Shown here one piece after another: positions 1-64,000 of a stretch of DNA of 64,000 bases. The position numbers and the translations under genes are program-made. The notes below the pieces were generated by a model that had not been told where the DNA came from, made no database searches, and worked only from the letters and a program-made list of their open reading frames with translations. Source of the DNA: an uncultured bacterium (GTDB lineage: Bacteria; Fidelibacterota; Marinisomatia; Marinisomatales; UBA1611); NCBI GenBank assembly GCA_965660855.1, contig CBFIBM010000003.1:1-64000 (forward strand), in the 5' to 3' direction. Every line of letters starts with the position of its first letter. Within the stretch, counting starts at the first letter, position 1.

Positions 1-306
1 AGAGACATCGAGTATATCTAGTAGCTTTCCGTCTTTGTGTAGTTCTATTGTGATGTCAGCGCCTCCGACAAGTTCTCCATTAACAAATAATTGTGGTATT
101 GTTGGCCACTCTGAATATTCACTCAAGTTTACCCTTATTTGGGGGTCTGTTAGGACATTTACATCTTTATATTCGACACCATAGTGTGAAAGTATTTGTA
201 CAACTGAGTTTGAAAACCCACACATGGGCATTTCTTTAGTTCCCTTCATAAAAAGAATTATTTTATTGTCTTTAATATCATTTATAATTTTATCTTTTAA
301 GCTCAT
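1..306 (-). CDS. grxD: Monothiol glutaredoxin Grx4 family (runs off the window edge)
   Basis: Not in the ORF track; hand translation gives MSLKDKIINDIKDNKIILFMKGTKEMPMCGFS...SEWPTIPQLFVNGELVGGADI, with CGFS, WPTIPQL and GG motifs. Confidence 0.95.
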   Translation of the reverse strand, partial: MSLKDKIINDIKDNKIILFMKGTKEMPMCGFSNSVVQILSHYGVEYKDVNVLTDPQIRVNLSEYSEWPTIPQLFVNGELVGGADITIELHKDGKLLDILDVS

Positions 307-449
307 ATAATTTGATCCTTATGTTTAATTTTTTTTTTATTTAAACAAAATAATGCATAAAGTATGTACCAAAATTAATCATAAACTATAACAACTAGTG
401 ATATATAAATTATTGACTCAATTTTATTATTGCTAGATAAGGAAAAAAT

Positions 450-1214
450 ATGAAGCTTATCTCTTGGAATGTAAATGGTATCAGAGCTGCCAAAAAGAAA
501 GGGTTTTTAGACTATTTAAATCAAGAAGAACCAGATATTTTATGCATTCAGGAATCTAAAGCTCATAAAGAACAATTAACCTCTGAGATATTAAAAGATC
601 ATGGTTACTATACTTATTGGCACTCTGGAATTAAAAAAGGATATAGTGGAGTTGCTACTTTTTGTAAAAAAAAGCCATTATATGTTCAAGAGGGACTTGG
701 TATAGAAAAATATGATATTGAAGGGAGAGTTATTGTAACAGAGCATGAAAATTTTTTATTATATAATATATATTTTCCTAATGGGCAAAAAGATGAAGTT
801 CGATTGAAATATAAATTAGATTTTTATGATGATTTATTACCGATAATAAATGAGCAGGTTGAATCAGGTAATAACGTAATTGTTACAGGTGATTGGAATA
901 CGGCTCACAAGCCAATTGATTTAGCTAGGCCAAAAGATAATATAAAAACTTCAGGTTTTATGCCAATAGAAAGAGAAAAATTAGATGTTTATATTGATAG
1001 TGGATGGGTTGATACTTTTAGACTTTTTCATAATGAACCTGGAAGATATTCTTGGTGGACCTATCGTTTTGGAGCAAGACAAAGAAATGTAGGCTGGAGA
1101 ATTGATTATTTTTTTGTTAATAAGGAGATGATAGAAATGTGTGTTGATGCGGATATACATTCTGAAATACTAGGTTCTGATCATTGTCCAGTAAGTTTAA
1201 CTCTCGATATATAA
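450..1214 (+). CDS. xth: Exodeoxyribonuclease III / AP endonuclease
   Basis: SWNVNGIRA, LCIQE, GYSGVA, GDWN, GWRIDY and SDHCP motifs. Confidence 0.95.
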   Translation: MKLISWNVNGIRAAKKKGFLDYLNQEEPDILCIQESKAHKEQLTSEILKDHGYYTYWHSGIKKGYSGVATFCKKKPLYVQEGLGIEKYDIEGRVIVTEHENFLLYNIYFPNGQKDEVRLKYKLDFYDDLLPIINEQVESGNNVIVTGDWNTAHKPIDLARPKDNIKTSGFMPIEREKLDVYIDSGWVDTFRLFHNEPGRYSWWTYRFGARQRNVGWRIDYFFVNKEMIEMCVDADIHSEILGSDHCPVSLTLDI

Positions 1215-1218
1215 TTTT

Positions 1219-2832
1219 TTGGTTTTCTATATATTAATTTTAATAACTGTTTTAAGTTATTTTTTCGGTTTTTTTAATAATATTATTGAGATTGATGCTA
1301 TGCAATATGCTTCTATGAGCAGAGAAATATTGCGTAATGAGAACTTTTTATTTTTATTTGATAATAATACACCATACCTAGATAAGCCTCCTTTAATTTT
1401 TTGGATAACGTCTATTTTCTTTAAATTTTTTGGTGCTTCTAACTTTACTTATAGGCTTCCATCATTTATATTTATTTTAATTTCAATATATTCAACTTAC
1501 AAATTATCATATCTTTTTTATTCGAGAAGAATTTCAATATTTTCTGTGTTGATACTTTCATCTTCTCTGACTTGGATAGTCATGAGTACAGATGTTAAAA
1601 CTGATATTTATATGATCTCACCAATGATGCTTGGCCTATGGCAATTGATTCAATTTCTAAAAACCAAATCAAATATGAATTTAATAATCGGTTCTATTGC
1701 AATAGGATTTTCAATGATGGGCAAAGGTCCATTAGGGTTAGTGATTCCTGTTTTTATTATATTAATTCATTTAATTCACACAAATGAATTAAATAGAATA
1801 TCTGATAAAGTTAATTTGATGGGAATTTTATTTTTATTGTTAGCGTTACTTCCAATGTCGGTTGGCTTGTATAAGCAGTTTGGCTTTAATGGAATAAAAT
1901 TTTATTATTGGACTCAGAGTTTTGGGCGAATAACTGGAGAAAGCAGCTGGTCAAATAATACAGGTCCGTTTTATCTTTTTAATGTTTTCTTATATTCTTT
2001 TTTACCATGGACATTTTTATTTTTAGAGGCATTTTATAATAAATTTAAATTGTTTATAAACTTTGATAAAAAAGACCATAGAGAATTAATATCTTTTTCA
2101 GGGTTTTTAATACCTTTATTAATTTTATCTTTATCAAATTATAAACTTCCTCATTATATATATTGTGTCATGCCTTTTGCCTCAATTTTAACAGCTCAAA
2201 GACTGGAATCATTATTATTTTCAAATAAATATAAAACAGTCTTATTTTTACAAATAGCTACTATTTCTATTTTATTAATCTTTACTAGTTTCCTTACGGT
2301 TTTAATTTTACCTAGTAAGAAAATTATGATAATATTATCTATGATCCTTTTCTTTGGGTCAGCTACTACTTTAATTTTACTAAAAGATGAATTTCATAGA
2401 TTTTTTATTTTATCTATAACAGGAACGTTTATTCTGAGTTTCATTATAAATGTGGGAATTTTAAAGCCTATATTATCATATCAAGCAGAATCTGAGGCTG
2501 CAAGATATTTAGTTAATAATTCTTATGACGGTTCTCCAATCATTCTATTCAAACAAAATAAAGGGGCAAAAAGTAGATCCTTTAACTTTTATTTAAATAC
2601 AAATACTACTTATATTAATGACTTTAAAATTTTAAATGAAAAGTGCAAGTTTAATAATACTTTTATTTTCACAAACGAGGATGGTTATAAACAAATAATT
2701 GATAACTTAGATAAAGTAAAATTATTAAAGGTTTTTGAGCATTTTAGAATAAGTAAGGTTAATTTAAAATTTCTTAACCATGCTACTCGTGAAGATGTAG
2801 TTCAAAAAAAGTATCTAATAAAGGTTGGATAA
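1219..2832 (+). CDS. ArnT/PMT-family (GT-C) membrane glycosyltransferase
   Basis: Many TM segments; YLDKPPL, KGPLG, PFY...FLPW and KLPHY motifs; TTG start. Confidence 0.85.
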   Translation: MVFYILILITVLSYFFGFFNNIIEIDAMQYASMSREILRNENFLFLFDNNTPYLDKPPLIFWITSIFFKFFGASNFTYRLPSFIFILISIYSTYKLSYLFYSRRISIFSVLILSSSLTWIVMSTDVKTDIYMISPMMLGLWQLIQFLKTKSNMNLIIGSIAIGFSMMGKGPLGLVIPVFIILIHLIHTNELNRISDKVNLMGILFLLLALLPMSVGLYKQFGFNGIKFYYWTQSFGRITGESSWSNNTGPFYLFNVFLYSFLPWTFLFLEAFYNKFKLFINFDKKDHRELISFSGFLIPLLILSLSNYKLPHYIYCVMPFASILTAQRLESLLFSNKYKTVLFLQIATISILLIFTSFLTVLILPSKKIMIILSMILFFGSATTLILLKDEFHRFFILSITGTFILSFIINVGILKPILSYQAESEAARYLVNNSYDGSPIILFKQNKGAKSRSFNFYLNTNTTYINDFKILNEKCKFNNTFIFTNEDGYKQIIDNLDKVKLLKVFEHFRISKVNLKFLNHATREDVVQKKYLIKVG

Positions 2833-2846
2833 AAAAATAAAATTTT

Positions 2847-3566
2847 ATGAAAAATGATTTCCCTTCCCTATCTGTAATAATTCCTATATATAACGAGCAA
2901 TCAACGCTTGAGGAATTAACTTATGAAGTTGCAAAATCTGAGATTGTGACAGAGATAATTTTAGTGGATGATTGCTCTATTGATAACAGTCTTAGTAAAA
3001 TTTTTGAATGTAAAGAAAAATTATTAATAAGCTTTCCAAAACTCAAAATTTTAGTTGAAAAAAATAAAAAAAATTTGGGCAAAGGGGCTACCCTTAGAAA
3101 AGGATTTGAAGTGGCTACTTCAGATGTGATAATTATTCAAGATGCTGATCTCGAATATGATCCGAAAGAATATGTAAAACTAATCAAACCAATTAAAGAT
3201 GGTAAAGCTGATGTTGTTTATGGGAGTAGATTCATTGGAGGAACGCATAGAGTTTTATATTTTTGGCATTTCATGGGGAATAAAGTATTAACGTTACTTT
3301 CAAACATGTTTTCAAATTTAAATTTGACAGATATGGAAACATGTTATAAGATGTTTAGAAGGGAAATATTAACAGATTTAAACCTTGTTTCAAATCGTTT
3401 TGGGTTTGAGCCGGAGTTTACTGCTAAAATTGCAAAAATTAATTTAAGAATTTATGAATTGCCTATTTCATATTACGGTAGGACTTATGATGAAGGAAAA
3501 AAAATAACTTGGAAAGACGGTGTCGCTGCTATTTATCATATTATCAGATTTAATTTATTCAAATAA
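2847..3566 (+). CDS. GT2 glycosyltransferase, polyprenol-phosphate glycosyltransferase-like
   Basis: SVIIPIYNE, VDDCS, GKG, QDADLEYDP, VYGSRF and DMETCYK motifs. Confidence 0.9.
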   Translation: MKNDFPSLSVIIPIYNEQSTLEELTYEVAKSEIVTEIILVDDCSIDNSLSKIFECKEKLLISFPKLKILVEKNKKNLGKGATLRKGFEVATSDVIIIQDADLEYDPKEYVKLIKPIKDGKADVVYGSRFIGGTHRVLYFWHFMGNKVLTLLSNMFSNLNLTDMETCYKMFRREILTDLNLVSNRFGFEPEFTAKIAKINLRIYELPISYYGRTYDEGKKITWKDGVAAIYHIIRFNLFK

Positions 3567-4688
3567 CAATTCTGGAATAATTTGATCAGACAAAACCATT
3601 CCATTTATCGTTAAGAATAAAAAATCATTATCAAATTTTAATAAATTAGAATATTTTTCTTTTACATCTTTTAATCTCTTTTGGAAAGTATTTGATAAGT
3701 TTGAAGGAATTAAGCGAGTATCAAATCCATTTTTCATTCTCAAACCAAAACCTAAGGCTTCATTTACTAAGTCTATCTCTGATAAATATTCTAGTTTTGA
3801 AATAGGTGTTCTACCTGACTCAACTTTCTGAATATATTGATTTAAAGATCTAACATTATTCCACCTTTTTTTTCCATCAAAACCATGAGCAGAGGGACCA
3901 AAAGCTAAATAAGGGTCTATTTTCCAGTAATGGATGTTATGTTTACATTCCATTCCATCTTTACTAAAGTTAGAAATTTCATAACCTTGATATCCACCTT
4001 CCTTTAAAATTTGATGAGTTTTTAAAAACCAATCGCTACACTCATCATCATATGGCATCATTATTCTTTTGGTTTTGACCATATCAAATAAAGCGGTTCC
4101 ATTTTCAACTGTAAGGTTGTACGCTGAAATATGATTAGGCTCTAAATCAATTATCTTATTTAAGTCTTTCTCCCACATTTCCCATGTCTGATTAGGTATA
4201 CTATAAATTAAATCACAGCTAATATTTTTATATCCGACTTGCCTTGCATTATTAAAAGTATCTAGTACTTGTTGGGCACTATGAATTCGGGTCAAAAAAG
4301 TTAATATGTCTTGATGTAATGATTGAACGCCAATTGAAAGTCTATTTATACCTAAATCTAGAAATTCTTTTAGTCGTTCTTTTGGCGCTTCTCCTGGATT
4401 TGCTTCAATAGTAAATTCTGTAACATTAGATATGTTAAATTTTTTATCCAATGCGTTAATAATTTTTTCAATATAAAAAGTATCAAGCATCGATGGCGTA
4501 CCACCTCCAAAAAAAATAGTATCAAAGATGAGATTATCGTCTCCAGTCTCATAAATTTCAATTTCTTTCACAATTGTCTTTATGAATGAAGGTATTTGGT
4601 CATCCCTATCTGCTAAAGAATAAAAGTCACAGTACATACATTTTATTGAGCAGAATGGAATATGAATATATATTCCTGCTTTTTTCAT
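3555..4688 (-). CDS. hemW: Radical SAM heme chaperone HemW
   Basis: YIHIPFC-x3-C-x2-C (CSIKCMYC), GGGTPS, EANP, YEISNF, HNIHYW. Confidence 0.9.
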   Translation of the reverse strand: MKKAGIYIHIPFCSIKCMYCDFYSLADRDDQIPSFIKTIVKEIEIYETGDDNLIFDTIFFGGGTPSMLDTFYIEKIINALDKKFNISNVTEFTIEANPGEAPKERLKEFLDLGINRLSIGVQSLHQDILTFLTRIHSAQQVLDTFNNARQVGYKNISCDLIYSIPNQTWEMWEKDLNKIIDLEPNHISAYNLTVENGTALFDMVKTKRIMMPYDDECSDWFLKTHQILKEGGYQGYEISNFSKDGMECKHNIHYWKIDPYLAFGPSAHGFDGKKRWNNVRSLNQYIQKVESGRTPISKLEYLSEIDLVNEALGFGLRMKNGFDTRLIPSNLSNTFQKRLKDVKEKYSNLLKFDNDFLFLTINGMVLSDQIIPELLFE

Positions 4689-4767
4689 AAAATAATTTAC
4701 TTTTCATTATAATTCTTTTTTTGATTTTTTTCGTGATTTGTCAAATAAGTATATAGAAATTTGAGTT

Positions 4768-5193
4768 ATGAGTATTATCATTAAAGAAGTATCTAGCTCA
4801 ATTGAAAAAGAAGAACATCTTGCAATAAGAAGATTAGTATTTGTTAAGGAACAAAATATACCTAAAACAATTGAGTTTGATGATTTATCAATAGAGACTT
4901 TTAATTTTATTGCTATATTTAATGATGAATTTGTTGGTACCGCAAGATATAGAAACACTTCTACTGGAATTAAGCTTGAAAGGTTTGCAGTATTAAAAAA
5001 ATATAGAGGAAATGGTATCGGAAAAGCGCTGATGGAATATATTTTAAAAAAAATAAAAGATGATTCAAATATATATCTTCATGCTCAAAAACCAGTAATC
5101 AACTTTTATAAAAAATTAGGTTTTAAAGAAGTTGGAAAGCCCTTTTTTGAAGCAAATATTCTTCATATGAAACTTATAAAAATTGAAAAATAA
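4768..5193 (+). CDS. GNAT N-acetyltransferase (ElaA/YjcF-like)
   Basis: IRRLVFVKEQ, YRGNGIGKALM, LHAQ, FYKKLGF. Confidence 0.9.
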   Translation: MSIIIKEVSSSIEKEEHLAIRRLVFVKEQNIPKTIEFDDLSIETFNFIAIFNDEFVGTARYRNTSTGIKLERFAVLKKYRGNGIGKALMEYILKKIKDDSNIYLHAQKPVINFYKKLGFKEVGKPFFEANILHMKLIKIEK

Positions 5194-7027
5194 AGATATA
5201 AATATTAAAAAATTATTGATATTTGTTAAGCCTGAGTGGTTTTTTATGATAATATCATTGTTTAATGGTCTACTCTATGTTGTTTTCAATACTCTCTCCA
5301 TATGGCTTACTGCATCTTTAATTAATAATGTATTAATTGATTTCGATAAATTAATCGAGAATCAACAAAAATTAGTAAATAACCCAGATCCTTCATTAAA
5401 TGATCAATTAAAACTAATGGTTAATAAAATAGTTCTTCGAGATAATAACATGGAGACTTTAAAAGTATTATGTTTAACTATTATCGTTGTTTTTATTTTC
5501 AAAAATATATTTTTATACTTTAAAAATTTATCGATGTCATATGTGCAGCTAAGGATTGTAACAAGTCTTAGAAACCGTATTTACTCGCACTTGCATTCTT
5601 TGTCATTATCTTTTTTTCATAGAAGAAAATTTGGTGATCTCTCCTCAATAATAATGAACGATGTAGGTACAGTCAGGCAAGCAATAGGTACTACCTTTCA
5701 AAAGATTATAGTAGAGCCAATAAATATTTTATTTTTCACAGTTTTCCTATTCATTATCAGCTGGGAATTAATGTTGATTGCCTTAATAATCATACCTTTG
5801 AACCAGTTATTAATTCAGGGTATTGGAGGAAGTATTAGAAGGAAAGCGAGAAGGAATACATTACAAGTTGGAGGAATATTAAGTATCATAACTGAAACTT
5901 TGTCTTCCGTAAGAATTGTAAAAGCATTTGCAATGGAAAAAGATGAAATCAAGAGGTTCAATTCAGAATCTTGGAAATATTTTAGGTTATTGTTTAGATC
6001 TGCAAAACTTAGACATCTTTCTTCTCCTATTATTGAATCTATTGGTGTATCAATGGCCGTACTTTTACTATGGGTTGGAGGATCTGACGTAATAGAGGGT
6101 GCTAGTTTGTCTTCAGAGGATTTTCTGAGGTTTATGTTTCTTTTATTTTCAATGCTGGGGCCAATTCGTTCATTAAGTAATGTTCATATCACTTTACAAA
6201 ATGGCTATGCTTCAGCTGAGAGAGTATTTGAAATTTTAAATGAAGAATCAGAGGTTGAAAATGTAGGAGATAGAAAGATTTCAGAAATAAAATCCTCCAT
6301 AGTTTTCAAAAAAGTAGATTTTGCATACGATGAAAAACATTTATTCAAATTACAGAATTTATCTTTTGAGCTACCTGTTGGAAGTACCTTTGCATTGGTT
6401 GGAGAGAGTGGCTCTGGTAAGTCAACAATTGCTGATTTGTTACCAAGATTTTATGATGTTTCATCTGGAGAAATTCAAATAGATAAAGTAAATATTAAAG
6501 AATATGATTTAGATTGTTTAAGGAAAATCATGGGTATTGTAACGCAAGAAACAATACTTTTAGATACTACGGTAAAAGAAAATATTGCATATGGTAATAC
6601 ATTACTCAATGAAGATTTAGTTATAGAGTCAGCAAAAAGTGCAAATGCTCATGATTTTATTCAAAAACTTGATGATGGCTACAATACCATAATTGGTGAA
6701 AGGGGTGTGAAATTATCAGGTGGGCAAAGACAGAGGCTTGCAATAGCAAGAGCAATATATAAAAATCCATCTTTTTTAATTCTAGATGAAGCAACGTCAG
6801 CATTGGATACAAAGTCTGAAAAATTAGTGCAAATTGCTCTTGATAATCTAATGAAGAATAGAACAGTATTAGTTATAGCTCATAGATTATCTACTATAAT
6901 TAATGCTGATAAAATTATTGTTTTAGAACAAGGTGAAATTAAAGAGATTGGCAGTCATAATGAATTGTATCAAAAAGAGGGTAATTATAAAGAATTATAT
7001 GATGCTCAATTTGAAAATAAAGATTAG
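5183..7027 (+). CDS. MsbA-like ABC exporter, fused permease and ATPase
   Basis: TM domain, Walker A GESGSGKST, LSGGQRQR, ILDEATSALD, IAHRLST; LPS gene context. Confidence 0.9.
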   Translation: MKNKDINIKKLLIFVKPEWFFMIISLFNGLLYVVFNTLSIWLTASLINNVLIDFDKLIENQQKLVNNPDPSLNDQLKLMVNKIVLRDNNMETLKVLCLTIIVVFIFKNIFLYFKNLSMSYVQLRIVTSLRNRIYSHLHSLSLSFFHRRKFGDLSSIIMNDVGTVRQAIGTTFQKIIVEPINILFFTVFLFIISWELMLIALIIIPLNQLLIQGIGGSIRRKARRNTLQVGGILSIITETLSSVRIVKAFAMEKDEIKRFNSESWKYFRLLFRSAKLRHLSSPIIESIGVSMAVLLLWVGGSDVIEGASLSSEDFLRFMFLLFSMLGPIRSLSNVHITLQNGYASAERVFEILNEESEVENVGDRKISEIKSSIVFKKVDFAYDEKHLFKLQNLSFELPVGSTFALVGESGSGKSTIADLLPRFYDVSSGEIQIDKVNIKEYDLDCLRKIMGIVTQETILLDTTVKENIAYGNTLLNEDLVIESAKSANAHDFIQKLDDGYNTIIGERGVKLSGGQRQRLAIARAIYKNPSFLILDEATSALDTKSEKLVQIALDNLMKNRTVLVIAHRLSTIINADKIIVLEQGEIKEIGSHNELYQKEGNYKELYDAQFENKD

Positions 7028-7043
7028 CAGTAAAAAATAAATT

Positions 7044-8165
7044 ATGGCAAAGACCTTTTCGATTTTATTTGATAGTTATCATTTATACCATCTACCACAA
7101 TTTGAGCCATTAATTTACCTTCTATCAAAGGATACTCGCTTCCGCATTTACCATTCAAACTCAAGAAGTATTAATAAAGAAGAATTTAATTTATGTTCCA
7201 AAGTTTTAAAAAAATTACCGGGTAATTATATACAATCAAGCTCAGAAGAAGAGAGGGCAGAATTAATTAGAAATCTAAATTTAGATGTCTTTATATGTGG
7301 TTGGTCAAGGTATGAATTACAAAAGTATGTTAAAAAAAATACACTAGTGGGCATGATTTATCATGGTATTGGAATTAAACCATCATATTGGCTCGATAAT
7401 CATGATAGAATTGATTTCCGTTTAGTTGAAGGTAGGTATAGAATTGATCAGTTAAAAAAAAATAATGTTAACATTGACTTACATTTATCAGGTTTTATAA
7501 AACTGGATCCTCTTTTTAACCCTGGAAGAATAAATGTCGATAAAATCGCAGATAGCTTTAACCTAAATCCTAAGAAGAAAACTATTTTATTTGCTCCCAC
7601 CTTCTATCCAAGCTCTATAGAATCAATTGGTATAAAACTTGCTCAATATACAAAAGATTATAATTTATTAATTAAACCGCACCTTTATTCTTATTATTTA
7701 GAGAAGTTTGGTGATATAGACTTACGTCCTCAATTAAAAATACTTCATAAATTAGCAAGCGATTTTGAACATGTAAAATTAATTAAGCCATTTCACTATA
7801 ATATTATACCATTTTACTGTATTGCTGATGTTTTATTAACAGATGCAAGTAGCACTATTTATGAGATGTTAGCTTTAGGAAAGCCTGTAATAGTAAATCG
7901 GTTCTTTAAATTGAAGCTTTCACATAAACTTTTTAGAGATAGATTATATAAAAAAAGACTAGATAGAGAGATGGAAAGTGATATTGGTAAATTTTGTTAT
8001 GAAGTAAACAAACCAAATGACCTACCAAATATAATAAATAATGCTTTAAAAAATCATGATAAAACTTTATTTATCGATGGTGGTTATCATGAAAAAATGC
8101 TTTACAAATTAGATGGTAAATCTTCAGCGAGAGCGAGAGACATAATATTGTCAAAATTAGGATAA
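7044..8165 (+). CDS. CDP-glycerol glycerophosphotransferase (TagB/TagF-like) family protein
   Basis: IYHGIGIK, GFIKLD, ILFAPTF, IKPH, ADVLLTDASS, DGKSS motifs. Confidence 0.8.
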   Translation: MAKTFSILFDSYHLYHLPQFEPLIYLLSKDTRFRIYHSNSRSINKEEFNLCSKVLKKLPGNYIQSSSEEERAELIRNLNLDVFICGWSRYELQKYVKKNTLVGMIYHGIGIKPSYWLDNHDRIDFRLVEGRYRIDQLKKNNVNIDLHLSGFIKLDPLFNPGRINVDKIADSFNLNPKKKTILFAPTFYPSSIESIGIKLAQYTKDYNLLIKPHLYSYYLEKFGDIDLRPQLKILHKLASDFEHVKLIKPFHYNIIPFYCIADVLLTDASSTIYEMLALGKPVIVNRFFKLKLSHKLFRDRLYKKRLDREMESDIGKFCYEVNKPNDLPNIINNALKNHDKTLFIDGGYHEKMLYKLDGKSSARARDIILSKLG

Positions 8166-8171
8166 TTAACT

Positions 8172-9257
8172 TTGAAAAAATTTTTATTTGAAACCCATCA
8201 CTTATACTATTGGCCAAATTTCAGACCCATTATTGATGAATTAAAAAAAGATAGTAATAATTTAATTGAAGTTTCGCAACCAATCCGAAATTCAAAAGAA
8301 GAACTTTATGCATTAAAAAAAAATTGCAAAAACTTAGAAATAGAATTCATCGAATATCAAAATGAAGATATGCGAACTCAAAATTTAAAAAGAAGAAATT
8401 ATGATGTTATAATTGTTGGTAATGTAGGGCAATTGAATGCATTGGTTCATAAGGATACGATTGCTGTAATGGTTTATCATGGTATAGGTTTAAAACAATC
8501 ATACTATAATGATATAGACGCTAGAATAGATATAAGATCTGTTGAATCGGAAAATCGATTTGAGGAGCTAAAGAATCTAGGGCATAAAAACATTTATTTA
8601 ACTGGATTTACTAAATTGGACAGATTAAAGACAATAACAAAAAGTGAAATTAATTTAATTAAAAAAGAAATAGATTTAGACTTTAATAGGAAAACAATTT
8701 TATTTGCTCCGACTTTCTATCCAACTTCTTTAGAACTTATCCTTGAAGAAGTAAGAGTACTTAGTCAAGAATATAATGTAATAGTAAAGCTTCATGCCTT
8801 TAGCTGGAGGCAAAATCGTTATAAATATCAAAGTGAAATTTATGAAAAACTTTCCAATGAAAATCAATCAATTATCCTTCTCTCAGATGACGTTTATGAT
8901 ATAATTCCATATTATAAAATTGCAGATATTCTAATTTCTGATATTTCATCTACTCTTTTTGAGTTTCTTCCTCTTGATAGACCTATAGTTCAAATCAATT
9001 ATTTTAATCTTAGATTAAAACACAAAATTTTCAATAAACGATTCTGGCGCAAATTAGACATCAAAAGATTAGAAAACATTGACTTCACCTATAAAGTAAA
9101 TCAATCAGGCGATTTATTAAGTCGAGTATTTTTTGCACTTGAAAACCCTGAAGAATTATCTGACCTTAGAAAAAAGGCTTTAATATATTATCTCTATAAA
9201 TTTGATGGAAAAGCATCTCAAAGGTTAGTAAAAGTAATTAAGGAGTTTTCAAATTAA
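8172..9257 (+). CDS. CDP-glycerol glycerophosphotransferase family protein, paralog of the upstream gene
   Basis: VYHGIGLK, GFTKLD, ILFAPTFYP, VKLH, ADILISDISS, DGKAS motifs. Confidence 0.8.
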   Translation: MKKFLFETHHLYYWPNFRPIIDELKKDSNNLIEVSQPIRNSKEELYALKKNCKNLEIEFIEYQNEDMRTQNLKRRNYDVIIVGNVGQLNALVHKDTIAVMVYHGIGLKQSYYNDIDARIDIRSVESENRFEELKNLGHKNIYLTGFTKLDRLKTITKSEINLIKKEIDLDFNRKTILFAPTFYPTSLELILEEVRVLSQEYNVIVKLHAFSWRQNRYKYQSEIYEKLSNENQSIILLSDDVYDIIPYYKIADILISDISSTLFEFLPLDRPIVQINYFNLRLKHKIFNKRFWRKLDIKRLENIDFTYKVNQSGDLLSRVFFALENPEELSDLRKKALIYYLYKFDGKASQRLVKVIKEFSN

Positions 9258-10233
9258 AATTGCTGTTTACAGTCCCAACTGGATTGGCGATGCTGTAATG
9301 GCTCTTCCTTTCATCCAAAAAATAAAGGCTTATCATCCAAAAGCTGAAATTTATATTATATGTAAAGAATGGGTTGCGGATATTTACAAGAATCATAAAG
9401 ATTTAACAAAAGTAATTCCATTATCAGATTCGGATCTTAAAGGAGTTTATAATATTACAAGTATAGGGAAAATATTAAAAAGTGAAAACTTTGATTTATC
9501 ATATACATTAACTGAATCATTTAGAAGCGCTTTAATTTTATGGTTATCTAATATTCATATTAGAATTGGATTTAATGCTCAATGGAGAAGGTACCTATTA
9601 ACAAAACCAGTGGCCCGTCCAACCAAATTGCTCCATCGCTCGGAAAAATATTTAAAATTAATTGATGAAAAATTAAATGATGAAACAATGCCAAAATTTT
9701 TTATTTCAGAAGATGAAAAAAACTGGGCAAAAATAAAAATGGAACAAATAGGATTTAAAAAGCCAACTGCAATTTTTCCATTTAGTGTTGGAGCTGGTAG
9801 AACTTTATCAGCTGAAAACATTAAAAAATGGATAAAGGGTTCATCAAAAAAATACCTTATTTTTGGATCAATTAATGATTCTAATGAAGCAAAAGCATTA
9901 ATTAGTAATTGTAATAATAATTCAGTTAAAGAAATTTGCGGAAAATTTACTCTTAGAGAATCTATTTCATTAATAGCACTTTGTGAAAGTTCAATTGCTA
10001 CAGATAGTGGTTTAGGACATATATCTGCTGCTCTGGGAATCCCAACAGTTTCTTTTTTTGGAAAGGGAAATTCGCTGGAGACGTCTCCCCTTGGGGAAAA
10101 AACTAAAGTTTTTAAGCATTGTAATCCTTGCCGGGGTAATAAATGCAGAAATAATAAAGTTGGTGTGGTATGTATAAAAAAAATTTCAAAAAAAGATGTA
10201 GAATTTGCTGTAAATCAGTTAATTGATCAGTAA
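9253..10233 (+). CDS. waaF: LPS heptosyltransferase II (GT9); start moved to ATT 9253
   Basis: DSGLGHISAALGIPTV motif; in-frame IKIAVYSPNWIGDAVM upstream of ATG 9298 matches the GT9 N-terminal P-x-W-x-GD motif. Confidence 0.8.
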   Translation: MKIAVYSPNWIGDAVMALPFIQKIKAYHPKAEIYIICKEWVADIYKNHKDLTKVIPLSDSDLKGVYNITSIGKILKSENFDLSYTLTESFRSALILWLSNIHIRIGFNAQWRRYLLTKPVARPTKLLHRSEKYLKLIDEKLNDETMPKFFISEDEKNWAKIKMEQIGFKKPTAIFPFSVGAGRTLSAENIKKWIKGSSKKYLIFGSINDSNEAKALISNCNNNSVKEICGKFTLRESISLIALCESSIATDSGLGHISAALGIPTVSFFGKGNSLETSPLGEKTKVFKHCNPCRGNKCRNNKVGVVCIKKISKKDVEFAVNQLIDQ

Positions 10234-10241
10234 TTTTTATT

Positions 10242-10955
10242 ATGAAAGCATTAATATTAGCAGCTGGTGTTTCAAGAAGACTGTACCCCCATACCTATGA
10301 TACACCTAAATGTTTGTTGAAGGTAGGCGGTAAACCAATTATCAATTATCAGCTAGAAGCTTTAGAACAAATAAATATAAAAGAAATAATTATAATAGTT
10401 GGCTATCATAGGGAGATTTTAAAAAGCCATGTTCAAGAGAGTTTTCCAAATTTAGATTTTAAGTTTATAATAAATCATCATTTTTTTGAAACAAACACGG
10501 CTTATTCTCTTTATTTAGGAAGATTTGAATTAAATACAGATATTTTATTAATGAATGCAGATGTGGTTTACACGATTGAACTTTTGGAAAAGTTATATGA
10601 TTGCAAATATGAAACTACTTTAGCAGTTGATGTGAAACGGTGTGGTGAAGAAGAAGTCAAAATTATTGATGGCGGGAATAATAAAATAGTTGCAATTGGT
10701 AAGAATTTGATTGAGTCTCAATGTCTAGGGGAATTTATTGGTGTTGCAAAACTATCAAAGAAGTTCAATTCACATTTTGCAGAATCTTTAACCAATTTAA
10801 TTAACTCAGGTGGTGAAAATGATTATTTTGAAGCATCCATTGCATTATTATTAGATAAAATAGATGTAAGGTTTGTAGATGTCTCTGAATTTCCATGTCT
10901 AGAAGTTGATTTTAAAGAAGATTTAGACTTAGCAAGAGGATTATTCAAATCTTGA
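10242..10955 (+). CDS. LicC/PntC-like nucleotidyl(cytidylyl)transferase
   Basis: MKALILAAGVSRRL...PKCLL, VGY, TNTAYSL, NAD, GEFIG, EVDFKEDL. Confidence 0.8.
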   Translation: MKALILAAGVSRRLYPHTYDTPKCLLKVGGKPIINYQLEALEQINIKEIIIIVGYHREILKSHVQESFPNLDFKFIINHHFFETNTAYSLYLGRFELNTDILLMNADVVYTIELLEKLYDCKYETTLAVDVKRCGEEEVKIIDGGNNKIVAIGKNLIESQCLGEFIGVAKLSKKFNSHFAESLTNLINSGGENDYFEASIALLLDKIDVRFVDVSEFPCLEVDFKEDLDLARGLFKS

Positions 10956-10965
10956 AATATACAAA

Positions 10966-11631
10966 ATGAATTGGTATCTAATATTAGATTTTGATAGTAC
11001 AATAATAACAAAAGAATCATTAGACTTTTTATCTGAGATTGCTTTAGAAAATGAGAAAAATAAAGATTTTTTATTATCCAAGATAATTGAATTAACAGAA
11101 AAAGGAATGGATGGAACAATCTCATTTCAAGACTCAATAAATGAAAGATTAAAAAATATTCATATTACAAAAGATCATATCAAAATATTAAATAGAAAAT
11201 TAAAAGACCATATAACACCAACATTTCAAAGCAACATGAGGTGGTTGAAAAAATATTCGAGGCGTATTTATATAATTTCAGGGGGATTTAAAGAAATGAT
11301 TATTCCAATTACCGATAAACTTAATATCCCTCGTGAACATATTTTTGCTAATGATTTTGTTTTTAATAAAGATGGAATTGTAATGGGGTTAGATAAAAAT
11401 AATCCATTAAGCAGGTCCGGTGGAAAAGTCAAAAAAGCAGAGGAATTAAATTTGGATGGCCAAATATTTATGGTTGGGGATGGTAGTACTGATGCTGAGA
11501 TGAAAAATCTTGGAGGGAAAGTTAATTTTATAGCATTTGTTGAAAATGTATATAGGGAAAAAGTTGTTTCTCAAGCTGATTACACTGCAAAAACATTTAA
11601 AGATGTAATTAATTTTATTCAAAGCTCTTAG
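10966..11631 (+). CDS. HAD-IB phosphatase, phosphoserine phosphatase-like
   Basis: DFDST motif I, ISGGF, K, VGDGSTD. Confidence 0.85.
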   Translation: MNWYLILDFDSTIITKESLDFLSEIALENEKNKDFLLSKIIELTEKGMDGTISFQDSINERLKNIHITKDHIKILNRKLKDHITPTFQSNMRWLKKYSRRIYIISGGFKEMIIPITDKLNIPREHIFANDFVFNKDGIVMGLDKNNPLSRSGGKVKKAEELNLDGQIFMVGDGSTDAEMKNLGGKVNFIAFVENVYREKVVSQADYTAKTFKDVINFIQSS

Positions 11632-11671
11632 GGAGTTAATTTTATTGTTATAAGTAAATAAGGTAGCCAAA

Positions 11672-12943
11672 ATGAGTTCGCTAAAAAATAGACTAAAAGA
11701 AAAAATACCAGTAGTTCAAAATGAAATAAGAGAATTGTTAAAAGAAAAAGGTGATATCAAAATTGGAGAAGTCACAGTAGCTCAGGCTTATTCTGGGATG
11801 AGAGGAGTTAAGGCTTTCGTTTGTGATACTTCATCAGTTTCAGCAGATAAAGGCCTTATTATAAGGGGTCTTCCCTTATTAGATATAACAAATATTTCAC
11901 CTGAAGAAGTCTTTTATTTGTTATTAACTGGCGAACTACCCACTTCCTCTCAAATTGAAAATCTTAAAGAAGAATTTGCATTACATTTAGAAATCCCTGA
12001 ATATGTGTGGGGAGTTCTTAATAGTTTACCAAAAGACAGTCATCCAATGACTATGTTTAATACTGGTATCCTTGCAATGCAAAGAGAGAGTGTATTCCAA
12101 AAAAGATATGATAAGGGTATGCAAAAGGATAAATACTGGGAAGGAATATTAGATGATGGAATTAGATTGCTTTCTAAATTACCAGCTCTTGGGGCTGGAA
12201 TATATAGATTGAAATTTGATAAAGGTCCAATTATTTCTCCAGATGCTAGTAAAGATTGGGCTGGTAATTTTGTTCATATGACTGGTCTCCCCGATAATGA
12301 TGGAAATTTCCATAAATTAATGCAATTATACTTTATGCTCCATTGTGATCACGAGGGTGGAAATGTCAGTGCTTTTGCATCTCATACTGTTGCTTCTGCT
12401 TTATCTGATCCTTATTATGCTGTTTCTGCAGGGTTAAATGGCCTGGCTGGACCGTTACATGGGCTTGCAAATCAGGAGTGCTTGAAGTTTGTGCTAGGTG
12501 TCCGAGATGAATTTAATGGACTTCCTAATAGAGACCAACTAAAGGACTATTGTTGGGATCGATTAAATAATGGAAGGGTTATTCCGGGTTATGGTCATGC
12601 AGTTTTACGCTGCCCAGACCCTAGGTTTTCTGCATTTGTTGATTTTGGTCAAAAACACATTGAAAATGATGATATTTTTGGAATAGTAGACCTCCTATTT
12701 AAAGTTGTTCCAGATGTCTTACAAGAACATGGTAAGGCAAAAAACCCATGGCCGAATGTTGATGCTGCGTCAGGGTCCTTACTTTACTATTATGGTTTAA
12801 AGGAATTTAATTTTTATACTGTTCTATTTAGTATTTCTCGTTCAATGGGGATGATTTCACAGATGGTATGGGAAAGAGCTCTCGGAATTCCAATCACTAG
12901 GCCTAAGTCGGTAACTACGGAATGGATAAAACATAATACATAA
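11672..12943 (+). CDS. gltA: Citrate (Si)-synthase, eukaryotic type
   Basis: GMRG, DHEGGNVSA, GLAGPLHGLANQE, IPGYGHAVLR, NPWPNVDA, RPKS. Confidence 0.92.
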   Translation: MSSLKNRLKEKIPVVQNEIRELLKEKGDIKIGEVTVAQAYSGMRGVKAFVCDTSSVSADKGLIIRGLPLLDITNISPEEVFYLLLTGELPTSSQIENLKEEFALHLEIPEYVWGVLNSLPKDSHPMTMFNTGILAMQRESVFQKRYDKGMQKDKYWEGILDDGIRLLSKLPALGAGIYRLKFDKGPIISPDASKDWAGNFVHMTGLPDNDGNFHKLMQLYFMLHCDHEGGNVSAFASHTVASALSDPYYAVSAGLNGLAGPLHGLANQECLKFVLGVRDEFNGLPNRDQLKDYCWDRLNNGRVIPGYGHAVLRCPDPRFSAFVDFGQKHIENDDIFGIVDLLFKVVPDVLQEHGKAKNPWPNVDAASGSLLYYYGLKEFNFYTVLFSISRSMGMISQMVWERALGIPITRPKSVTTEWIKHNT

Positions 12944-12954
12944 AATTAGATAAG

Positions 12955-15189
12955 ATGAAATTTATATACATTTGTTTTTTTATCATCAATTTTAGTTTTT
13001 CAAGAGAAAAATACCAATCCGTACGTCTATTAAAACCAAGTATTGAAAAATTAGAAAAAATTTCCATGTTAGGAATACCTTTAGACCACTCCACCGGTAA
13101 AAAAGGATTTTACATTGATTTTGTAGCAAACTCAAAGGAAGTAAGTAAATTAAAATATTTTGATATTGATGTTGAAATTTTAATTTCAGACTTAACTCAT
13201 TATTACAAATCAAGAAATATTCCTGAAAATGAGCGAGACTTCCCTTTAGGTTCAATGCAGGGTAATTACACATTAGCGGAGTTAAATAATCGTTTTGATG
13301 AATTAAAAAATTTGTATCCAGAATTTATATCTGAAAAATTAATTTTAGGTCAATCATATGAAGGCAGAGATATTTGGGCTTTTAAAGTTTCTGATAATCC
13401 CAATATTAATGAAGATGAACCACAAGTTCTTTTTACAGGCTTAACTCATGCTCGTGAACCATTGAGCATGATGAATCTTTTTTATTTTGTTCAGAAACTA
13501 CTTGAGCAAAATGAATCGGATCTTGAGTCTAATTTTATAGTAAACAACCGTGAATTATGGTTTATCCCAGTTATTAATCCAGATGGTTATGCATATAACC
13601 AGTTTATTGAGCCAGATGGCGGAGGAATGCATAGGAAAAATCGATTTGATAATGGATGTGGAAATGGTACTGGTAGAGGAGTTGATCTTAATAGAAACTT
13701 TGGATATGGCTGGGGAAGTAATAACTCTGGTTCTTCTCCAGATGAATGCTCTGATATATATCGTGGTGAGTCGGCATTTTCAGAAATTGAAACTCAACTC
13801 ATAAGAGATTTTATTCTGGATAATCAATTTAAAAATATTTTACATTATCATTCGTATTCAAATGTTTACATACACGCATTTGGAGATGGTTCAGTTCCAA
13901 ATGAGCCAGAATTAACTACACTAACTGATATTGGTAATGAAATGGCTAAGTTTAATGGGTATAGTATTGGTACGGGTAGTGAGGTGATTGGATACACTGT
14001 TAATGGAGATGCTATTGACTGGACTTTCGGTGAACAAGGAATTATATCATTTACTCCTGAAATTGGTACTCCAAGTCAAGGGTTTTGGCCATCTGAAGAT
14101 GAAATAATTGATTTGTGTGAAGATCAATTCTATGCAAATAAAATTTTTTCTTTAACAGCAGGAGCAGATATCGTCTTGAAATCTTATAATATTTCAGAAG
14201 ATATGATTTTTGGAGGTCAAGATGAAGTTGAGGTCGAAATTATAATTGAGAATAGAGGTTTAAGTGATCTAAGTAGCGATCTGAATATTTCATTTTCTCC
14301 ATTAAATACATGGATTAATATTACTTCAGAGCCTATAGTTTATGAAGGACTTCAATCTAGAAGTAGCGAGCTTTTTACAGTAATATTTTCGATAAATGAG
14401 AATGCTCCACAAGGTGTAAGCTCTGGAATTGTGTTAAATATAGATTCTGAAAATATTTTCTCAAGAATAGCTACTGTTAATTTTACTATCGGTGAAAGTG
14501 AGGTGATTTTTAGCGATAACTTTGAAGAAGGCTTTGATTTTTGGACTCTTGATGATAATTGGGGACTTTCTAACGAGTCAAGTTCCGGACAATATTCTTT
14601 ATCTGACAGCCCAGAAACAGAATATGCAGCAAATCAGATATCAGTTGCTGAAATAAATAGAGATTTTAATTTCTCATTTTTTTCAGATTTACAGGTAAAA
14701 TTTAAATTAAAATGGGATATTGAGCTTAATTATGACTTTGTACGGTTTCAGGGTTATAGTCCGGTTGAAGGTTGGGTAAGTCTTAATGGTGCCTTCACCT
14801 CGAATGGGTCAGGAAACCCAGCTCAGCCAATTGGAGAACCTGGCTATGATGGGTTACAAGACTTATGGGTTGACGAAGTAATTTATCTAAATCAAGAAAG
14901 CCAAGCTACTTTTACGAGATTTCGTTTTATCCAAACTTCAGATCAGTTTGTTGAAGGAGAAGGATTTTTTATTGATGATATTATGATCACTGGCTTTCCT
15001 CAGGGACAGTTAGGTGACTTTAATTCAGATAATAGAGTTGATATATTCGATTTACTATTACTATCAGATTTATTATTATTTGGATCTAACCCCAACGAGG
15101 CTCAATTATTCTATTGTGATTTAGATAGAAATGGTTATTTAGACATAATGGATATCATTCTTTTAACCAATAAGATTTTGAACTTTTAA
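12955..15189 (+). CDS. Secreted M14 zinc carboxypeptidase (carboxypeptidase T-like) with C-terminal dockerin-like domain
   Basis: Signal peptide; HARE, NPDG, RKNR, GVDLNRNF, HSY, TPE; C-terminal GDFNSDNRVDIFD...DLDRNGYLDIMD. Confidence 0.88.
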   Translation: MKFIYICFFIINFSFSREKYQSVRLLKPSIEKLEKISMLGIPLDHSTGKKGFYIDFVANSKEVSKLKYFDIDVEILISDLTHYYKSRNIPENERDFPLGSMQGNYTLAELNNRFDELKNLYPEFISEKLILGQSYEGRDIWAFKVSDNPNINEDEPQVLFTGLTHAREPLSMMNLFYFVQKLLEQNESDLESNFIVNNRELWFIPVINPDGYAYNQFIEPDGGGMHRKNRFDNGCGNGTGRGVDLNRNFGYGWGSNNSGSSPDECSDIYRGESAFSEIETQLIRDFILDNQFKNILHYHSYSNVYIHAFGDGSVPNEPELTTLTDIGNEMAKFNGYSIGTGSEVIGYTVNGDAIDWTFGEQGIISFTPEIGTPSQGFWPSEDEIIDLCEDQFYANKIFSLTAGADIVLKSYNISEDMIFGGQDEVEVEIIIENRGLSDLSSDLNISFSPLNTWINITSEPIVYEGLQSRSSELFTVIFSINENAPQGVSSGIVLNIDSENIFSRIATVNFTIGESEVIFSDNFEEGFDFWTLDDNWGLSNESSSGQYSLSDSPETEYAANQISVAEINRDFNFSFFSDLQVKFKLKWDIELNYDFVRFQGYSPVEGWVSLNGAFTSNGSGNPAQPIGEPGYDGLQDLWVDEVIYLNQESQATFTRFRFIQTSDQFVEGEGFFIDDIMITGFPQGQLGDFNSDNRVDIFDLLLLSDLLLFGSNPNEAQLFYCDLDRNGYLDIMDIILLTNKILNF

Positions 15190-16836
15190 ATGTATTTACC
15201 ATTAGTTTTTATTGTGGGATTTCTTTTTGGTGGGCAGAAATTTGATTCAAATAAATTAGAGTTTGCAAAGAGAGGAGATGAATATAGAATTTGGTTATTT
15301 TTTACGGATAAAAATAATTCATCTCTTCACCATATAACTGAAAAAGCTAAGGACAGACGTAATAAAGTTAAGAAAGCTGAAAAATCTGTTTGGTATGATC
15401 AAAATGTATCTGATGAATATGTTAATCATTTAAAAAGATTGGGTTTTAGAATTTTAAATAAAAGTAGATGGCTTAATGCAGTTGCTATTAATTGTCAATA
15501 CAAGGATTTTGATATATTGAATTCACTCACTTACATAGAAAAAATTGAACCAGTTATGTTGGCAAAAAAAAAAAAATATGAAAAATTAAGTAAGTCCGAA
15601 GAAAATAATAGAACTTTTCTTTATGGTGGTTCACAGGATCAAATGGAGCAGATAAATGCTATCAATGCCCACAATCTTGGTTACTACGGACAGGGTGTAA
15701 GAATACTTTATATTGATACTGGGTTTGATTTAAGCCATGAAGCTTTTGATTCAATTCGAGTAATTAATCAGTTTGACTTTATAAATAATGACAGTATCAC
15801 CGCAAATCAGACAGAGGAAGAATTTCAAAATAACCAGGATGAACACGGCTCGATTTGTTTAAGTGTTCTATCGGGTTTTAAAGAAGGACAATTAATTGGA
15901 CCTGCATTTAAGTCAGAGTATTTATTAGCTAAAACTGAAATTGTAGATCAAGAAATCCAGCAAGAAGAAGATAATTATATAGCAGCTTTAGAATGGGGTG
16001 AATCCTTAGGCGCAGACATAGCTTGTGCCAGTTTAGGTTATTTAGATTGGTATAATTATGAGGATCTAGATGGAAATACTGCTCAAACTACAATAGCCGT
16101 AGATATTGCTTCTAGTCTTGGAGTACTTTGTGTTAATTCTGCAGGAAATAGTGGAAATAATGACTGGTATTATATAATTACTCCTGCTGATGCTGACTCC
16201 GTATTATCTGTTGGTTCTGTTGATGCAAATGGTGTCATATCCTCATTTAGTTCCCATGGTCCTACATATGATGGAAGGATTAAACCTGAGATTTGTGCTA
16301 TGGGTTCTTCTACCTTTTGTATAAGACCCGGAACAGACTCAGAATACAGGACTGCAAGTGGGACATCACTTTCTGCTCCATTAGCTGCTGGTGCTGCAGC
16401 AATTGTATTATCTGCAAATTTGCAATGGAGTGGGATGGAGGTAAGAGAAGCAATTATAGAAACAGCATCGATGGCTGAATTACCAAATAATGACTATGGA
16501 TATGGTATCATAAACACTATCAATGCTATAGATTATGATAATCAATTAAAATTAAATGAAATAGATTATCTGCCTACTAATTTTGATTTTTCTATTTTTC
16601 CGAACCCCTTCAATTCCTCTATTAAAATACATATATCTGGCGATAAAATAAATTTTCTTGAAATTAGTATTTTTAATATAAATGGTGTTTTGATAAAAAA
16701 TATTCATAAAAATAATTTTTTGGAAAGCTCTTTTTTACTAGATTGGGACTCGATGAAAAACGGAAGTGGTGTTTATTTTTTACGTATTAACGCTGATAAT
16801 ACGATTATCCATAAAAAGATCTCATATATCAAATAA
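15190..16836 (+). CDS. S8 subtilisin-like peptidase with T9SS-type C-terminal sorting domain
   Basis: Catalytic triad DTG, HGS, GTSLSAP; SAGN; FPNPFN...SGVYF. Confidence 0.9.
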   Translation: MYLPLVFIVGFLFGGQKFDSNKLEFAKRGDEYRIWLFFTDKNNSSLHHITEKAKDRRNKVKKAEKSVWYDQNVSDEYVNHLKRLGFRILNKSRWLNAVAINCQYKDFDILNSLTYIEKIEPVMLAKKKKYEKLSKSEENNRTFLYGGSQDQMEQINAINAHNLGYYGQGVRILYIDTGFDLSHEAFDSIRVINQFDFINNDSITANQTEEEFQNNQDEHGSICLSVLSGFKEGQLIGPAFKSEYLLAKTEIVDQEIQQEEDNYIAALEWGESLGADIACASLGYLDWYNYEDLDGNTAQTTIAVDIASSLGVLCVNSAGNSGNNDWYYIITPADADSVLSVGSVDANGVISSFSSHGPTYDGRIKPEICAMGSSTFCIRPGTDSEYRTASGTSLSAPLAAGAAAIVLSANLQWSGMEVREAIIETASMAELPNNDYGYGIINTINAIDYDNQLKLNEIDYLPTNFDFSIFPNPFNSSIKIHISGDKINFLEISIFNINGVLIKNIHKNNFLESSFLLDWDSMKNGSGVYFLRINADNTIIHKKISYIK

Positions 16837-16907
16837 AGAAAGTTAAGGATTTTCTTGCCTAGGCTATAAAATTCAACCAAATTCTATCTATTACATTATT
16901 AAACATA

Positions 16908-18665
16908 ATGAAAATCAAATTAACAATAAGAATAACGGAGATAGTGCTTCTTTTAAGCATTGCTTTTACTAGAAATATTGAGAGTGATCTACCTATAGAT
17001 TTATCCGTTTATGATGGGCAAGGTGGTCTTTTAATTGATTGGAATTTTGATGAAGAAATAATTATTGATTCAGTTAAAATCTCTTCAAAAAAAATTGGCG
17101 ATACATCTTTTAAAATTGTGGAAGAAATTAATATAAATAAAGGAAGATATTTAGATCGGTTTTGTGAGCCAAATGAACGTTACTATTATAAAATAGAAAT
17201 CATTGATCAGGATGGTAAAAGTTACACTAGTGATTTAAATAGACCTTCCTTTGGAACATGTTTAGAGTTCGATAATTCAACTCTAGATAATTTAGAATTT
17301 AAAACATTAGAAAGCGGTGTAATTTATGATATCTTGAAAAATAGTGATCTGTCTATTGATAATTTAAATGTAAATGATCTATTTAATTTTTTACAAAGAG
17401 ATTCAGAAAAAGATATAGCCGATTGGATTGAAAATTTCCCATTAAATATTCTTCAAAAAGGTGGAGAGATTATAAATAAGTTGAATTTTTTGATTGAAGA
17501 AAATTATTTTATAAATAAATCATCTTATTATGAATCTTTATTCAGAAATATGATGTTAATAACTCCTAGTGAATGGGATGAAGTTTTTTCTGAAGTAATA
17601 AACAATATAAAAGAAGACTGGAGCTCACTCGCTAAAAATCACTTAACTGCAATTAACTATTTAGAAGCGATTGAGCCTCTAAGAGTTACAGCTGTTTATA
17701 ATGATGAATATAATCAAAGGATTCTAAATTTATATTTTTTTCATCCTGAAGTATTTTTTAATAAAGAATTGTTATTATTGAATAATAACGAATACATAAA
17801 GGTAAATGTTTCAGAGGTTTCGACCTTAAGAAATCAAAAAATTGTAATTCCTGAATATTGGAGTAATGTAAGCTTAATGATGGATGATACATTGATAAAT
17901 AAATATGACATCATAAAAAATAAGAATATTCTATATACTTTGAATAATGATATGATACCTTTGGAAAATGTAAAAGCTCCATACATAAAATTAAAAAAAC
18001 AGAATTCTGAATTATGGTTAAATGAAATTCAATGGAATCATTTTAGTAGAGTTTTAGATCTAGAATTAGCAAAAAAAATAGAACCAATCCATAAATATTT
18101 AATTTTATCATCTTCAGAAATTATTTGGGAAGTAAGTAAAGAAGAATTAAACGAAAAAGATTTTATTGATTCAACTTTTTCTATTAAAAATTTAAACCAA
18201 AATATCATTTCAATTAGTGTTTTGCAAAAGGATGAATATAAAGACATTGAATATTTCGTACTGGGTTCTCATTCATTTCTCAAGGCACTTAGTAAAGATT
18301 TTATATGGAAAGATATAACAGATCATTCATTTGGTAGTGAAAATAAAATACCTAATTTGAATTATGATGCAAGTTTACTCCCTGAACTTTTTGTATTATA
18401 TCAAAATTACCCCAATCCTTTTAACGGTGAGACTAGAATTTCTTTTGACTTAATTAATGAGGCAATCGTTAGTTTATTTATCTCCGATGCAAAAGGTAGA
18501 ATACATGAAATTTTTTTAGATAAGGAATTTATAAATTCTGGTTCTTATCGCTTTACATGGAATGGAGGAAAAAACTCAACAGGTGTTTATTTCATTACAA
18601 TACAAGCTCAAGTTAATCAAATGGCACCTGCTATTTTTAGTAGGAAAATGATATATCTAAAATAA
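16908..18665 (+). CDS. Secreted protein with N-terminal FN3-like region and T9SS-type C-terminal domain
   Basis: Signal peptide; YLD...YYYKI; LYQNYPNPFN...WNG...STGVYF. Confidence 0.7.
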   Translation: MKIKLTIRITEIVLLLSIAFTRNIESDLPIDLSVYDGQGGLLIDWNFDEEIIIDSVKISSKKIGDTSFKIVEEININKGRYLDRFCEPNERYYYKIEIIDQDGKSYTSDLNRPSFGTCLEFDNSTLDNLEFKTLESGVIYDILKNSDLSIDNLNVNDLFNFLQRDSEKDIADWIENFPLNILQKGGEIINKLNFLIEENYFINKSSYYESLFRNMMLITPSEWDEVFSEVINNIKEDWSSLAKNHLTAINYLEAIEPLRVTAVYNDEYNQRILNLYFFHPEVFFNKELLLLNNNEYIKVNVSEVSTLRNQKIVIPEYWSNVSLMMDDTLINKYDIIKNKNILYTLNNDMIPLENVKAPYIKLKKQNSELWLNEIQWNHFSRVLDLELAKKIEPIHKYLILSSSEIIWEVSKEELNEKDFIDSTFSIKNLNQNIISISVLQKDEYKDIEYFVLGSHSFLKALSKDFIWKDITDHSFGSENKIPNLNYDASLLPELFVLYQNYPNPFNGETRISFDLINEAIVSLFISDAKGRIHEIFLDKEFINSGSYRFTWNGGKNSTGVYFITIQAQVNQMAPAIFSRKMIYLK

Positions 18666-18724
18666 ATATTCCATTTTTTTTCCATTTTAAACTTTACAAT
18701 CTTAGCTGTATTTTCAAAGTATAT

Positions 18725-19375
18725 ATGAGTATTTACAAGTTAACCTTACTCTGCATCATATTATCCTTTATTTTTTCAGGATGTGCCTCACATGCTCCAG
18801 TTTCTCCTCAAACACCAAAAAAAGGAGAAACAAATATGGGTTTTTCTTTTTCAGCTGAAAATGTTATACCTGTTATTTGGTGGAGATATGGATTAAATAA
18901 ATATACAGATATTGGATATAGATTAGGTATTCCGTTATCTGGATCAGGGTTTGATGTAAATAGAGTTTTAATGAAAAAAGAATATAGTTGGGATGTTTTA
19001 AATACCTCATATAATTTTTCACCAAATTCAAGTTTTGATTTTACTTACTACAAGTTTAAAGGTTACAAAAGAAGAGGGCAATATTCGCCTTTTAGAATTA
19101 AGTGGTATGGAATAAGAAGCATGATAATACCTCAAGGTAGGTACAAAAATCGTCCGGATAATGATAACCAGAGTATTCGCTTTGGTTTATTATTTGGCCG
19201 GAGATTGAACCCTCGATGGGGTTTCGAAACTGGATATTTCCATGATTTAAAAGCGGGTTTTGACCCAAAAAATAAAGATTATCCGCATAAATATAAAAAT
19301 TGGCCTACACAATTTTCAAGAGGTGCAGGCCTTTCATTCCAAGTATTTCTTTATATGGAGAAAAAAAATAAATAG
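18725..19375 (+). CDS. Hypothetical lipoprotein
   Basis: Lipobox FSGC; aromatic/Gly-rich amphipathic strands. Confidence 0.65.
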   Translation: MSIYKLTLLCIILSFIFSGCASHAPVSPQTPKKGETNMGFSFSAENVIPVIWWRYGLNKYTDIGYRLGIPLSGSGFDVNRVLMKKEYSWDVLNTSYNFSPNSSFDFTYYKFKGYKRRGQYSPFRIKWYGIRSMIIPQGRYKNRPDNDNQSIRFGLLFGRRLNPRWGFETGYFHDLKAGFDPKNKDYPHKYKNWPTQFSRGAGLSFQVFLYMEKKNK

Positions 19376-19388
19376 ATTGGTTTAATTA

Positions 19389-20354
19389 ATGATTGAAAAA
19401 TCATTTAGAGAATTATTTTTCAATAGAGATATCAAAAGTTGTTCAAGGTTTATTGATAATCAATCAACAACTTCAGATCTCATTAAAATAATTAATGATC
19501 TCATTTACATTAGTGCTTCATTGGATGTTGTTTCAGATATAAGTATACATCCAATTTCAATTACAAACTCCATCAAAAATTTTATCTCAGATAATCGTAG
19601 TAAGCCATCAAAGTTGTTACTTAACTATGCTTTAAATTATTTGAGCCATTTTAATATAAGAGATGATGAAGATTTTCTTAATGATGTATCCCGTTCAGGA
19701 CTTGGAGAAATTATTTTTGCTGGAGATCTAGAAGACTTATGTCAGAAAGGTAATTGGGATGAAGCTAAAATATTGACTGCAAAGTTGTTTTTAGCTTCAG
19801 ATCAATCAAGAGCCGTGATGGATACATTGGTTGAGCTAGCACTTCAAGATCCAAAAAAAAATATAATTTTTTCTTTTCATCTTTTGAGAGCTTACCAATT
19901 CCAAGAATTGAAAGAAGATAATTGGACTTTTATTCTTTGCTTATTTAATTATTTATCAGGTCAGCAATTACCTAAGCCACATAAAAATAAAAATATAGAT
20001 ATAGTAAAATTCAAAGATCAAATGCTTTTTCACTTAGATCCTTCCTTTCTTGCATCTTTGCTCAGAATATGGGAAGGAGATTATGTCAGAATAAGAGGGT
20101 ATAGACGAGAATTAAGTCATTGGATCAACCTAAGCATGAATATAAATAAACAAATTTTATTTACAGAAAGTGATAATTTATCCATAAAAAATTTTAATTT
20201 TATTGAATTAGCTGAAAAAATAGTTTTAGGAAATGGTGAAAATATTGAATCTGATTTGGTAATTTTAGAATCTTTGAGGTACTTATACAAAGAATATGAT
20301 GAAAAAAAGAACCTATATATAGTTTCTTTGATATCCAAATTATTAAAGAATTAA
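19389..20354 (+). CDS. Hypothetical protein, probably helical
   Basis: 321-aa ORF at operon-like spacing; no motif recognised. Confidence 0.6.
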   Translation: MIEKSFRELFFNRDIKSCSRFIDNQSTTSDLIKIINDLIYISASLDVVSDISIHPISITNSIKNFISDNRSKPSKLLLNYALNYLSHFNIRDDEDFLNDVSRSGLGEIIFAGDLEDLCQKGNWDEAKILTAKLFLASDQSRAVMDTLVELALQDPKKNIIFSFHLLRAYQFQELKEDNWTFILCLFNYLSGQQLPKPHKNKNIDIVKFKDQMLFHLDPSFLASLLRIWEGDYVRIRGYRRELSHWINLSMNINKQILFTESDNLSIKNFNFIELAEKIVLGNGENIESDLVILESLRYLYKEYDEKKNLYIVSLISKLLKN

Positions 20355-20408
20355 TATAGAAGTATTTTATAAATTGTAAATAAGATTAGAACATTTTAAT
20401 TAATTATA

Positions 20409-20765
20409 ATGAAACAAAAAGATTATATATTTCAAAAAGGGATGATGTATTATAAATCAAAAGAGTATTTTCAAGCACATGAAGAATGGGAAGATCTATG
20501 GTCAGACTATTATCTGGAGGATCGTAAATTTATTCAAGCACTGATTCAGTTAGCCGTTAGTTTTTATCACATAGAAAATGAAAATTTGAATGGAGCAAAA
20601 AGTCAGCTTAGAAAGTCAAGGGAAAAATTTTTAGATTTTAAAAATAGTCATAGAAATATTAATGTTAATAATCTCATTTGTCAAATCGATGCCGTTTCAG
20701 AAAATTATAATAATATCCAAAGTGCTAAAAATTTTGATTGGGATTTGGTGCCAACTTTAAATTAA
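20409..20765 (+). CDS. DUF309 family protein
   Basis: YFQAHEEWEDLW...IQALIQLAV..YH...N..GA pattern. Confidence 0.85.
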   Translation: MKQKDYIFQKGMMYYKSKEYFQAHEEWEDLWSDYYLEDRKFIQALIQLAVSFYHIENENLNGAKSQLRKSREKFLDFKNSHRNINVNNLICQIDAVSENYNNIQSAKNFDWDLVPTLN

Positions 20766-20767
20766 TT

Positions 20768-21130
20768 ATGTCAGAAATTTTATTATTTATTAAAGATTTT
20801 GAGTTAGGGTCCAAGGTATCATCTGCTTGTGTTGACAATGGGAGAGAAGTAGAATTCTCTGATGAAAATACGGATTCAAAAAACTTTTCCCCAAAATTGA
20901 AACTTGCATTTGTTGACATGGATGAAAAAGTTTTCTTATCTGTTGGCCTTGTCGCAGGCTTAAAGAGACATGATATCAAAATCATTGGTATTATGCAAAA
21001 AATTAGTAACCGTGAAAATAAAAAACTAAAGTTAGCTGGCTGTGATATTATAATACCAAAATCAAGTTTGTTGAAAAATATTCCAAGCCTTTTATCTGAA
21101 TTCATTAACAAAAAGATTGACCCAAAGTAA
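20768..21130 (+). CDS. Stand-alone atypical receiver (CheY-like) domain protein
   Basis: AFVDMD, IKIIG, AGCDIIIPKS; ATG 20768 preferred over the track start, which overlaps DUF309. Confidence 0.55.
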   Translation: MSEILLFIKDFELGSKVSSACVDNGREVEFSDENTDSKNFSPKLKLAFVDMDEKVFLSVGLVAGLKRHDIKIIGIMQKISNRENKKLKLAGCDIIIPKSSLLKNIPSLLSEFINKKIDPK

Positions 21131-21153
21131 TTAATTAAAAAGAAGAGGAATAT

Positions 21154-21564
21154 ATGGCAAATCCAATAATAACTAAAAAATATCATTTTTGTGCTTCTCA
21201 TAAATATGGTAATGATTATTGGTCTGAAGAAAAAAATTGGGAGGTTTTTGATAAAGATTATAATATTCATGGCCATAATTATATTTTGGAGGTATCTGTA
21301 ACAGGCCCTATAAACCCAGATACAGGTTGGTTAGTGGATTTACAGAAATTAAATAATATAGTCAAAGAAAATATTGTCAAAATTATTGATCATTCTCAAG
21401 TTGAATTAGACATTGAATGGTTTAAAAATAAACAACCTTCTTCAGAAAATATTTTGGTTTGGATTTGGAATGAGATTGATAAGGATTTAGAGGAAGGGAC
21501 TCTACATAAGCTACGCCTTGTTGAGACTCACTCTATTTACACAGATTATTATGGGCCAAATTAA
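21154..21564 (+). CDS. queD: 6-pyruvoyl/6-carboxy-tetrahydropterin synthase family (QueD/PTPS)
   Basis: FCASH, HGHNY, V.G...TG..VD, DH, SSEN, LVET; SD GAGG. Confidence 0.8.
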   Translation: MANPIITKKYHFCASHKYGNDYWSEEKNWEVFDKDYNIHGHNYILEVSVTGPINPDTGWLVDLQKLNNIVKENIVKIIDHSQVELDIEWFKNKQPSSENILVWIWNEIDKDLEEGTLHKLRLVETHSIYTDYYGPN

Positions 21565-21567
21565 AAA

Positions 21568-22224
21568 ATGAAATTCAAAGATAATTTTTATATCATTTTA
21601 TCTGCTATTTTTATAGCATCCCTTATAACTTGTAATCTTATTGCTAATAAATTTGTAACAGTAGACCTTGGTTTTAAGGTCTTTATTGTATCTGCTGGAA
21701 TATTGCCATATCCCCTAACTTTTTTAGTAACTGATTTAATTTCTGAATTTTATGGGCAAAAAAAAGCAAATTTAGTTGTGTTTTCGGGCTTTGTAGCATC
21801 GATGTTTGTTCTATTTTTTTTATGGTTGGGTAGCCAATTTAGTGCAATTCCAAGTTCTATAGTTGGTGATGAAATCTATAATACTGTTTTCCAAAATGCT
21901 TGGAGAATTATTGCTGCCTCAATGATTGCATACCTATTTGCTCAATTTATTGATGTAAAAATATTTCACTTTTGGAAAAAACGGACAAATGGAAAGCATC
22001 TCTGGTTAAGAAATAATGGATCTACTATAGCTTCACAATTAGTGGATACTACGTTAGTTGTGTCAATTCTTTTTATCGGAATATGGGATTCGGATCAGAT
22101 TTTCAGTGCTATAGTTGATGGCTGGTTATTTAAAATGTTAATGGCGTTCATAGATACTCCAATTATTTATGGAATAATTCACCTACTAAAAGGTAAGATT
22201 GATATAGCAAAAATTGAGGACTAA
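21568..22224 (+). CDS. Queuosine precursor transporter (YhhQ/Vut_1)
   Basis: YPLTFLVTDLISEFYG, AS..AY..AQ..D, LWLRNNGST..SQLVDT. Confidence 0.9.
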   Translation: MKFKDNFYIILSAIFIASLITCNLIANKFVTVDLGFKVFIVSAGILPYPLTFLVTDLISEFYGQKKANLVVFSGFVASMFVLFFLWLGSQFSAIPSSIVGDEIYNTVFQNAWRIIAASMIAYLFAQFIDVKIFHFWKKRTNGKHLWLRNNGSTIASQLVDTTLVVSILFIGIWDSDQIFSAIVDGWLFKMLMAFIDTPIIYGIIHLLKGKIDIAKIED

Positions 22225-22227
22225 AAA

Positions 22228-22791
22228 GTGCAAAAAAATATAGAAAGGATAACAAAACAACTATTGGAAGATATTGGTGAAGATCCAAATAGAGAGGGTC
22301 TTTTGAAAACACCATCCAGGGTTGCGAAGGCATGGCAATTTTTTTCAAAAGGGTATACTCAAAGTATTGATGAACTCATTAATAATGCGATTTTTAATGA
22401 GGATGCAAAAGATATGGTAATCGTTAGAGATATTGAATTCTTTTCATTATGCGAGCATCACCTAATACCATTTTTTGGAAAAGCTCATGTCGGTTATATA
22501 CCAAATGGTAAAGTTATTGGGCTTTCAAAAATTCCTAGAATAATTGATATGTTTTCAAGGAGGCTTCAAGTACAAGAGAGACTTACGCATCAAGTTGCTG
22601 ATGCTCTGAAAAATGTACTTAAGCCAAAAGGAGTAGCAGTAGTTCTGGAGGGTAGACATATGTGTATGCAAATGAGGGGTGTTGAAAAACAAAATAGCTT
22701 TACATCAACAAGTGCCATGTCGGGACAATTTAAAAAATCATCGGAAACACGATCGGAGTTCTTAGCAATTATAAATAGAAATATTGCCTAA
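22228..22791 (+). CDS. folE: GTP cyclohydrolase I
   Basis: [42 protein letters not shown]. Confidence 0.97.
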
Positions 22792-24179
22792 TGAAGAAGT
22801 TTGATATTGTGGTTCTTGGAGGTGGTCCTGGTGGGTATGTAGCTGCAATAAAAGGAGCACAGCATGGTAAGAGTGTCTGTTTAATTGAGAAAGAAAAACT
22901 TGGTGGTGTATGTCTAAATTGGGGATGTATTCCCACAAAGGCTTTATTAAAAAATGCGGAGATACTTAACTATGTAAAATCATCTGATAAATACGGAATA
23001 CATGTTGAAAATATTACTTTTGATTTTGATTTTAATATTCAAAGAAGTAGGGATGTTGCAAGTAGATTAAGTAAAGGAATCGATTTCTTATTAAAAAAAA
23101 ATAATGTTCATTTTATTAACGGATTTGGAAAGTTAAAATCAAAAAATATTATAAAAGTTAATAAAGGTAAAAAATATGAAAATATATATGGAGAACACAT
23201 TATTATTTCCACAGGAGCAAGGCCTAAAAAGATCTCTGGAATTGAAGTAGATGGGAAAAAATTAATAACTTCAAAAGAGGCTTTAGAATTAAAAAAAGTT
23301 CCAAAAAATATTATAATTATTGGTTCTGGTGCAATTGGATGTGAATTTGCACATTATTTTAATACCTTTGGATCAAAAGTGCATATAATTGAATTAGCCG
23401 ATCGAATCTTACCAACTGAAGATTTTGAAATATCTAAAGAATTGGAAAAAATTTTTAATAGTAGAGGTATTAAAACTTCAACATCTACTAAAGTTTTAGA
23501 GGCTAATGCTTTAAAAGCTAAAGCAAAAATACTTATTGAAAAAAATGGAATTCAGAAACCATTAGATAGTGAAATTGCTTTAGTTGCAGTTGGCGTTACT
23601 GGGAATATTGAAAATATTGGTCTTAACAACATTGGTATAAAAACCAGTACGGGTAAGATTGATACTGATAAAAGTAGTAAAACAAATATATCAAACATCT
23701 ATGCCATAGGAGATGTTTCTGGATCGCCATGGCTTGCTCATCGTGCCTCTGCTCAAGCTAACTTAGTTGTCGGGAAAATTTTAGGTAAAAAAGTTAATAA
23801 AATTGATAAAAATTTGATACCAGGATGTACATATTGCGAGCCACAGGTTGCTTCAATTGGATTAACTGAGCATGACGCCATTCAAAAAGGGCATAATATT
23901 TTAGTAGGAAAAGCTTCTTTTCAATCAAGTGGTAAAGCATTAGCATCAGGAAATATCGAAGGTTTTGTTAAATTGATCTTTGATAAACAGTACGGAGAAC
24001 TCTTAGGTGCTCATATAATAGGAAGTGAGGCAACAGAATTAATTGCAGAGCTGGTTATCGCAAAACAACTTGAATCAACAATAGAAGACTTAGCATATGC
24101 AATACATGCACACCCAACTTTATCAGAATCAATAATGGAAGCGGCATTAGATGCATTAGGAATCCCTCTTCATCATTAA
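22791..24179 (+). CDS. lpdA: Dihydrolipoyl dehydrogenase (E3)
   Basis: GGGPGGYVAA, GGVCLNWGCIPTK, GSGAIG, HAHPTLSE. Confidence 0.96.
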   Translation: MKKFDIVVLGGGPGGYVAAIKGAQHGKSVCLIEKEKLGGVCLNWGCIPTKALLKNAEILNYVKSSDKYGIHVENITFDFDFNIQRSRDVASRLSKGIDFLLKKNNVHFINGFGKLKSKNIIKVNKGKKYENIYGEHIIISTGARPKKISGIEVDGKKLITSKEALELKKVPKNIIIIGSGAIGCEFAHYFNTFGSKVHIIELADRILPTEDFEISKELEKIFNSRGIKTSTSTKVLEANALKAKAKILIEKNGIQKPLDSEIALVAVGVTGNIENIGLNNIGIKTSTGKIDTDKSSKTNISNIYAIGDVSGSPWLAHRASAQANLVVGKILGKKVNKIDKNLIPGCTYCEPQVASIGLTEHDAIQKGHNILVGKASFQSSGKALASGNIEGFVKLIFDKQYGELLGAHIIGSEATELIAELVIAKQLESTIEDLAYAIHAHPTLSESIMEAALDALGIPLHH

Positions 24180-24183
24180 TTCA

Positions 24184-24825
24184 ATGAGTAATAAAGCGCT
24201 ATCAGATTTTGAAGTATTGGATTTAGGATTAAAATCATTTAAAGAGGTATGGGAATATCAAAAAAAATTACAAAAGCAAAGAATCCAAAACAAAATTAAT
24301 GATACTTTAATCTTGGTTGAGCATTTTCCAGTTTATACATTAGGGAAAAATGCAAATAAAAACCATTTATTACAAAATAGAGATAAGTCTATAGATATAT
24401 TTAATATTGAAAGAGGGGGGGATGTTACTTTCCATGGACCAGGGCAATTAGTATGTTATCCGATCATTGATTTATCTAATTATAATAAGAATATCAATTG
24501 GTACATGAGAACTTTAGAGCAAGTAATAATTGAAACATTGGATAAATATGGATTAGAGGGGAAAAGGATTTCTGGCTTAACAGGGGTCTGGGTTGGTGAA
24601 AAAAAAGTAGCTGCTCAAGGCGTTAAAATTAGTAGATGGGTTACCATGCATGGTTTTTCATTAAATGTAAATCCTGAATTATTATTTTATGATGGAATCA
24701 TTCCATGTGGTATTTTCCATTATGGAGTAACTTCTCTAGAATTATTACTTGGCGAAAAGCAAAAAATGGGTAAAGTAAAAGAGGTAGTCATTGGTAAATT
24801 TAACAGTCTTTTTATAAAAAGTTAG
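24184..24825 (+). CDS. lipB: Lipoyl(octanoyl) transferase
   Basis: EHFPVYTLG, RGGDVTFHGPGQL, GVW, HGFSLNV, IIPCG. Confidence 0.96.
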   Translation: MSNKALSDFEVLDLGLKSFKEVWEYQKKLQKQRIQNKINDTLILVEHFPVYTLGKNANKNHLLQNRDKSIDIFNIERGGDVTFHGPGQLVCYPIIDLSNYNKNINWYMRTLEQVIIETLDKYGLEGKRISGLTGVWVGEKKVAAQGVKISRWVTMHGFSLNVNPELLFYDGIIPCGIFHYGVTSLELLLGEKQKMGKVKEVVIGKFNSLFIKS

Positions 24826-24827
24826 TC

Positions 24828-26831
24828 ATGGCAAAATTAAACGGATTTACGAAGAAGCAAATTTTAGATATTTACTATAAAATGTCATTATCAAGGGCAC
24901 TTGATACAAAAATGCTTATACTGCTGAAACAAGGGAAGAGTTTTTTTCATATGGGAGCTTCAGGACATGAAGCAGCTCAGTTGGCAGCTTCAAGTATTTT
25001 CAAACCAGGCGTTGATTGGTCCTATCCGTATTACAGAGATGGTGCATATTGCTTAGGTCTTGGAATGACTGCTAGGGAACAATTGCTCAGTTTTTTATCA
25101 AAAGCTGATGATCCAAATTCAGGTGGAAGACAAATGCCAATGCATTATGGTCATAAAGATCTTAAAATTATTAGCCAATCTAGCCCAACTGGATCACAGT
25201 TTTTACAGGCATTAGGTACATCTTTTGCTGCGAAAAATGATGGAAAAAATTCTATTGTTTATGTTTCTTCCGGAGAGGGAACAACTAGCCAAGGAGATTT
25301 TCACGAGGCATTGAATTGGGCTAGTAATGCAAAAGCACCTATCATTTTTCATATTCAAGATAATGAATATGCAATTTCTACACATAAATCTGAACAAAGT
25401 GCTGATTCTGTTTTTACCAGAGCAGCTGGGTATAAAAATCTTTCAAGATTTGATGTAGACGGAACTGATTTTTTTGAATCATACCTTGCTTTTAAACAAG
25501 CATGTGAAAGAGCAAGGAAAGGACAAGGTCCATCAGTTGTTGTAACAAATGTTGTTCGTTTACTTCCTCATTCTAGCTCTGATGATCAAAGAAAATATCG
25601 GTCTGAAGATGATTTAAATAAGGATCAAGAAAGAGATCCTTTAATTGTTTTAAAAAGCCAATGCCTTGAATTAAAATTCATTTCAAAAAAAGATTTTGAT
25701 AAATTAGATAATTTAGCGAGAGAGCAGGTTGAATCAGATGTTAATTGGTCTGAAAAACAACCATACCCTGATGAAGAAACTGCTTTAGATCATATTTATA
25801 GTTCGGATCCATTTATCAAAGAAACAACAGTTAAAACAATTAGAAAAAATATAGTGATGGTTGATGCAATAAATCACGCTTTAAGTGAAGAAATGTCGAG
25901 AAATAAAAAAATGTTAATTTTTGGACAAGATATTGCAGACCCTAAAGGTGGCGTATTCACTGCTACAAAAGGGTTATCAGAAAATTTTGGAGTGAATAGA
26001 GTGTTTAATTCCCCCTTGGCAGAGTCTTCTATTATAGGAACTGCAGTTGGATTGGCTGTTGCGGGATATAAGCCTGTTGTAGAAATACAATTTGGAGATT
26101 ACATCTGGACCGCAATGAATCAAATCAGAAATGAAGTGGTTACCATGCGATATCGTTCAAATAATTCTTGGAATTGTCCCCTGATTATTAGAACTCCTGT
26201 TGGTGGTTATATACATGGAGGTTTATGCCATTCACAATCAATAGATGGATATTTTATTCACATGCCTGGAATTTATTTAGCTTACCCATCAAATGCTGCC
26301 GATGCTAAAGGTTTATTGAAAATGGCATGTAGAATGAATGACCCTATTTTGTTCATGGAGCACAAAGGGTTATATCGACAAGGCTATGCTGCAACAGGTG
26401 AGCCTGATGAAGAGTATTTAATTCCTTTTGGTAAAGGCAGAATCGTGAATGAAGGAGATTACCTTTCAGTTATAACTTGGGGAGCAATGGTCCAAAAGAC
26501 TATTGAGGCAATAAAGTATTTAAACCTTGAGCCCGGTTATGTTGAAATTATTGACCTGAGAACATTAAACCCCCTTGATCTAGATATGATAAAAGCCTCA
26601 ATCAAAAAAACAGGGAAAGCATTAATAGTATATGAAGATAATTTAACAAATGGGCCAGGTGCTGAAATTTCAGCACTCATCGGAGAGAAATGCTTTGAGT
26701 ATTTAGATGGTCCTATTAAAAGAATCGCCTCTGAAGATTCTCCAGTACCTTTCAACTGGTTTTTAGAAAATAAGGTATTACCTCAAACCGAAGATATAGC
26801 TTTGGGTATTAAAGATTTATTGGAGTATTAA
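24828..26831 (+). CDS. 2-oxoacid dehydrogenase E1, fused alpha/beta (branched-chain or pyruvate type)
   Basis: GHEA, GGRQMPMH, GEGTTSQG TPP motif, HSSSDD; beta part GGVF, EIQF, HSQ, DLRTL. Confidence 0.92.
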   Translation: MAKLNGFTKKQILDIYYKMSLSRALDTKMLILLKQGKSFFHMGASGHEAAQLAASSIFKPGVDWSYPYYRDGAYCLGLGMTAREQLLSFLSKADDPNSGGRQMPMHYGHKDLKIISQSSPTGSQFLQALGTSFAAKNDGKNSIVYVSSGEGTTSQGDFHEALNWASNAKAPIIFHIQDNEYAISTHKSEQSADSVFTRAAGYKNLSRFDVDGTDFFESYLAFKQACERARKGQGPSVVVTNVVRLLPHSSSDDQRKYRSEDDLNKDQERDPLIVLKSQCLELKFISKKDFDKLDNLAREQVESDVNWSEKQPYPDEETALDHIYSSDPFIKETTVKTIRKNIVMVDAINHALSEEMSRNKKMLIFGQDIADPKGGVFTATKGLSENFGVNRVFNSPLAESSIIGTAVGLAVAGYKPVVEIQFGDYIWTAMNQIRNEVVTMRYRSNNSWNCPLIIRTPVGGYIHGGLCHSQSIDGYFIHMPGIYLAYPSNAADAKGLLKMACRMNDPILFMEHKGLYRQGYAATGEPDEEYLIPFGKGRIVNEGDYLSVITWGAMVQKTIEAIKYLNLEPGYVEIIDLRTLNPLDLDMIKASIKKTGKALIVYEDNLTNGPGAEISALIGEKCFEYLDGPIKRIASEDSPVPFNWFLENKVLPQTEDIALGIKDLLEY

Positions 26832-28136
26832 ATGGTTAATGATATAATTATGCCTAAAATGGGTGAATCAATTACGGAAGGGACAATTCTAGAATGGAGA
26901 AAAAAAGTAGGTGATAAAATTGAGTTAGATGAAATATTATTAGAAATTGGTACAGATAAAGTTGATTCTGAAATTCCGTCATCTTTTTCAGGAACAGTCG
27001 TTGAAATTTTAGCAAAACCAAACGATGTCATTGAAGTTGGAAAAGTAATTGCTAGAGTAGATTCGGAGACAAACGATACTGGTAAAGATGCAATTGAACA
27101 AAATCAATCAAATGAGTTATCAGAAAATCATTCAAAAAATATTAAAAAAGAAAATTTTTTAGAAAAGACTAATGCAAAACCTCCAGAAGTTTCATCAAAA
27201 GTTAAAATAAAAAATAAGAATAACTTTTTCACACCACTTGTTTTAAAAATTGCATCAAAAAATAATATTTCTCACTCTCAGCTTGAAAAAATTTCTGGCA
27301 CAGGCATAAATCAAAGAGTGACAAAAAAAGATATCTTAGATTATTTGGATAGTAATAATGATCCAATTAAAAAACCTATTGAACTAAATAATCAAAAAAA
27401 GAACGAAGAGATAAAACTAGAAAATAATTCTAGAATTGAAGAAATGCCAAAAATGAGAAAGCTAATTTCAGATCACATGAAGCAAAGCCTTGATACTTCT
27501 GCTCATGTATATTTAATGTCTGAAGTTGATATGACACAAATCGTAAATTTTGTTTCGCAAAAAGAGGATCAATTTTTTTTAAAAGAAGATTATAAACTAA
27601 CATATACACCATTTATTGTAGAAGCTGTTATGAAATCTTTAATGGATCATCCTGAAATGAATGCATCATTATTTGGTACAAAAATTCATTATCATAAGAA
27701 CATTAATATTGGTCTCGCCGTAGCATTAGAAAATGGCCTTATAGTGCCTTCAATTGCAAATTGTGAGGAGAAAAATTTTTTAGGTATATCAAGATCAATT
27801 AATATAATGGCTAGAAAAGCAAGAGAAAATAGATTGTCGATTGATGAAATTGAAGGTTCCACTTTTAGCATTACTAATTTTGGTGTCTTTGGAATATCCA
27901 TTGGTACTCCCATAATAAACCAACCAAATACAGGTATTTTAGGAATTGGTGCTATAAAAAAACAACCAGTTGTAATTGAATCAGGTGGAGTAGATTCAAT
28001 TGCAATTCGAAATATGATGATTTTATCACTTGGCTTTGATCATCGACTCATAGACGGTTCTGGTGGAGCAAAGTTTTTAAATTCTGTTAAAATTAGCTTA
28101 GAAGGTTTTAATAGTGAAAAATTTGAGGTCTTTTAG
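26832..28136 (+). CDS. Dihydrolipoamide acyltransferase (E2)
   Basis: Lipoyl domain ETDK-like GTDKV, E3-binding GTG, TFSITN, DHRLIDG. Confidence 0.95.
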   Translation: MVNDIIMPKMGESITEGTILEWRKKVGDKIELDEILLEIGTDKVDSEIPSSFSGTVVEILAKPNDVIEVGKVIARVDSETNDTGKDAIEQNQSNELSENHSKNIKKENFLEKTNAKPPEVSSKVKIKNKNNFFTPLVLKIASKNNISHSQLEKISGTGINQRVTKKDILDYLDSNNDPIKKPIELNNQKKNEEIKLENNSRIEEMPKMRKLISDHMKQSLDTSAHVYLMSEVDMTQIVNFVSQKEDQFFLKEDYKLTYTPFIVEAVMKSLMDHPEMNASLFGTKIHYHKNINIGLAVALENGLIVPSIANCEEKNFLGISRSINIMARKARENRLSIDEIEGSTFSITNFGVFGISIGTPIINQPNTGILGIGAIKKQPVVIESGGVDSIAIRNMMILSLGFDHRLIDGSGGAKFLNSVKISLEGFNSEKFEVF

Positions 28137-28957
28137 TGTCTATTGATAATGTATTAAAATTATATTCTGAGACCATTCGTTCTTCCTTTTTGCATTACGG
28201 GTTCTGGGATAAACCAGAAGAAGTTGAATTAGAGTCACTGACTTTAAATGATTTGAAAAATGCACAACTAAAGTATACTGAACATTTATGTTCATACATA
28301 CCTTTGAATGTAAATTCTATATTAGATGTAGGATGTGGTATAGGAGGAAATGCTGAATACCTCCTTACAAAAGGCTACAAAGTTGAAGCTCTTTCACCAG
28401 ATGATTACCAAAAGAAGATTATAAAAAATAAATTTAATGGCAAAATGAATTTCCATCACGCAAAATTTGAAAATTTTAATACAATTGAGAAGTATGATTT
28501 AATATTTGAGAGTGAGAGTGTTTGCTATATAAAGATTGATGCGGGATTTAAAAGAGCAAAAGAATTGTTAAATGAAAATGGATATTTATTAGCTTCAGAT
28601 TATTTTGTTTATTTTAATGATGATTCTAATAACCCTCACTTAAAATCATCGCATAACATGGAGCAATACTTATTAAGTGCTAAAAAGAATGGCTTTAAAC
28701 TCATCAAAAAATACGACCAAACATTAAACACAATGCCAACTTTAGATTATGCATATTATTTTGTTGACAGATTTGTAAAACCAAGTCTTGATTATGGATT
28801 GTATTCCGCAGAAAAAAATTATCCAACAATTACTAATATGATAAAAAAAATGGTTAAGACTAAGTGGGAAAAGAAAAAAGAACAATTAGATTTAATCAGT
28901 AGTGAAAAGTTTAAAAAGTATAGAAAATATATGATTTTTCTATTTCAGAAAATGTAA
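28136..28957 (+). CDS. Class I SAM-dependent methyltransferase (sterol/tocopherol MT-like N-terminus)
   Basis: LHYGFW, ILDVGCGIGG, ESVCY. Confidence 0.85.
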   Translation: MSIDNVLKLYSETIRSSFLHYGFWDKPEEVELESLTLNDLKNAQLKYTEHLCSYIPLNVNSILDVGCGIGGNAEYLLTKGYKVEALSPDDYQKKIIKNKFNGKMNFHHAKFENFNTIEKYDLIFESESVCYIKIDAGFKRAKELLNENGYLLASDYFVYFNDDSNNPHLKSSHNMEQYLLSAKKNGFKLIKKYDQTLNTMPTLDYAYYFVDRFVKPSLDYGLYSAEKNYPTITNMIKKMVKTKWEKKKEQLDLISSEKFKKYRKYMIFLFQKM

Positions 28958-29823
28958 TGCAAAACGTACAAAAAAAAATATATAAACCTAAAATAAAACT
29001 ACAAATAACAGATAATTATAAATTTGTTGATGATATTGTTAAGAAAAATAATTTAAATACAGTCTGTTCGGAGGCTCGTTGTCCAAATATTTATGAATGC
29101 TGGGATAGGGGAACTGCGACTATAATGATTTTGGGAGATGTCTGCACAAGAGCATGTGGTTTTTGTTCGGTAAAAACAGGAAAGCCAATATGGCATGACT
29201 CTATGGAACCTTATCGTACAGCAATGGCTGTAAAAAAAATGAATCTTAAACACGTAGTGATAACATCTGTAGATAGAGATGATTTAAAAGATGATTATGG
29301 TGCATCAATTTGGTCAGAGACTATAAACCAAATTCATAAACATGTTAAGGGTTGCAGTGTTGAAGTTTTAACACCTGATTTTAAAGGATATAAGCCATCT
29401 ATTGAAAAAGTTTTTAATGCAAAACCTGAAATATTTAGTCATAATATCGAATGTGTTGAAAGAATTAGTAAAAAAGTAAGATCACAATCAATATGGTCCA
29501 GGAGTATGAATGTTCTTAAAATGTCCTCAAATTTTGGACTAAGGACTAAAACTGGATTGATGGTTGGTTTAGGTGAAAGTTTTGATGAAGTCATAGAGAC
29601 AATGAAAGAAGCTCGTGAAGTAGGGGTAGAAATTTTTACCATAGGACAATATTTACAACCAACAAAGGATCACCTTCCAGTTGCACGATATGTCGAAGAC
29701 AGTGAATTTTTACAATATAAAAAAATTGGAAACGAACTTGGCTTCATAATGATTAAATCTGGTTCACTTGTTCGCAGTTCTTATCATGCTGAGGAAGGAG
29801 TAAAAGAGTTCTTAACCACGTAA
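28957..29823 (+). CDS. lipA: Lipoyl synthase
   Basis: CSEARCPNIYEC, CTRACGFC, VITSVDRDDL, RSSY. Confidence 0.97.
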   Translation: MQNVQKKIYKPKIKLQITDNYKFVDDIVKKNNLNTVCSEARCPNIYECWDRGTATIMILGDVCTRACGFCSVKTGKPIWHDSMEPYRTAMAVKKMNLKHVVITSVDRDDLKDDYGASIWSETINQIHKHVKGCSVEVLTPDFKGYKPSIEKVFNAKPEIFSHNIECVERISKKVRSQSIWSRSMNVLKMSSNFGLRTKTGLMVGLGESFDEVIETMKEAREVGVEIFTIGQYLQPTKDHLPVARYVEDSEFLQYKKIGNELGFIMIKSGSLVRSSYHAEEGVKEFLTT

Positions 29824-29903
29824 TTTTTCTGCTACTACTATTTTAATATGACAAATTTGCAGACTGATTATTGATCTTCCGACTAAAAAGCATGTAGAAG
29901 ACT

Positions 29904-29920
29904 CTGGTATGAAGATTGCA
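29904..29920 (+). promoter_or_regulatory. Sigma-54 -24/-12 promoter upstream of lon
   Basis: CTGGTATGAAGATTGCA has exact GG-N10-GC spacing and ends 33 nt before the lon ATG. Confidence 0.65.
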
Positions 29921-29953
29921 AATTAGATCTAATACCAAAAATAAGGAAAAATT

Positions 29954-32365
29954 ATGGCTGAAAAATTATCAGACAAAGAAATAGAAAATTTTAATTTAAA
30001 GGGATCTGATAAATATCCCGTAATGCCATTGAGAAATACTGTCCTATTTCCTCAGCAGGTAATTCCAATCTATATTGGAAGAGAGAGAAGCTTGCAACTT
30101 ATAAATGAACTAGATACAAAGAAAAGATATATTGTGGTTGTGGCACAAGAAGATGGTTCAATTGAAGATCCAAAACCTAAAGATTTATACTCCTATGGAA
30201 CATTAGCTCAAGTTTTAAAAGTATTTGATATGCCAGACAATAGTAAATCTGCAATAGTGCAAGGTATTTCAAGAGTTAAAATTTTAGATTATACTCAAAT
30301 GGAGCCATATTTTACTGCCGCGGTTAAATCAATGAAGGATGAACCAATTGAAGATGAAATTGAGGTTGAAGCTTTAGTAAAAAACTTGAGAATAGCATTT
30401 GAAGACTTAATGAAAGTTGCTCCAAATTTGACTGAAGAACACTCAGGAATGTTAAAGAATATTCAAAAACCAAATCGTCTTACAGATAGAGCTATTTCTG
30501 TTATTACAATTTCTAATCAAGAAAAGCAGGAAATATTGGAAGAATTAAATATCAAAGAAAGAATGGAAAAAGCCTTGAATTTGATCAGCCGTGAGATGCA
30601 ACGTATTAAATTAGGTGAAGAGATTCAAACAGAAGTACATGATGAAATCTCAAAAACTCAGAGAGAATATTACTTACGAGAACAGATGAAAGCTATCAAA
30701 AAAGAATTAGGTGAGGATGAAGGGACTGTTGAAGTAAAAGAGTTAGAAGATAAAATAAAAGCAGCAAAAATGCCTGAAGAATCTGAAAAAGTAGCAATGA
30801 AAGAACTAGATCGATTATCTCGAATCCCTACTCAATCCCCGGAGTATAATGTATCTAGAACTTATATTGAATGGTTAGCAGATCTACCTTGGAGTGATTC
30901 TACAGAAGATAGAATTGATTTAAAAGAAGCGCTGAAAATTTTAGATGAAGATCATTATGGACTTGATAAAGTAAAACAGAGAATAATTGAGTACTTAGCA
31001 GTCAGAAATTTGAAGCAAAAAAAAGACCCAGAAGGAAAAGTTAGAGGAGCAATTTTATGTTTTGGAGGTCCTCCGGGTGTTGGTAAAACATCACTTGGTA
31101 AGTCAATTGCAAGAGCGATGGGACGAAAATTTGTTAGATTATCATTAGGTGGAGTGAGAGATGAAGCCGAGGTGCGTGGACATAGGAGAACGTATATTGG
31201 TGCACTACCGGGTAGGGTAATTCAAAGTATCAAAAAAGCAGGAAAAAACAATCCTGTTTTTATGTTAGATGAAATAGATAAGCTTGGTTCTGATTATAGA
31301 GGTGATCCGTCCTCAGCTTTATTAGAAGTTCTTGATCCAGAACAAAACCACGCTTTTAGTGATCACTATCTTGAAGTTGATTTTGATTTAAGTAACGTGA
31401 TGTTTATTGCAACTGCAAATTATCAAGATGCTATACCACCAGCACTAAGGGACAGAATGGAGATACTTGATTTTTCAGGATATATTGAATATGAAAAAGT
31501 ACAAATTACAAAAAGACATATTCTTCCAAAACAAATCGAAGAAAATGGCTTAGATAAAAATCAAGTTACTTTTGATACTGGTAGTATAAAAGAATTAATT
31601 AGCTCTTACACTAGGGAAGCTGGAGTTCGCAATCTTGAAAGAGAAGTAGCTAATGTTCTGAGAAAAGTTGCAAGAGATTTAGTTGAATTGAAGGCTGAAA
31701 AAATAAAAATTAACAAGAAAAAAGTTGGTGATTATCTTGGAGCTCCACGTTTTTACTCTGATATTGCTGAGCGCGCAACAAAACCTGGAGTTGTTACTGG
31801 CTTAGCTTGGACTGCAGCGGGAGGAGATATTTTATTTGTGGAATCAACTTTAATGATAGGAAAAGGTCAATTAACATTAACTGGGCAGCTAGGAGATGTA
31901 ATGAAAGAATCTGCAACTGCAGCCCTTACATTTGTTAGATCTCATGCTGATGAGTTTGGAATTGATTCAAAATTTAATGAAAAATCAGATATTCATGTTC
32001 ATGTCCCCGCTGGAGCAATTCCAAAAGATGGTCCTTCAGCTGGTGTAAGTATGGTAACCTCTTTAGTATCTCTTTTGACAAAAACTCCGGTAAAAGAAAA
32101 AGTTGCAATGACCGGTGAAATAACATTGAGAGGAAATGTTCTTCCAATTGGCGGTGTGAAAGAAAAAGTTACAGCTGCTCATAGAGCTGGAATTAAAGAG
32201 ATAATATTACCAAATCATAATCGTAAAGATTTAGAAGATGTGCCTGAAAATGTGGCGAAAGACCTAACTTTTCATTTTGCAAAAGAAATCAAAGATGTTT
32301 TGTCAGTTTCTGTCCCAGGATTATTTAAAACAAGAAAAAACTCTAATAAAACTACAAAGAAATAA
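29954..32365 (+). CDS. lon: ATP-dependent Lon protease
   Basis: GPPGVGKTS, RRTYIGALPG, LDEIDK, PKDGPSAG, IGGVKEK. Confidence 0.98.
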   Translation: MAEKLSDKEIENFNLKGSDKYPVMPLRNTVLFPQQVIPIYIGRERSLQLINELDTKKRYIVVVAQEDGSIEDPKPKDLYSYGTLAQVLKVFDMPDNSKSAIVQGISRVKILDYTQMEPYFTAAVKSMKDEPIEDEIEVEALVKNLRIAFEDLMKVAPNLTEEHSGMLKNIQKPNRLTDRAISVITISNQEKQEILEELNIKERMEKALNLISREMQRIKLGEEIQTEVHDEISKTQREYYLREQMKAIKKELGEDEGTVEVKELEDKIKAAKMPEESEKVAMKELDRLSRIPTQSPEYNVSRTYIEWLADLPWSDSTEDRIDLKEALKILDEDHYGLDKVKQRIIEYLAVRNLKQKKDPEGKVRGAILCFGGPPGVGKTSLGKSIARAMGRKFVRLSLGGVRDEAEVRGHRRTYIGALPGRVIQSIKKAGKNNPVFMLDEIDKLGSDYRGDPSSALLEVLDPEQNHAFSDHYLEVDFDLSNVMFIATANYQDAIPPALRDRMEILDFSGYIEYEKVQITKRHILPKQIEENGLDKNQVTFDTGSIKELISSYTREAGVRNLEREVANVLRKVARDLVELKAEKIKINKKKVGDYLGAPRFYSDIAERATKPGVVTGLAWTAAGGDILFVESTLMIGKGQLTLTGQLGDVMKESATAALTFVRSHADEFGIDSKFNEKSDIHVHVPAGAIPKDGPSAGVSMVTSLVSLLTKTPVKEKVAMTGEITLRGNVLPIGGVKEKVTAAHRAGIKEIILPNHNRKDLEDVPENVAKDLTFHFAKEIKDVLSVSVPGLFKTRKNSNKTTKK

Positions 32366-32384
32366 TTAAATTTCAGTCTAATTA

Positions 32385-32458
32385 GGGCGATTAGCTCAGT
32401 TGGTTAGAGCACTGCGTTTACACCGCAGGTGTCGGGAGTTCGAATCTCTCATCGCCCA
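32385..32458 (+). tRNA. tRNA-Val(TAC), CCA not encoded
   Basis: Acceptor GGGCGAT/ATCGCCC; D arm GCTC/GAGC; anticodon arm CTGCG-TTTACAC-CGCAG; T loop TTCGAAT. Confidence 0.97.
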
Positions 32459-32501
32459 CAAATATTTTTAAATAAAGATACTTTAATACTCAGGTATTTT
32501 T

Positions 32502-32531
32502 AAAGCCACTTAATTTTAGGTGGCTTTTTTG
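32502..32531 (+). terminator. Rho-independent terminator after tRNA-Val
   Basis: AAAGCCAC...GTGGCTTT stem running into a T tract. Confidence 0.8.
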
Positions 32532-32568
32532 TTTTTAAAATTTTTTATGATTAAAAAAAAGGATAAAG

Positions 32569-32931
32569 ATGATTGGGAAAATAAATTTTAATGAAAAATA
32601 CTCAAAGTTTTCAGATTACTGGGCTCCTAAAGTTATCTCTGAAATTAACAATTATCAGTTCAAATTAGTAAAAATCAAGGGTGATTTTATATGGCATACT
32701 CATGAAGAAACAGATGAAGCTTTCATAGTTATTCAAGGAGTAATGGAAATTCATTTGAGAACAGAAATTATCAAATTAAACTCAGGCGAGTTGTATGTTG
32801 TAAAAAAAGGTGTAGAGCATAAACCTTTTGCTAAAAAAGAATGTCAGATTATGATTATTGAACCTAAAAATATATCTAATACTGGAAATAAAAATAATGC
32901 AATGACTTCAAAAAATGATATTTGGATTTAA
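32569..32931 (+). CDS. Cupin domain protein
   Basis: W.PK, FIWHTHEETDE.F, GVEHKP. Confidence 0.9.
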   Translation: MIGKINFNEKYSKFSDYWAPKVISEINNYQFKLVKIKGDFIWHTHEETDEAFIVIQGVMEIHLRTEIIKLNSGELYVVKKGVEHKPFAKKECQIMIIEPKNISNTGNKNNAMTSKNDIWI

Positions 32932-32942
32932 AAGAAAAATAA

Positions 32943-33287
32943 ATGGATAAAATAAATTGGAAAAATATAAAATTATTTTCAATTATTATTTTAACAGTTT
33001 CGTGTGCGCCTCGTATTGATTATTTTAGTAATCCAGTTGATCTAAAAAAGGAAATAATATATCTGACGAAGATTCGAGAGGATTCATCGATTAAAGATAA
33101 ATATTACCTCACATTTAGACAGATATATGAGATTAAAGAGCATGAAATTTCGTTAAAAAATAAAACGTTAGAAAGATATCTTATGTTGATAATGAATTAC
33201 TATGGTTATTCAGAAAAAATAATAATCAGTAGGAAAAATAAAAATTTTTTAAAACCATTATTTTATGTAACAGTTCAATTTAAGTGA
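32943..33287 (+). CDS. Hypothetical lipoprotein
   Basis: Lipobox TVSC after a hydrophobic stretch. Confidence 0.6.
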   Translation: MDKINWKNIKLFSIIILTVSCAPRIDYFSNPVDLKKEIIYLTKIREDSSIKDKYYLTFRQIYEIKEHEISLKNKTLERYLMLIMNYYGYSEKIIISRKNKNFLKPLFYVTVQFK

Positions 33288-33333
33288 CCAATATATATTT
33301 TAAAAAACTACTTTTAACTTTTTTGGAGAAAAT

Positions 33334-34107
33334 ATGAAAGAATATTTCAGAGGGTTTTTTACAGCCGTGTGTTTGATGTGTAGTATATTTTTATTTATTG
33401 CCTCTAGTAATAAAAATTTAGGTGATATTGTTGTGAATAGTATAACAATAGTTCCCGGGGAAAAAGGCGGAGGTTTCATTAAGTCTTTTAATAAAGAAGG
33501 TTTAGAAACCACATATTTAGGAACAGCCGAAGATGGTGTAGGCTTATTAGGCCTACACAATAAAGAAGGTAAACAAACAGTTTATTTAGGCTCGGGAAAT
33601 AAAGGGGCTGGTTTATTACAAACTTTTAATCAACAGGGTATTAAAAACATCTATATTGGATCTGGTAGTCAAAATGGAGGATCTATTCAATCATTTAATG
33701 AAGAGGGGAAACAAACCGCATATTTAGGAACAGCTGAAAATGGAGTTGGAGTCTTAGGTGTCCATAATTCTGTTGGGAAAAGAATTTGTTTCTTAGGTAC
33801 AAGTGTATATGGTTCTGGTTTTCTCAATATAAATAATAAAGATGGAGAATTATCATGCTATTTAGGATCCGGTAAGGATAATAGGGGTGGGCATTTACAA
33901 ACTTTTAATCCAAACGGTTATTTAACATCTTATGTTGGATCTTCTAGATCAAATGCAGGATTAGTCAATTTAAATAATGAATTAGGTTTGAAGGTTAGCT
34001 CATTGGGCTCTATTTACGATAATATCAATTATAAGGGGGATGGTGCAATCATGCTTTATGATAAAAATGGACAGTTTGGTTGGTCAAAAGATGGTAAAAC
34101 AAAATGA
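33334..34107 (+). CDS. Exported or membrane-anchored protein with about 8-9 tandem 23-aa Gly-rich repeats
   Basis: SD GGAG; N-terminal hydrophobic segment; repeats G-x-h-x-x-x-N-x-x-G-x-x-x-x-Y-h-G-[ST]. Confidence 0.8.
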   Translation: MKEYFRGFFTAVCLMCSIFLFIASSNKNLGDIVVNSITIVPGEKGGGFIKSFNKEGLETTYLGTAEDGVGLLGLHNKEGKQTVYLGSGNKGAGLLQTFNQQGIKNIYIGSGSQNGGSIQSFNEEGKQTAYLGTAENGVGVLGVHNSVGKRICFLGTSVYGSGFLNINNKDGELSCYLGSGKDNRGGHLQTFNPNGYLTSYVGSSRSNAGLVNLNNELGLKVSSLGSIYDNINYKGDGAIMLYDKNGQFGWSKDGKTK

Positions 34108-34481
34108 AAATTAATTCTATTACAAAAAATATAATTCTATTTATGTATTTATCTTATGCAACTACATTAATGGGCCAAGATAAGCAAAGTCAGGCACATT
34201 TAATAAAATATCAAGAAAATAAAGATTCATGGGTTGGCATTGATAAGATTCAACATATTATATATAGTAACTTTATTTCTTTAGGAACACAGTACGTATT
34301 AGTGAATAAAATGCATTTTAATGAGGATAATGCTCTCCCTATTTCTATTACATCTAGTTTTTTTGCTGGATTTTCAAAAGAAATTATTGATGGGAAATCG
34401 AATAAAAATATTTTTAGCATGAAAGATATGGTTGCAAATAGTATAGGATTATTTATTGCAATATTTATCATTAATACTTAA
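34104..34481 (+). CDS. YfiM/DUF2279-like membrane protein
   Basis: DK..H...KE..D...FS..D..AN..G pattern; ATGA overlap with upstream gene. Confidence 0.65.
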   Translation: MKINSITKNIILFMYLSYATTLMGQDKQSQAHLIKYQENKDSWVGIDKIQHIIYSNFISLGTQYVLVNKMHFNEDNALPISITSSFFAGFSKEIIDGKSNKNIFSMKDMVANSIGLFIAIFIINT

Positions 34482-34576
34482 ATCATTATAGATTTTTAAA
34501 AAATTTAATTAACTCTTAATATTTAATCATAATTAATAAAATTTTTTTACCATTACAATAAATTGATAAAATTATC

Positions 34577-35398
34577 ATGCTAAATGAGTTATTTGTAAAT
34601 ATTATTGCTTCTGTTATTTTACTTGTATTTGGTTTTTTTTATGGAAAATATAGAGAGAAAAAATTATATGAAGGGAATAATCTTGAAGATTATGATTTTT
34701 ATCCTTTTAAACTTAATGATGAAAATAATTTAATATTTGACATTGACATTTTTTTTATGGGTGTAAAACATTTGATAAAAAATTTTGATAAGGTTGCGGG
34801 ACATCAATTAATACTCATAGGTCAGCAAAATAATATTAGTGACAAAGTAACAAGAAAAAGGAGAAGACAATATAAAAAATTATATAGAAAATATGACGGG
34901 AAAAAGCTTGTTAACGATACTGATAGGTTTTTAAAAAATTATAAAAGAATAGTTCGGTTAATTGGTGATACCTTTCCAGATTCAGGTATAGAGATTTTAC
35001 TTCATAATTTAACAAATCCTTCTAAAGCGCTTTATCATATTAAAAATAATATCACAGGTCGGAACATCGAAGCTCCTGCGACCAATCTAGTTCATGATTT
35101 AAAAATGCGTGGATTACAAAATAAAGATAAACTTAATTACGAACTAAACATCGGTTCTCGAAAGTTTAAATGTACTACTATTCCAATTTATCGCGAAAAT
35201 TATGGATTAATTGGGGCAATCTGTATAAACGTAGATTACAATTATATAAATGATGAAGTTCGTTCAAGTAATGAGAAATTAGATAGTTTTATTAATTCAA
35301 TTCTGAAAACAGAGATGGTTTTAGATGAAAATATTTTAAGTAAAAATGAGTATGATAAAGCTATTGAGGGTAAAAAACACTTTCGAGATTTTGTATAA
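34577..35398 (+). CDS. Membrane-anchored YheO-like PAS domain protein
   Basis: N-terminal TM; EILLHNL, ITGRNIEAPATN, KCTTIPI, IGAICINVD. Confidence 0.75.
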   Translation: MLNELFVNIIASVILLVFGFFYGKYREKKLYEGNNLEDYDFYPFKLNDENNLIFDIDIFFMGVKHLIKNFDKVAGHQLILIGQQNNISDKVTRKRRRQYKKLYRKYDGKKLVNDTDRFLKNYKRIVRLIGDTFPDSGIEILLHNLTNPSKALYHIKNNITGRNIEAPATNLVHDLKMRGLQNKDKLNYELNIGSRKFKCTTIPIYRENYGLIGAICINVDYNYINDEVRSSNEKLDSFINSILKTEMVLDENILSKNEYDKAIEGKKHFRDFV

Positions 35399-35401
35399 TC
35401 T

Positions 35402-36382
35402 ATGAAATCTAAATTAGACATTTTAAAAGCTTCAGAAAGAATTTCTAAATATGTTAGAAAAACATATTTTTCTTATTCATTCTCTTTTTCCAAAAATATA
35501 AAATCTGAAGTTTGGTTTAAATCTGAAAATTTACAATATACTGGATCTTTTAAAGTTAGAGGTGCATTTAATAAAATATTAAAATTATCACTTTCTGATA
35601 GGGAAAATGGAATATTAGCAGCCTCTACAGGAAACCATGGTGCTGCAATTGCTTATGCAGCTAAAGTATTAAATACTTCATGTACGATTTTTGTTCCTGA
35701 AAATACTGATTCTTCAAAATTAAATAATATAAAAAAATATGGAGCAAAAATAGAAATCTATGGAAATGATTGTATTCTTGCTGAAAGAAAAGCAAGAGAA
35801 GTTTCATATAAAAATAATCAGGTTTATATTTCTCCATATAATGATTTGGATGTAATTGAAGGGCAGGGGACGATTGCTGTTGAAATCATAGACCAAATTG
35901 ATAAACCACTAGATACAGTAATTATTTCTGTTGGCGGTGGTGGTTTGATCAGTGGTATTGCTATTTATTTAAAGTCAATTTGGCCAGAAATTCACATTAT
36001 TGGATGTTCACCAAAAAACTCTGCGGTTATGTTAAAGTCTATTGAAGCAAAAAAAATTCTTGATTTAGAATCCTTAGAAACAATTTCTGACGGAACTGCC
36101 GGAGGAGTTGAAGAAGACTCTATCACATTTCCATTATGTAAAGAATATATTGACGAGTCAGTTTATGTAACAGAGGAAGAAATAAAATCTGGATTAATTC
36201 AATATATGGAAGCTGAGCATCAAATGATTGAAGGAGCAGCAGGCGCTGCGATTGCAACATTAATTAAAAAGAGGTCTTTTTTAAAGAATAAGACTGTTGG
36301 CGTCATTCTTTGTGGAGGGAATATCAATTCAAAGGTACTAGGAGGATTGATAAGGAATGAAAAAAATAATTTTTCCACTTGA
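35402..36382 (+). CDS. PLP-dependent serine/threonine dehydratase or racemase family, no ACT domain
   Basis: ENLQYTGSFKVRGA, ASTGNHG, GQGT, VGGGGLISG, CGGN. Confidence 0.9.
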   Translation: MKSKLDILKASERISKYVRKTYFSYSFSFSKNIKSEVWFKSENLQYTGSFKVRGAFNKILKLSLSDRENGILAASTGNHGAAIAYAAKVLNTSCTIFVPENTDSSKLNNIKKYGAKIEIYGNDCILAERKAREVSYKNNQVYISPYNDLDVIEGQGTIAVEIIDQIDKPLDTVIISVGGGGLISGIAIYLKSIWPEIHIIGCSPKNSAVMLKSIEAKKILDLESLETISDGTAGGVEEDSITFPLCKEYIDESVYVTEEEIKSGLIQYMEAEHQMIEGAAGAAIATLIKKRSFLKNKTVGVILCGGNINSKVLGGLIRNEKNNFST

Positions 36383-36446
36383 AAATAGATATATTCAATA
36401 TGTCCATAGTGAGGTTATCTTAAATGTTTAAATACAGAAATAGTTT

Positions 36447-36866
36447 GTGATTAAAAATAGATTTCATCTTGCTTTCCCAGTCCATGATTTAAAAATTTCT
36501 AAGGAGTTTTATACTACGGTTTTATCTTGTGAATTAGGACGAGAGTCAGAAAATTGGGTTGATTTCAATTTTTATGGTCATCAAATTGTTGCGCATCTTG
36601 CACCAGAAGATTGTAAAAGTTATAAAGTAAATGTTGTAGATGAAGATAAAATTCCTTCATTCCACTTTGGTTTAATTCTAGAATGGAGTATATGGGAAAC
36701 ACTATATAAAAAGCTTCAATCTATGAAAATAAAGTTTTTTATAAATCCTAAAATAAGGTTTGTGAATCAAAATGGCGAACAAGGAACTTTTTTTATTAAA
36801 GATCCAAGTGGAAATGTTTTAGAGTTCAAAAGTTTTAAGGACTTTGATTATATTTTTACAAAATAA
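36447..36866 (+). CDS. VOC/glyoxalase family protein
   Basis: FHLAFPV, WVDFNFYGHQIVAH, HFG, DPSGNVLEFK. Confidence 0.9.
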   Translation: MIKNRFHLAFPVHDLKISKEFYTTVLSCELGRESENWVDFNFYGHQIVAHLAPEDCKSYKVNVVDEDKIPSFHFGLILEWSIWETLYKKLQSMKIKFFINPKIRFVNQNGEQGTFFIKDPSGNVLEFKSFKDFDYIFTK

Positions 36867-36876
36867 GAAATAAAAA

Positions 36877-38214
36877 ATGTTTAAAATCAATTTTTTACCA
36901 GATAAAAAAGTTTTTGAAGTAGAAAGAGAGGAAACTATCCTCCAAACTGCCATAAGAAATAAAATACCATATGTTAATGCATGTGGAGGTGAAGGAAAAT
37001 GTACTACTTGCCGGTTGATAGTTTTAGAAGGTATTGAAAACTGTTCAGAACAAACAGAGCAAGAAAAAGAATTAAAAGAAAAAGTTCACACTTCAGATGA
37101 ATTTAGATTAGCCTGTCAAACTAAAGTTAATGGGGATATTACGGTTAGAAGGTTAGTCTTGAATAAAGAAGATATTGAATCCGTATCTGAGAGAGGCATT
37201 TCTGGTAGATTAGGTGAAACAAAAAAAATTGCAATATTATTTAGCGATATTAGAGGTTTTACCCCATTTTCAGAAAAATTAACACCCTATGATGTAGTAT
37301 TTATTTTAAATAGGTACTTTACAAGAATGGTTAAATCTGTTGAAGAGAATCAAGGATCCGTAGATAATTATATTGGTGATGGGATGGTTGCTATTTTTGG
37401 ATTACATGGTGAAAAAGAGGCAGCAAAAAAAGCTGTCAAGGCTGCCTTGAGTATGTGTGATGAGATGGATGATATGAAACCATATTTAAAAACGATGTAT
37501 GGACAAGATTTTGATATTGGTATTGGTATTCATTGGGGAGAAGCAGTAGTTGGTGATATTGGAGCAGGGAAATCAAAAAGATTAACTGCTATTGGTGATT
37601 CTATGAATTTTGCGAGTAGAGTAGAGTCTGCTAATAAACAATTTGAATCACGTTTGTTGATTTCAGAAGAAGTTCATGAAGAAATAAAAGATGTACTTAT
37701 TGTAAAAGATTTTATGCGTACAAATTTACCTGGTATCGATGGTCGCGTAACTTTATATGAAGTTGAAGATATAAATTTTTCATCTGAAGAGAAATTAGAA
37801 AATCAAATTATTGAAGAAAATATTACCTGGAACAAAGGACCTGAATTACAGACATTTGATGAATTACCTCAACAAGTTGTTAAAATAAAAAGAGAAGATA
37901 TTTTAATTGTTAAAATTGAACAAAAATTTTACGCTTTAAATGATAAATGTCCTCATGCCTACCTTAGTTTACTTGGTAGTGATATTGATATTAAAAATGA
38001 GACCATAGCATGTAGGTGGCATAAGAGTGAATTCTGTTATAAAACAGGAGAGGTGAGGGAGTGGATGAAAATGAGTAATTTCCAGAAAATACTTGGGAAA
38101 ATAGGTTTAAATGCGGAGGCGAAAGAAGTATCACAAATGGAGCAATTGCCTATTGATGTTTATTCAATAAAGGAACAAGGTGGTTATATTTGGATTGGAT
38201 TTAAAAATGAATAA
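36877..38214 (+). CDS. [2Fe-2S] ferredoxin - class III nucleotidyl cyclase - Rieske fusion
   Basis: CGGEGKCTTC...RLAC; FSDIRGFT, YIGDG, GIGIHWG, TAIGDSMNFASRVE; CPH...CRWH. Confidence 0.9.
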   Translation: MFKINFLPDKKVFEVEREETILQTAIRNKIPYVNACGGEGKCTTCRLIVLEGIENCSEQTEQEKELKEKVHTSDEFRLACQTKVNGDITVRRLVLNKEDIESVSERGISGRLGETKKIAILFSDIRGFTPFSEKLTPYDVVFILNRYFTRMVKSVEENQGSVDNYIGDGMVAIFGLHGEKEAAKKAVKAALSMCDEMDDMKPYLKTMYGQDFDIGIGIHWGEAVVGDIGAGKSKRLTAIGDSMNFASRVESANKQFESRLLISEEVHEEIKDVLIVKDFMRTNLPGIDGRVTLYEVEDINFSSEEKLENQIIEENITWNKGPELQTFDELPQQVVKIKREDILIVKIEQKFYALNDKCPHAYLSLLGSDIDIKNETIACRWHKSEFCYKTGEVREWMKMSNFQKILGKIGLNAEAKEVSQMEQLPIDVYSIKEQGGYIWIGFKNE

Positions 38215-38229
38215 ATTAGAATTTTAAAA

Positions 38230-38634
38230 ATGGAGAAAAATATGGAATGGACAAAGCTTACAAATATTAAAAGCTTTGATAAAGAATCTCAGCAATTAAT
38301 AAAAGTAAAAAGAGATGAAATCTTAGTCATAAAAGATAATAATGGCTTTCATGCAATAAATAATAGATGTCCTCATATGGGTCTTAGTTTGAATACAACT
38401 AAGTGTAATTTAAAAGATAAAACTGTAAATTGTAAATTCCATTCAAGCTCATTCTCTTATCAAACAGGTGAAGTTAATAGTTGGCTTAATGTCAAGGGAA
38501 TAGAAAAATTCATGATATGGCTTTTTTCGAAATTTGACAATGATGCCAAAGAAATGATGGCAATGAAACCAACTCCGGTTGAGGTGTTCCAGACTAAAGT
38601 TGAAGATGGTTTTGTCTGGGTTGGAATTAATTGA
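38230..38634 (+). CDS. Rieske [2Fe-2S] protein
   Basis: CPHMG...CKFH; C-terminal VEDGFVWV. Confidence 0.9.
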   Translation: MEKNMEWTKLTNIKSFDKESQQLIKVKRDEILVIKDNNGFHAINNRCPHMGLSLNTTKCNLKDKTVNCKFHSSSFSYQTGEVNSWLNVKGIEKFMIWLFSKFDNDAKEMMAMKPTPVEVFQTKVEDGFVWVGIN

Positions 38635-38666
38635 TTTTAATTAAAAAAATAAGGTGATCTTTTAAT

Positions 38667-39101
38667 ATGAAGGATAAAAAAGAGTTTCTAGAAGGTGATA
38701 TTCTTTGGACTAATGTAGCAAAAATATCAAGTTTTACTAAAAAAAACCAACAAGTATTTAATGTAAATAGGAATGAAATATTAGTCATAAAAACAAATGA
38801 TAATTTTAAGGCGATACAAAATAGATGCCCGCATGCTGGCTTATCGATGAAAGGTAGTAAGTTTAATACTAAAACAGAGATAATAACCTGTAAATGGCAT
38901 AAAACATTATTTTGTAGTAAAACAGGTGATGTAAAAAAATGGGTTGATGTAAGTACCTTCGAGAAAAAAATTGCTCATTTTCTCGCTAGATTTAGTAAAA
39001 AAATGAAACAAATGGTGGAAATGAATCCGACTCCAATAGAGATTTTTATTGTTAAAGAAATTAAAGAAGATATATGGGTAGGTATAGAGGTCGGAAATTA
39101 G
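38667..39101 (+). CDS. Rieske [2Fe-2S] protein
   Basis: CPHAG...CKWH; SD AAGGTGA. Confidence 0.9.
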   Translation: MKDKKEFLEGDILWTNVAKISSFTKKNQQVFNVNRNEILVIKTNDNFKAIQNRCPHAGLSMKGSKFNTKTEIITCKWHKTLFCSKTGDVKKWVDVSTFEKKIAHFLARFSKKMKQMVEMNPTPIEIFIVKEIKEDIWVGIEVGN

Positions 39102-39606
39102 ACACTTAAAGTATTTTTTTTTAATATTTCTTACTGCATTTTCAGAAATCAACTCAAAAGATATTTGGTATGAGAAAAATTTAAAAGATTTAGAAGATAT
39201 TTCATTAGAACTGAATGTTGTAGGTATTAAGGATGATGTATGGGAATCAAGACTATATAATTTCTTAGAGTTGCGTATTTTAGAGCATGATATTGTGATA
39301 TTAAAAAATCAAATCCCCAAATTGGTTATTGATATTAATATCATTGATTCTAGGGTTGAAAAAACTTCATCTTTCTTTGTAGGACTTAGTTTATATAGTT
39401 ATAGTATCTCAGAAAAAATGTATTACAAGTCTATTGCAGATACTCTTATCACTAAGAAACTTATGACAAGTAAGTTTTTTTCAACTGAAATAATGGGGCA
39501 ATCTTCCTCAAATAATTTGTATAGAGATGTTGAAAAATCTATAAATAGATTAGTATCTAATTTTATTGATCAGTGGTACCAAGATAATCCTCTCAAACAA
39601 TTTTAA
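39097..39606 (+). CDS. Hypothetical exported protein, probable ATT start
   Basis: Frame is open 58 codons upstream of the track TTG 39271, giving signal-like IRHLKYFFLIFLTAFS; GAGGT 5 nt before ATT. Confidence 0.6.
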   Translation: MRHLKYFFLIFLTAFSEINSKDIWYEKNLKDLEDISLELNVVGIKDDVWESRLYNFLELRILEHDIVILKNQIPKLVIDINIIDSRVEKTSSFFVGLSLYSYSISEKMYYKSIADTLITKKLMTSKFFSTEIMGQSSSNNLYRDVEKSINRLVSNFIDQWYQDNPLKQF

Positions 39607-39695
39607 GTACTCCTAATAAATGTCTTTCTTTGAGATTGATTTATACCGATGTAATTTTAAGCGAAAGTCGAAAATTATCTTTATTTAGATTTATT

Positions 39696-40709
39696 ATGAT
39701 CCGAGCGTTTATTATATCAAATTTTTTGATTTTTTGTTTTGGGCAAGAAATCACAAAAACTGTTTCATATGATACAGGAAATAACCTCGCTGTTTTAAGG
39801 TTCGAAGGTTGGGGGATATCGGACCCGTTAACAAAGTATTTAACAGAAGAATTAAGAGAAACAATTAGAGATTTAGATATATTTCAAGTGCAAGATCGTG
39901 GCTTAACTAATGAAATCAAGATTTATTATCCACGGAAAAAAAATTATTGGGCATGTTGGAGCCAGGAGTGTGTTATTGATATTGGACAAAGGTTAAATGT
40001 CGAATTTATAATTGCCGGTAATATTCAAAAAAGAAATAATGATGAATTTCTAATTAATGGCCGTTTATTTTCGGTTGACATGGAAACATTAGTAAGCGAA
40101 TTCGCAATGAATAGTAGTGGGATAACAGATAGTTTACTATTAGAAATGAAAAAAATGGCTTACAATATAAGTGGGCTCCCTGTTCCCGATACCCTTTCGG
40201 TTGGCTCTGATACAACTTCGGTTATGCTAACTAATAATTTAGATAGAAAAAAAAATTGGTTCTCTCTTCCACCAATACCTAGTAAGATAAAAGCTTTGAT
40301 GATGTCAACGGCACTTCCAGGAAGTGGGCAAATATGGGCACAAAAAAAGATTCCTGGGTATGGATTTATGGGGACCGAAGCAACCCTTGGAACTGCCGCA
40401 TTGATATCCTATCTGCAATATCAAAAATCATGGGGAAATTTTGAAAAAACCTATAATTCATATCAAAATGAATCTGACCCACATAATTTGATTTCAATAA
40501 GACCAAAAGTTATACAATATGCTTCCGAAACACGCAGATATAATTCCTTCATGAAAAATATAAGGAGTATCGCTGCCTCTATCTGGGTTTTTAATATGGT
40601 GCATGCATATTTGGTTGCACCGAATGATGATTTTTTTGATGGGGAATATTTTTTTGATATTGAATACGAACCAAATATTAATCAATTACAATTCAATGTC
40701 AATTTTTAA
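39696..40709 (+). CDS. Exported protein with CsgG/TolB-N-like domain and C-terminal DUF5683-like region
   Basis: LAVLRFEG, QDR, C...C..DIGQRLNVEFIIAGNI; ALMMSTALPGSGQIW, WVFNMVHAY; ATG 39696 gives a signal peptide. Confidence 0.6.
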   Translation: MIRAFIISNFLIFCFGQEITKTVSYDTGNNLAVLRFEGWGISDPLTKYLTEELRETIRDLDIFQVQDRGLTNEIKIYYPRKKNYWACWSQECVIDIGQRLNVEFIIAGNIQKRNNDEFLINGRLFSVDMETLVSEFAMNSSGITDSLLLEMKKMAYNISGLPVPDTLSVGSDTTSVMLTNNLDRKKNWFSLPPIPSKIKALMMSTALPGSGQIWAQKKIPGYGFMGTEATLGTAALISYLQYQKSWGNFEKTYNSYQNESDPHNLISIRPKVIQYASETRRYNSFMKNIRSIAASIWVFNMVHAYLVAPNDDFFDGEYFFDIEYEPNINQLQFNVNF

Positions 40710-41244
40710 TAAATATAATTTTCTTTTTCATAAAATAATTGTTGTAATTACTATTTATTCATGCGAAGAAGCAGAATACTTATTAGATAATCTTTCTGAT
40801 CCAGAAAATATGGATTTAGTACCACCAGCATTATTTTTTCATCCACCTCAGGTTGATGTAAAACTAGATACTGTAGTTTCTATGCAGGTATATGGCCTTG
40901 GATTACTTCCTGCATCTGCAGCACATTTAAAAATAAAATATGATTGGGGAATGCTACATTATGATTCAACAATAGCAAACGAGTTTTTTACTGGGAATAA
41001 TAATCCAGTTGTAGTTGATATACCAGAACAAGGGTTATTGGACATCTATTTATATTATCTACCTGATTTACTATCTAATCAAAGTAATGGAGGGACATGG
41101 GCTTTAACAACATTATATTTTACCACATATGCTGAAGGTCAATCAGATTTAGAATTTGATACCGAAATTACAGTACTTAAAGATTTTAATAATAATCCTG
41201 TCCTTATTAATGAATTTGGAATTGGTAAGATAAACATTGATTAA
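40696..41244 (+). CDS. Lipoprotein with cohesin-like beta-sandwich
   Basis: ATG 40696, lipobox IYSC, DN..DP.N; strand pattern SAAHLKIKYD...L, GTWALTTLYF, GQSDLEF, G.G.I.I. Confidence 0.55.
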   Translation: MSIFNKYNFLFHKIIVVITIYSCEEAEYLLDNLSDPENMDLVPPALFFHPPQVDVKLDTVVSMQVYGLGLLPASAAHLKIKYDWGMLHYDSTIANEFFTGNNNPVVVDIPEQGLLDIYLYYLPDLLSNQSNGGTWALTTLYFTTYAEGQSDLEFDTEITVLKDFNNNPVLINEFGIGKINID

Positions 41245-44200
41245 AATCTTAATATATAGTATCTATTTAATCACTATGATAAATGGTCAACAAAATAATA
41301 GTTATAATTTTCAATCTTCAGGTTTGGATGAAGATTATGTTGTTATCTCATCAGATCCACAAAATCAAGCTACTGCAGGTATGACTCTTGAAGCATGGGT
41401 TTTTCCGAGTAGTGAACCTATTCTTGAGGATATGAGCAGTATTGTTTCTTATGCAACCTTTATTAATCCAGATACAGAATCAGGATATGGTTTTTTTTAT
41501 AAACCTATAACTGGTAAATGGCATTTTGTTGTAGTAGCAGCGAATGATAATAATGTTTTATCTCAAATTGACTCTTGGCCTGGAGTTGAAATTGAAGCAG
41601 ATACATGGACCCATATTGCAGGTACTTATGATGGTGCAATTGCAAGAATTTTTAAAAATGGTGTTGAAGAAGCAAATTATACTTCACCCGGTGGGGCAAT
41701 AGTCTGGGAAAATATTGATACAGAATTATTTATTGGAAAATATATTAATGATAACACCTCTTTTCATGGTTTTATTGATGAAGTGCGAATTTGGGAAATT
41801 GCAAGATTAGAATCAGAAATACAAAATTCTATAAATGAAGTAGTAAGTTCAGATCAATCAGGTTTGATTGGGTATTGGAATTTTAATGATAACCAATCAT
41901 TCACAATATCTAGCCAAGTTGAAGGTGGCACCCCTGGCCTATTAAATAATGCCGGAAATGGCGGTTGGGCTACAGATGTATTTGCAGGTGGCAGTGATGA
42001 ATGTTTTGATAAATTAATTACTATAGATGATTTTCCTCTACTTCATGACGTTATTGATTTTGAAGAGCTAGAGCAAAACAGATTATATAATTTGACTGAA
42101 CTTCCATTTGAAAATGCAGCAGCGGGAGGCCAAGACTATACATATAAACTAACTCTTTTAGATTCAGCAAATATATATTTTACTACATGTGATGCCCAAA
42201 CATATCTTGATGTTGAAATTGCAATATTATCTGAATGTGATATTAATTCAGCTACTTTGTATAATGATGATGCTTTTGGTCAAGCAACTTGGTATTATCC
42301 GGACCCTGCCAATAATATTAACTATAATTTTGGTTGTACTTCTGGAATTGTAGGTAATGAAGGGTATGCAAATATGATACCTTATTGGGAACTCCCCCCT
42401 GGAGATCATTATTTTGTTATTTGTAATCGAGGAGGTGCAGCTCCTACTACTGATGGAGATCCTTGGGAAATTACAAGTTCATTTGGTATAGCTTTAACAG
42501 TGGATTCATTGACTACTTCAGATGATTATTCAGAGATAAATTATCATTTTAGTGAGGGTGTCTATGGTGGGGACTACATAGATGTTTATAATGGAAATTT
42601 ATTGCCTGTAGATCCAAGTGATTATCAAATCAATATAAATCCGAATGAAGGCGCAGCTACAGATGCAACTATACAAAGTTTAACAAAGCTAGATGGTAGT
42701 ACCCTTCCTCCTGGAGATCAAAACATAAAGCTTAATATAGATTATAACGCAAATCCAAGCGGTGTTGAAGAGGTAACGGTTGGTCCTTTTAATGAATCTT
42801 CTATTTTCAATAGCGTTGGTATACCTCTTCTAGATTTAGCTGGGATTACAATTCAACTAATTGATGCATTAAGTCCTACTATTAACCTAATTATACCTCA
42901 AGATGCTCAAGAAGGAGTAGAACAAAATTCTAATATTACAATTACATTTACTGAAGTTGTCAGGGCATCTGATAATACCAATATATCAGATGAGAATTCT
43001 TCTTCATGTTTTAAACTTATCAACACAGAGAATAATGATGAACTACCTTTTTTAATTACAACCTCTGATAATATAACATTTATACTAAACCCTTTAGAAA
43101 ATTTTCCTGAATACACATATATCCGATTAGAAGTTCTTTCTGGAATTGAGGATTTAAATGACAATTCATTCGTTAATAAATCTATTCAATTTAGAACCGA
43201 GGATGTTTCTCCGCCTCTATTCCAAAATGAAAGCTCTATTGCTCTGACCAATGAATTTGTTACAATAAGTTTTACTGAAGGTGTTTATGCGACTAATTCA
43301 GGTACAGGTGCATTAGAGGTTGCAGATTTAGCGTTAACGTATAATATGGGTGAGAATGGTGATTGCTCCGGTGTTACATTAACAGGCTTAAGGAATAATA
43401 GTGGGAATATTTTAACTGGAGGAGAATCAGTTATTCGTGTTTTAATTAATCCAAATTCTGCTCCCAATGGACAGGAAACACTGTTTTTTTCTGCATTTAA
43501 TAATAATTCAATATTTGACTTAGCTGGCAATGCTCTTTTAACAGGGAACTCTCCTGAGGTTTCACTCAATGTCTCTGCAAAGATTAATAACATAAGCCTT
43601 CCTGATAGTAATGAGTATGCAGATATACAGTTTTCTGTAGGAGTATATGGAAACTCCGATTTGACAATACCTTTAAATATCTCTTCATTAAATTTTGATT
43701 TTATTCAAAATGAAGAGGATGGCGGGAATGCATCAACTGTTGTAATTAATTACTTGAAAAATACTGAAAATGAAAATTTATCTGGTGGTGAAAGTATAAT
43801 TCGAGTTTATATGTCACTGGATACATTACCATCTGGCGTTGAAAATATTATTGTTTATCCAAATTCGAATAACAGCATATATAGTTTTTCTGGAGTACCA
43901 ATGCCTGTTGGGGAAAATGACACAGTAACTTTGAAAGATCAATTACCTTTAACAAGTATACAAAATATCCAAGATGGAGAGATTAATATTAATCAAAACG
44001 AGTCGATATCAATTCAATTTGATGATGCTGTATGGTTACCCGGGCCTCCAGCAAAAAAAGCAACAAAAGAAGATTTGGATGATTTTTTCGTGCTACAAAA
44101 CCAAACGAATAACATGGACTATATAATAGGTATAGACTATGTTACAGTTCTTGATACAATTAACAATATTTATTCGATTTATCCTTTAGAACCATTTTCT

Positions 44201-45820
44201 AGCGAGGATTCAATATCGTATTCATTTACTGGAACAGTCCAGGATATTTCAGGTAATCAAATTGAATTAAATTATTTCGCTACTTTTGTTATCCAAGATT
44301 ATTTACCACCTCAAATAAATGCAAATACATTAGCACCGGATAATACTTATTGGGATTTATACTTTGATGACGGTTTGTTCAGTGATTTTAATGCTTTAAA
44401 CCCTATAACACCCCAAAATTTTGATATTTCAATTATCCCCAATGATAGTGATGTTGATTCGATAGCTATAACGAGTGTAACTAAAATAGATGGAAATTTT
44501 TTAAGTGGAGGAGAAAGTATTCTTCGCTTAAATCTTGCATACAATAGTACTCCTTCTGGAAATGAATTTATCAATTTGAATCTGAGCCAAAGTGGCCAAA
44601 TTTTTGATGAATCTGGGAATCAAATGGAACCAAATTCCTTTGTTGCAAAAGATACTTTATATGATATTCTTCCGCCAAGTATAACTAGTGTTACTTTAGA
44701 AACATCAATTGATTCTTTATTAGTTTTATTTAAAGAGAGAACACTTCAATATAACTTTAATGAAAAAATTAAATCTTTAAGTTATTCTGTTACTTCAAAT
44801 CATATTGATTCTCTAAATGTTATATCTAATATCTCTGACAGTTCTATTAGCTTAACTTTACAGCCACCATTTGCTAGTTTTGATTCTATTACAGTTAATT
44901 TTGATGAAATTAAAGATTCGAGTGATTTGACTACTGTTGATATTGCATATACATATTTAACACCGATGCTTGGTGATTATAATTTAGATACTTCAATAAA
45001 CTATCTAGATTTACTGGATTTAGTTGATAATTGGAAAATTCCTAATTTAGAATATGAATTAGGACCATTTGTTGGGGAGGCTCCTCATTTTATTTCTAAT
45101 CCGGATAGTAAGTTTGATATTGAAGATGGAATGGCATTTATGAAAATGTGGTCATGGTATCAAAAAACATATGGTGAGATAGTTGATGATATTGAGCAAC
45201 TAGGTGAACTACCTCGGATTTATTTTGAGAAGAATAATTTAATTTTTGTACTTGAGGAAGATATTTCAGCAGGCCAATTTCAATTTAACTATGCTATATC
45301 TCAGTTTCCACCTCTTACAGTTCAAAATAAAAGCTCTAATGAGAACGATTTATTCTTGACTAGTCATTCAAGTGAGAGAGGGTTTTCAATAGTCGAGTTT
45401 GCCAGGGAGGAGAGTGATGTTAAACCAGATACAATTAAAATTTTAATTGATAGCAATAATAAATTAAACTTGTTTTATACTTTAACTAATTCAAAAAAAG
45501 TAATAATACAAAAGGGATCTACAGAGCTTGATTTTACTCAATTACCTAATAATCTCGCATTAGACCCCGCTTTCCCAAATCCATTTAATCCATTGACAAC
45601 TCTATATTTTGACATTCCAGGAACAGCGAAGTCAAGCCCTGTTCTTATTGAGATATATGATATAAAAGGAAGAAGTGTTGAAACCCTTATTGAAGGTTAT
45701 ACCTCGCCAGGTAGGCATAATATAAAATGGAATGCTACGCAGTTTTCATCAGGAATCTATTTTGTGAAATTGAGCTATGATAATCATAGTAGAACTCAAA
45801 AAGTAATATTGTTAAAATAA
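41237..45820 (+). CDS. Large secreted protein: LamG-like domain, Ig-like repeats, dockerin-like motif, T9SS-type C-terminal domain
   Basis: TLEAWV, WTHIAGTYDG, FHGFIDEVRIW, GYWNFND; ITITFTE and IEDLNDN Ig-like motifs; FPNPFNP...SSGIYF. Confidence 0.85.
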   Translation: MIKILIYSIYLITMINGQQNNSYNFQSSGLDEDYVVISSDPQNQATAGMTLEAWVFPSSEPILEDMSSIVSYATFINPDTESGYGFFYKPITGKWHFVVVAANDNNVLSQIDSWPGVEIEADTWTHIAGTYDGAIARIFKNGVEEANYTSPGGAIVWENIDTELFIGKYINDNTSFHGFIDEVRIWEIARLESEIQNSINEVVSSDQSGLIGYWNFNDNQSFTISSQVEGGTPGLLNNAGNGGWATDVFAGGSDECFDKLITIDDFPLLHDVIDFEELEQNRLYNLTELPFENAAAGGQDYTYKLTLLDSANIYFTTCDAQTYLDVEIAILSECDINSATLYNDDAFGQATWYYPDPANNINYNFGCTSGIVGNEGYANMIPYWELPPGDHYFVICNRGGAAPTTDGDPWEITSSFGIALTVDSLTTSDDYSEINYHFSEGVYGGDYIDVYNGNLLPVDPSDYQININPNEGAATDATIQSLTKLDGSTLPPGDQNIKLNIDYNANPSGVEEVTVGPFNESSIFNSVGIPLLDLAGITIQLIDALSPTINLIIPQDAQEGVEQNSNITITFTEVVRASDNTNISDENSSSCFKLINTENNDELPFLITTSDNITFILNPLENFPEYTYIRLEVLSGIEDLNDNSFVNKSIQFRTEDVSPPLFQNESSIALTNEFVTISFTEGVYATNSGTGALEVADLALTYNMGENGDCSGVTLTGLRNNSGNILTGGESVIRVLINPNSAPNGQETLFFSAFNNNSIFDLAGNALLTGNSPEVSLNVSAKINNISLPDSNEYADIQFSVGVYGNSDLTIPLNISSLNFDFIQNEEDGGNASTVVINYLKNTENENLSGGESIIRVYMSLDTLPSGVENIIVYPNSNNSIYSFSGVPMPVGENDTVTLKDQLPLTSIQNIQDGEININQNESISIQFDDAVWLPGPPAKKATKEDLDDFFVLQNQTNNMDYIIGIDYVTVLDTINNIYSIYPLEPFSSEDSISYSFTGTVQDISGNQIELNYFATFVIQDYLPPQINANTLAPDNTYWDLYFDDGLFSDFNALNPITPQNFDISIIPNDSDVDSIAITSVTKIDGNFLSGGESILRLNLAYNSTPSGNEFINLNLSQSGQIFDESGNQMEPNSFVAKDTLYDILPPSITSVTLETSIDSLLVLFKERTLQYNFNEKIKSLSYSVTSNHIDSLNVISNISDSSISLTLQPPFASFDSITVNFDEIKDSSDLTTVDIAYTYLTPMLGDYNLDTSINYLDLLDLVDNWKIPNLEYELGPFVGEAPHFISNPDSKFDIEDGMAFMKMWSWYQKTYGEIVDDIEQLGELPRIYFEKNNLIFVLEEDISAGQFQFNYAISQFPPLTVQNKSSNENDLFLTSHSSERGFSIVEFAREESDVKPDTIKILIDSNNKLNLFYTLTNSKKVIIQKGSTELDFTQLPNNLALDPAFPNPFNPLTTLYFDIPGTAKSSPVLIEIYDIKGRSVETLIEGYTSPGRHNIKWNATQFSSGIYFVKLSYDNHSRTQKVILLK

Positions 45821-45827
45821 TAACAAT

Positions 45828-46520
45828 ATGAGCCCAATTATAGAAATTACTCCATTTTCAAATATCTGGTTTTCTGGTCTGGTTGTGGTTTTTTTTGTGA
45901 GTTTATTAATTATTCAAATTGCAATTCGAATCCCTCCAGACACTAGGAGAATACTCTCCATTATACTAGGGATAGTTCTAATCTCAAGAGAGTTTTGGAA
46001 AAATTGGTATATATTTCAGTTAGGAATATGGGAGTTGAAGACAGCCTTACCATTACATCTTTGCGGAATTTCAGCTATACTTGCTGGAGCTATGTTATTT
46101 AAAACCTATCAAAAAGGGTTTGAGTTTTTAGCGCTTATTAGTTTTTCAGGAGCGTTACATGCGCTGCTTACTCCTCAATTAAACCATGGAGCTTCATTGC
46201 CTCAATTAATTGAATACTATATCGGGCATGGAGGCGTACTGCTAGTACCCATTTATCTTGCTATTGTTGATGGCTGTAGAATTAAAAAAGGTTCTTGGAA
46301 AAATGTTTTTATCCATTGCCAAATACTACTTTTATTTATAGGGCTAATCAATTTCATATTAGACGCTAATTATATGTATTTGTGTTCACCACCAATCGTA
46401 AATAACCCTTTGATTATTGGTTTATGGCCATGGTATTTGTTTGGACTTGAATTTTTTGGATTAGCGCATATTTTACTGTTCTATTATCTTTTTAGAAAAC
46501 TTAAACCATTACCTTACTAG
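45828..46520 (+). CDS. YwaF/TIGR02206-like integral membrane protein
   Basis: LPLHLC, ALLTP, YYIGH, NYMYL...P, WPWY. Confidence 0.85.
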   Translation: MSPIIEITPFSNIWFSGLVVVFFVSLLIIQIAIRIPPDTRRILSIILGIVLISREFWKNWYIFQLGIWELKTALPLHLCGISAILAGAMLFKTYQKGFEFLALISFSGALHALLTPQLNHGASLPQLIEYYIGHGGVLLVPIYLAIVDGCRIKKGSWKNVFIHCQILLLFIGLINFILDANYMYLCSPPIVNNPLIIGLWPWYLFGLEFFGLAHILLFYYLFRKLKPLPY

Positions 46521-46539
46521 TATAAAGCCAATAGGAATT

Positions 46540-47676
46540 ATGATTCAAGATAACTTTTTATTTGATGATGATATAACTTTTTTAAATCATGGCTCATTTG
46601 GTGCCTGTCCTAAACCTGTATTTGAAAATTATCAAGAATGGCAATTGAAACTAGAAAAACAACCCGTAGAGTTTTTAACTAAAGATCTTTATATAGGGTT
46701 AAAAGAATCAAGACAATCAATTGCAGAATTTATAGGTTGTAATCAAGATGAGGTGATTTTTTTTCAAAATCCTACGAGTGCGGTTACCAATATAATTTAT
46801 AATCTTGATCTTAATATTGGAGATGAAGTATTAATGTCAGATCATGAATATGGAGCATTAATTAGAGCTTGGTCAGAGTGGGGTAAGAAAAATAAAATTA
46901 ATATAGTGCAACATGAAATTTCATTACCAATAGTATCTAAAGAGAAATTTGTGAGTGATTTTTTAAAAAGTATAACAGATAAAACAAAAGTATTATTTAT
47001 ATCTCAAATCACAAGTGCAACTGGATTAATTCTTCCTATACAGGACATAATAGACTTTGCTAGGAAGAGGAAAATTATTACAATCGTTGATGGTGCTCAT
47101 TGTCCTGGTCATATTCAATTTAATGTACAAAGTTTAGGTTGCGATTTTTATACAGGGGCAATACATAAATGGTTATGTGGTCCAAAAGGGACATCGTTTC
47201 TTTATGTAAAAAAAGAAAAACAAAGCTCGATGAATCCTGTTATTTATAGTTGGGGGGAAGATGGTGATGATCCTGAAAAATCTAGATTTTTAAAAGATTT
47301 TCAATGGCAAGGAACTAGGGATATGTCAGCATTTTTAACAATTCCATTTACAATTGATTATTTCAATAAAAATATTTTACCTAATCAAGATGCTTGTCGT
47401 AAACTTAATTGTTACACTTTTATGAATTTTAAAGAAATCTTCAGTACCAAATCAATTATTGGAGATAAACGATGGATTGGACAAATGATTTCTTACCCAT
47501 TACCAAAAGAAACTAATGAAAATATCAAATCAATTTTATTAATGGATTATAGAATCGAAATTCCTATTTTTAAATGGAAAAACCAGACTTTTATAAGAAG
47601 TTCAATCCATGTATACAATGAAAAAAAAGATATCGATTATCTAATGGGTGCTTTGAAAGCTATATGTCATACTTAG
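46540..47676 (+). CDS. Class V PLP enzyme (isopenicillin N epimerase / C-S lyase-like)
   Basis: FLNHGSFGACP, HEYGA, ITS.TG, VDGAH, HKWLCGPKG, GTRD. Confidence 0.85.
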   Translation: MIQDNFLFDDDITFLNHGSFGACPKPVFENYQEWQLKLEKQPVEFLTKDLYIGLKESRQSIAEFIGCNQDEVIFFQNPTSAVTNIIYNLDLNIGDEVLMSDHEYGALIRAWSEWGKKNKINIVQHEISLPIVSKEKFVSDFLKSITDKTKVLFISQITSATGLILPIQDIIDFARKRKIITIVDGAHCPGHIQFNVQSLGCDFYTGAIHKWLCGPKGTSFLYVKKEKQSSMNPVIYSWGEDGDDPEKSRFLKDFQWQGTRDMSAFLTIPFTIDYFNKNILPNQDACRKLNCYTFMNFKEIFSTKSIIGDKRWIGQMISYPLPKETNENIKSILLMDYRIEIPIFKWKNQTFIRSSIHVYNEKKDIDYLMGALKAICHT

Positions 47677-48311
47677 GTTTTAAAACACTTTCTTTTATGA
47701 AGTTTCTAATAATCCTACAAATTTTTATTTCACTAGGTTTTGCTCAAAGAATTCAACTCTTCACTAAAACGGATGATATCTTTACCTCTTCAAATCGTTT
47801 TTCTATTAAAAATAGGAAAGTAGTTTTTTGGGAAGACGAATTAGTTCTGATGACGGTTCCAATAAAAAATCTTGTAGAAGTACGTTATGTAGAAAAATCA
47901 TATTCTTATATTGGGACTCCATGTGTTTATTTAGGTTCAATATCTCTTTCAGCAGCAGCAGCAGCAGCAGTAGCAGGTCATCTTGAAGCCCTTGATCTTA
48001 AGCAAGAACAATTGATAGGGGTTGTGGGCGGAGGTGTCGTTCTATACTATTTTGGAAAGCTTCTAAGGTTATTGGGTGGTCGCTTTGGGAATGATATTGT
48101 TTATGAAGATTTTGACCGGTTAGATCGCTCTACAAAAAAATTGATTTTAGAGTCTATTAGTTTAGATATGCAAAAAAAAGAAAAGCAAAGTCAGTTTATG
48201 TATGGTCCTGAAGGAAAGAAAAAAGAATTGAAATTTTCTTGGCAAGGTAAAAAGCCTTGGAAGAAAAAATACAAACCAAAAAGAAAAATTATTCGATTTT
48301 CTTTTTTTTAA
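47664..48311 (+). CDS. Hypothetical membrane protein (start may be ATG 47697)
   Basis: Signal-like N-terminus, two hydrophobic segments, basic C-terminus. Confidence 0.6.
   Translation: MSYLGFKTLSFMKFLIILQIFISLGFAQRIQLFTKTDDIFTSSNRFSIKNRKVVFWEDELVLMTVPIKNLVEVRYVEKSYSYIGTPCVYLGSISLSAAAAAAVAGHLEALDLKQEQLIGVVGGGVVLYYFGKLLRLLGGRFGNDIVYEDFDRLDRSTKKLILESISLDMQKKEKQSQFMYGPEGKKKELKFSWQGKKPWKKKYKPKRKIIRFSFF
47950..47970 (+). repeat. (CAG)7 trinucleotide repeat encoding poly-Ala
   Basis: CAGCAGCAGCAGCAGCAGCAG read directly. Confidence 0.9.
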
Positions 48312-48323
48312 ATTTCGTTTAGA

Positions 48324-49142
48324 ATGCAATGTATATTATCTGCGTTAAAAGCAGAATCCGCACCTCTTATTGATTATTTTAAGTTAGAAAAAGATACAAA
48401 TTTTTCATTCCCTCTTTATCAAAATAAAAATTTATTTTTATTAATAATAGGTATTGGTAAGGAAAAGATTGAACAAAGGATTTCTGCATTCCATAAACAT
48501 TATAAATTAAAAAATTTACAATACTTTAATATAGGAATTTCTGGAGGTAATCCTGAAAATTCAAAGAAGGGACAAATCTATATAATTAATAAAATTATGG
48601 ATGATCAAACAGGGCAGTTCTTTTTTCCTGATAATTTGATTGATAATAAAATAGAAGAAAATTCTATTATAACTGTAGATAAAAGTATAACTAATAAAGG
48701 GGGAAATTATAAAAATCTGGTTGATATGGAAGCTTCTGAGGTTTTTAAATCCTGTATAAAAAAGGTTCCAACTCATCAAATCTCATTCCTTAAAATTGTA
48801 TCAGATTATATGGGTGAGGACACCTTCTTATTGAACAACAAAATAATAAAACAGTTAATTAAAAATCATATAAATACAATTGAATTATATTTATCCAATA
48901 GTAAAAAAATTCAAAAAACAATTAAACCTATATTATCAATTGCTGATCTAGAATGGATTGAGAATTTCAGATTCAAATTAAATTTGACAGAAACTCAATA
49001 TTTTAAACTAATATCTCTTTGTAAAGGATATCGCCTAAAAAACCCACTACTTAAATTTGAAAATAACATTTTAAAAAAACCTATTTCTAAGCAAGACAGA
49101 AATCAAATATTTAGATATGCGTGTGAATTTCTTAAAGCCTAA
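48324..49142 (+). CDS. Nucleoside phosphorylase/MTA-SAH nucleosidase-like protein next to SPL-like gene
   Basis: AL..E, GIG, NIGISG, ITVD, VDMEAS, KIVSD. Confidence 0.7.
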   Translation: MQCILSALKAESAPLIDYFKLEKDTNFSFPLYQNKNLFLLIIGIGKEKIEQRISAFHKHYKLKNLQYFNIGISGGNPENSKKGQIYIINKIMDDQTGQFFFPDNLIDNKIEENSIITVDKSITNKGGNYKNLVDMEASEVFKSCIKKVPTHQISFLKIVSDYMGEDTFLLNNKIIKQLIKNHINTIELYLSNSKKIQKTIKPILSIADLEWIENFRFKLNLTETQYFKLISLCKGYRLKNPLLKFENNILKKPISKQDRNQIFRYACEFLKA

Positions 49143-50139
49143 TTTTTCACATATCTATTTAGAAAAAGGGGCGGAAGAATACTCCTTAACTAAATTAGCT
49201 CTTGCTAAATTCTCAAAATCAAAGATTATTAAAATAGATCATTACAAAGACTTCTTTAATAGATCTAATCAAGATTTTCAAGTCCAAAAACTGTCGATGA
49301 ATCTTATCTTAGCAAAAAAATCAAGTCCTTTTTTGTATCCAGCATCTGAAATGGTTCAAGAATTTGGTACATCAAATGTGTTCTATAATACTCCAATATT
49401 AAATTGTTTATATAACTGTGACTATTGTTTTTTACAGGGTATGTATAATTCCGGTAATATGGTTTTATTTGTAAATGAATTTGACTTTATGAGTTCAATT
49501 GAAAAAAAACTTTTTTCATTAAAAAATTTCTCCGATCCAATGATTGTTGCAATCTCATATAATACAGATATTATGGCCATGGAAAATATTTTACCCCTTA
49601 CAGCAAGATGGATTGAGTTTGCAAAAAGTATGAAGGGTCTAATCATTGAAATAAGGACTAAGAGCGCATTGTTCTCATCAATTCAAAATATTAAGCCCTC
49701 AAATAATATTATTCTAAGTTGGACACTTTCACCAGAAATTATCTGTTCAAAACACGAATTAAATTCGCCGCCATTTTTGAGTAGATTACATTCTGCTAAA
49801 AAAGCTTTAGAAAAAGGATGGACTGTGAGATTATGTTTTGATCCTATAATTCTTTTTGATGGATGGTTCCAAATATATAACACTTTCTTTCAATTAGTTT
49901 TTTGTGAAATAGACCCTAAGAAAATTCGTGATATAACTATTGGTGTGTTTCGTATGAATAAGGATTTTTTTAAAAGGGTTAAGAAAAGACAGCCGACATC
50001 TTCACTTTATTATAGTGATTATACTATTGAGAAAGGTACAGTTACACTTGACAAAACAATTCGTGATGAATCCTTAAATCAAGTAAAAAATGCCTTATTA
50101 AAATATTTACCAGAAAGTAAAATTTTAATTTGGAACTAA
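49117..50139 (+). CDS. Spore photoproduct lyase-like radical SAM protein
   Basis: CLYNCDYCFLQGMY, EIRTKS, WTLSP, RL, FDPII. Confidence 0.85.
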   Translation: MRVNFLKPNFSHIYLEKGAEEYSLTKLALAKFSKSKIIKIDHYKDFFNRSNQDFQVQKLSMNLILAKKSSPFLYPASEMVQEFGTSNVFYNTPILNCLYNCDYCFLQGMYNSGNMVLFVNEFDFMSSIEKKLFSLKNFSDPMIVAISYNTDIMAMENILPLTARWIEFAKSMKGLIIEIRTKSALFSSIQNIKPSNNIILSWTLSPEIICSKHELNSPPFLSRLHSAKKALEKGWTVRLCFDPIILFDGWFQIYNTFFQLVFCEIDPKKIRDITIGVFRMNKDFFKRVKKRQPTSSLYYSDYTIEKGTVTLDKTIRDESLNQVKNALLKYLPESKILIWN

Positions 50140-50198
50140 TGATGGTTGATTAATAAAAACTTTATATGAAATATTAGCTTGTTAAATAGGTACTAAGA

Positions 50199-50300
50199 AT
50201 GAGTTTTAAACTAATATTTTTTATTATTGCAGTTGTATTTATAGTTGGATCTTTGTTACTTGCTTTATGGTATAGAATGTATGAAGATAATAACGAATAA
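50199..50300 (+). CDS. Putative 33-aa single-TM small protein
   Basis: Hand translation MSFKLIFFIIAVVFIVGSLLLALWYRMYEDNNE; AGGT upstream. Confidence 0.5.
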   Translation: MSFKLIFFIIAVVFIVGSLLLALWYRMYEDNNE

Positions 50301-50327
50301 ATTTTTCAGATAAAATCATCAAAGCAT

Positions 50328-51086
50328 ATGATAAACAGAGAAAAAAAGGCGCAGGTCTTATTTTTGTATTTACTCATCTCTACACTATCTACTTATAAAG
50401 TCTTTGGATTTGAGCTGCATAATGATTCTTATATTTATTTTCTTGGCGTTAAGTACACATTAAAACAAAATGGAAATTCATCAAATAGGTATATATTATT
50501 ACATGGTGATGAGAAAACAGCAAAAATGGTTTTAGAAAGTCATATTAAGGAATACAAAGGAATTGCTTTTTTTATAGAAAATGAGAAAAGAGAAATTCCT
50601 TTCAAATCTACAATTATCGATCCAAATCGCATTTTTTCAAGGAATGGTTCATATCATGCCTTAAGAAAATTTCAGCCTGGGTGGCCTCCTGGTGAATTAA
50701 AAAAAGCATTAGATAAAATTGATACTGAAAGAGAGGTTTTTTTAAATATTTTGATACCTCCAAATAATGGAATATTAATTGCTTTACATAATAATTTTCG
50801 AGGATATAATGTGAAAAGTGAAATAAGTAAAAGCCAGCGGGTATCCATTAAAAAAAATCAAAATCCCAGAGATTTTATTATTTGCACCGATGAAAATGAT
50901 TTTGATAAAATATCAAAAGGACCATTCAACGTAGTATTACAAAATAAGCCGCCTGAATTAGATGATGGTAGTCTATCATGGGAGGCTTTACGCAGAAATG
51001 TAAGGTATATAAATTTGGAAACAAGGTTAGGATATTTAACACAGCAAAAAAAAATGTTAGAATATATTGAAAGGGTTATTAAATAG
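50328..51086 (+). CDS. Exported protein, possible M14/aspartoacylase-like zinc hydrolase
   Basis: HGDE, DPNRIF, IALHNN and NLE occur in the order expected of M14-clan ligands. Confidence 0.5.
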   Translation: MINREKKAQVLFLYLLISTLSTYKVFGFELHNDSYIYFLGVKYTLKQNGNSSNRYILLHGDEKTAKMVLESHIKEYKGIAFFIENEKREIPFKSTIIDPNRIFSRNGSYHALRKFQPGWPPGELKKALDKIDTEREVFLNILIPPNNGILIALHNNFRGYNVKSEISKSQRVSIKKNQNPRDFIICTDENDFDKISKGPFNVVLQNKPPELDDGSLSWEALRRNVRYINLETRLGYLTQQKKMLEYIERVIK

Positions 51087-51087
51087 T

Positions 51088-51336
51088 ATGCAGACTACAT
51101 TTAATAAAATTTTAAAATGGATGCCAATTATATTGTTCTTATTATTAATAATGGTAGATAGAAATAAGATTTTGCATGTAGTTGGATATTTAATGTTACT
51201 TTTCTCGTACACCTTTATAATCATTATTAGAATATTATATGCAAAAAAAGAATGGCATGAAGAATTCAACAAAGATCAACTAAATCAAAATAGTTCCATT
51301 AAAAATATGAGTGATTTCAAAAAAAAAATAAAATAG
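51088..51336 (+). CDS. Small two-TM hypothetical protein
   Basis: ATG right after the upstream stop; two hydrophobic segments. Confidence 0.55.
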   Translation: MQTTFNKILKWMPIILFLLLIMVDRNKILHVVGYLMLLFSYTFIIIIRILYAKKEWHEEFNKDQLNQNSSIKNMSDFKKKIK

Positions 51337-51380
51337 TTTACATAACTAAAAAAATATCTTAAACATCAAAAGGGGTCCAA

Positions 51381-51734
51381 ATGAAAAAAATAGATTTAAG
51401 AAGCATAATGATCGGGATTTTAGGAGCCACTCTTTTCTTTGTTCTCATCAGCGCAGATGAACCAGTTGTAGATGAAGGGAACCTAGGTGACATCATAGTA
51501 AACTCTATCACTATTCGTGATGATGGACATGGAGGATTCATAACTGCATATAATCAAGACCAAAAAAGAACTTTGTATCTAGGCACTGGAAAAGAGGAGA
51601 ATGGTTATGTGCAAACATATAATAAATATGAACAACCCACTGCATATATTGGTTCCAATAGAGATATGGATGGTATTATTGTATTGAATGATCGTTATGG
51701 TACTTTAGGCCATAGCCAATCAGGTAAGAAATGA
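51381..51734 (+). CDS. Short paralog of the 23-aa repeat protein at 33334
   Basis: Shares NLGDI.VNSITI...GGF and YLGT/YIGS repeats; SD AGGGG. Confidence 0.8.
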   Translation: MKKIDLRSIMIGILGATLFFVLISADEPVVDEGNLGDIIVNSITIRDDGHGGFITAYNQDQKRTLYLGTGKEENGYVQTYNKYEQPTAYIGSNRDMDGIIVLNDRYGTLGHSQSGKK

Positions 51735-51814
51735 AACTAGGAATAATTTTTGTGATTTTACTATTTTTAGCTTTTATTAAAAACAGAGATAAGCTTGATA
51801 AGTACAAAAATTGA
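51731..51814 (+). CDS. Putative 27-aa small membrane peptide
   Basis: MKLGIIFVILLFLAFIKNRDKLDKYKN; ATGA overlap with the upstream stop. Confidence 0.35.
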   Translation: MKLGIIFVILLFLAFIKNRDKLDKYKN

Positions 51815-51925
51815 AACTCTTTAATGCAAAATACTTTTAATTATTTTGCAAAATTTTTTTAATTTACATGCAAAAAGATTTTATCTATATTCAGCGTCTA
51901 ATTAAACTTAAAAAAATTAATAAAT

Positions 51926-52942
51926 ATGAAAAAAATTAATATTGCTTTATTTGGATTTGGTAGAATTGGCCGTAATATTTTTAGATTGGGCTATGACAAT
52001 CCAAAATATAATTTTGTTGCAATTAGTGACTTTGGTTCTCTTGAAGCATTGCACTATTTACTTGTTAGAGATTCAATACATGGGGCTATGAAAGATGAAG
52101 TCCAGCTTGACGGAAACTATTTAAGAGTCAAAGATCAGAAAGTTAGAGTTATTAGCGGTGGACAGCCCGGCACTATCCCCTGGGACATATATGATGTTGA
52201 TATTGTTATTGATGCTACAGGTCGTTTTCTTAAAAAATCAGATTTAGCGCTGCATTTGGATTCTGGAGCAAAAAAAGTTTTTACCACTAGAAATCCTAAA
52301 GAAACAATTGACCGATATGTTATACCTGGAATTAATGATATGGATATAAAAGTTTCAGATAAAATAATTTCTACAACATCTTCTACCACACAAGTATTAG
52401 CTTTAATGATTAAGATGCTAGACGAATCGTTTGGATTAGAAAGAGCAATGATGACAACTGTACACGCTTATACTGCAGATCAGCCACTTGCAGATGCAGC
52501 AGGTTTAGATTTACGAAGAAGTAGATCCGCAGTTGAAAATATCATACCAAACTCAACATTTGCTCCTTCAATCGTTGAAAAAATAATGCCAAAGTTCAAA
52601 GGAAAAATTGATGGTATGGCTTTCAATGTTCCGGTTCCTAATGGGTCATGTGTTGACTTGACAACTGAATTAAAAAATACTCCATCTGTAGAAGAGGCAA
52701 ATCATGCAATAAAAGAGTTCTCTGAAAATTCTTTAAAAAATATTGTTGGTTATACAGCTGATCCAATCGTTTCAAGTGATGTTAGTGGTAGAGAGGAGAC
52801 AATGGTTTTTGATGAAAAAGCAACAATGATTACAAAAGATGCCCTTCTAAAAACTCTTTGCTGGTATGATAATGGCTGGGGATTCTCGAAAAGAATTTTA
52901 GATGTAATTGATAAATATTCAGAATTGGAGAGAAAATCGTGA
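51926..52942 (+). CDS. GAPDH-like protein lacking the catalytic cysteine
   Basis: GFGRIGR, DATG.F, TTVHAYT, VPVPNGS, WYDNGWG; active-site region is STTSSTTQV. Confidence 0.88.
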   Translation: MKKINIALFGFGRIGRNIFRLGYDNPKYNFVAISDFGSLEALHYLLVRDSIHGAMKDEVQLDGNYLRVKDQKVRVISGGQPGTIPWDIYDVDIVIDATGRFLKKSDLALHLDSGAKKVFTTRNPKETIDRYVIPGINDMDIKVSDKIISTTSSTTQVLALMIKMLDESFGLERAMMTTVHAYTADQPLADAAGLDLRRSRSAVENIIPNSTFAPSIVEKIMPKFKGKIDGMAFNVPVPNGSCVDLTTELKNTPSVEEANHAIKEFSENSLKNIVGYTADPIVSSDVSGREETMVFDEKATMITKDALLKTLCWYDNGWGFSKRILDVIDKYSELERKS

Positions 52943-53940
52943 AAGTAGCAATTAATGGTTTTGGGCGTATAGGTCGCTCAGTTTTTCGTATTTTAAATTC
53001 TAGGCCTGACGTTGATGTCGTTGCCATAAATGATATTTTTGATAAAGAGGCATTAACGTATTTATTAAAATATGATACAGTGATGGGAAGGTTTCCGGAG
53101 GATGTGACTTTAGACGGTGACATTCTTAAAACTCAAAGTCAAAATGTAAAACTTATTGCAGAAAGAAACCCTGAAGAACTGCCTTGGGGTGGAATGGGAA
53201 TAGATATTGTAATTGAGTCCACAGGAATATTTCGTCAAAAATCTCAACTTGAAGACCATTTAAAAGCTGGCGCCAAGAGAGTTGTATTGACGGTGCCCGC
53301 AAAAGATGAAATTGATTACACTGTTGTATTAGGTGTTAATGATGATGGTTTAAAGCCAGAACATAAAATTGTTTCAAATGCTTCTTGCACTACAAATTGT
53401 TTAGCCCCAATGGCAAAAGTTCTTAATGATGAATTTGGAATTGAACTTGGTGTTATTAATACGATTCATGCCTATACAAATGATCAGCGTCTTGCAGATG
53501 TACCTCATTCAGATTGGAGACGTAGTAGAGCAGCTGCTGAAAATGTTATTCCTACGACCACAGGTGCTGCTAGAGCGGTAGGAAAAGTCCTACCTGAATT
53601 AAATGGAAAGTTAGATGGTATAGCTATGAGAGTTCCGGTTCCAGATGGTTCAGTCGTAGATTTTAATATAAGATTGGAACAAGATGTCACAGTGGATCAG
53701 ATTAATGATGCAGTTCATAGTGCTTCAGAAACAGGCGCATTGAAAAATGTTCTAGAATATTCTACCTTGCCTGTAGTTTCTACTGACATTATTGGGAATC
53801 CACATTCATCAATTTTTGATGCACCATTCACAAGAGTAATTGGTGGCAATTATGTTAAAACACTTAATTGGTACGATAATGAGTGGGGATATTCTAATAG
53901 AGTTGCTGATTTACTCGGGGTATTATATAAGTTAGGCTAA
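52939..53940 (+). CDS. gap: Type I glyceraldehyde-3-phosphate dehydrogenase
   Basis: INGFGRIGR, SNASCTTNCLAP, TTTGAA, RVP, WYDNEWGYS. Confidence 0.97.
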   Translation: MKVAINGFGRIGRSVFRILNSRPDVDVVAINDIFDKEALTYLLKYDTVMGRFPEDVTLDGDILKTQSQNVKLIAERNPEELPWGGMGIDIVIESTGIFRQKSQLEDHLKAGAKRVVLTVPAKDEIDYTVVLGVNDDGLKPEHKIVSNASCTTNCLAPMAKVLNDEFGIELGVINTIHAYTNDQRLADVPHSDWRRSRAAAENVIPTTTGAARAVGKVLPELNGKLDGIAMRVPVPDGSVVDFNIRLEQDVTVDQINDAVHSASETGALKNVLEYSTLPVVSTDIIGNPHSSIFDAPFTRVIGGNYVKTLNWYDNEWGYSNRVADLLGVLYKLG

Positions 53941-55883
53941 TTCTCTAATTCTGGAATATTTTTATAATATTCTAAAATATCAGGGTTTTTTAAAGCATCT
54001 GCATTCAAAACAGATTTTTTTTCAATAATTTGTTTTACTGCTAGCTCCACTTTCTTTCCGTTCATTGTATAAGGAACTTCTGAAACTTTTATAATTTTTT
54101 CAGGTACATGCCTATGGGAGCATTCTGATCTTATTGTAGACTTTATTTCTTTTTCAATTTTCTTATTCATTTGAATGCTATCTTTTAGTTTTACAAAAAG
54201 AATTACTCGTTGGTCATTATTCCATTCCTGACCAATAACCAAGCTATCATCCAAATAAGATAAAGAAGAGATCGCTCTATATATTTCAGCGGTTCCAATA
54301 CGAACTCCACCAGGGTTTAATGTTGTATCACTCCTTCCATAAATTTTAACTCCTCCTCTTTTATTTATCGATATGAGGTCCCCATGGTGCCAAGATCCCG
54401 GAAAAGTTTTAAAATAAGTTTCTTTAAATTTTTTATTTTCTTTATCATTCCAGAAGTAGATTGGGATTGAAGGAAATGCCGTAGAGCAAACAAGTTCTCC
54501 TTTTTTTCCTACCAGAGATTTTTTATTTTTGTCAAATGATTTAACATCCATTCCTAAACCACGACATTGTATTTCACCTCTTACTATTGGAAGTATTGGG
54601 TTTAAAAGTACAAAGCATGAAATTATATCTGTTCCACCTGAAATTGAACCAAGTAATATATCTTTTTTAACATTTTCATATACATAATCAAAACATTCTT
54701 CAATCAAGGGTGAGCCAGTAGATAATATGGATCGTAATGACTTTAAATGATATTGTTTCTTTGGAATAATATGTTCATTCTTACATGCTTCAATGTATTT
54801 TGCGCTTGTACCAAATACTGAGATACTTAAATCGTCTACCATTTTCCAAAGATTTTCCTTACTAGGAAAAAATGGTGAGCCATCATAAAGAGTTATAGTT
54901 GATCCCACCGCAAGGCTAGTCACCAACCAATTCCACATCATCCAGCCACAGGTAGTAAAATAAAAAATATTATCATCCCTATGAAGGTCACAGTGAAAAT
55001 AAAGTTCTTTTAAATGCTGTATTAATGTACCACCAGCAGAATGAACAATTGATTTTGGTAAGCCTGTAGTCCCTGAAGAATAGAGAATATATAAAGGGTA
55101 GTTAAATGGTAGTTGCTCAAATTTAAGTTTTTTTGGACGTTTAGAAATAAAATTTTTATAATGTATGCTATTTTTTATTTTTTGATTTTCTAAATTTTCA
55201 TCACTTATATTTGTAATAACTACCTTTTCAATACTTTTAATATTGCTTACTATAGTAGAAAGCTTCTCAAAAGTATTATAAAATTTTCCATTATAAGAAT
55301 ACCCAGCAGTTGCAAAAATTACCTTAGGTTGTATTTGGGAAAATCGATCTAATACACCTTTTACTCCAAAATCTGGTGATGTAGAACTCCAGATAGCTCC
55401 TATAGAAGCTGCGGAGAGCATTGCAATAACTGCTTCAGGTATATTAGGCATGTAGCCTACAATACGATCGCCTTTTGATATTCCAATACTTCTCAATGAA
55501 TGAGTTAAAGCTTCAACGCTATTAAATAGCTCTCTGTAGGTTATTGTTTCCGATTTTCCAGTTTCACTTTTATAATAGATAGCAGGTTTATTATCTTTAT
55601 ACCTTAAAAGATTCTCAGCAAAATTTAATTTTGCATCTGGAAACCAACTTGCTCCAGGCATTTTTTTTACATCATCAACTATAGAAGTATAATTAGCTGA
55701 AGAAATTATATGTGAATATTTCCATGTTTGCTCCCAAAATTTCTCCGGGTAATTGATAGACCAATTGTAAAGGTCACTATATTCTTTTATTTCAAGATTA
55801 TACCTTTCATTAACAATATTTATTAGTCTAGAAATGTGATTTTTGTCATTTGATAAATTAGGTTTCCATAGAATCTTATCCAT
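53937..55883 (-). CDS. Acetoacetate--CoA ligase
   Basis: LNFAENLL, YSSGTTGLPK, TTCGWMMWNW, SISGGTD, GRSD.TLNPGGVRIGTAEIY, GKKVE. Confidence 0.93.
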   Translation of the reverse strand: MDKILWKPNLSNDKNHISRLINIVNERYNLEIKEYSDLYNWSINYPEKFWEQTWKYSHIISSANYTSIVDDVKKMPGASWFPDAKLNFAENLLRYKDNKPAIYYKSETGKSETITYRELFNSVEALTHSLRSIGISKGDRIVGYMPNIPEAVIAMLSAASIGAIWSSTSPDFGVKGVLDRFSQIQPKVIFATAGYSYNGKFYNTFEKLSTIVSNIKSIEKVVITNISDENLENQKIKNSIHYKNFISKRPKKLKFEQLPFNYPLYILYSSGTTGLPKSIVHSAGGTLIQHLKELYFHCDLHRDDNIFYFTTCGWMMWNWLVTSLAVGSTITLYDGSPFFPSKENLWKMVDDLSISVFGTSAKYIEACKNEHIIPKKQYHLKSLRSILSTGSPLIEECFDYVYENVKKDILLGSISGGTDIISCFVLLNPILPIVRGEIQCRGLGMDVKSFDKNKKSLVGKKGELVCSTAFPSIPIYFWNDKENKKFKETYFKTFPGSWHHGDLISINKRGGVKIYGRSDTTLNPGGVRIGTAEIYRAISSLSYLDDSLVIGQEWNNDQRVILFVKLKDSIQMNKKIEKEIKSTIRSECSHRHVPEKIIKVSEVPYTMNGKKVELAVKQIIEKKSVLNADALKNPDILEYYKNIPELEN

Positions 55884-55992
55884 ACACAACCCTCAAGTCT
55901 TATTAATGTAAAAAAAATAGCTTTTATTGATGATTATGGCATTAACTATTCATAATTTTAAAGCTAACAATTAACTAATTTAAAAACAAAAT

Positions 55993-57183
55993 ATGAAAAT
56001 AGCTTTTTTAACAGCGGGTGGAATAGCCCCATGTTTATCTTCTTCGATTGGGGCGCTTATTGAAAAATATAATAATATTGCTCCAGATGCTGAGTTAATA
56101 GGATATCTTAATGGTTACCAAGGTTTACTACTTGGTCGTTCCATTAGATTCCCTGATAGAGTAAAGAAAAATTATAATTTATTACATGATTTTGGCGGGT
56201 CACCTATCGGGAATAGTAGAGTCAAGCTAACAAATATTGATGATTGCATCAAAAGAGGATATGCAAAAGAAGGTGAAGATCCCCTGAAAATTGCAGCCGA
56301 ACAGTTAACAAAAGATGGTGTTAATATACTTCACACAATCGGTGGAGATGATACCAACACAATGGCAGCTCAGTTATCATTTTATTTAAAAGAAAATGGT
56401 TATGATTTGACGGTAGTTGGAATGCCCAAAACCGTTGATAATGATGTTTTTCCTGTTTCTCAGACACTAGGGGCGTGGACTGCAGCGGAACAAGGTGCTA
56501 TATTTTTTGAAAATATAGTGAATGAAAATACTACCAGTACAAGGCAGCTTATTATACACGAAGTCATGGGTAGGCATTGTGGCTGGCTAACAGCTCAGAC
56601 TGCTTTAGATTATAGAAATAGAATGAAACAAAGAACATTCTTGCCAGAATTATTAGTTGAACAAAAGAAATGGGACGTTGATGCAATTTATATTCCCGAA
56701 GAAGATTTTGATTTCCAATCAGAAGTAAATCGTCTAAAAAAGGTTATGGATGAAAAAGACGGTGTAAATATTTTTCTGAGTGAAGGTGCCGGGCAAGAGA
56801 CTATAATAAGAGAACTTGAGTCTAAAGGAGAAGTAGTTCCGCGCGACGCTTTTGGTCATGTACGATTGGATGAAATTAATCCTGGGCAGTGGTTTGCAAA
56901 ACAATTTGCGAAAGAGTTAGGTGCAGAAAAAACACTTGTTCAAAAAAGTGGATATTTTGCACGATCAGCTAAAGCAAATTCAAAAGATTTAGAATTAATA
57001 AAAAAATCAGCTTTTTTTGGAGCAGAGAAAGCTCTTCAAGGGGAAAGTGGTCTTGCAGGATTAGATGATGACCAGGATAGTCAACTTAAACTAATTGATT
57101 TTAAGAGAATCAAAGGTGGAAAACCTTTCGATACATCATTAGATTGGTATCAATCTATGTTAAAAGAAATTGGGCAATATTAA
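55993..57183 (+). CDS. pfp: Pyrophosphate-dependent phosphofructokinase
   Basis: GGDDT (Asp marks PPi use), PKTVDND, EVMGR, QKSGYFARS. Confidence 0.93.
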   Translation: MKIAFLTAGGIAPCLSSSIGALIEKYNNIAPDAELIGYLNGYQGLLLGRSIRFPDRVKKNYNLLHDFGGSPIGNSRVKLTNIDDCIKRGYAKEGEDPLKIAAEQLTKDGVNILHTIGGDDTNTMAAQLSFYLKENGYDLTVVGMPKTVDNDVFPVSQTLGAWTAAEQGAIFFENIVNENTTSTRQLIIHEVMGRHCGWLTAQTALDYRNRMKQRTFLPELLVEQKKWDVDAIYIPEEDFDFQSEVNRLKKVMDEKDGVNIFLSEGAGQETIIRELESKGEVVPRDAFGHVRLDEINPGQWFAKQFAKELGAEKTLVQKSGYFARSAKANSKDLELIKKSAFFGAEKALQGESGLAGLDDDQDSQLKLIDFKRIKGGKPFDTSLDWYQSMLKEIGQY

Positions 57184-57200
57184 ATAAAAAAAGGAGTACC

Positions 57201-58274
57201 ATGTCACATTCACTAAAACCAGGTGTAGTTACTGGAGAAGACTATAAAACACTATTAAAAGCGGCAAAAGAAGGCGGCTACGCATTACCCGCAGTTAATG
57301 CAGTTGGAACAAATTCTGTAAATGCAGTAATGGAAGCTGCAGCAAAAAATAAATCTGATGTTATTGTCCAATTTTCTAATAGTGGTGGACAGTTCTTCGC
57401 GGGAAAAAGCCTTTCTGACGAATTTGAAGCAAAAGTCCTAGGTAGTGTTTCTGCTGCCCAGCATGTGCAACTTCTTGCTGAAAAATATGGTATTTGTGTT
57501 GTGTTGCATACTGACCATGCAAATAAAGCTTTAATTCCGTGGGTTGAAGCACTTGTAGGTCATAGTGAAAAACATTTTGAAAAAACAGGTTCACCCTTAT
57601 TTTCTTCTCACATGCTGGATCTATCTGCTGAAGAGATTGATTTTAACCTTTCTGAATGTGAACGAATGCTCAAAAGAATGGCTCCAATAGGATTGAGCCT
57701 TGAAATTGAGTTAGGAGTTACAGGTGGTGAAGAAGATGGAGTTGGCTCTGATGATGACATTGGTGCTGATAATCCCCTATTATATACGCAACCAGAGGAT
57801 TGTTTAAGAGCCTATCAACTATTATCTCCTCTAGGACATTTTAGTTTAGCAGCTTCCTTTGGTAATGTTCATGGAGTATATAAGCCTGGAAATGTCAAAC
57901 TTCGTCCAGAGATTTTAAAAAACTCTCAAGACTTAGTGCAAGAAACATGTAAAACAGGTAAAAAACCACTAGATTTGGTTTTTCATGGTGGTTCTGGTTC
58001 AGATAAAGCAAAAATTGCAGAGGCTTTAACCTACGGTGTATTTAAAATGAATATTGATACAGATACACAGTTCGCTTATTCCAAAGCAATTGGAAGTTAT
58101 GTCGAAGAAAATCACAAAGCATTTAAATATCAAATTGATCCGGAAGATGGAACACCTTATAAAAAACAATATGATCCTAGAAAATATCTGCGAATAGGAG
58201 AGCAGTCTATGGTAGCTCGTTTGGATGAAGCCTTTAAAGACCTTGGTTCTGTTGGTAAAACTCTTGCTTCTTAA
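57201..58274 (+). CDS. fbaA: Class II fructose-bisphosphate aldolase
   Basis: SD AAGGAG before ATG 57201; LHTDH, SSHMLDLS, GGEEDG, FGNVHGVY, FHGGSG, KMNIDTD. Confidence 0.96.
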   Translation: MSHSLKPGVVTGEDYKTLLKAAKEGGYALPAVNAVGTNSVNAVMEAAAKNKSDVIVQFSNSGGQFFAGKSLSDEFEAKVLGSVSAAQHVQLLAEKYGICVVLHTDHANKALIPWVEALVGHSEKHFEKTGSPLFSSHMLDLSAEEIDFNLSECERMLKRMAPIGLSLEIELGVTGGEEDGVGSDDDIGADNPLLYTQPEDCLRAYQLLSPLGHFSLAASFGNVHGVYKPGNVKLRPEILKNSQDLVQETCKTGKKPLDLVFHGGSGSDKAKIAEALTYGVFKMNIDTDTQFAYSKAIGSYVEENHKAFKYQIDPEDGTPYKKQYDPRKYLRIGEQSMVARLDEAFKDLGSVGKTLAS

Positions 58275-58282
58275 ATGTTTCT

Positions 58283-58330
58283 AAATAAATCACAAGCTGG
58301 GTCTTATACGGCTTGTGATTTATTTTTTTT
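58283..58330 (+). terminator. Rho-independent terminator after fbaA
   Basis: 15-bp stem AAATAAATCACAAGC / GCTTGTGATTTATTT followed by a T tract. Confidence 0.85.
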
Positions 58331-58429
58331 CTAATGAAATAAGTACTTTTTGCGTAGCATTTACCTAATATAAAATAAGTAACTTTTTAAAATACTTTAT
58401 TAATTAGAGATATCAATAAAGTATACATT

Positions 58430-58555
58430 ATGAGTCTTTTCTTTAAAATAATAATATTATCCTTATCCACTGTTTTAAATGCCCAAGAGCAGCTTGGATC
58501 AGAATATACGGATTGTGGTGCAATGGCCTTTAAAAAACTAAGGAATAAAAAATAA
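58430..58555 (+). CDS. Putative 41-aa ORF with signal peptide, or gene remnant
   Basis: MSLFFKIIILSLSTVLNA-QEQLGSEYTDCGAMAFKKLRNKK. Confidence 0.3.
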   Translation: MSLFFKIIILSLSTVLNAQEQLGSEYTDCGAMAFKKLRNKK

Positions 58556-58668
58556 TTAAATAAAGTACCTTGACTTCAAATCTTCATCTGTTTTGTTAGT
58601 AGTCAGACTAATCAACCTTAGATCAGCAATAAGCTTATACTGTTTAATTTAATTCTAAAAAAGGGATA

Positions 58669-59142
58669 TTATTTCTTAATCCAATTTTTATACGGTTCTA
58701 TTGTTAGATTCATATTGTAATATTTGGATTCTGATGTTACTTCCTCTGATACCCAACTAGGAATGTTAAATTCTTCGTCTTCTGAATTTAGTTCTATTTC
58801 TGCAACAATTAACCCTTGGTTCTCTGCATGAAACTCATCTATCTCCCAAGTATGACCACAATATTGTACATAATGCCTTGTTTTCTCTATTGATCCAATT
58901 TCACAAAAATTTTCAAAAAGTTCAAGAGCATCTGACCGAGGAATTTTATATTCAAATTCAAATCGAGAAATTCCGATTTTATTACCTTTAATTGTAATAT
59001 AATAATCATCTCCTTTTTCTCGAACTCTTATAACTTTTTTTTTGTCACTAACGATATACCCCTGTTTAATACTCTCTGAACGAATTATTTGATCAGTTGG
59101 AATACGCTTAATAAGAAACTTTTTTTCTATCTCAATTGCCAT
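58669..59142 (-). CDS. CYTH / triphosphate tunnel metalloenzyme
   Basis: EIEKKF (ExExK), QGY, RVR, TIKG, EFEY, EKTR, EIDEF, AEIEL. Confidence 0.92.
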   Translation of the reverse strand: MAIEIEKKFLIKRIPTDQIIRSESIKQGYIVSDKKKVIRVREKGDDYYITIKGNKIGISRFEFEYKIPRSDALELFENFCEIGSIEKTRHYVQYCGHTWEIDEFHAENQGLIVAEIELNSEDEEFNIPSWVSEEVTSESKYYNMNLTIEPYKNWIKK

Positions 59143-60512
59143 CGAAAACCTCTTTTTATTATGATAAAGTAAAGGAATGAACTAAACATTCCAGGATAAA
59201 ATGGTTCAATTTTTAAAAAATTAATCCCAATATACTTTGATAAAAATAACCAAATAGTTGAAATCATCAAGGGTATAATCATCCAAAAAACCGCTTCTTT
59301 TTTATTTATATGAAGGTCTGAAAAAATCAGTGTTATAATAAATGGTAAAATAAGAGCTGGGATAATAATAGAACCAAGGGTAAATAAAAGTTTGACTACA
59401 GATGGAATCATGTACGCTAAAAGTAAAGAAATAACAGAGATAGAAATTAATCCCAGTCGAATTAGAGTAATCATGTTTGTTTTATTTTCTATTTCTGGTT
59501 TAATTCTCCATAAAATATCTCTGCCAAAAGTAAATGCACTTATAAAACTTAAAGAGTCAATAGTTGACATGATAATTGCAAAGATGCCTGTTAAGAAAAA
59601 CCCGAGGAACCCAATGGGTAAAAAATGAATTGCTAACAGTGGATAGGTAAGTAGAGGTTGATCTATTTTCAAATGCTCAATAGCATAAAGTCCACAAAAA
59701 ATTGTAATAGTATCAAAAATTGCCCAAAAACCAATTGAAAATAAGATACCATTTTTTGCTATTTGAGGTGTCTTTGCAGCTGCACATCTTTGGAAAAAAC
59801 CTGGGTCTATAAAAGTCCAAGCAGCTATAAAAAACCATACAAGAACGTACTGAAAAGAGTTGCCACCCAAGGGATTAGTATATTGATCAGGAAGTCTAAG
59901 AAACATTTCATAAGGATTCCCTAGATTGTTCCACAAAAATTTTAAAAGAATGAGAAAACTTATAAACATACAAAAAAATTGGAAAAAATCAGTTTTTACA
60001 ACTGCAGAAAACCCCCCATTCCACAAATAGATAATGCTAAATAATGTTGCAATAACTAGAGAAACTCCAATATCTAATTTGAAAAAATATTGAATCAAAA
60101 TACCCATACTTAATATGTAAGGAGCGGGACTTGCTAATAGAATTATTAGAACTGCAGATAAAACACCAGATAATTTACCAAAATGTTTATTAAAATGATC
60201 GGGTATTGAAAGAAAACCGCTTTCTCTAATTTTAGGTGCAATAAAAAAAGCATATATTGTTGCAAAAATATAATAGGGGAATGAAAAAATAAACCATGTC
60301 TGAATACCGTAGAGATAGGTATTTTCTCCAATTCCTAGAATGGCTCCATACCATGTTGTAACTAATGTAGCAATAAAGCTTAAAAAGCTTAATTTTCTTC
60401 CTGATAGAATAAAATTTTGAGTGGACTGATTTTTAAATTTTTTATTAAAAACTCCTATCCACAATAAAGTAGTAAAATAGATTAAAATAATAAATAAATC
60501 AATAAAGTGCAT
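59127..60512 (-). CDS. Sodium:solute symporter, probable thiamine or precursor transporter
   Basis: About 13 TM segments; FILSGR, TWYG, VVKTD..Q, FQRCAAA, AIIMSTIDS; adjacent to thiN. Confidence 0.85.
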   Translation of the reverse strand: MHFIDLFIILIYFTTLLWIGVFNKKFKNQSTQNFILSGRKLSFLSFIATLVTTWYGAILGIGENTYLYGIQTWFIFSFPYYIFATIYAFFIAPKIRESGFLSIPDHFNKHFGKLSGVLSAVLIILLASPAPYILSMGILIQYFFKLDIGVSLVIATLFSIIYLWNGGFSAVVKTDFFQFFCMFISFLILLKFLWNNLGNPYEMFLRLPDQYTNPLGGNSFQYVLVWFFIAAWTFIDPGFFQRCAAAKTPQIAKNGILFSIGFWAIFDTITIFCGLYAIEHLKIDQPLLTYPLLAIHFLPIGFLGFFLTGIFAIIMSTIDSLSFISAFTFGRDILWRIKPEIENKTNMITLIRLGLISISVISLLLAYMIPSVVKLLFTLGSIIIPALILPFIITLIFSDLHINKKEAVFWMIIPLMISTIWLFLSKYIGINFLKIEPFYPGMFSSFLYFIIIKRGFRWQLR

Positions 60513-60517
60513 TTAGG

Positions 60518-61144
60518 TCAGGATGGATAATTTTCAAATACCCATATCCAGTCTGAGGATTCAATAGAATAAGAATTTCCCATCGTTAGATTGCTAATAC
60601 CCTCAGAGAGGTTTGATAGTTTTTCATTAGATAAAGTATACTTTAGATTGGATGTAGTAATCAAAGTATCTACTTTTGGAGAAATAATAGAAATGGTCTG
60701 ATTAGGGTCACAAGTAAATATAGTTTTATTTTTAACACATACAACTTTAGAAAGTTTAGTATAAAGCGATAAACGAATTTTTTCAGCATATTTTAACATT
60801 ATTAATAATGTTAAAAATTCGTGATCACCTCTACCTCCTGAAAATCCAACTAGAGATAGTTTTTTGAAATTATTATTTAGACACCAAATGATGCCTTTCT
60901 CCAAATCAGATTTAGATTGATCTTCTAATTTTACAGTTCTGCATTTATAAGTACCTTGGATGGAGTCCAGATCACCTAATATTATACTTGGTTCATAATT
61001 AAGAGAGCTTAATTTATCTGCGCCACCATCAAGGCAAATAAATGAAGATGCTTGCTTTAAAACATGCATTATACAATTATGGGTTGGAACATCTCCATTT
61101 CCAAAGAGTATATCAAATTGGACTTTTTGTTGATTTTTTTTCAT
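60518..61144 (-). CDS. thiN: Thiamine pyrophosphokinase
   Basis: GNG, DGGA, GDLDS, DQSKSDLEK, GGRGDH, LKY.L, ISN. Confidence 0.92.
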   Translation of the reverse strand: MKKNQQKVQFDILFGNGDVPTHNCIMHVLKQASSFICLDGGADKLSSLNYEPSIILGDLDSIQGTYKCRTVKLEDQSKSDLEKGIIWCLNNNFKKLSLVGFSGGRGDHEFLTLLIMLKYAEKIRLSLYTKLSKVVCVKNKTIFTCDPNQTISIISPKVDTLITTSNLKYTLSNEKLSNLSEGISNLTMGNSYSIESSDWIWVFENYPS

Positions 61145-61231
61145 AAAAAAATTAGTTAACTAAATAAGAAAATTCTACAGAACGAATATCATTTATTGAT
61201 TGAATCACTTAAATTTATCATCTAAAATATT

Positions 61232-63523
61232 ATGAATCTTAGAAGAATATCAAATTGGCTTTTTAATTTAGATGCACATTATCCCAGGACAATTATTGCT
61301 GGAGTAATTTTCATCACAGTTATACTAGGTTGGAAAGTATTTAACTTAGAACTTGATCCAAGTGTCAGATCTATGTTGCCAAGAGACCACTCTATTGTTG
61401 AATCTATAGAAAAAATAGATGAATTATTTTCTGGGAGTGATATTATTATTATTGCTGTAGAGTCTGATAGCCTCTTGAATCATCCTGGAACTTTAAAAAA
61501 GCTATCTTCTTTTCAAGATTCATTAGAGTCTATTCCTTTAATTAGTCGAGTAACTTCAATTTATACACAAAATCATATAATTTCAACAAGCGATGGATTT
61601 AAAATTGAACCCTTGTTAACAGATATACCTATTGACTCTTCTGGTTATTATTCATTCATTGAAAAATTAAATCAAGCTGGCGTAGTAGAAAATCTGATTT
61701 CTGAAGATTACAATACAATTTGTTTTATTGGCCAAATAAACTCATCTTTTGAATTCGATGAATTTGAATTTCGCAAAGATATCTATGAATTAGTTGATCA
61801 TTTTAGTGATCCAGAAAAATTTTATGTATCGAGCCTACCGATCACCCAAGCTACAATAATTGATAATATGCAAAGAGATATGCGTGTTTTCACACCAATT
61901 GCAGTTGGACTTGGAATATTTTTGTTAATGCTTTCATTTCGAAGTTGGACGGGTGTGTTCTTACCTTTTATTGTTGTTGGATTCTCAATTGTATGGACAT
62001 TTGGAATTATGGGCTGGTTTAATATGTCAATGGCATTTATTGGTACTTTAATACCTGTAATGCTCGTTGCAATCGCAAATAATTATGGCATTCATATTAT
62101 TTCGCACTATTTCGAGTATTCAAAATCGGATTCAAAATCAACACGTGGACAAATTTTAAGAAAAACTATCCGTAAAGTAGGTATACCGATTCTTTTAGCG
62201 GGATTAACTACCATCATAAGTTTTTTAAGCCTTTTCACTCACGCACTTCCAAGGGCACAAGAAATGGGATTTTTAATATCTTTTGGTATTTTAGTTTCCT
62301 TTATATTAAGCATCATTTTGATCCCATCCGTTTTGGTCTTGGTTCCTAGGCCACATCATATAATGAAAGAAAAAAGTATGAATTTCATAAATAATTTTTT
62401 AATAGGGATGGGAAAATATTTTACAAAATATAGACTTCCAGTTTTAATATCATTCTCAATAATTGGATTATGGATTTCATTTGGTATTACAAAATTAAAA
62501 GTTGATACAAACCCAGATAATTACTTTCCAGAATCTTCAAAATTGAGGATTGCTAATACAAAAATTGGGGAGGCTTTTGGCGGTTCTACTCAAATGAGTA
62601 TTTTGATTGAAGGTGATATATATGACCCAAAACTTTTAAAAAATATTGAATTATTAACAGATCACATCAAAAGTAAATTTGATATTGTTACAAAAACATA
62701 CTCAATAAGTGATGTGATTAAGAAGATGAACTCCGCATTTAATGGTGGTGATAAATTTCTTGAGACAATACCAGATGATCGTGATTTAATATCCCAGTAT
62801 ATGTTTTTATATTCTATCTCTGCAGATGGTGATGAATTTGATCTTATATTAGATGATTTAGAACAACCTCAAAATACTCAGGTTTTTTTAAGATTGAAAC
62901 AAGTTCAAACCTCTACTATAGCTGATATTGTAGAAGATACAGAACAGTTCATAGAAGCCAATTTTTATGATGGTTCACCTATGGAATTGTCAGGTGCTGC
63001 TACTTTGATGGGGGTATTAAGTCGACTGATAGTTAGAGGTCAACTTATTAGTCTTTTTTGTTCTCTTCTAATTATTTTGGTAATTATGACTTTCATTTTC
63101 AAGTCTCTAGTAGGAGGAGTATTATCCACATTACCAATGTCAGTTTCAGTTTCTATGATGTTTGGTTTAATGGGATATTTAGATATTCCCTTAAATATGA
63201 CAACATCTATGCTAACCTGCATTCTTGTAGGGGTTGGAGTCGACTATACTGTTCATTTTCTATGGCATTTGCGTGACCATATTCGAAATGGAGAGACAAT
63301 AGATGAGGCAATTGCAAATACTTTTAAGATTTCCGGGAAGGGTATACTCTTTAATGGTCTCTCTGTGATAATCGGTTTTTCTGCTTTACTATTTTCAGTT
63401 TTTGTCCCGGTACAGATTTTTGGAATCTTAGTAATGAGTTCAATAACTTTTTGTTTATTTGGAGCATTAGCTATTTTACCAGCATTAACAAGTTTAATAA
63501 ACCCTAAATTTTTATATAAATGA
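61232..63523 (+). CDS. MMPL/RND family transporter
   Basis: Two-repeat architecture; PILLAGLTT, FGGS, GVGVDYTVH, LPAL. Confidence 0.88.
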   Translation: MNLRRISNWLFNLDAHYPRTIIAGVIFITVILGWKVFNLELDPSVRSMLPRDHSIVESIEKIDELFSGSDIIIIAVESDSLLNHPGTLKKLSSFQDSLESIPLISRVTSIYTQNHIISTSDGFKIEPLLTDIPIDSSGYYSFIEKLNQAGVVENLISEDYNTICFIGQINSSFEFDEFEFRKDIYELVDHFSDPEKFYVSSLPITQATIIDNMQRDMRVFTPIAVGLGIFLLMLSFRSWTGVFLPFIVVGFSIVWTFGIMGWFNMSMAFIGTLIPVMLVAIANNYGIHIISHYFEYSKSDSKSTRGQILRKTIRKVGIPILLAGLTTIISFLSLFTHALPRAQEMGFLISFGILVSFILSIILIPSVLVLVPRPHHIMKEKSMNFINNFLIGMGKYFTKYRLPVLISFSIIGLWISFGITKLKVDTNPDNYFPESSKLRIANTKIGEAFGGSTQMSILIEGDIYDPKLLKNIELLTDHIKSKFDIVTKTYSISDVIKKMNSAFNGGDKFLETIPDDRDLISQYMFLYSISADGDEFDLILDDLEQPQNTQVFLRLKQVQTSTIADIVEDTEQFIEANFYDGSPMELSGAATLMGVLSRLIVRGQLISLFCSLLIILVIMTFIFKSLVGGVLSTLPMSVSVSMMFGLMGYLDIPLNMTTSMLTCILVGVGVDYTVHFLWHLRDHIRNGETIDEAIANTFKISGKGILFNGLSVIIGFSALLFSVFVPVQIFGILVMSSITFCLFGALAILPALTSLINPKFLYK

Positions 63524-63834
63524 AAAAGTCAAACATAGATAGGACTCTAAGTTCTTCTATTATATTAATTACTTTGGCATTTATTCTTTTTGGTTTAAGT
63601 AATTCTAATTTAATAGAAATCTTTTTCTCATATTCTCTAAAAGATCATATAGACTATTCTATTAAATATAACCTAGACTTTGTTTTGATTCTTTATATTT
63701 TTTTATGTTTGCAGATTTCTGGTTATATTGAATTAAAATATAAAAAAGATTATTTATTAATTTCTATCATTAGCATTCTATTAACTCCTATTGCTATTTT
63801 TTTTATTATAAAAGATAAAAATAAAAATGATTAA
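63520..63834 (+). CDS. Small hydrophobic membrane protein
   Basis: Three hydrophobic segments; overlaps both neighbours. Confidence 0.55.
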   Translation: MKKSNIDRTLSSSIILITLAFILFGLSNSNLIEIFFSYSLKDHIDYSIKYNLDFVLILYIFLCLQISGYIELKYKKDYLLISIISILLTPIAIFFIIKDKNKND

Positions 63835-64000
63835 ATTTATTACAGTAGTTACTCTCTCTTATACAATTCTTATGGCAAATGTCCTTTCACCATACGAAAT
63901 AATGAATTATGTATATCAGTCACCAAAACCTAAAACCTCAATAATGGAAATAAAACTTGAAATTACACGATTAAAAAAGGGTAGAGAGAAAGTTAAAACA
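63827..64000 (+). CDS. Probable LolA-like outer-membrane lipoprotein-sorting protein (5' part only)
   Basis: MIKFITVVTLSYTILMANVLSPYEIM...SIMEIKLEI..., signal peptide; such genes commonly follow MMPL transporters. Confidence 0.55.
   Translation, partial: MIKFITVVTLSYTILMANVLSPYEIMNYVYQSPKPKTSIMEIKLEITRLKKGREKVKT

Follow-up and report, generated by a model that had tools for sequence, protein, structure and literature searches.

The window, as we call the whole 64,000-nt stretch of DNA analysed here, carries a real, conserved bacterial gene for a three-domain protein in which a [2Fe-2S] ferredoxin (Fer2), a class III nucleotide cyclase and a Rieske domain are joined in one chain. Sequence comparison with its relatives gives good support to redox control of the cyclase, and we lean towards reading the protein as a soluble, CyaC-like redox-gated cyclase in which the Rieske domain would stand in place of a dihaem anchor. 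Two free Rieske genes follow the fusion directly; these are optional copies, present in only some relatives.

The locus and its distribution

The features of the locus are the following (R1 and R2 denote the two free Rieske genes).

36447..36866, + strand: VOC/glyoxalase-fold gene, 139 aa (Pfam Glyoxalase)
36877..38214, + strand: Fer2–class III cyclase–Rieske fusion, 445 aa, without a predicted transmembrane segment
36898..37128, + strand: ISC/adrenodoxin-type [2Fe-2S] ferredoxin domain of the fusion (ligands C36, C42, C45, C80)
37216..37770, + strand: class III cyclase domain of the fusion (D124, D168, T237, N244, R248; Asn164 at the Lys site)
37822..38205, + strand: fused Rieske ferredoxin domain (C358, H360, C379, H382)
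38230..38634, + strand: free Rieske paralogue R1, 134 aa, the commoner free type (Pfam Rieske)
38667..39101, + strand: free Rieske paralogue R2, 144 aa (Pfam Rieske)

This layout agrees with a preliminary description of the locus, both in its spacings (10 nt between the VOC gene and the fusion, 15 nt from there to R1 and 32 nt between R1 and R2, all on the + strand) and in the three domains, which Pfam places at residues 8–84 (Fer2), 114–271 (Guanylate_cyc) and 332–402 (Rieske). The domains of the fusion, R1, R2 and the VOC protein all exceed the curated cut-offs. Of 1944 database matches, the 120 best, nearly all of them full-length three-domain proteins, without exception carry cyclase plus Rieske, and Fer2 is present as well in 118 of the 120. 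A missed stop or an assembly artefact is ruled out by full-length homologues and by an independent assembly, which spans 35056–37717 with no differences and 37722–40141 with three, gap-free in both cases. Read-through from the fusion into R1 was also considered and rejected: R1 lies in frame behind the TAA in the window, but the coordinates of 11 loci place it in frame in only six, so a conserved read-through is unsupported.

Contigs from three RNA-library runs bridge VOC–fusion and R1–R2 in all three and fusion–R1 in two; as they also span flanking genes and may derive from DNA, they are no evidence for an operon. A promoter scan came out at chance (30 versus 28.2), and the three terminator-like sites (1.2 in shuffles) include none on the + strand within the locus.

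Among the genomes of the family, 32 of 54 carry the fusion, and the Fer2–cyclase core and this Rieske subfamily are confined to those same 32 (counts exclude L001–L004, which may duplicate sampled genomes). The locus usually occupies a syntenic chromosomal position amid housekeeping-like genes. The VOC gene stands directly upstream of the fusion in 25 of the 32 genomes and also occurs in 11 of the 22 without a fusion; it is thus tied to the fusion through gene order only, is distributed independently, and is probably a usual upstream neighbour, not an obligatory part. Full-length or near-full loci were infrequent in wider scans: 4 of 42 in the contig scan, where the other matches were to the ferredoxin part alone, and 3 of 80 in the metagenome scan. 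Three-domain fusions are also carried by Rhizobium megaplasmids, and the cultured strain Rhizobium etli 8C-3 has a full-length homologue (39% identical; NZ_CP017244.1, about 1948690–1950080, minus strand).

An ISC-type ferredoxin and redox partners

The N-terminal domain had been described as plant-type with a C-x4-C-x2-C motif. Its spacing is instead C36-x5-C42-x2-C45...C80, as in ISC ferredoxins and adrenodoxin, and its best matches are TIGR02007 (fdx_isc), the E. coli ferredoxin 1i7h and adrenodoxin homologues. The four cysteines are invariant across 19 aligned fusions and retained in 145, 147, 147 and 150 of 151 aligned core sequences.

Further indications come from the domains that accompany this core elsewhere. 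In a census of its 150 best representatives (the 96 longest scanned with Pfam), 52 of the 57 named extra domains are redox-cofactor domains: heme peroxidase (17), globin (17), NAD_binding_1 (8), Rieske (8, one of them also with CDGSH), CDGSH alone (1) and a ferric-reductase-like cytochrome b (1). The other five are YceI (3), DUF4079 (1) and DUF2769 (1), and REC, PAS, GAF, HAMP, CHASE2 and TPR are absent from the 96 scanned proteins. By comparison, none of ten other cyclases scanned in the window's genome has a redox domain, and seven carry REC, PAS/GAF, CHASE2 or TPR. Since so large a share of the partners bind redox cofactors, redox input to the cyclase is supported. On the tree, the core acquired its Rieske domain repeatedly: the C-terminal forms call for at least four changes, and a further form has the domain at the N-terminus. 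Many relatives consist of the core only (~300 aa; 53 such matches, which may include fragments, lay outside the Pfam scan); the core can therefore occur without any input domain.

Ferredoxin–cyclase fusions were already said to be known, and rightly so. CyaC of Sinorhizobium meliloti (SMc01818) combines a diheme-b part with a [2Fe-2S] domain and is reported to be quinone/redox-regulated (PMC10463352; PMC4821796), and in the 6TM-ferredoxin class IIIb adenylate cyclase cluster the ferredoxin directly precedes the cyclase (PMC4821796). As in CyaC, the ferredoxin of our fusion lies immediately N-terminal to the cyclase, and the second specificity site is Thr. The best matches of its core include membrane-anchored proteins of the CyaC type; 14 such forms bearing His are in the match list, all within a single clade, and of these P0217 has K408/T482 where CyaC has K410/T484. 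Unlike CyaC, the fusion begins with its ferredoxin, has neither the 6TM anchor with four haem-binding His nor any hydrophobic segment in a hydropathy scan, ends in a Rieske domain and, at the first specificity site, bears Asn where CyaC has Lys. No TetR (CycR) gene was recognised beside it, and in part of the lineage free Rieske duplicates lie downstream. Given this characterised precedent, the design is less new than the preliminary description had rated it. What holds of its remark that no such arrangement had been described is the three-domain form: no Fer2–cyclase–Rieske protein was found described in the non-subscription literature searched.

The same domains could also act through cluster occupancy: iron limitation, O2 or NO would strip the Fer2 cluster or the exposed, His-ligated cluster of the Rieske domain, so that the apo or holo state would set activity, and the free Rieskes would buffer or donate clusters. 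This would fit the kinship of Fer2 with ISC ferredoxin and the way in which Rieske and CDGSH, whose clusters both have His ligands, replace or accompany one another as partners (P0122, P0130); CDGSH clusters are labile. Most partner domains (peroxidase, reductase, globin, cytochrome b), however, handle electrons or gases and are not cluster donors, and no gene for Fe-S assembly or iron uptake was recognised by eye in the neighbourhood. We therefore consider an occupancy switch unlikely.

The cyclase and its product

The cyclase domain scores 77.9 bits against PF00211 (Guanylate_cyc; cut-off 21.9). The two metal aspartates and the N-x3-R motif reported earlier are in place as D124 and D168 (metal) and N244 and R248 (transition state), invariant across the 19 aligned fusions. 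An AlphaFold model of the fusion reached pLDDT 91 and pTM 0.84, superseding an earlier one built on 19 close sequences (pLDDT 66), and this pTM suggests a fixed arrangement of the three domains. The closest fold is Pseudomonas aeruginosa CyaB (3r5g; Z 27.3, rmsd 1.6, 188 aligned residues). More generally, CyaB, Synechocystis Cya2 (2w01) and Spirulina platensis CyaC (1wc0–1wc6) share its fold (Z 26–27, rmsd 1.6–2.1) and the catalytic Asp/Asp/Asn/Arg, and both features mark the domain as a class III cyclase. Unlike the fusion, these three lack iron-sulfur domains, and their purine site is occupied by Lys or Glu. The fold matches concern the cyclase domain throughout, and no structure among the matches listed spans ferredoxin and cyclase together.

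The preliminary description had overlooked the first purine-specifying site, which is Lys in CyaB, Glu in Cya2 and Asn164 here. With Thr237, adenine-type as in CyaB, at the second site, the fusion has neither the canonical adenylate cyclase pair (Lys plus Asp/Thr) nor the guanylate cyclase pair (Glu plus Cys/Gly; Glu/Gly in Cya2). Because Asn164 replaces the adenine-binding Lys, the product is uncertain, and a Lys-to-Glu change at the adenine site of another class III cyclase lowered adenylate cyclase activity by 92% at pH 7.5 (PMC4215837). A redox-gated cyclase with such a site might make cGMP or a mixture, or be a weak enzyme that serves mainly as a scaffold. In line with this, Asn is found at the site in 19 of 19 fusions and 40 of 151 core sequences, and Asp, Ser or others in 29 more, which points to relaxed specificity there. 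Against it stand the Thr at the second site (123 of 151), the Lys at the first in 81 of 151, including two of nine C-terminal Rieske fusions, and the complete absence of the guanine-type Glu (0 of 151). In addition, the adenylyl cyclase Rv1900c has Asn at the same position. An altered product or a scaffold thus seems improbable.

Fused and free Rieske domains

All three Rieske domains have complete ligands (C358/H360/C379/H382 in the fusion, C47/H49/C68/H71 in R1, C54/H56/C75/H78 in R2), and their claimed paralogy is borne out, R2 being 43% and the fused domain 35% identical to R1. Every one of the family's 55 Rieske sequences has CPH, and all but two have CxxH (53 of 55); of these two, one is truncated by a contig end and the other contains an X. 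The nearest solved kin are the ferredoxins of dioxygenases (toluene, 4emj/3dqy; biphenyl BphF, 1fqt/2e4p; carbazole CarAc), which share the core (E 7e-8 to 2e-4), the CxH...CxxH ligands and the absence of the bc1-type disulfide pair. In contrast to these, the fused domain has a ~25-residue insert, helical in the model, after TGEVxxW (general form TGxVxxW), and the genetic partner is a cyclase, to which the Rieske domains are joined or behind which they are encoded, not an oxygenase and a reductase.

In a Rieske tree from which sequences below 115 residues were left out, R1 forms a clade of 16 (support 100/99), a set of conserved stand-alone homologues of 130–138 aa, and R2 one of three (G000, G316 and G317; 100/99), limited among the sampled genomes to the three of the window's genus. 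Both group with the fused domains of the window's lineage (99/99); the free Rieskes are duplicates of the fused domain that arose within the lineage. As all fall within one sub-lineage, their linkage to the fusion counts as one event, not many. The preliminary description had treated an array of Rieske partners as integral to the redox-sensing system. The redox part of that proposal is supported by the partner comparison, but a core role for the array is not: 14 of the 32 fusion genomes lack a free copy, only two have two, and none of the four full-length fusions outside the window's lineage has one nearby. No plasmid match to R1 was found at E 1e-6. A complex prediction with two copies of residues 1–302 plus R1, both given as alignments, scored 0.00 in both runs; its controls did not fold either, and it speaks neither for nor against an interaction.

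The kinship with dioxygenase ferredoxins and the dispensability of the free copies would also suit a protein with structural or vestigial clusters, in which case the cyclase would be regulated otherwise and R1 and R2 would be ordinary ferredoxins of another pathway. The earlier statement that no oxygenase or reductase is present holds for the window, whose ORF list yielded none by eye (the Pfam scan around the locus covered 16 nearby ORFs), but not for the genome: a Rieske oxygenase alpha subunit lies on another contig (G000:C7:5671-6735), with no ferredoxin or reductase gene recognised beside it. R1 and R2 could then serve this oxygenase. However, homologues of the oxygenase are found in 5 of 18 genomes that have free Rieskes and in 16 of 36 that lack them. 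R1/R2-type genes were found directly behind the fusion only (two cases spanning contig ends), they branch with the fused domains, and the redox nature of the partner domains would be left unexplained. R1 and R2 also lack the association with an oxygenase and a reductase that marks a Rieske oxygenase electron-transfer chain: no oxygenase gene is adjacent, and Reductase_C has no match in G000 (84% complete). We regard vestigial clusters as quite unlikely.

A Pycsar-like anti-phage system is very improbable. In its favour are matches of PycC models to the cyclase domain (best E 4.6e-27), the altered purine site and a patchy distribution. Those matches, however, extend no further than the generic class III region; none of the three neighbours tested (the VOC, R1 and R2 proteins) matches a PADLOC model, no PycTM or PycTIR effector was found among them, and the usual setting is the syntenic chromosomal one given above.

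Proposed mechanism and future perspective

What follows on cluster loading, dimerization, enzyme activity and its product, the path of the electrons, the direction of regulation and the role of R1 and R2 is our inference. The fusion would be a soluble homodimeric class III cyclase of the CyaC-like ferredoxin–cyclase family, most likely producing cAMP, with its rate set by the redox state of the N-terminal [2Fe-2S] domain. The C-terminal Rieske domain would be the electron entry point, substituting for the dihaem-b membrane anchor of CyaC; it would exchange electrons with a donor or an oxidant in the cytoplasm and hand them to the ferredoxin packed against the catalytic domain. No dedicated donor was found in the genome (84% complete), where the single NAD_binding_1 match lies inside a 411-aa Fer2-bearing frame that we take for NqrF. 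The product may act via the genome's CRP-type regulator, which is accompanied by six cNMP-binding matches above cut-off. R1 and R2 would be old tandem duplicates of the input domain, retained in one sub-lineage as optional diffusible carriers within the same circuit.

A more speculative reading, rather unlikely as a whole, would see in the core an all-purpose, electron-gated chassis for second-messenger production, which bacteria have connected time and again to different redox inputs: quinone through cytochrome b, peroxide through peroxidase, O2 or NO through globin, NAD(P)H through reductase, and soluble carriers through Rieske or CDGSH. The free Rieskes would then be interchangeable trans-acting inputs of differing potential or donor specificity serving one cyclase, and the Asn164 branch would make a nucleotide other than cAMP.

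The only experimentally described redox-regulated ferredoxin–cyclase that we found is a membrane protein, and the role of its iron-sulfur domain was not found described. The soluble 445-residue fusion and its homologue from R. etli 8C-3 make the switching of a class III cyclase by electrons on a [2Fe-2S] cluster directly testable. If the proposal is true, the peroxidase, globin, reductase, Rieske and CDGSH forms would become interpretable as cytoplasmic redox-to-cAMP transducers, a redox-gated cAMP tool could follow, and an uncultured Marinimicrobia lineage would gain a candidate sensor of redox state.

The fusion protein and its locus

The 445-aa fusion, in which a Fer2 ferredoxin and a class III cyclase (together, the core) precede a Rieske domain, is a real, conserved protein. 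Its gene lies in a four-gene run whose order, strand, and spacings (10, 15, and 32 nt) match the preliminary description:

36447..36866, + strand, VOC gene
36877..38214, + strand, Fer2–cyclase–Rieske fusion
38230..38634, + strand, free Rieske protein R1
38667..39101, + strand, free Rieske protein R2

Fer2, Guanylate_cyc, and Rieske all score above the Pfam cut-offs in the fusion, as does Rieske in both R1 and R2. An artefact is contradicted by the best 120 of 1944 matches (60–100% identity; Marinimicrobia where a source is named), which carry cyclase and Rieske in 120/120 and Fer2 in 118/120, and by contigs of an independent run that span the locus gap-free, except for 4 bases separating two contigs. 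The ferredoxin had been called plant-type (C-x4-C-x2-C), which is incorrect: its motif is C36-x5-C42-x2-C45...C80, and it matches ISC ferredoxin and adrenodoxin homologues best. E63, R77, and the Fer2 cysteines are invariant throughout the 120-sequence alignment, and the AlphaFold model made with it (pLDDT 91, pTM 0.84) is consistent with a fixed arrangement of the three domains. The fused Rieske is a dioxygenase-type ferredoxin without the bc1 disulfide and carries a helical insert.

Elsewhere in the window, a YheO-like PAS_6 protein (34577-35398; N-terminal hydrophobic segment, no HTH match) is directly followed by a threonine/serine dehydratase (35402-36382). A 257-aa Gly-rich repeat protein (33334-34107; signal-like N-terminus, no Pfam match) shares a GDIxVNSITI stretch with a shorter paralogue (51381-51734), and two GAPDH-like genes, read by eye, stand in tandem at 51926-53940.

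Distribution

The core was found in 34 of 233 genomes of the order, namely 32 of the 54 of the window's family and two in one other genus, and the Rieske subfamily occurs in the identical 32. Among 301 genomes drawn from the phylum, 14 hold this subfamily, 13 of them from the same family. As many sampled genomes are incomplete, absences count only as "not found". Outside the lineage, two of 572 matching plasmid records encode full-length three-domain proteins (Rhizobium etli 8C-3, 39% identical to the window fusion over 464 columns, and R. gallicum R602). In the Atlas, 5 clusters among 30 matches hold all three families; of the three shown, one is mainly Fidelibacterota and two Pseudomonadota (few records). 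The architecture is thus widespread. The literature searched yielded no published description of it, as had been supposed, although automatic annotations do exist. Within L102:1502-5686, the R. etli fusion comes after a run of benzoate-dioxygenase-like reductase, dehydrogenase, transporter, and hydrolase genes, a neighbourhood that is probably due to chance since the R. gallicum surroundings differ.

Free Rieske copies and the VOC gene

A free Rieske copy stands immediately behind the fusion in 18 of the 32 fusion-bearing genomes (two read across contig ends), none was found in the other 14, and two are present only in the window's genome (G000) and in G316, which belong to one genus. Nor do four full-length fusions outside the lineage (L102, L103, L106, L107) have one in their flanks. 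The "array of Rieske partners" proposed earlier is therefore optional, a local elaboration. The lineage's free copies and fused domains form one group separate from other fused Rieskes (support 99/99). Each of the three free types, R1, R2, and one more, is a deep branch by itself. At the 17 placeable of the 18 free-copy loci, the fused domain always comes from one clade (100/99), so that the free copies go back to old duplications passed down within one sub-lineage. With their ligands intact, they are under selection, yet optional.

Six fusions (G303, G305, G263, G310, G311, G319) have cores nesting with G244/G304 (88/86), but the Rieske domains of these six group apart in a deep clade of their own and have a CAWH box as in the G247 free copy; a swap of the fused Rieske for a paralogue is possible. 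At L223:3666-4688, one genome (G329) has a more distant, shorter Rieske of related type, which follows a bacterioferritin-like gene and is not near the fusion.

The VOC gene is directly upstream of the fusion in 25 of the 32 genomes; in the other 7 it is behind the free Rieske (one), on another contig (two), or not found (four). Its position next to the fusion persists in the sole locus with a rearrangement and at both fusion loci of G318, which makes a link possible. It also occurs, however, in 11 of 22 family genomes without the fusion, none was recognised by eye near the four outside loci, and it is not a defining part of the system.

The wider Fer2–cyclase family

Searched against 1.84 billion representatives, the core gave 773 matches at E 1e-30, and of the 150 top-ranked ones the 96 longest were scanned with Pfam (E 1e-5 and 1e-4): 57 have a named extra domain, 38 no further family, and one (PAS/TPR) no core. 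A redox-cofactor domain occurs in 52 of the 57, whereas none of 10 other G000 cyclases (of 11) scanned as a control has one and 7 carry REC, PAS/GAF, CHASE2, or TPR.

Pfam partners of the Fer2–cyclase core
Redox (n=52): peroxidase 17, globin 17, NAD_binding_1 8, Rieske 8, CDGSH alone 1, ferric-reductase-like 1
Other (n=5): YceI 3, DUF4079 1, DUF2769 1

On a FastTree tree of the 150 cores, the C-terminal Rieske requires at least four changes and an N-terminal form branches elsewhere, so the pairing was repeatedly gained or lost. Many of the 38 cores without extra domains have membrane N-termini bearing His. Fourteen labelled CyaC-like, after the membrane-anchored Sinorhizobium meliloti cyclase, form one clade and are putative CyaC orthologues. 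P0217 has K408/T482 where CyaC has K410/T484.

Several members stand out individually. P0122, a 587-aa protein whose cluster has 347 members, joins tandem CDGSH, Fer2, cyclase, and Rieske, so that a single cyclase carries [2Fe-2S] sites of three kinds. P0146, P0150, P0151, P0153, P0163, P0169, P0171, and P0181 bear a C-terminal NAD-binding reductase-like domain and are candidate direct NAD(P)H-to-cAMP sensors. P0211, P0215, and P0237 are joined to YceI, a binder of polyisoprenoid/quinone, and P0188 to DUF2769, a Cys-rich family that may, given this association, have a metal or Fe-S role. P0129, P0131, P0154, P0155, and P0210 make up a second membrane-anchored type with spaced His, one of them carrying DUF4079; they fall outside the CyaC-like clade, and Asn occupies the Lys site in 5/5.

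Mechanism and product

In the simplest reading, the ferredoxin would switch the cyclase by its own redox state, and the variable domain, here a Rieske ferredoxin, would load or unload this switch. Dioxygenase-type Rieskes lie near -150 mV and adrenodoxin-type clusters lower, so the Rieske could drain the ferredoxin as well as fill it. From residues and domain partners, we lean somewhat towards such a CyaC-like cyclase gated by ferredoxin redox state; redox control, as first proposed, is plausible, and has more behind it than the sequence by itself could reveal. No electron donor was identified in the G000 genome. That cluster occupancy is sensed instead seems unlikely.

An altered product is likewise doubtful. 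Aligned to the P. aeruginosa cyclase CyaB, the fusion retains both metal Asp and the Asn/Arg pair, as described earlier, and Thr237; what had gone unnoted is that Asn164, present in 19/19 aligned fusions, replaces the adenine-binding Lys. This speaks for a changed product, and in Ma1120 the Lys site is important for ATP use (PMC4215837). Against it stand the second-site Thr and the 151 core rows, which have Lys at this site in 81 and Glu in none, so that cAMP is the likeliest product.

It is also improbable that the clusters are structural and the free Rieskes unrelated ferredoxins. That the latter serve the genome's orphan Rieske oxygenase gains no support from co-occurrence: an oxygenase occurs in 5/18 genomes with free copies versus 16/36 without (kin, hence non-independent). 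Within G000:C7:4596-7663 (L238), the alpha subunit of this oxygenase lies between amidinotransferase-like and saccharopine-dehydrogenase-like genes, and neither a ferredoxin nor a reductase gene was recognised next to it. A Pycsar role is very remote.

For redox-regulated cyclases with a ferredoxin domain there is a published precedent. PMC4821796 describes 30 class IIIb cyclases that cluster together and whose ferredoxin follows a cytochrome-b-like anchor and precedes the catalytic domain, and PMC10463352 reports a [2Fe-2S] cluster in CyaC and haems oxidised or reduced by ubiquinone, with an effect on cyclase activity (an effect that PMC11933291 merely cites). The window fusion is of the same Fer2–cyclase kind but soluble. 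G000 encodes a CRP-type regulator and 12 class III cyclase matches, so the fusion's output would be set against many others. What is new is a soluble variant related to CyaC; it does not amount to a system class of its own.
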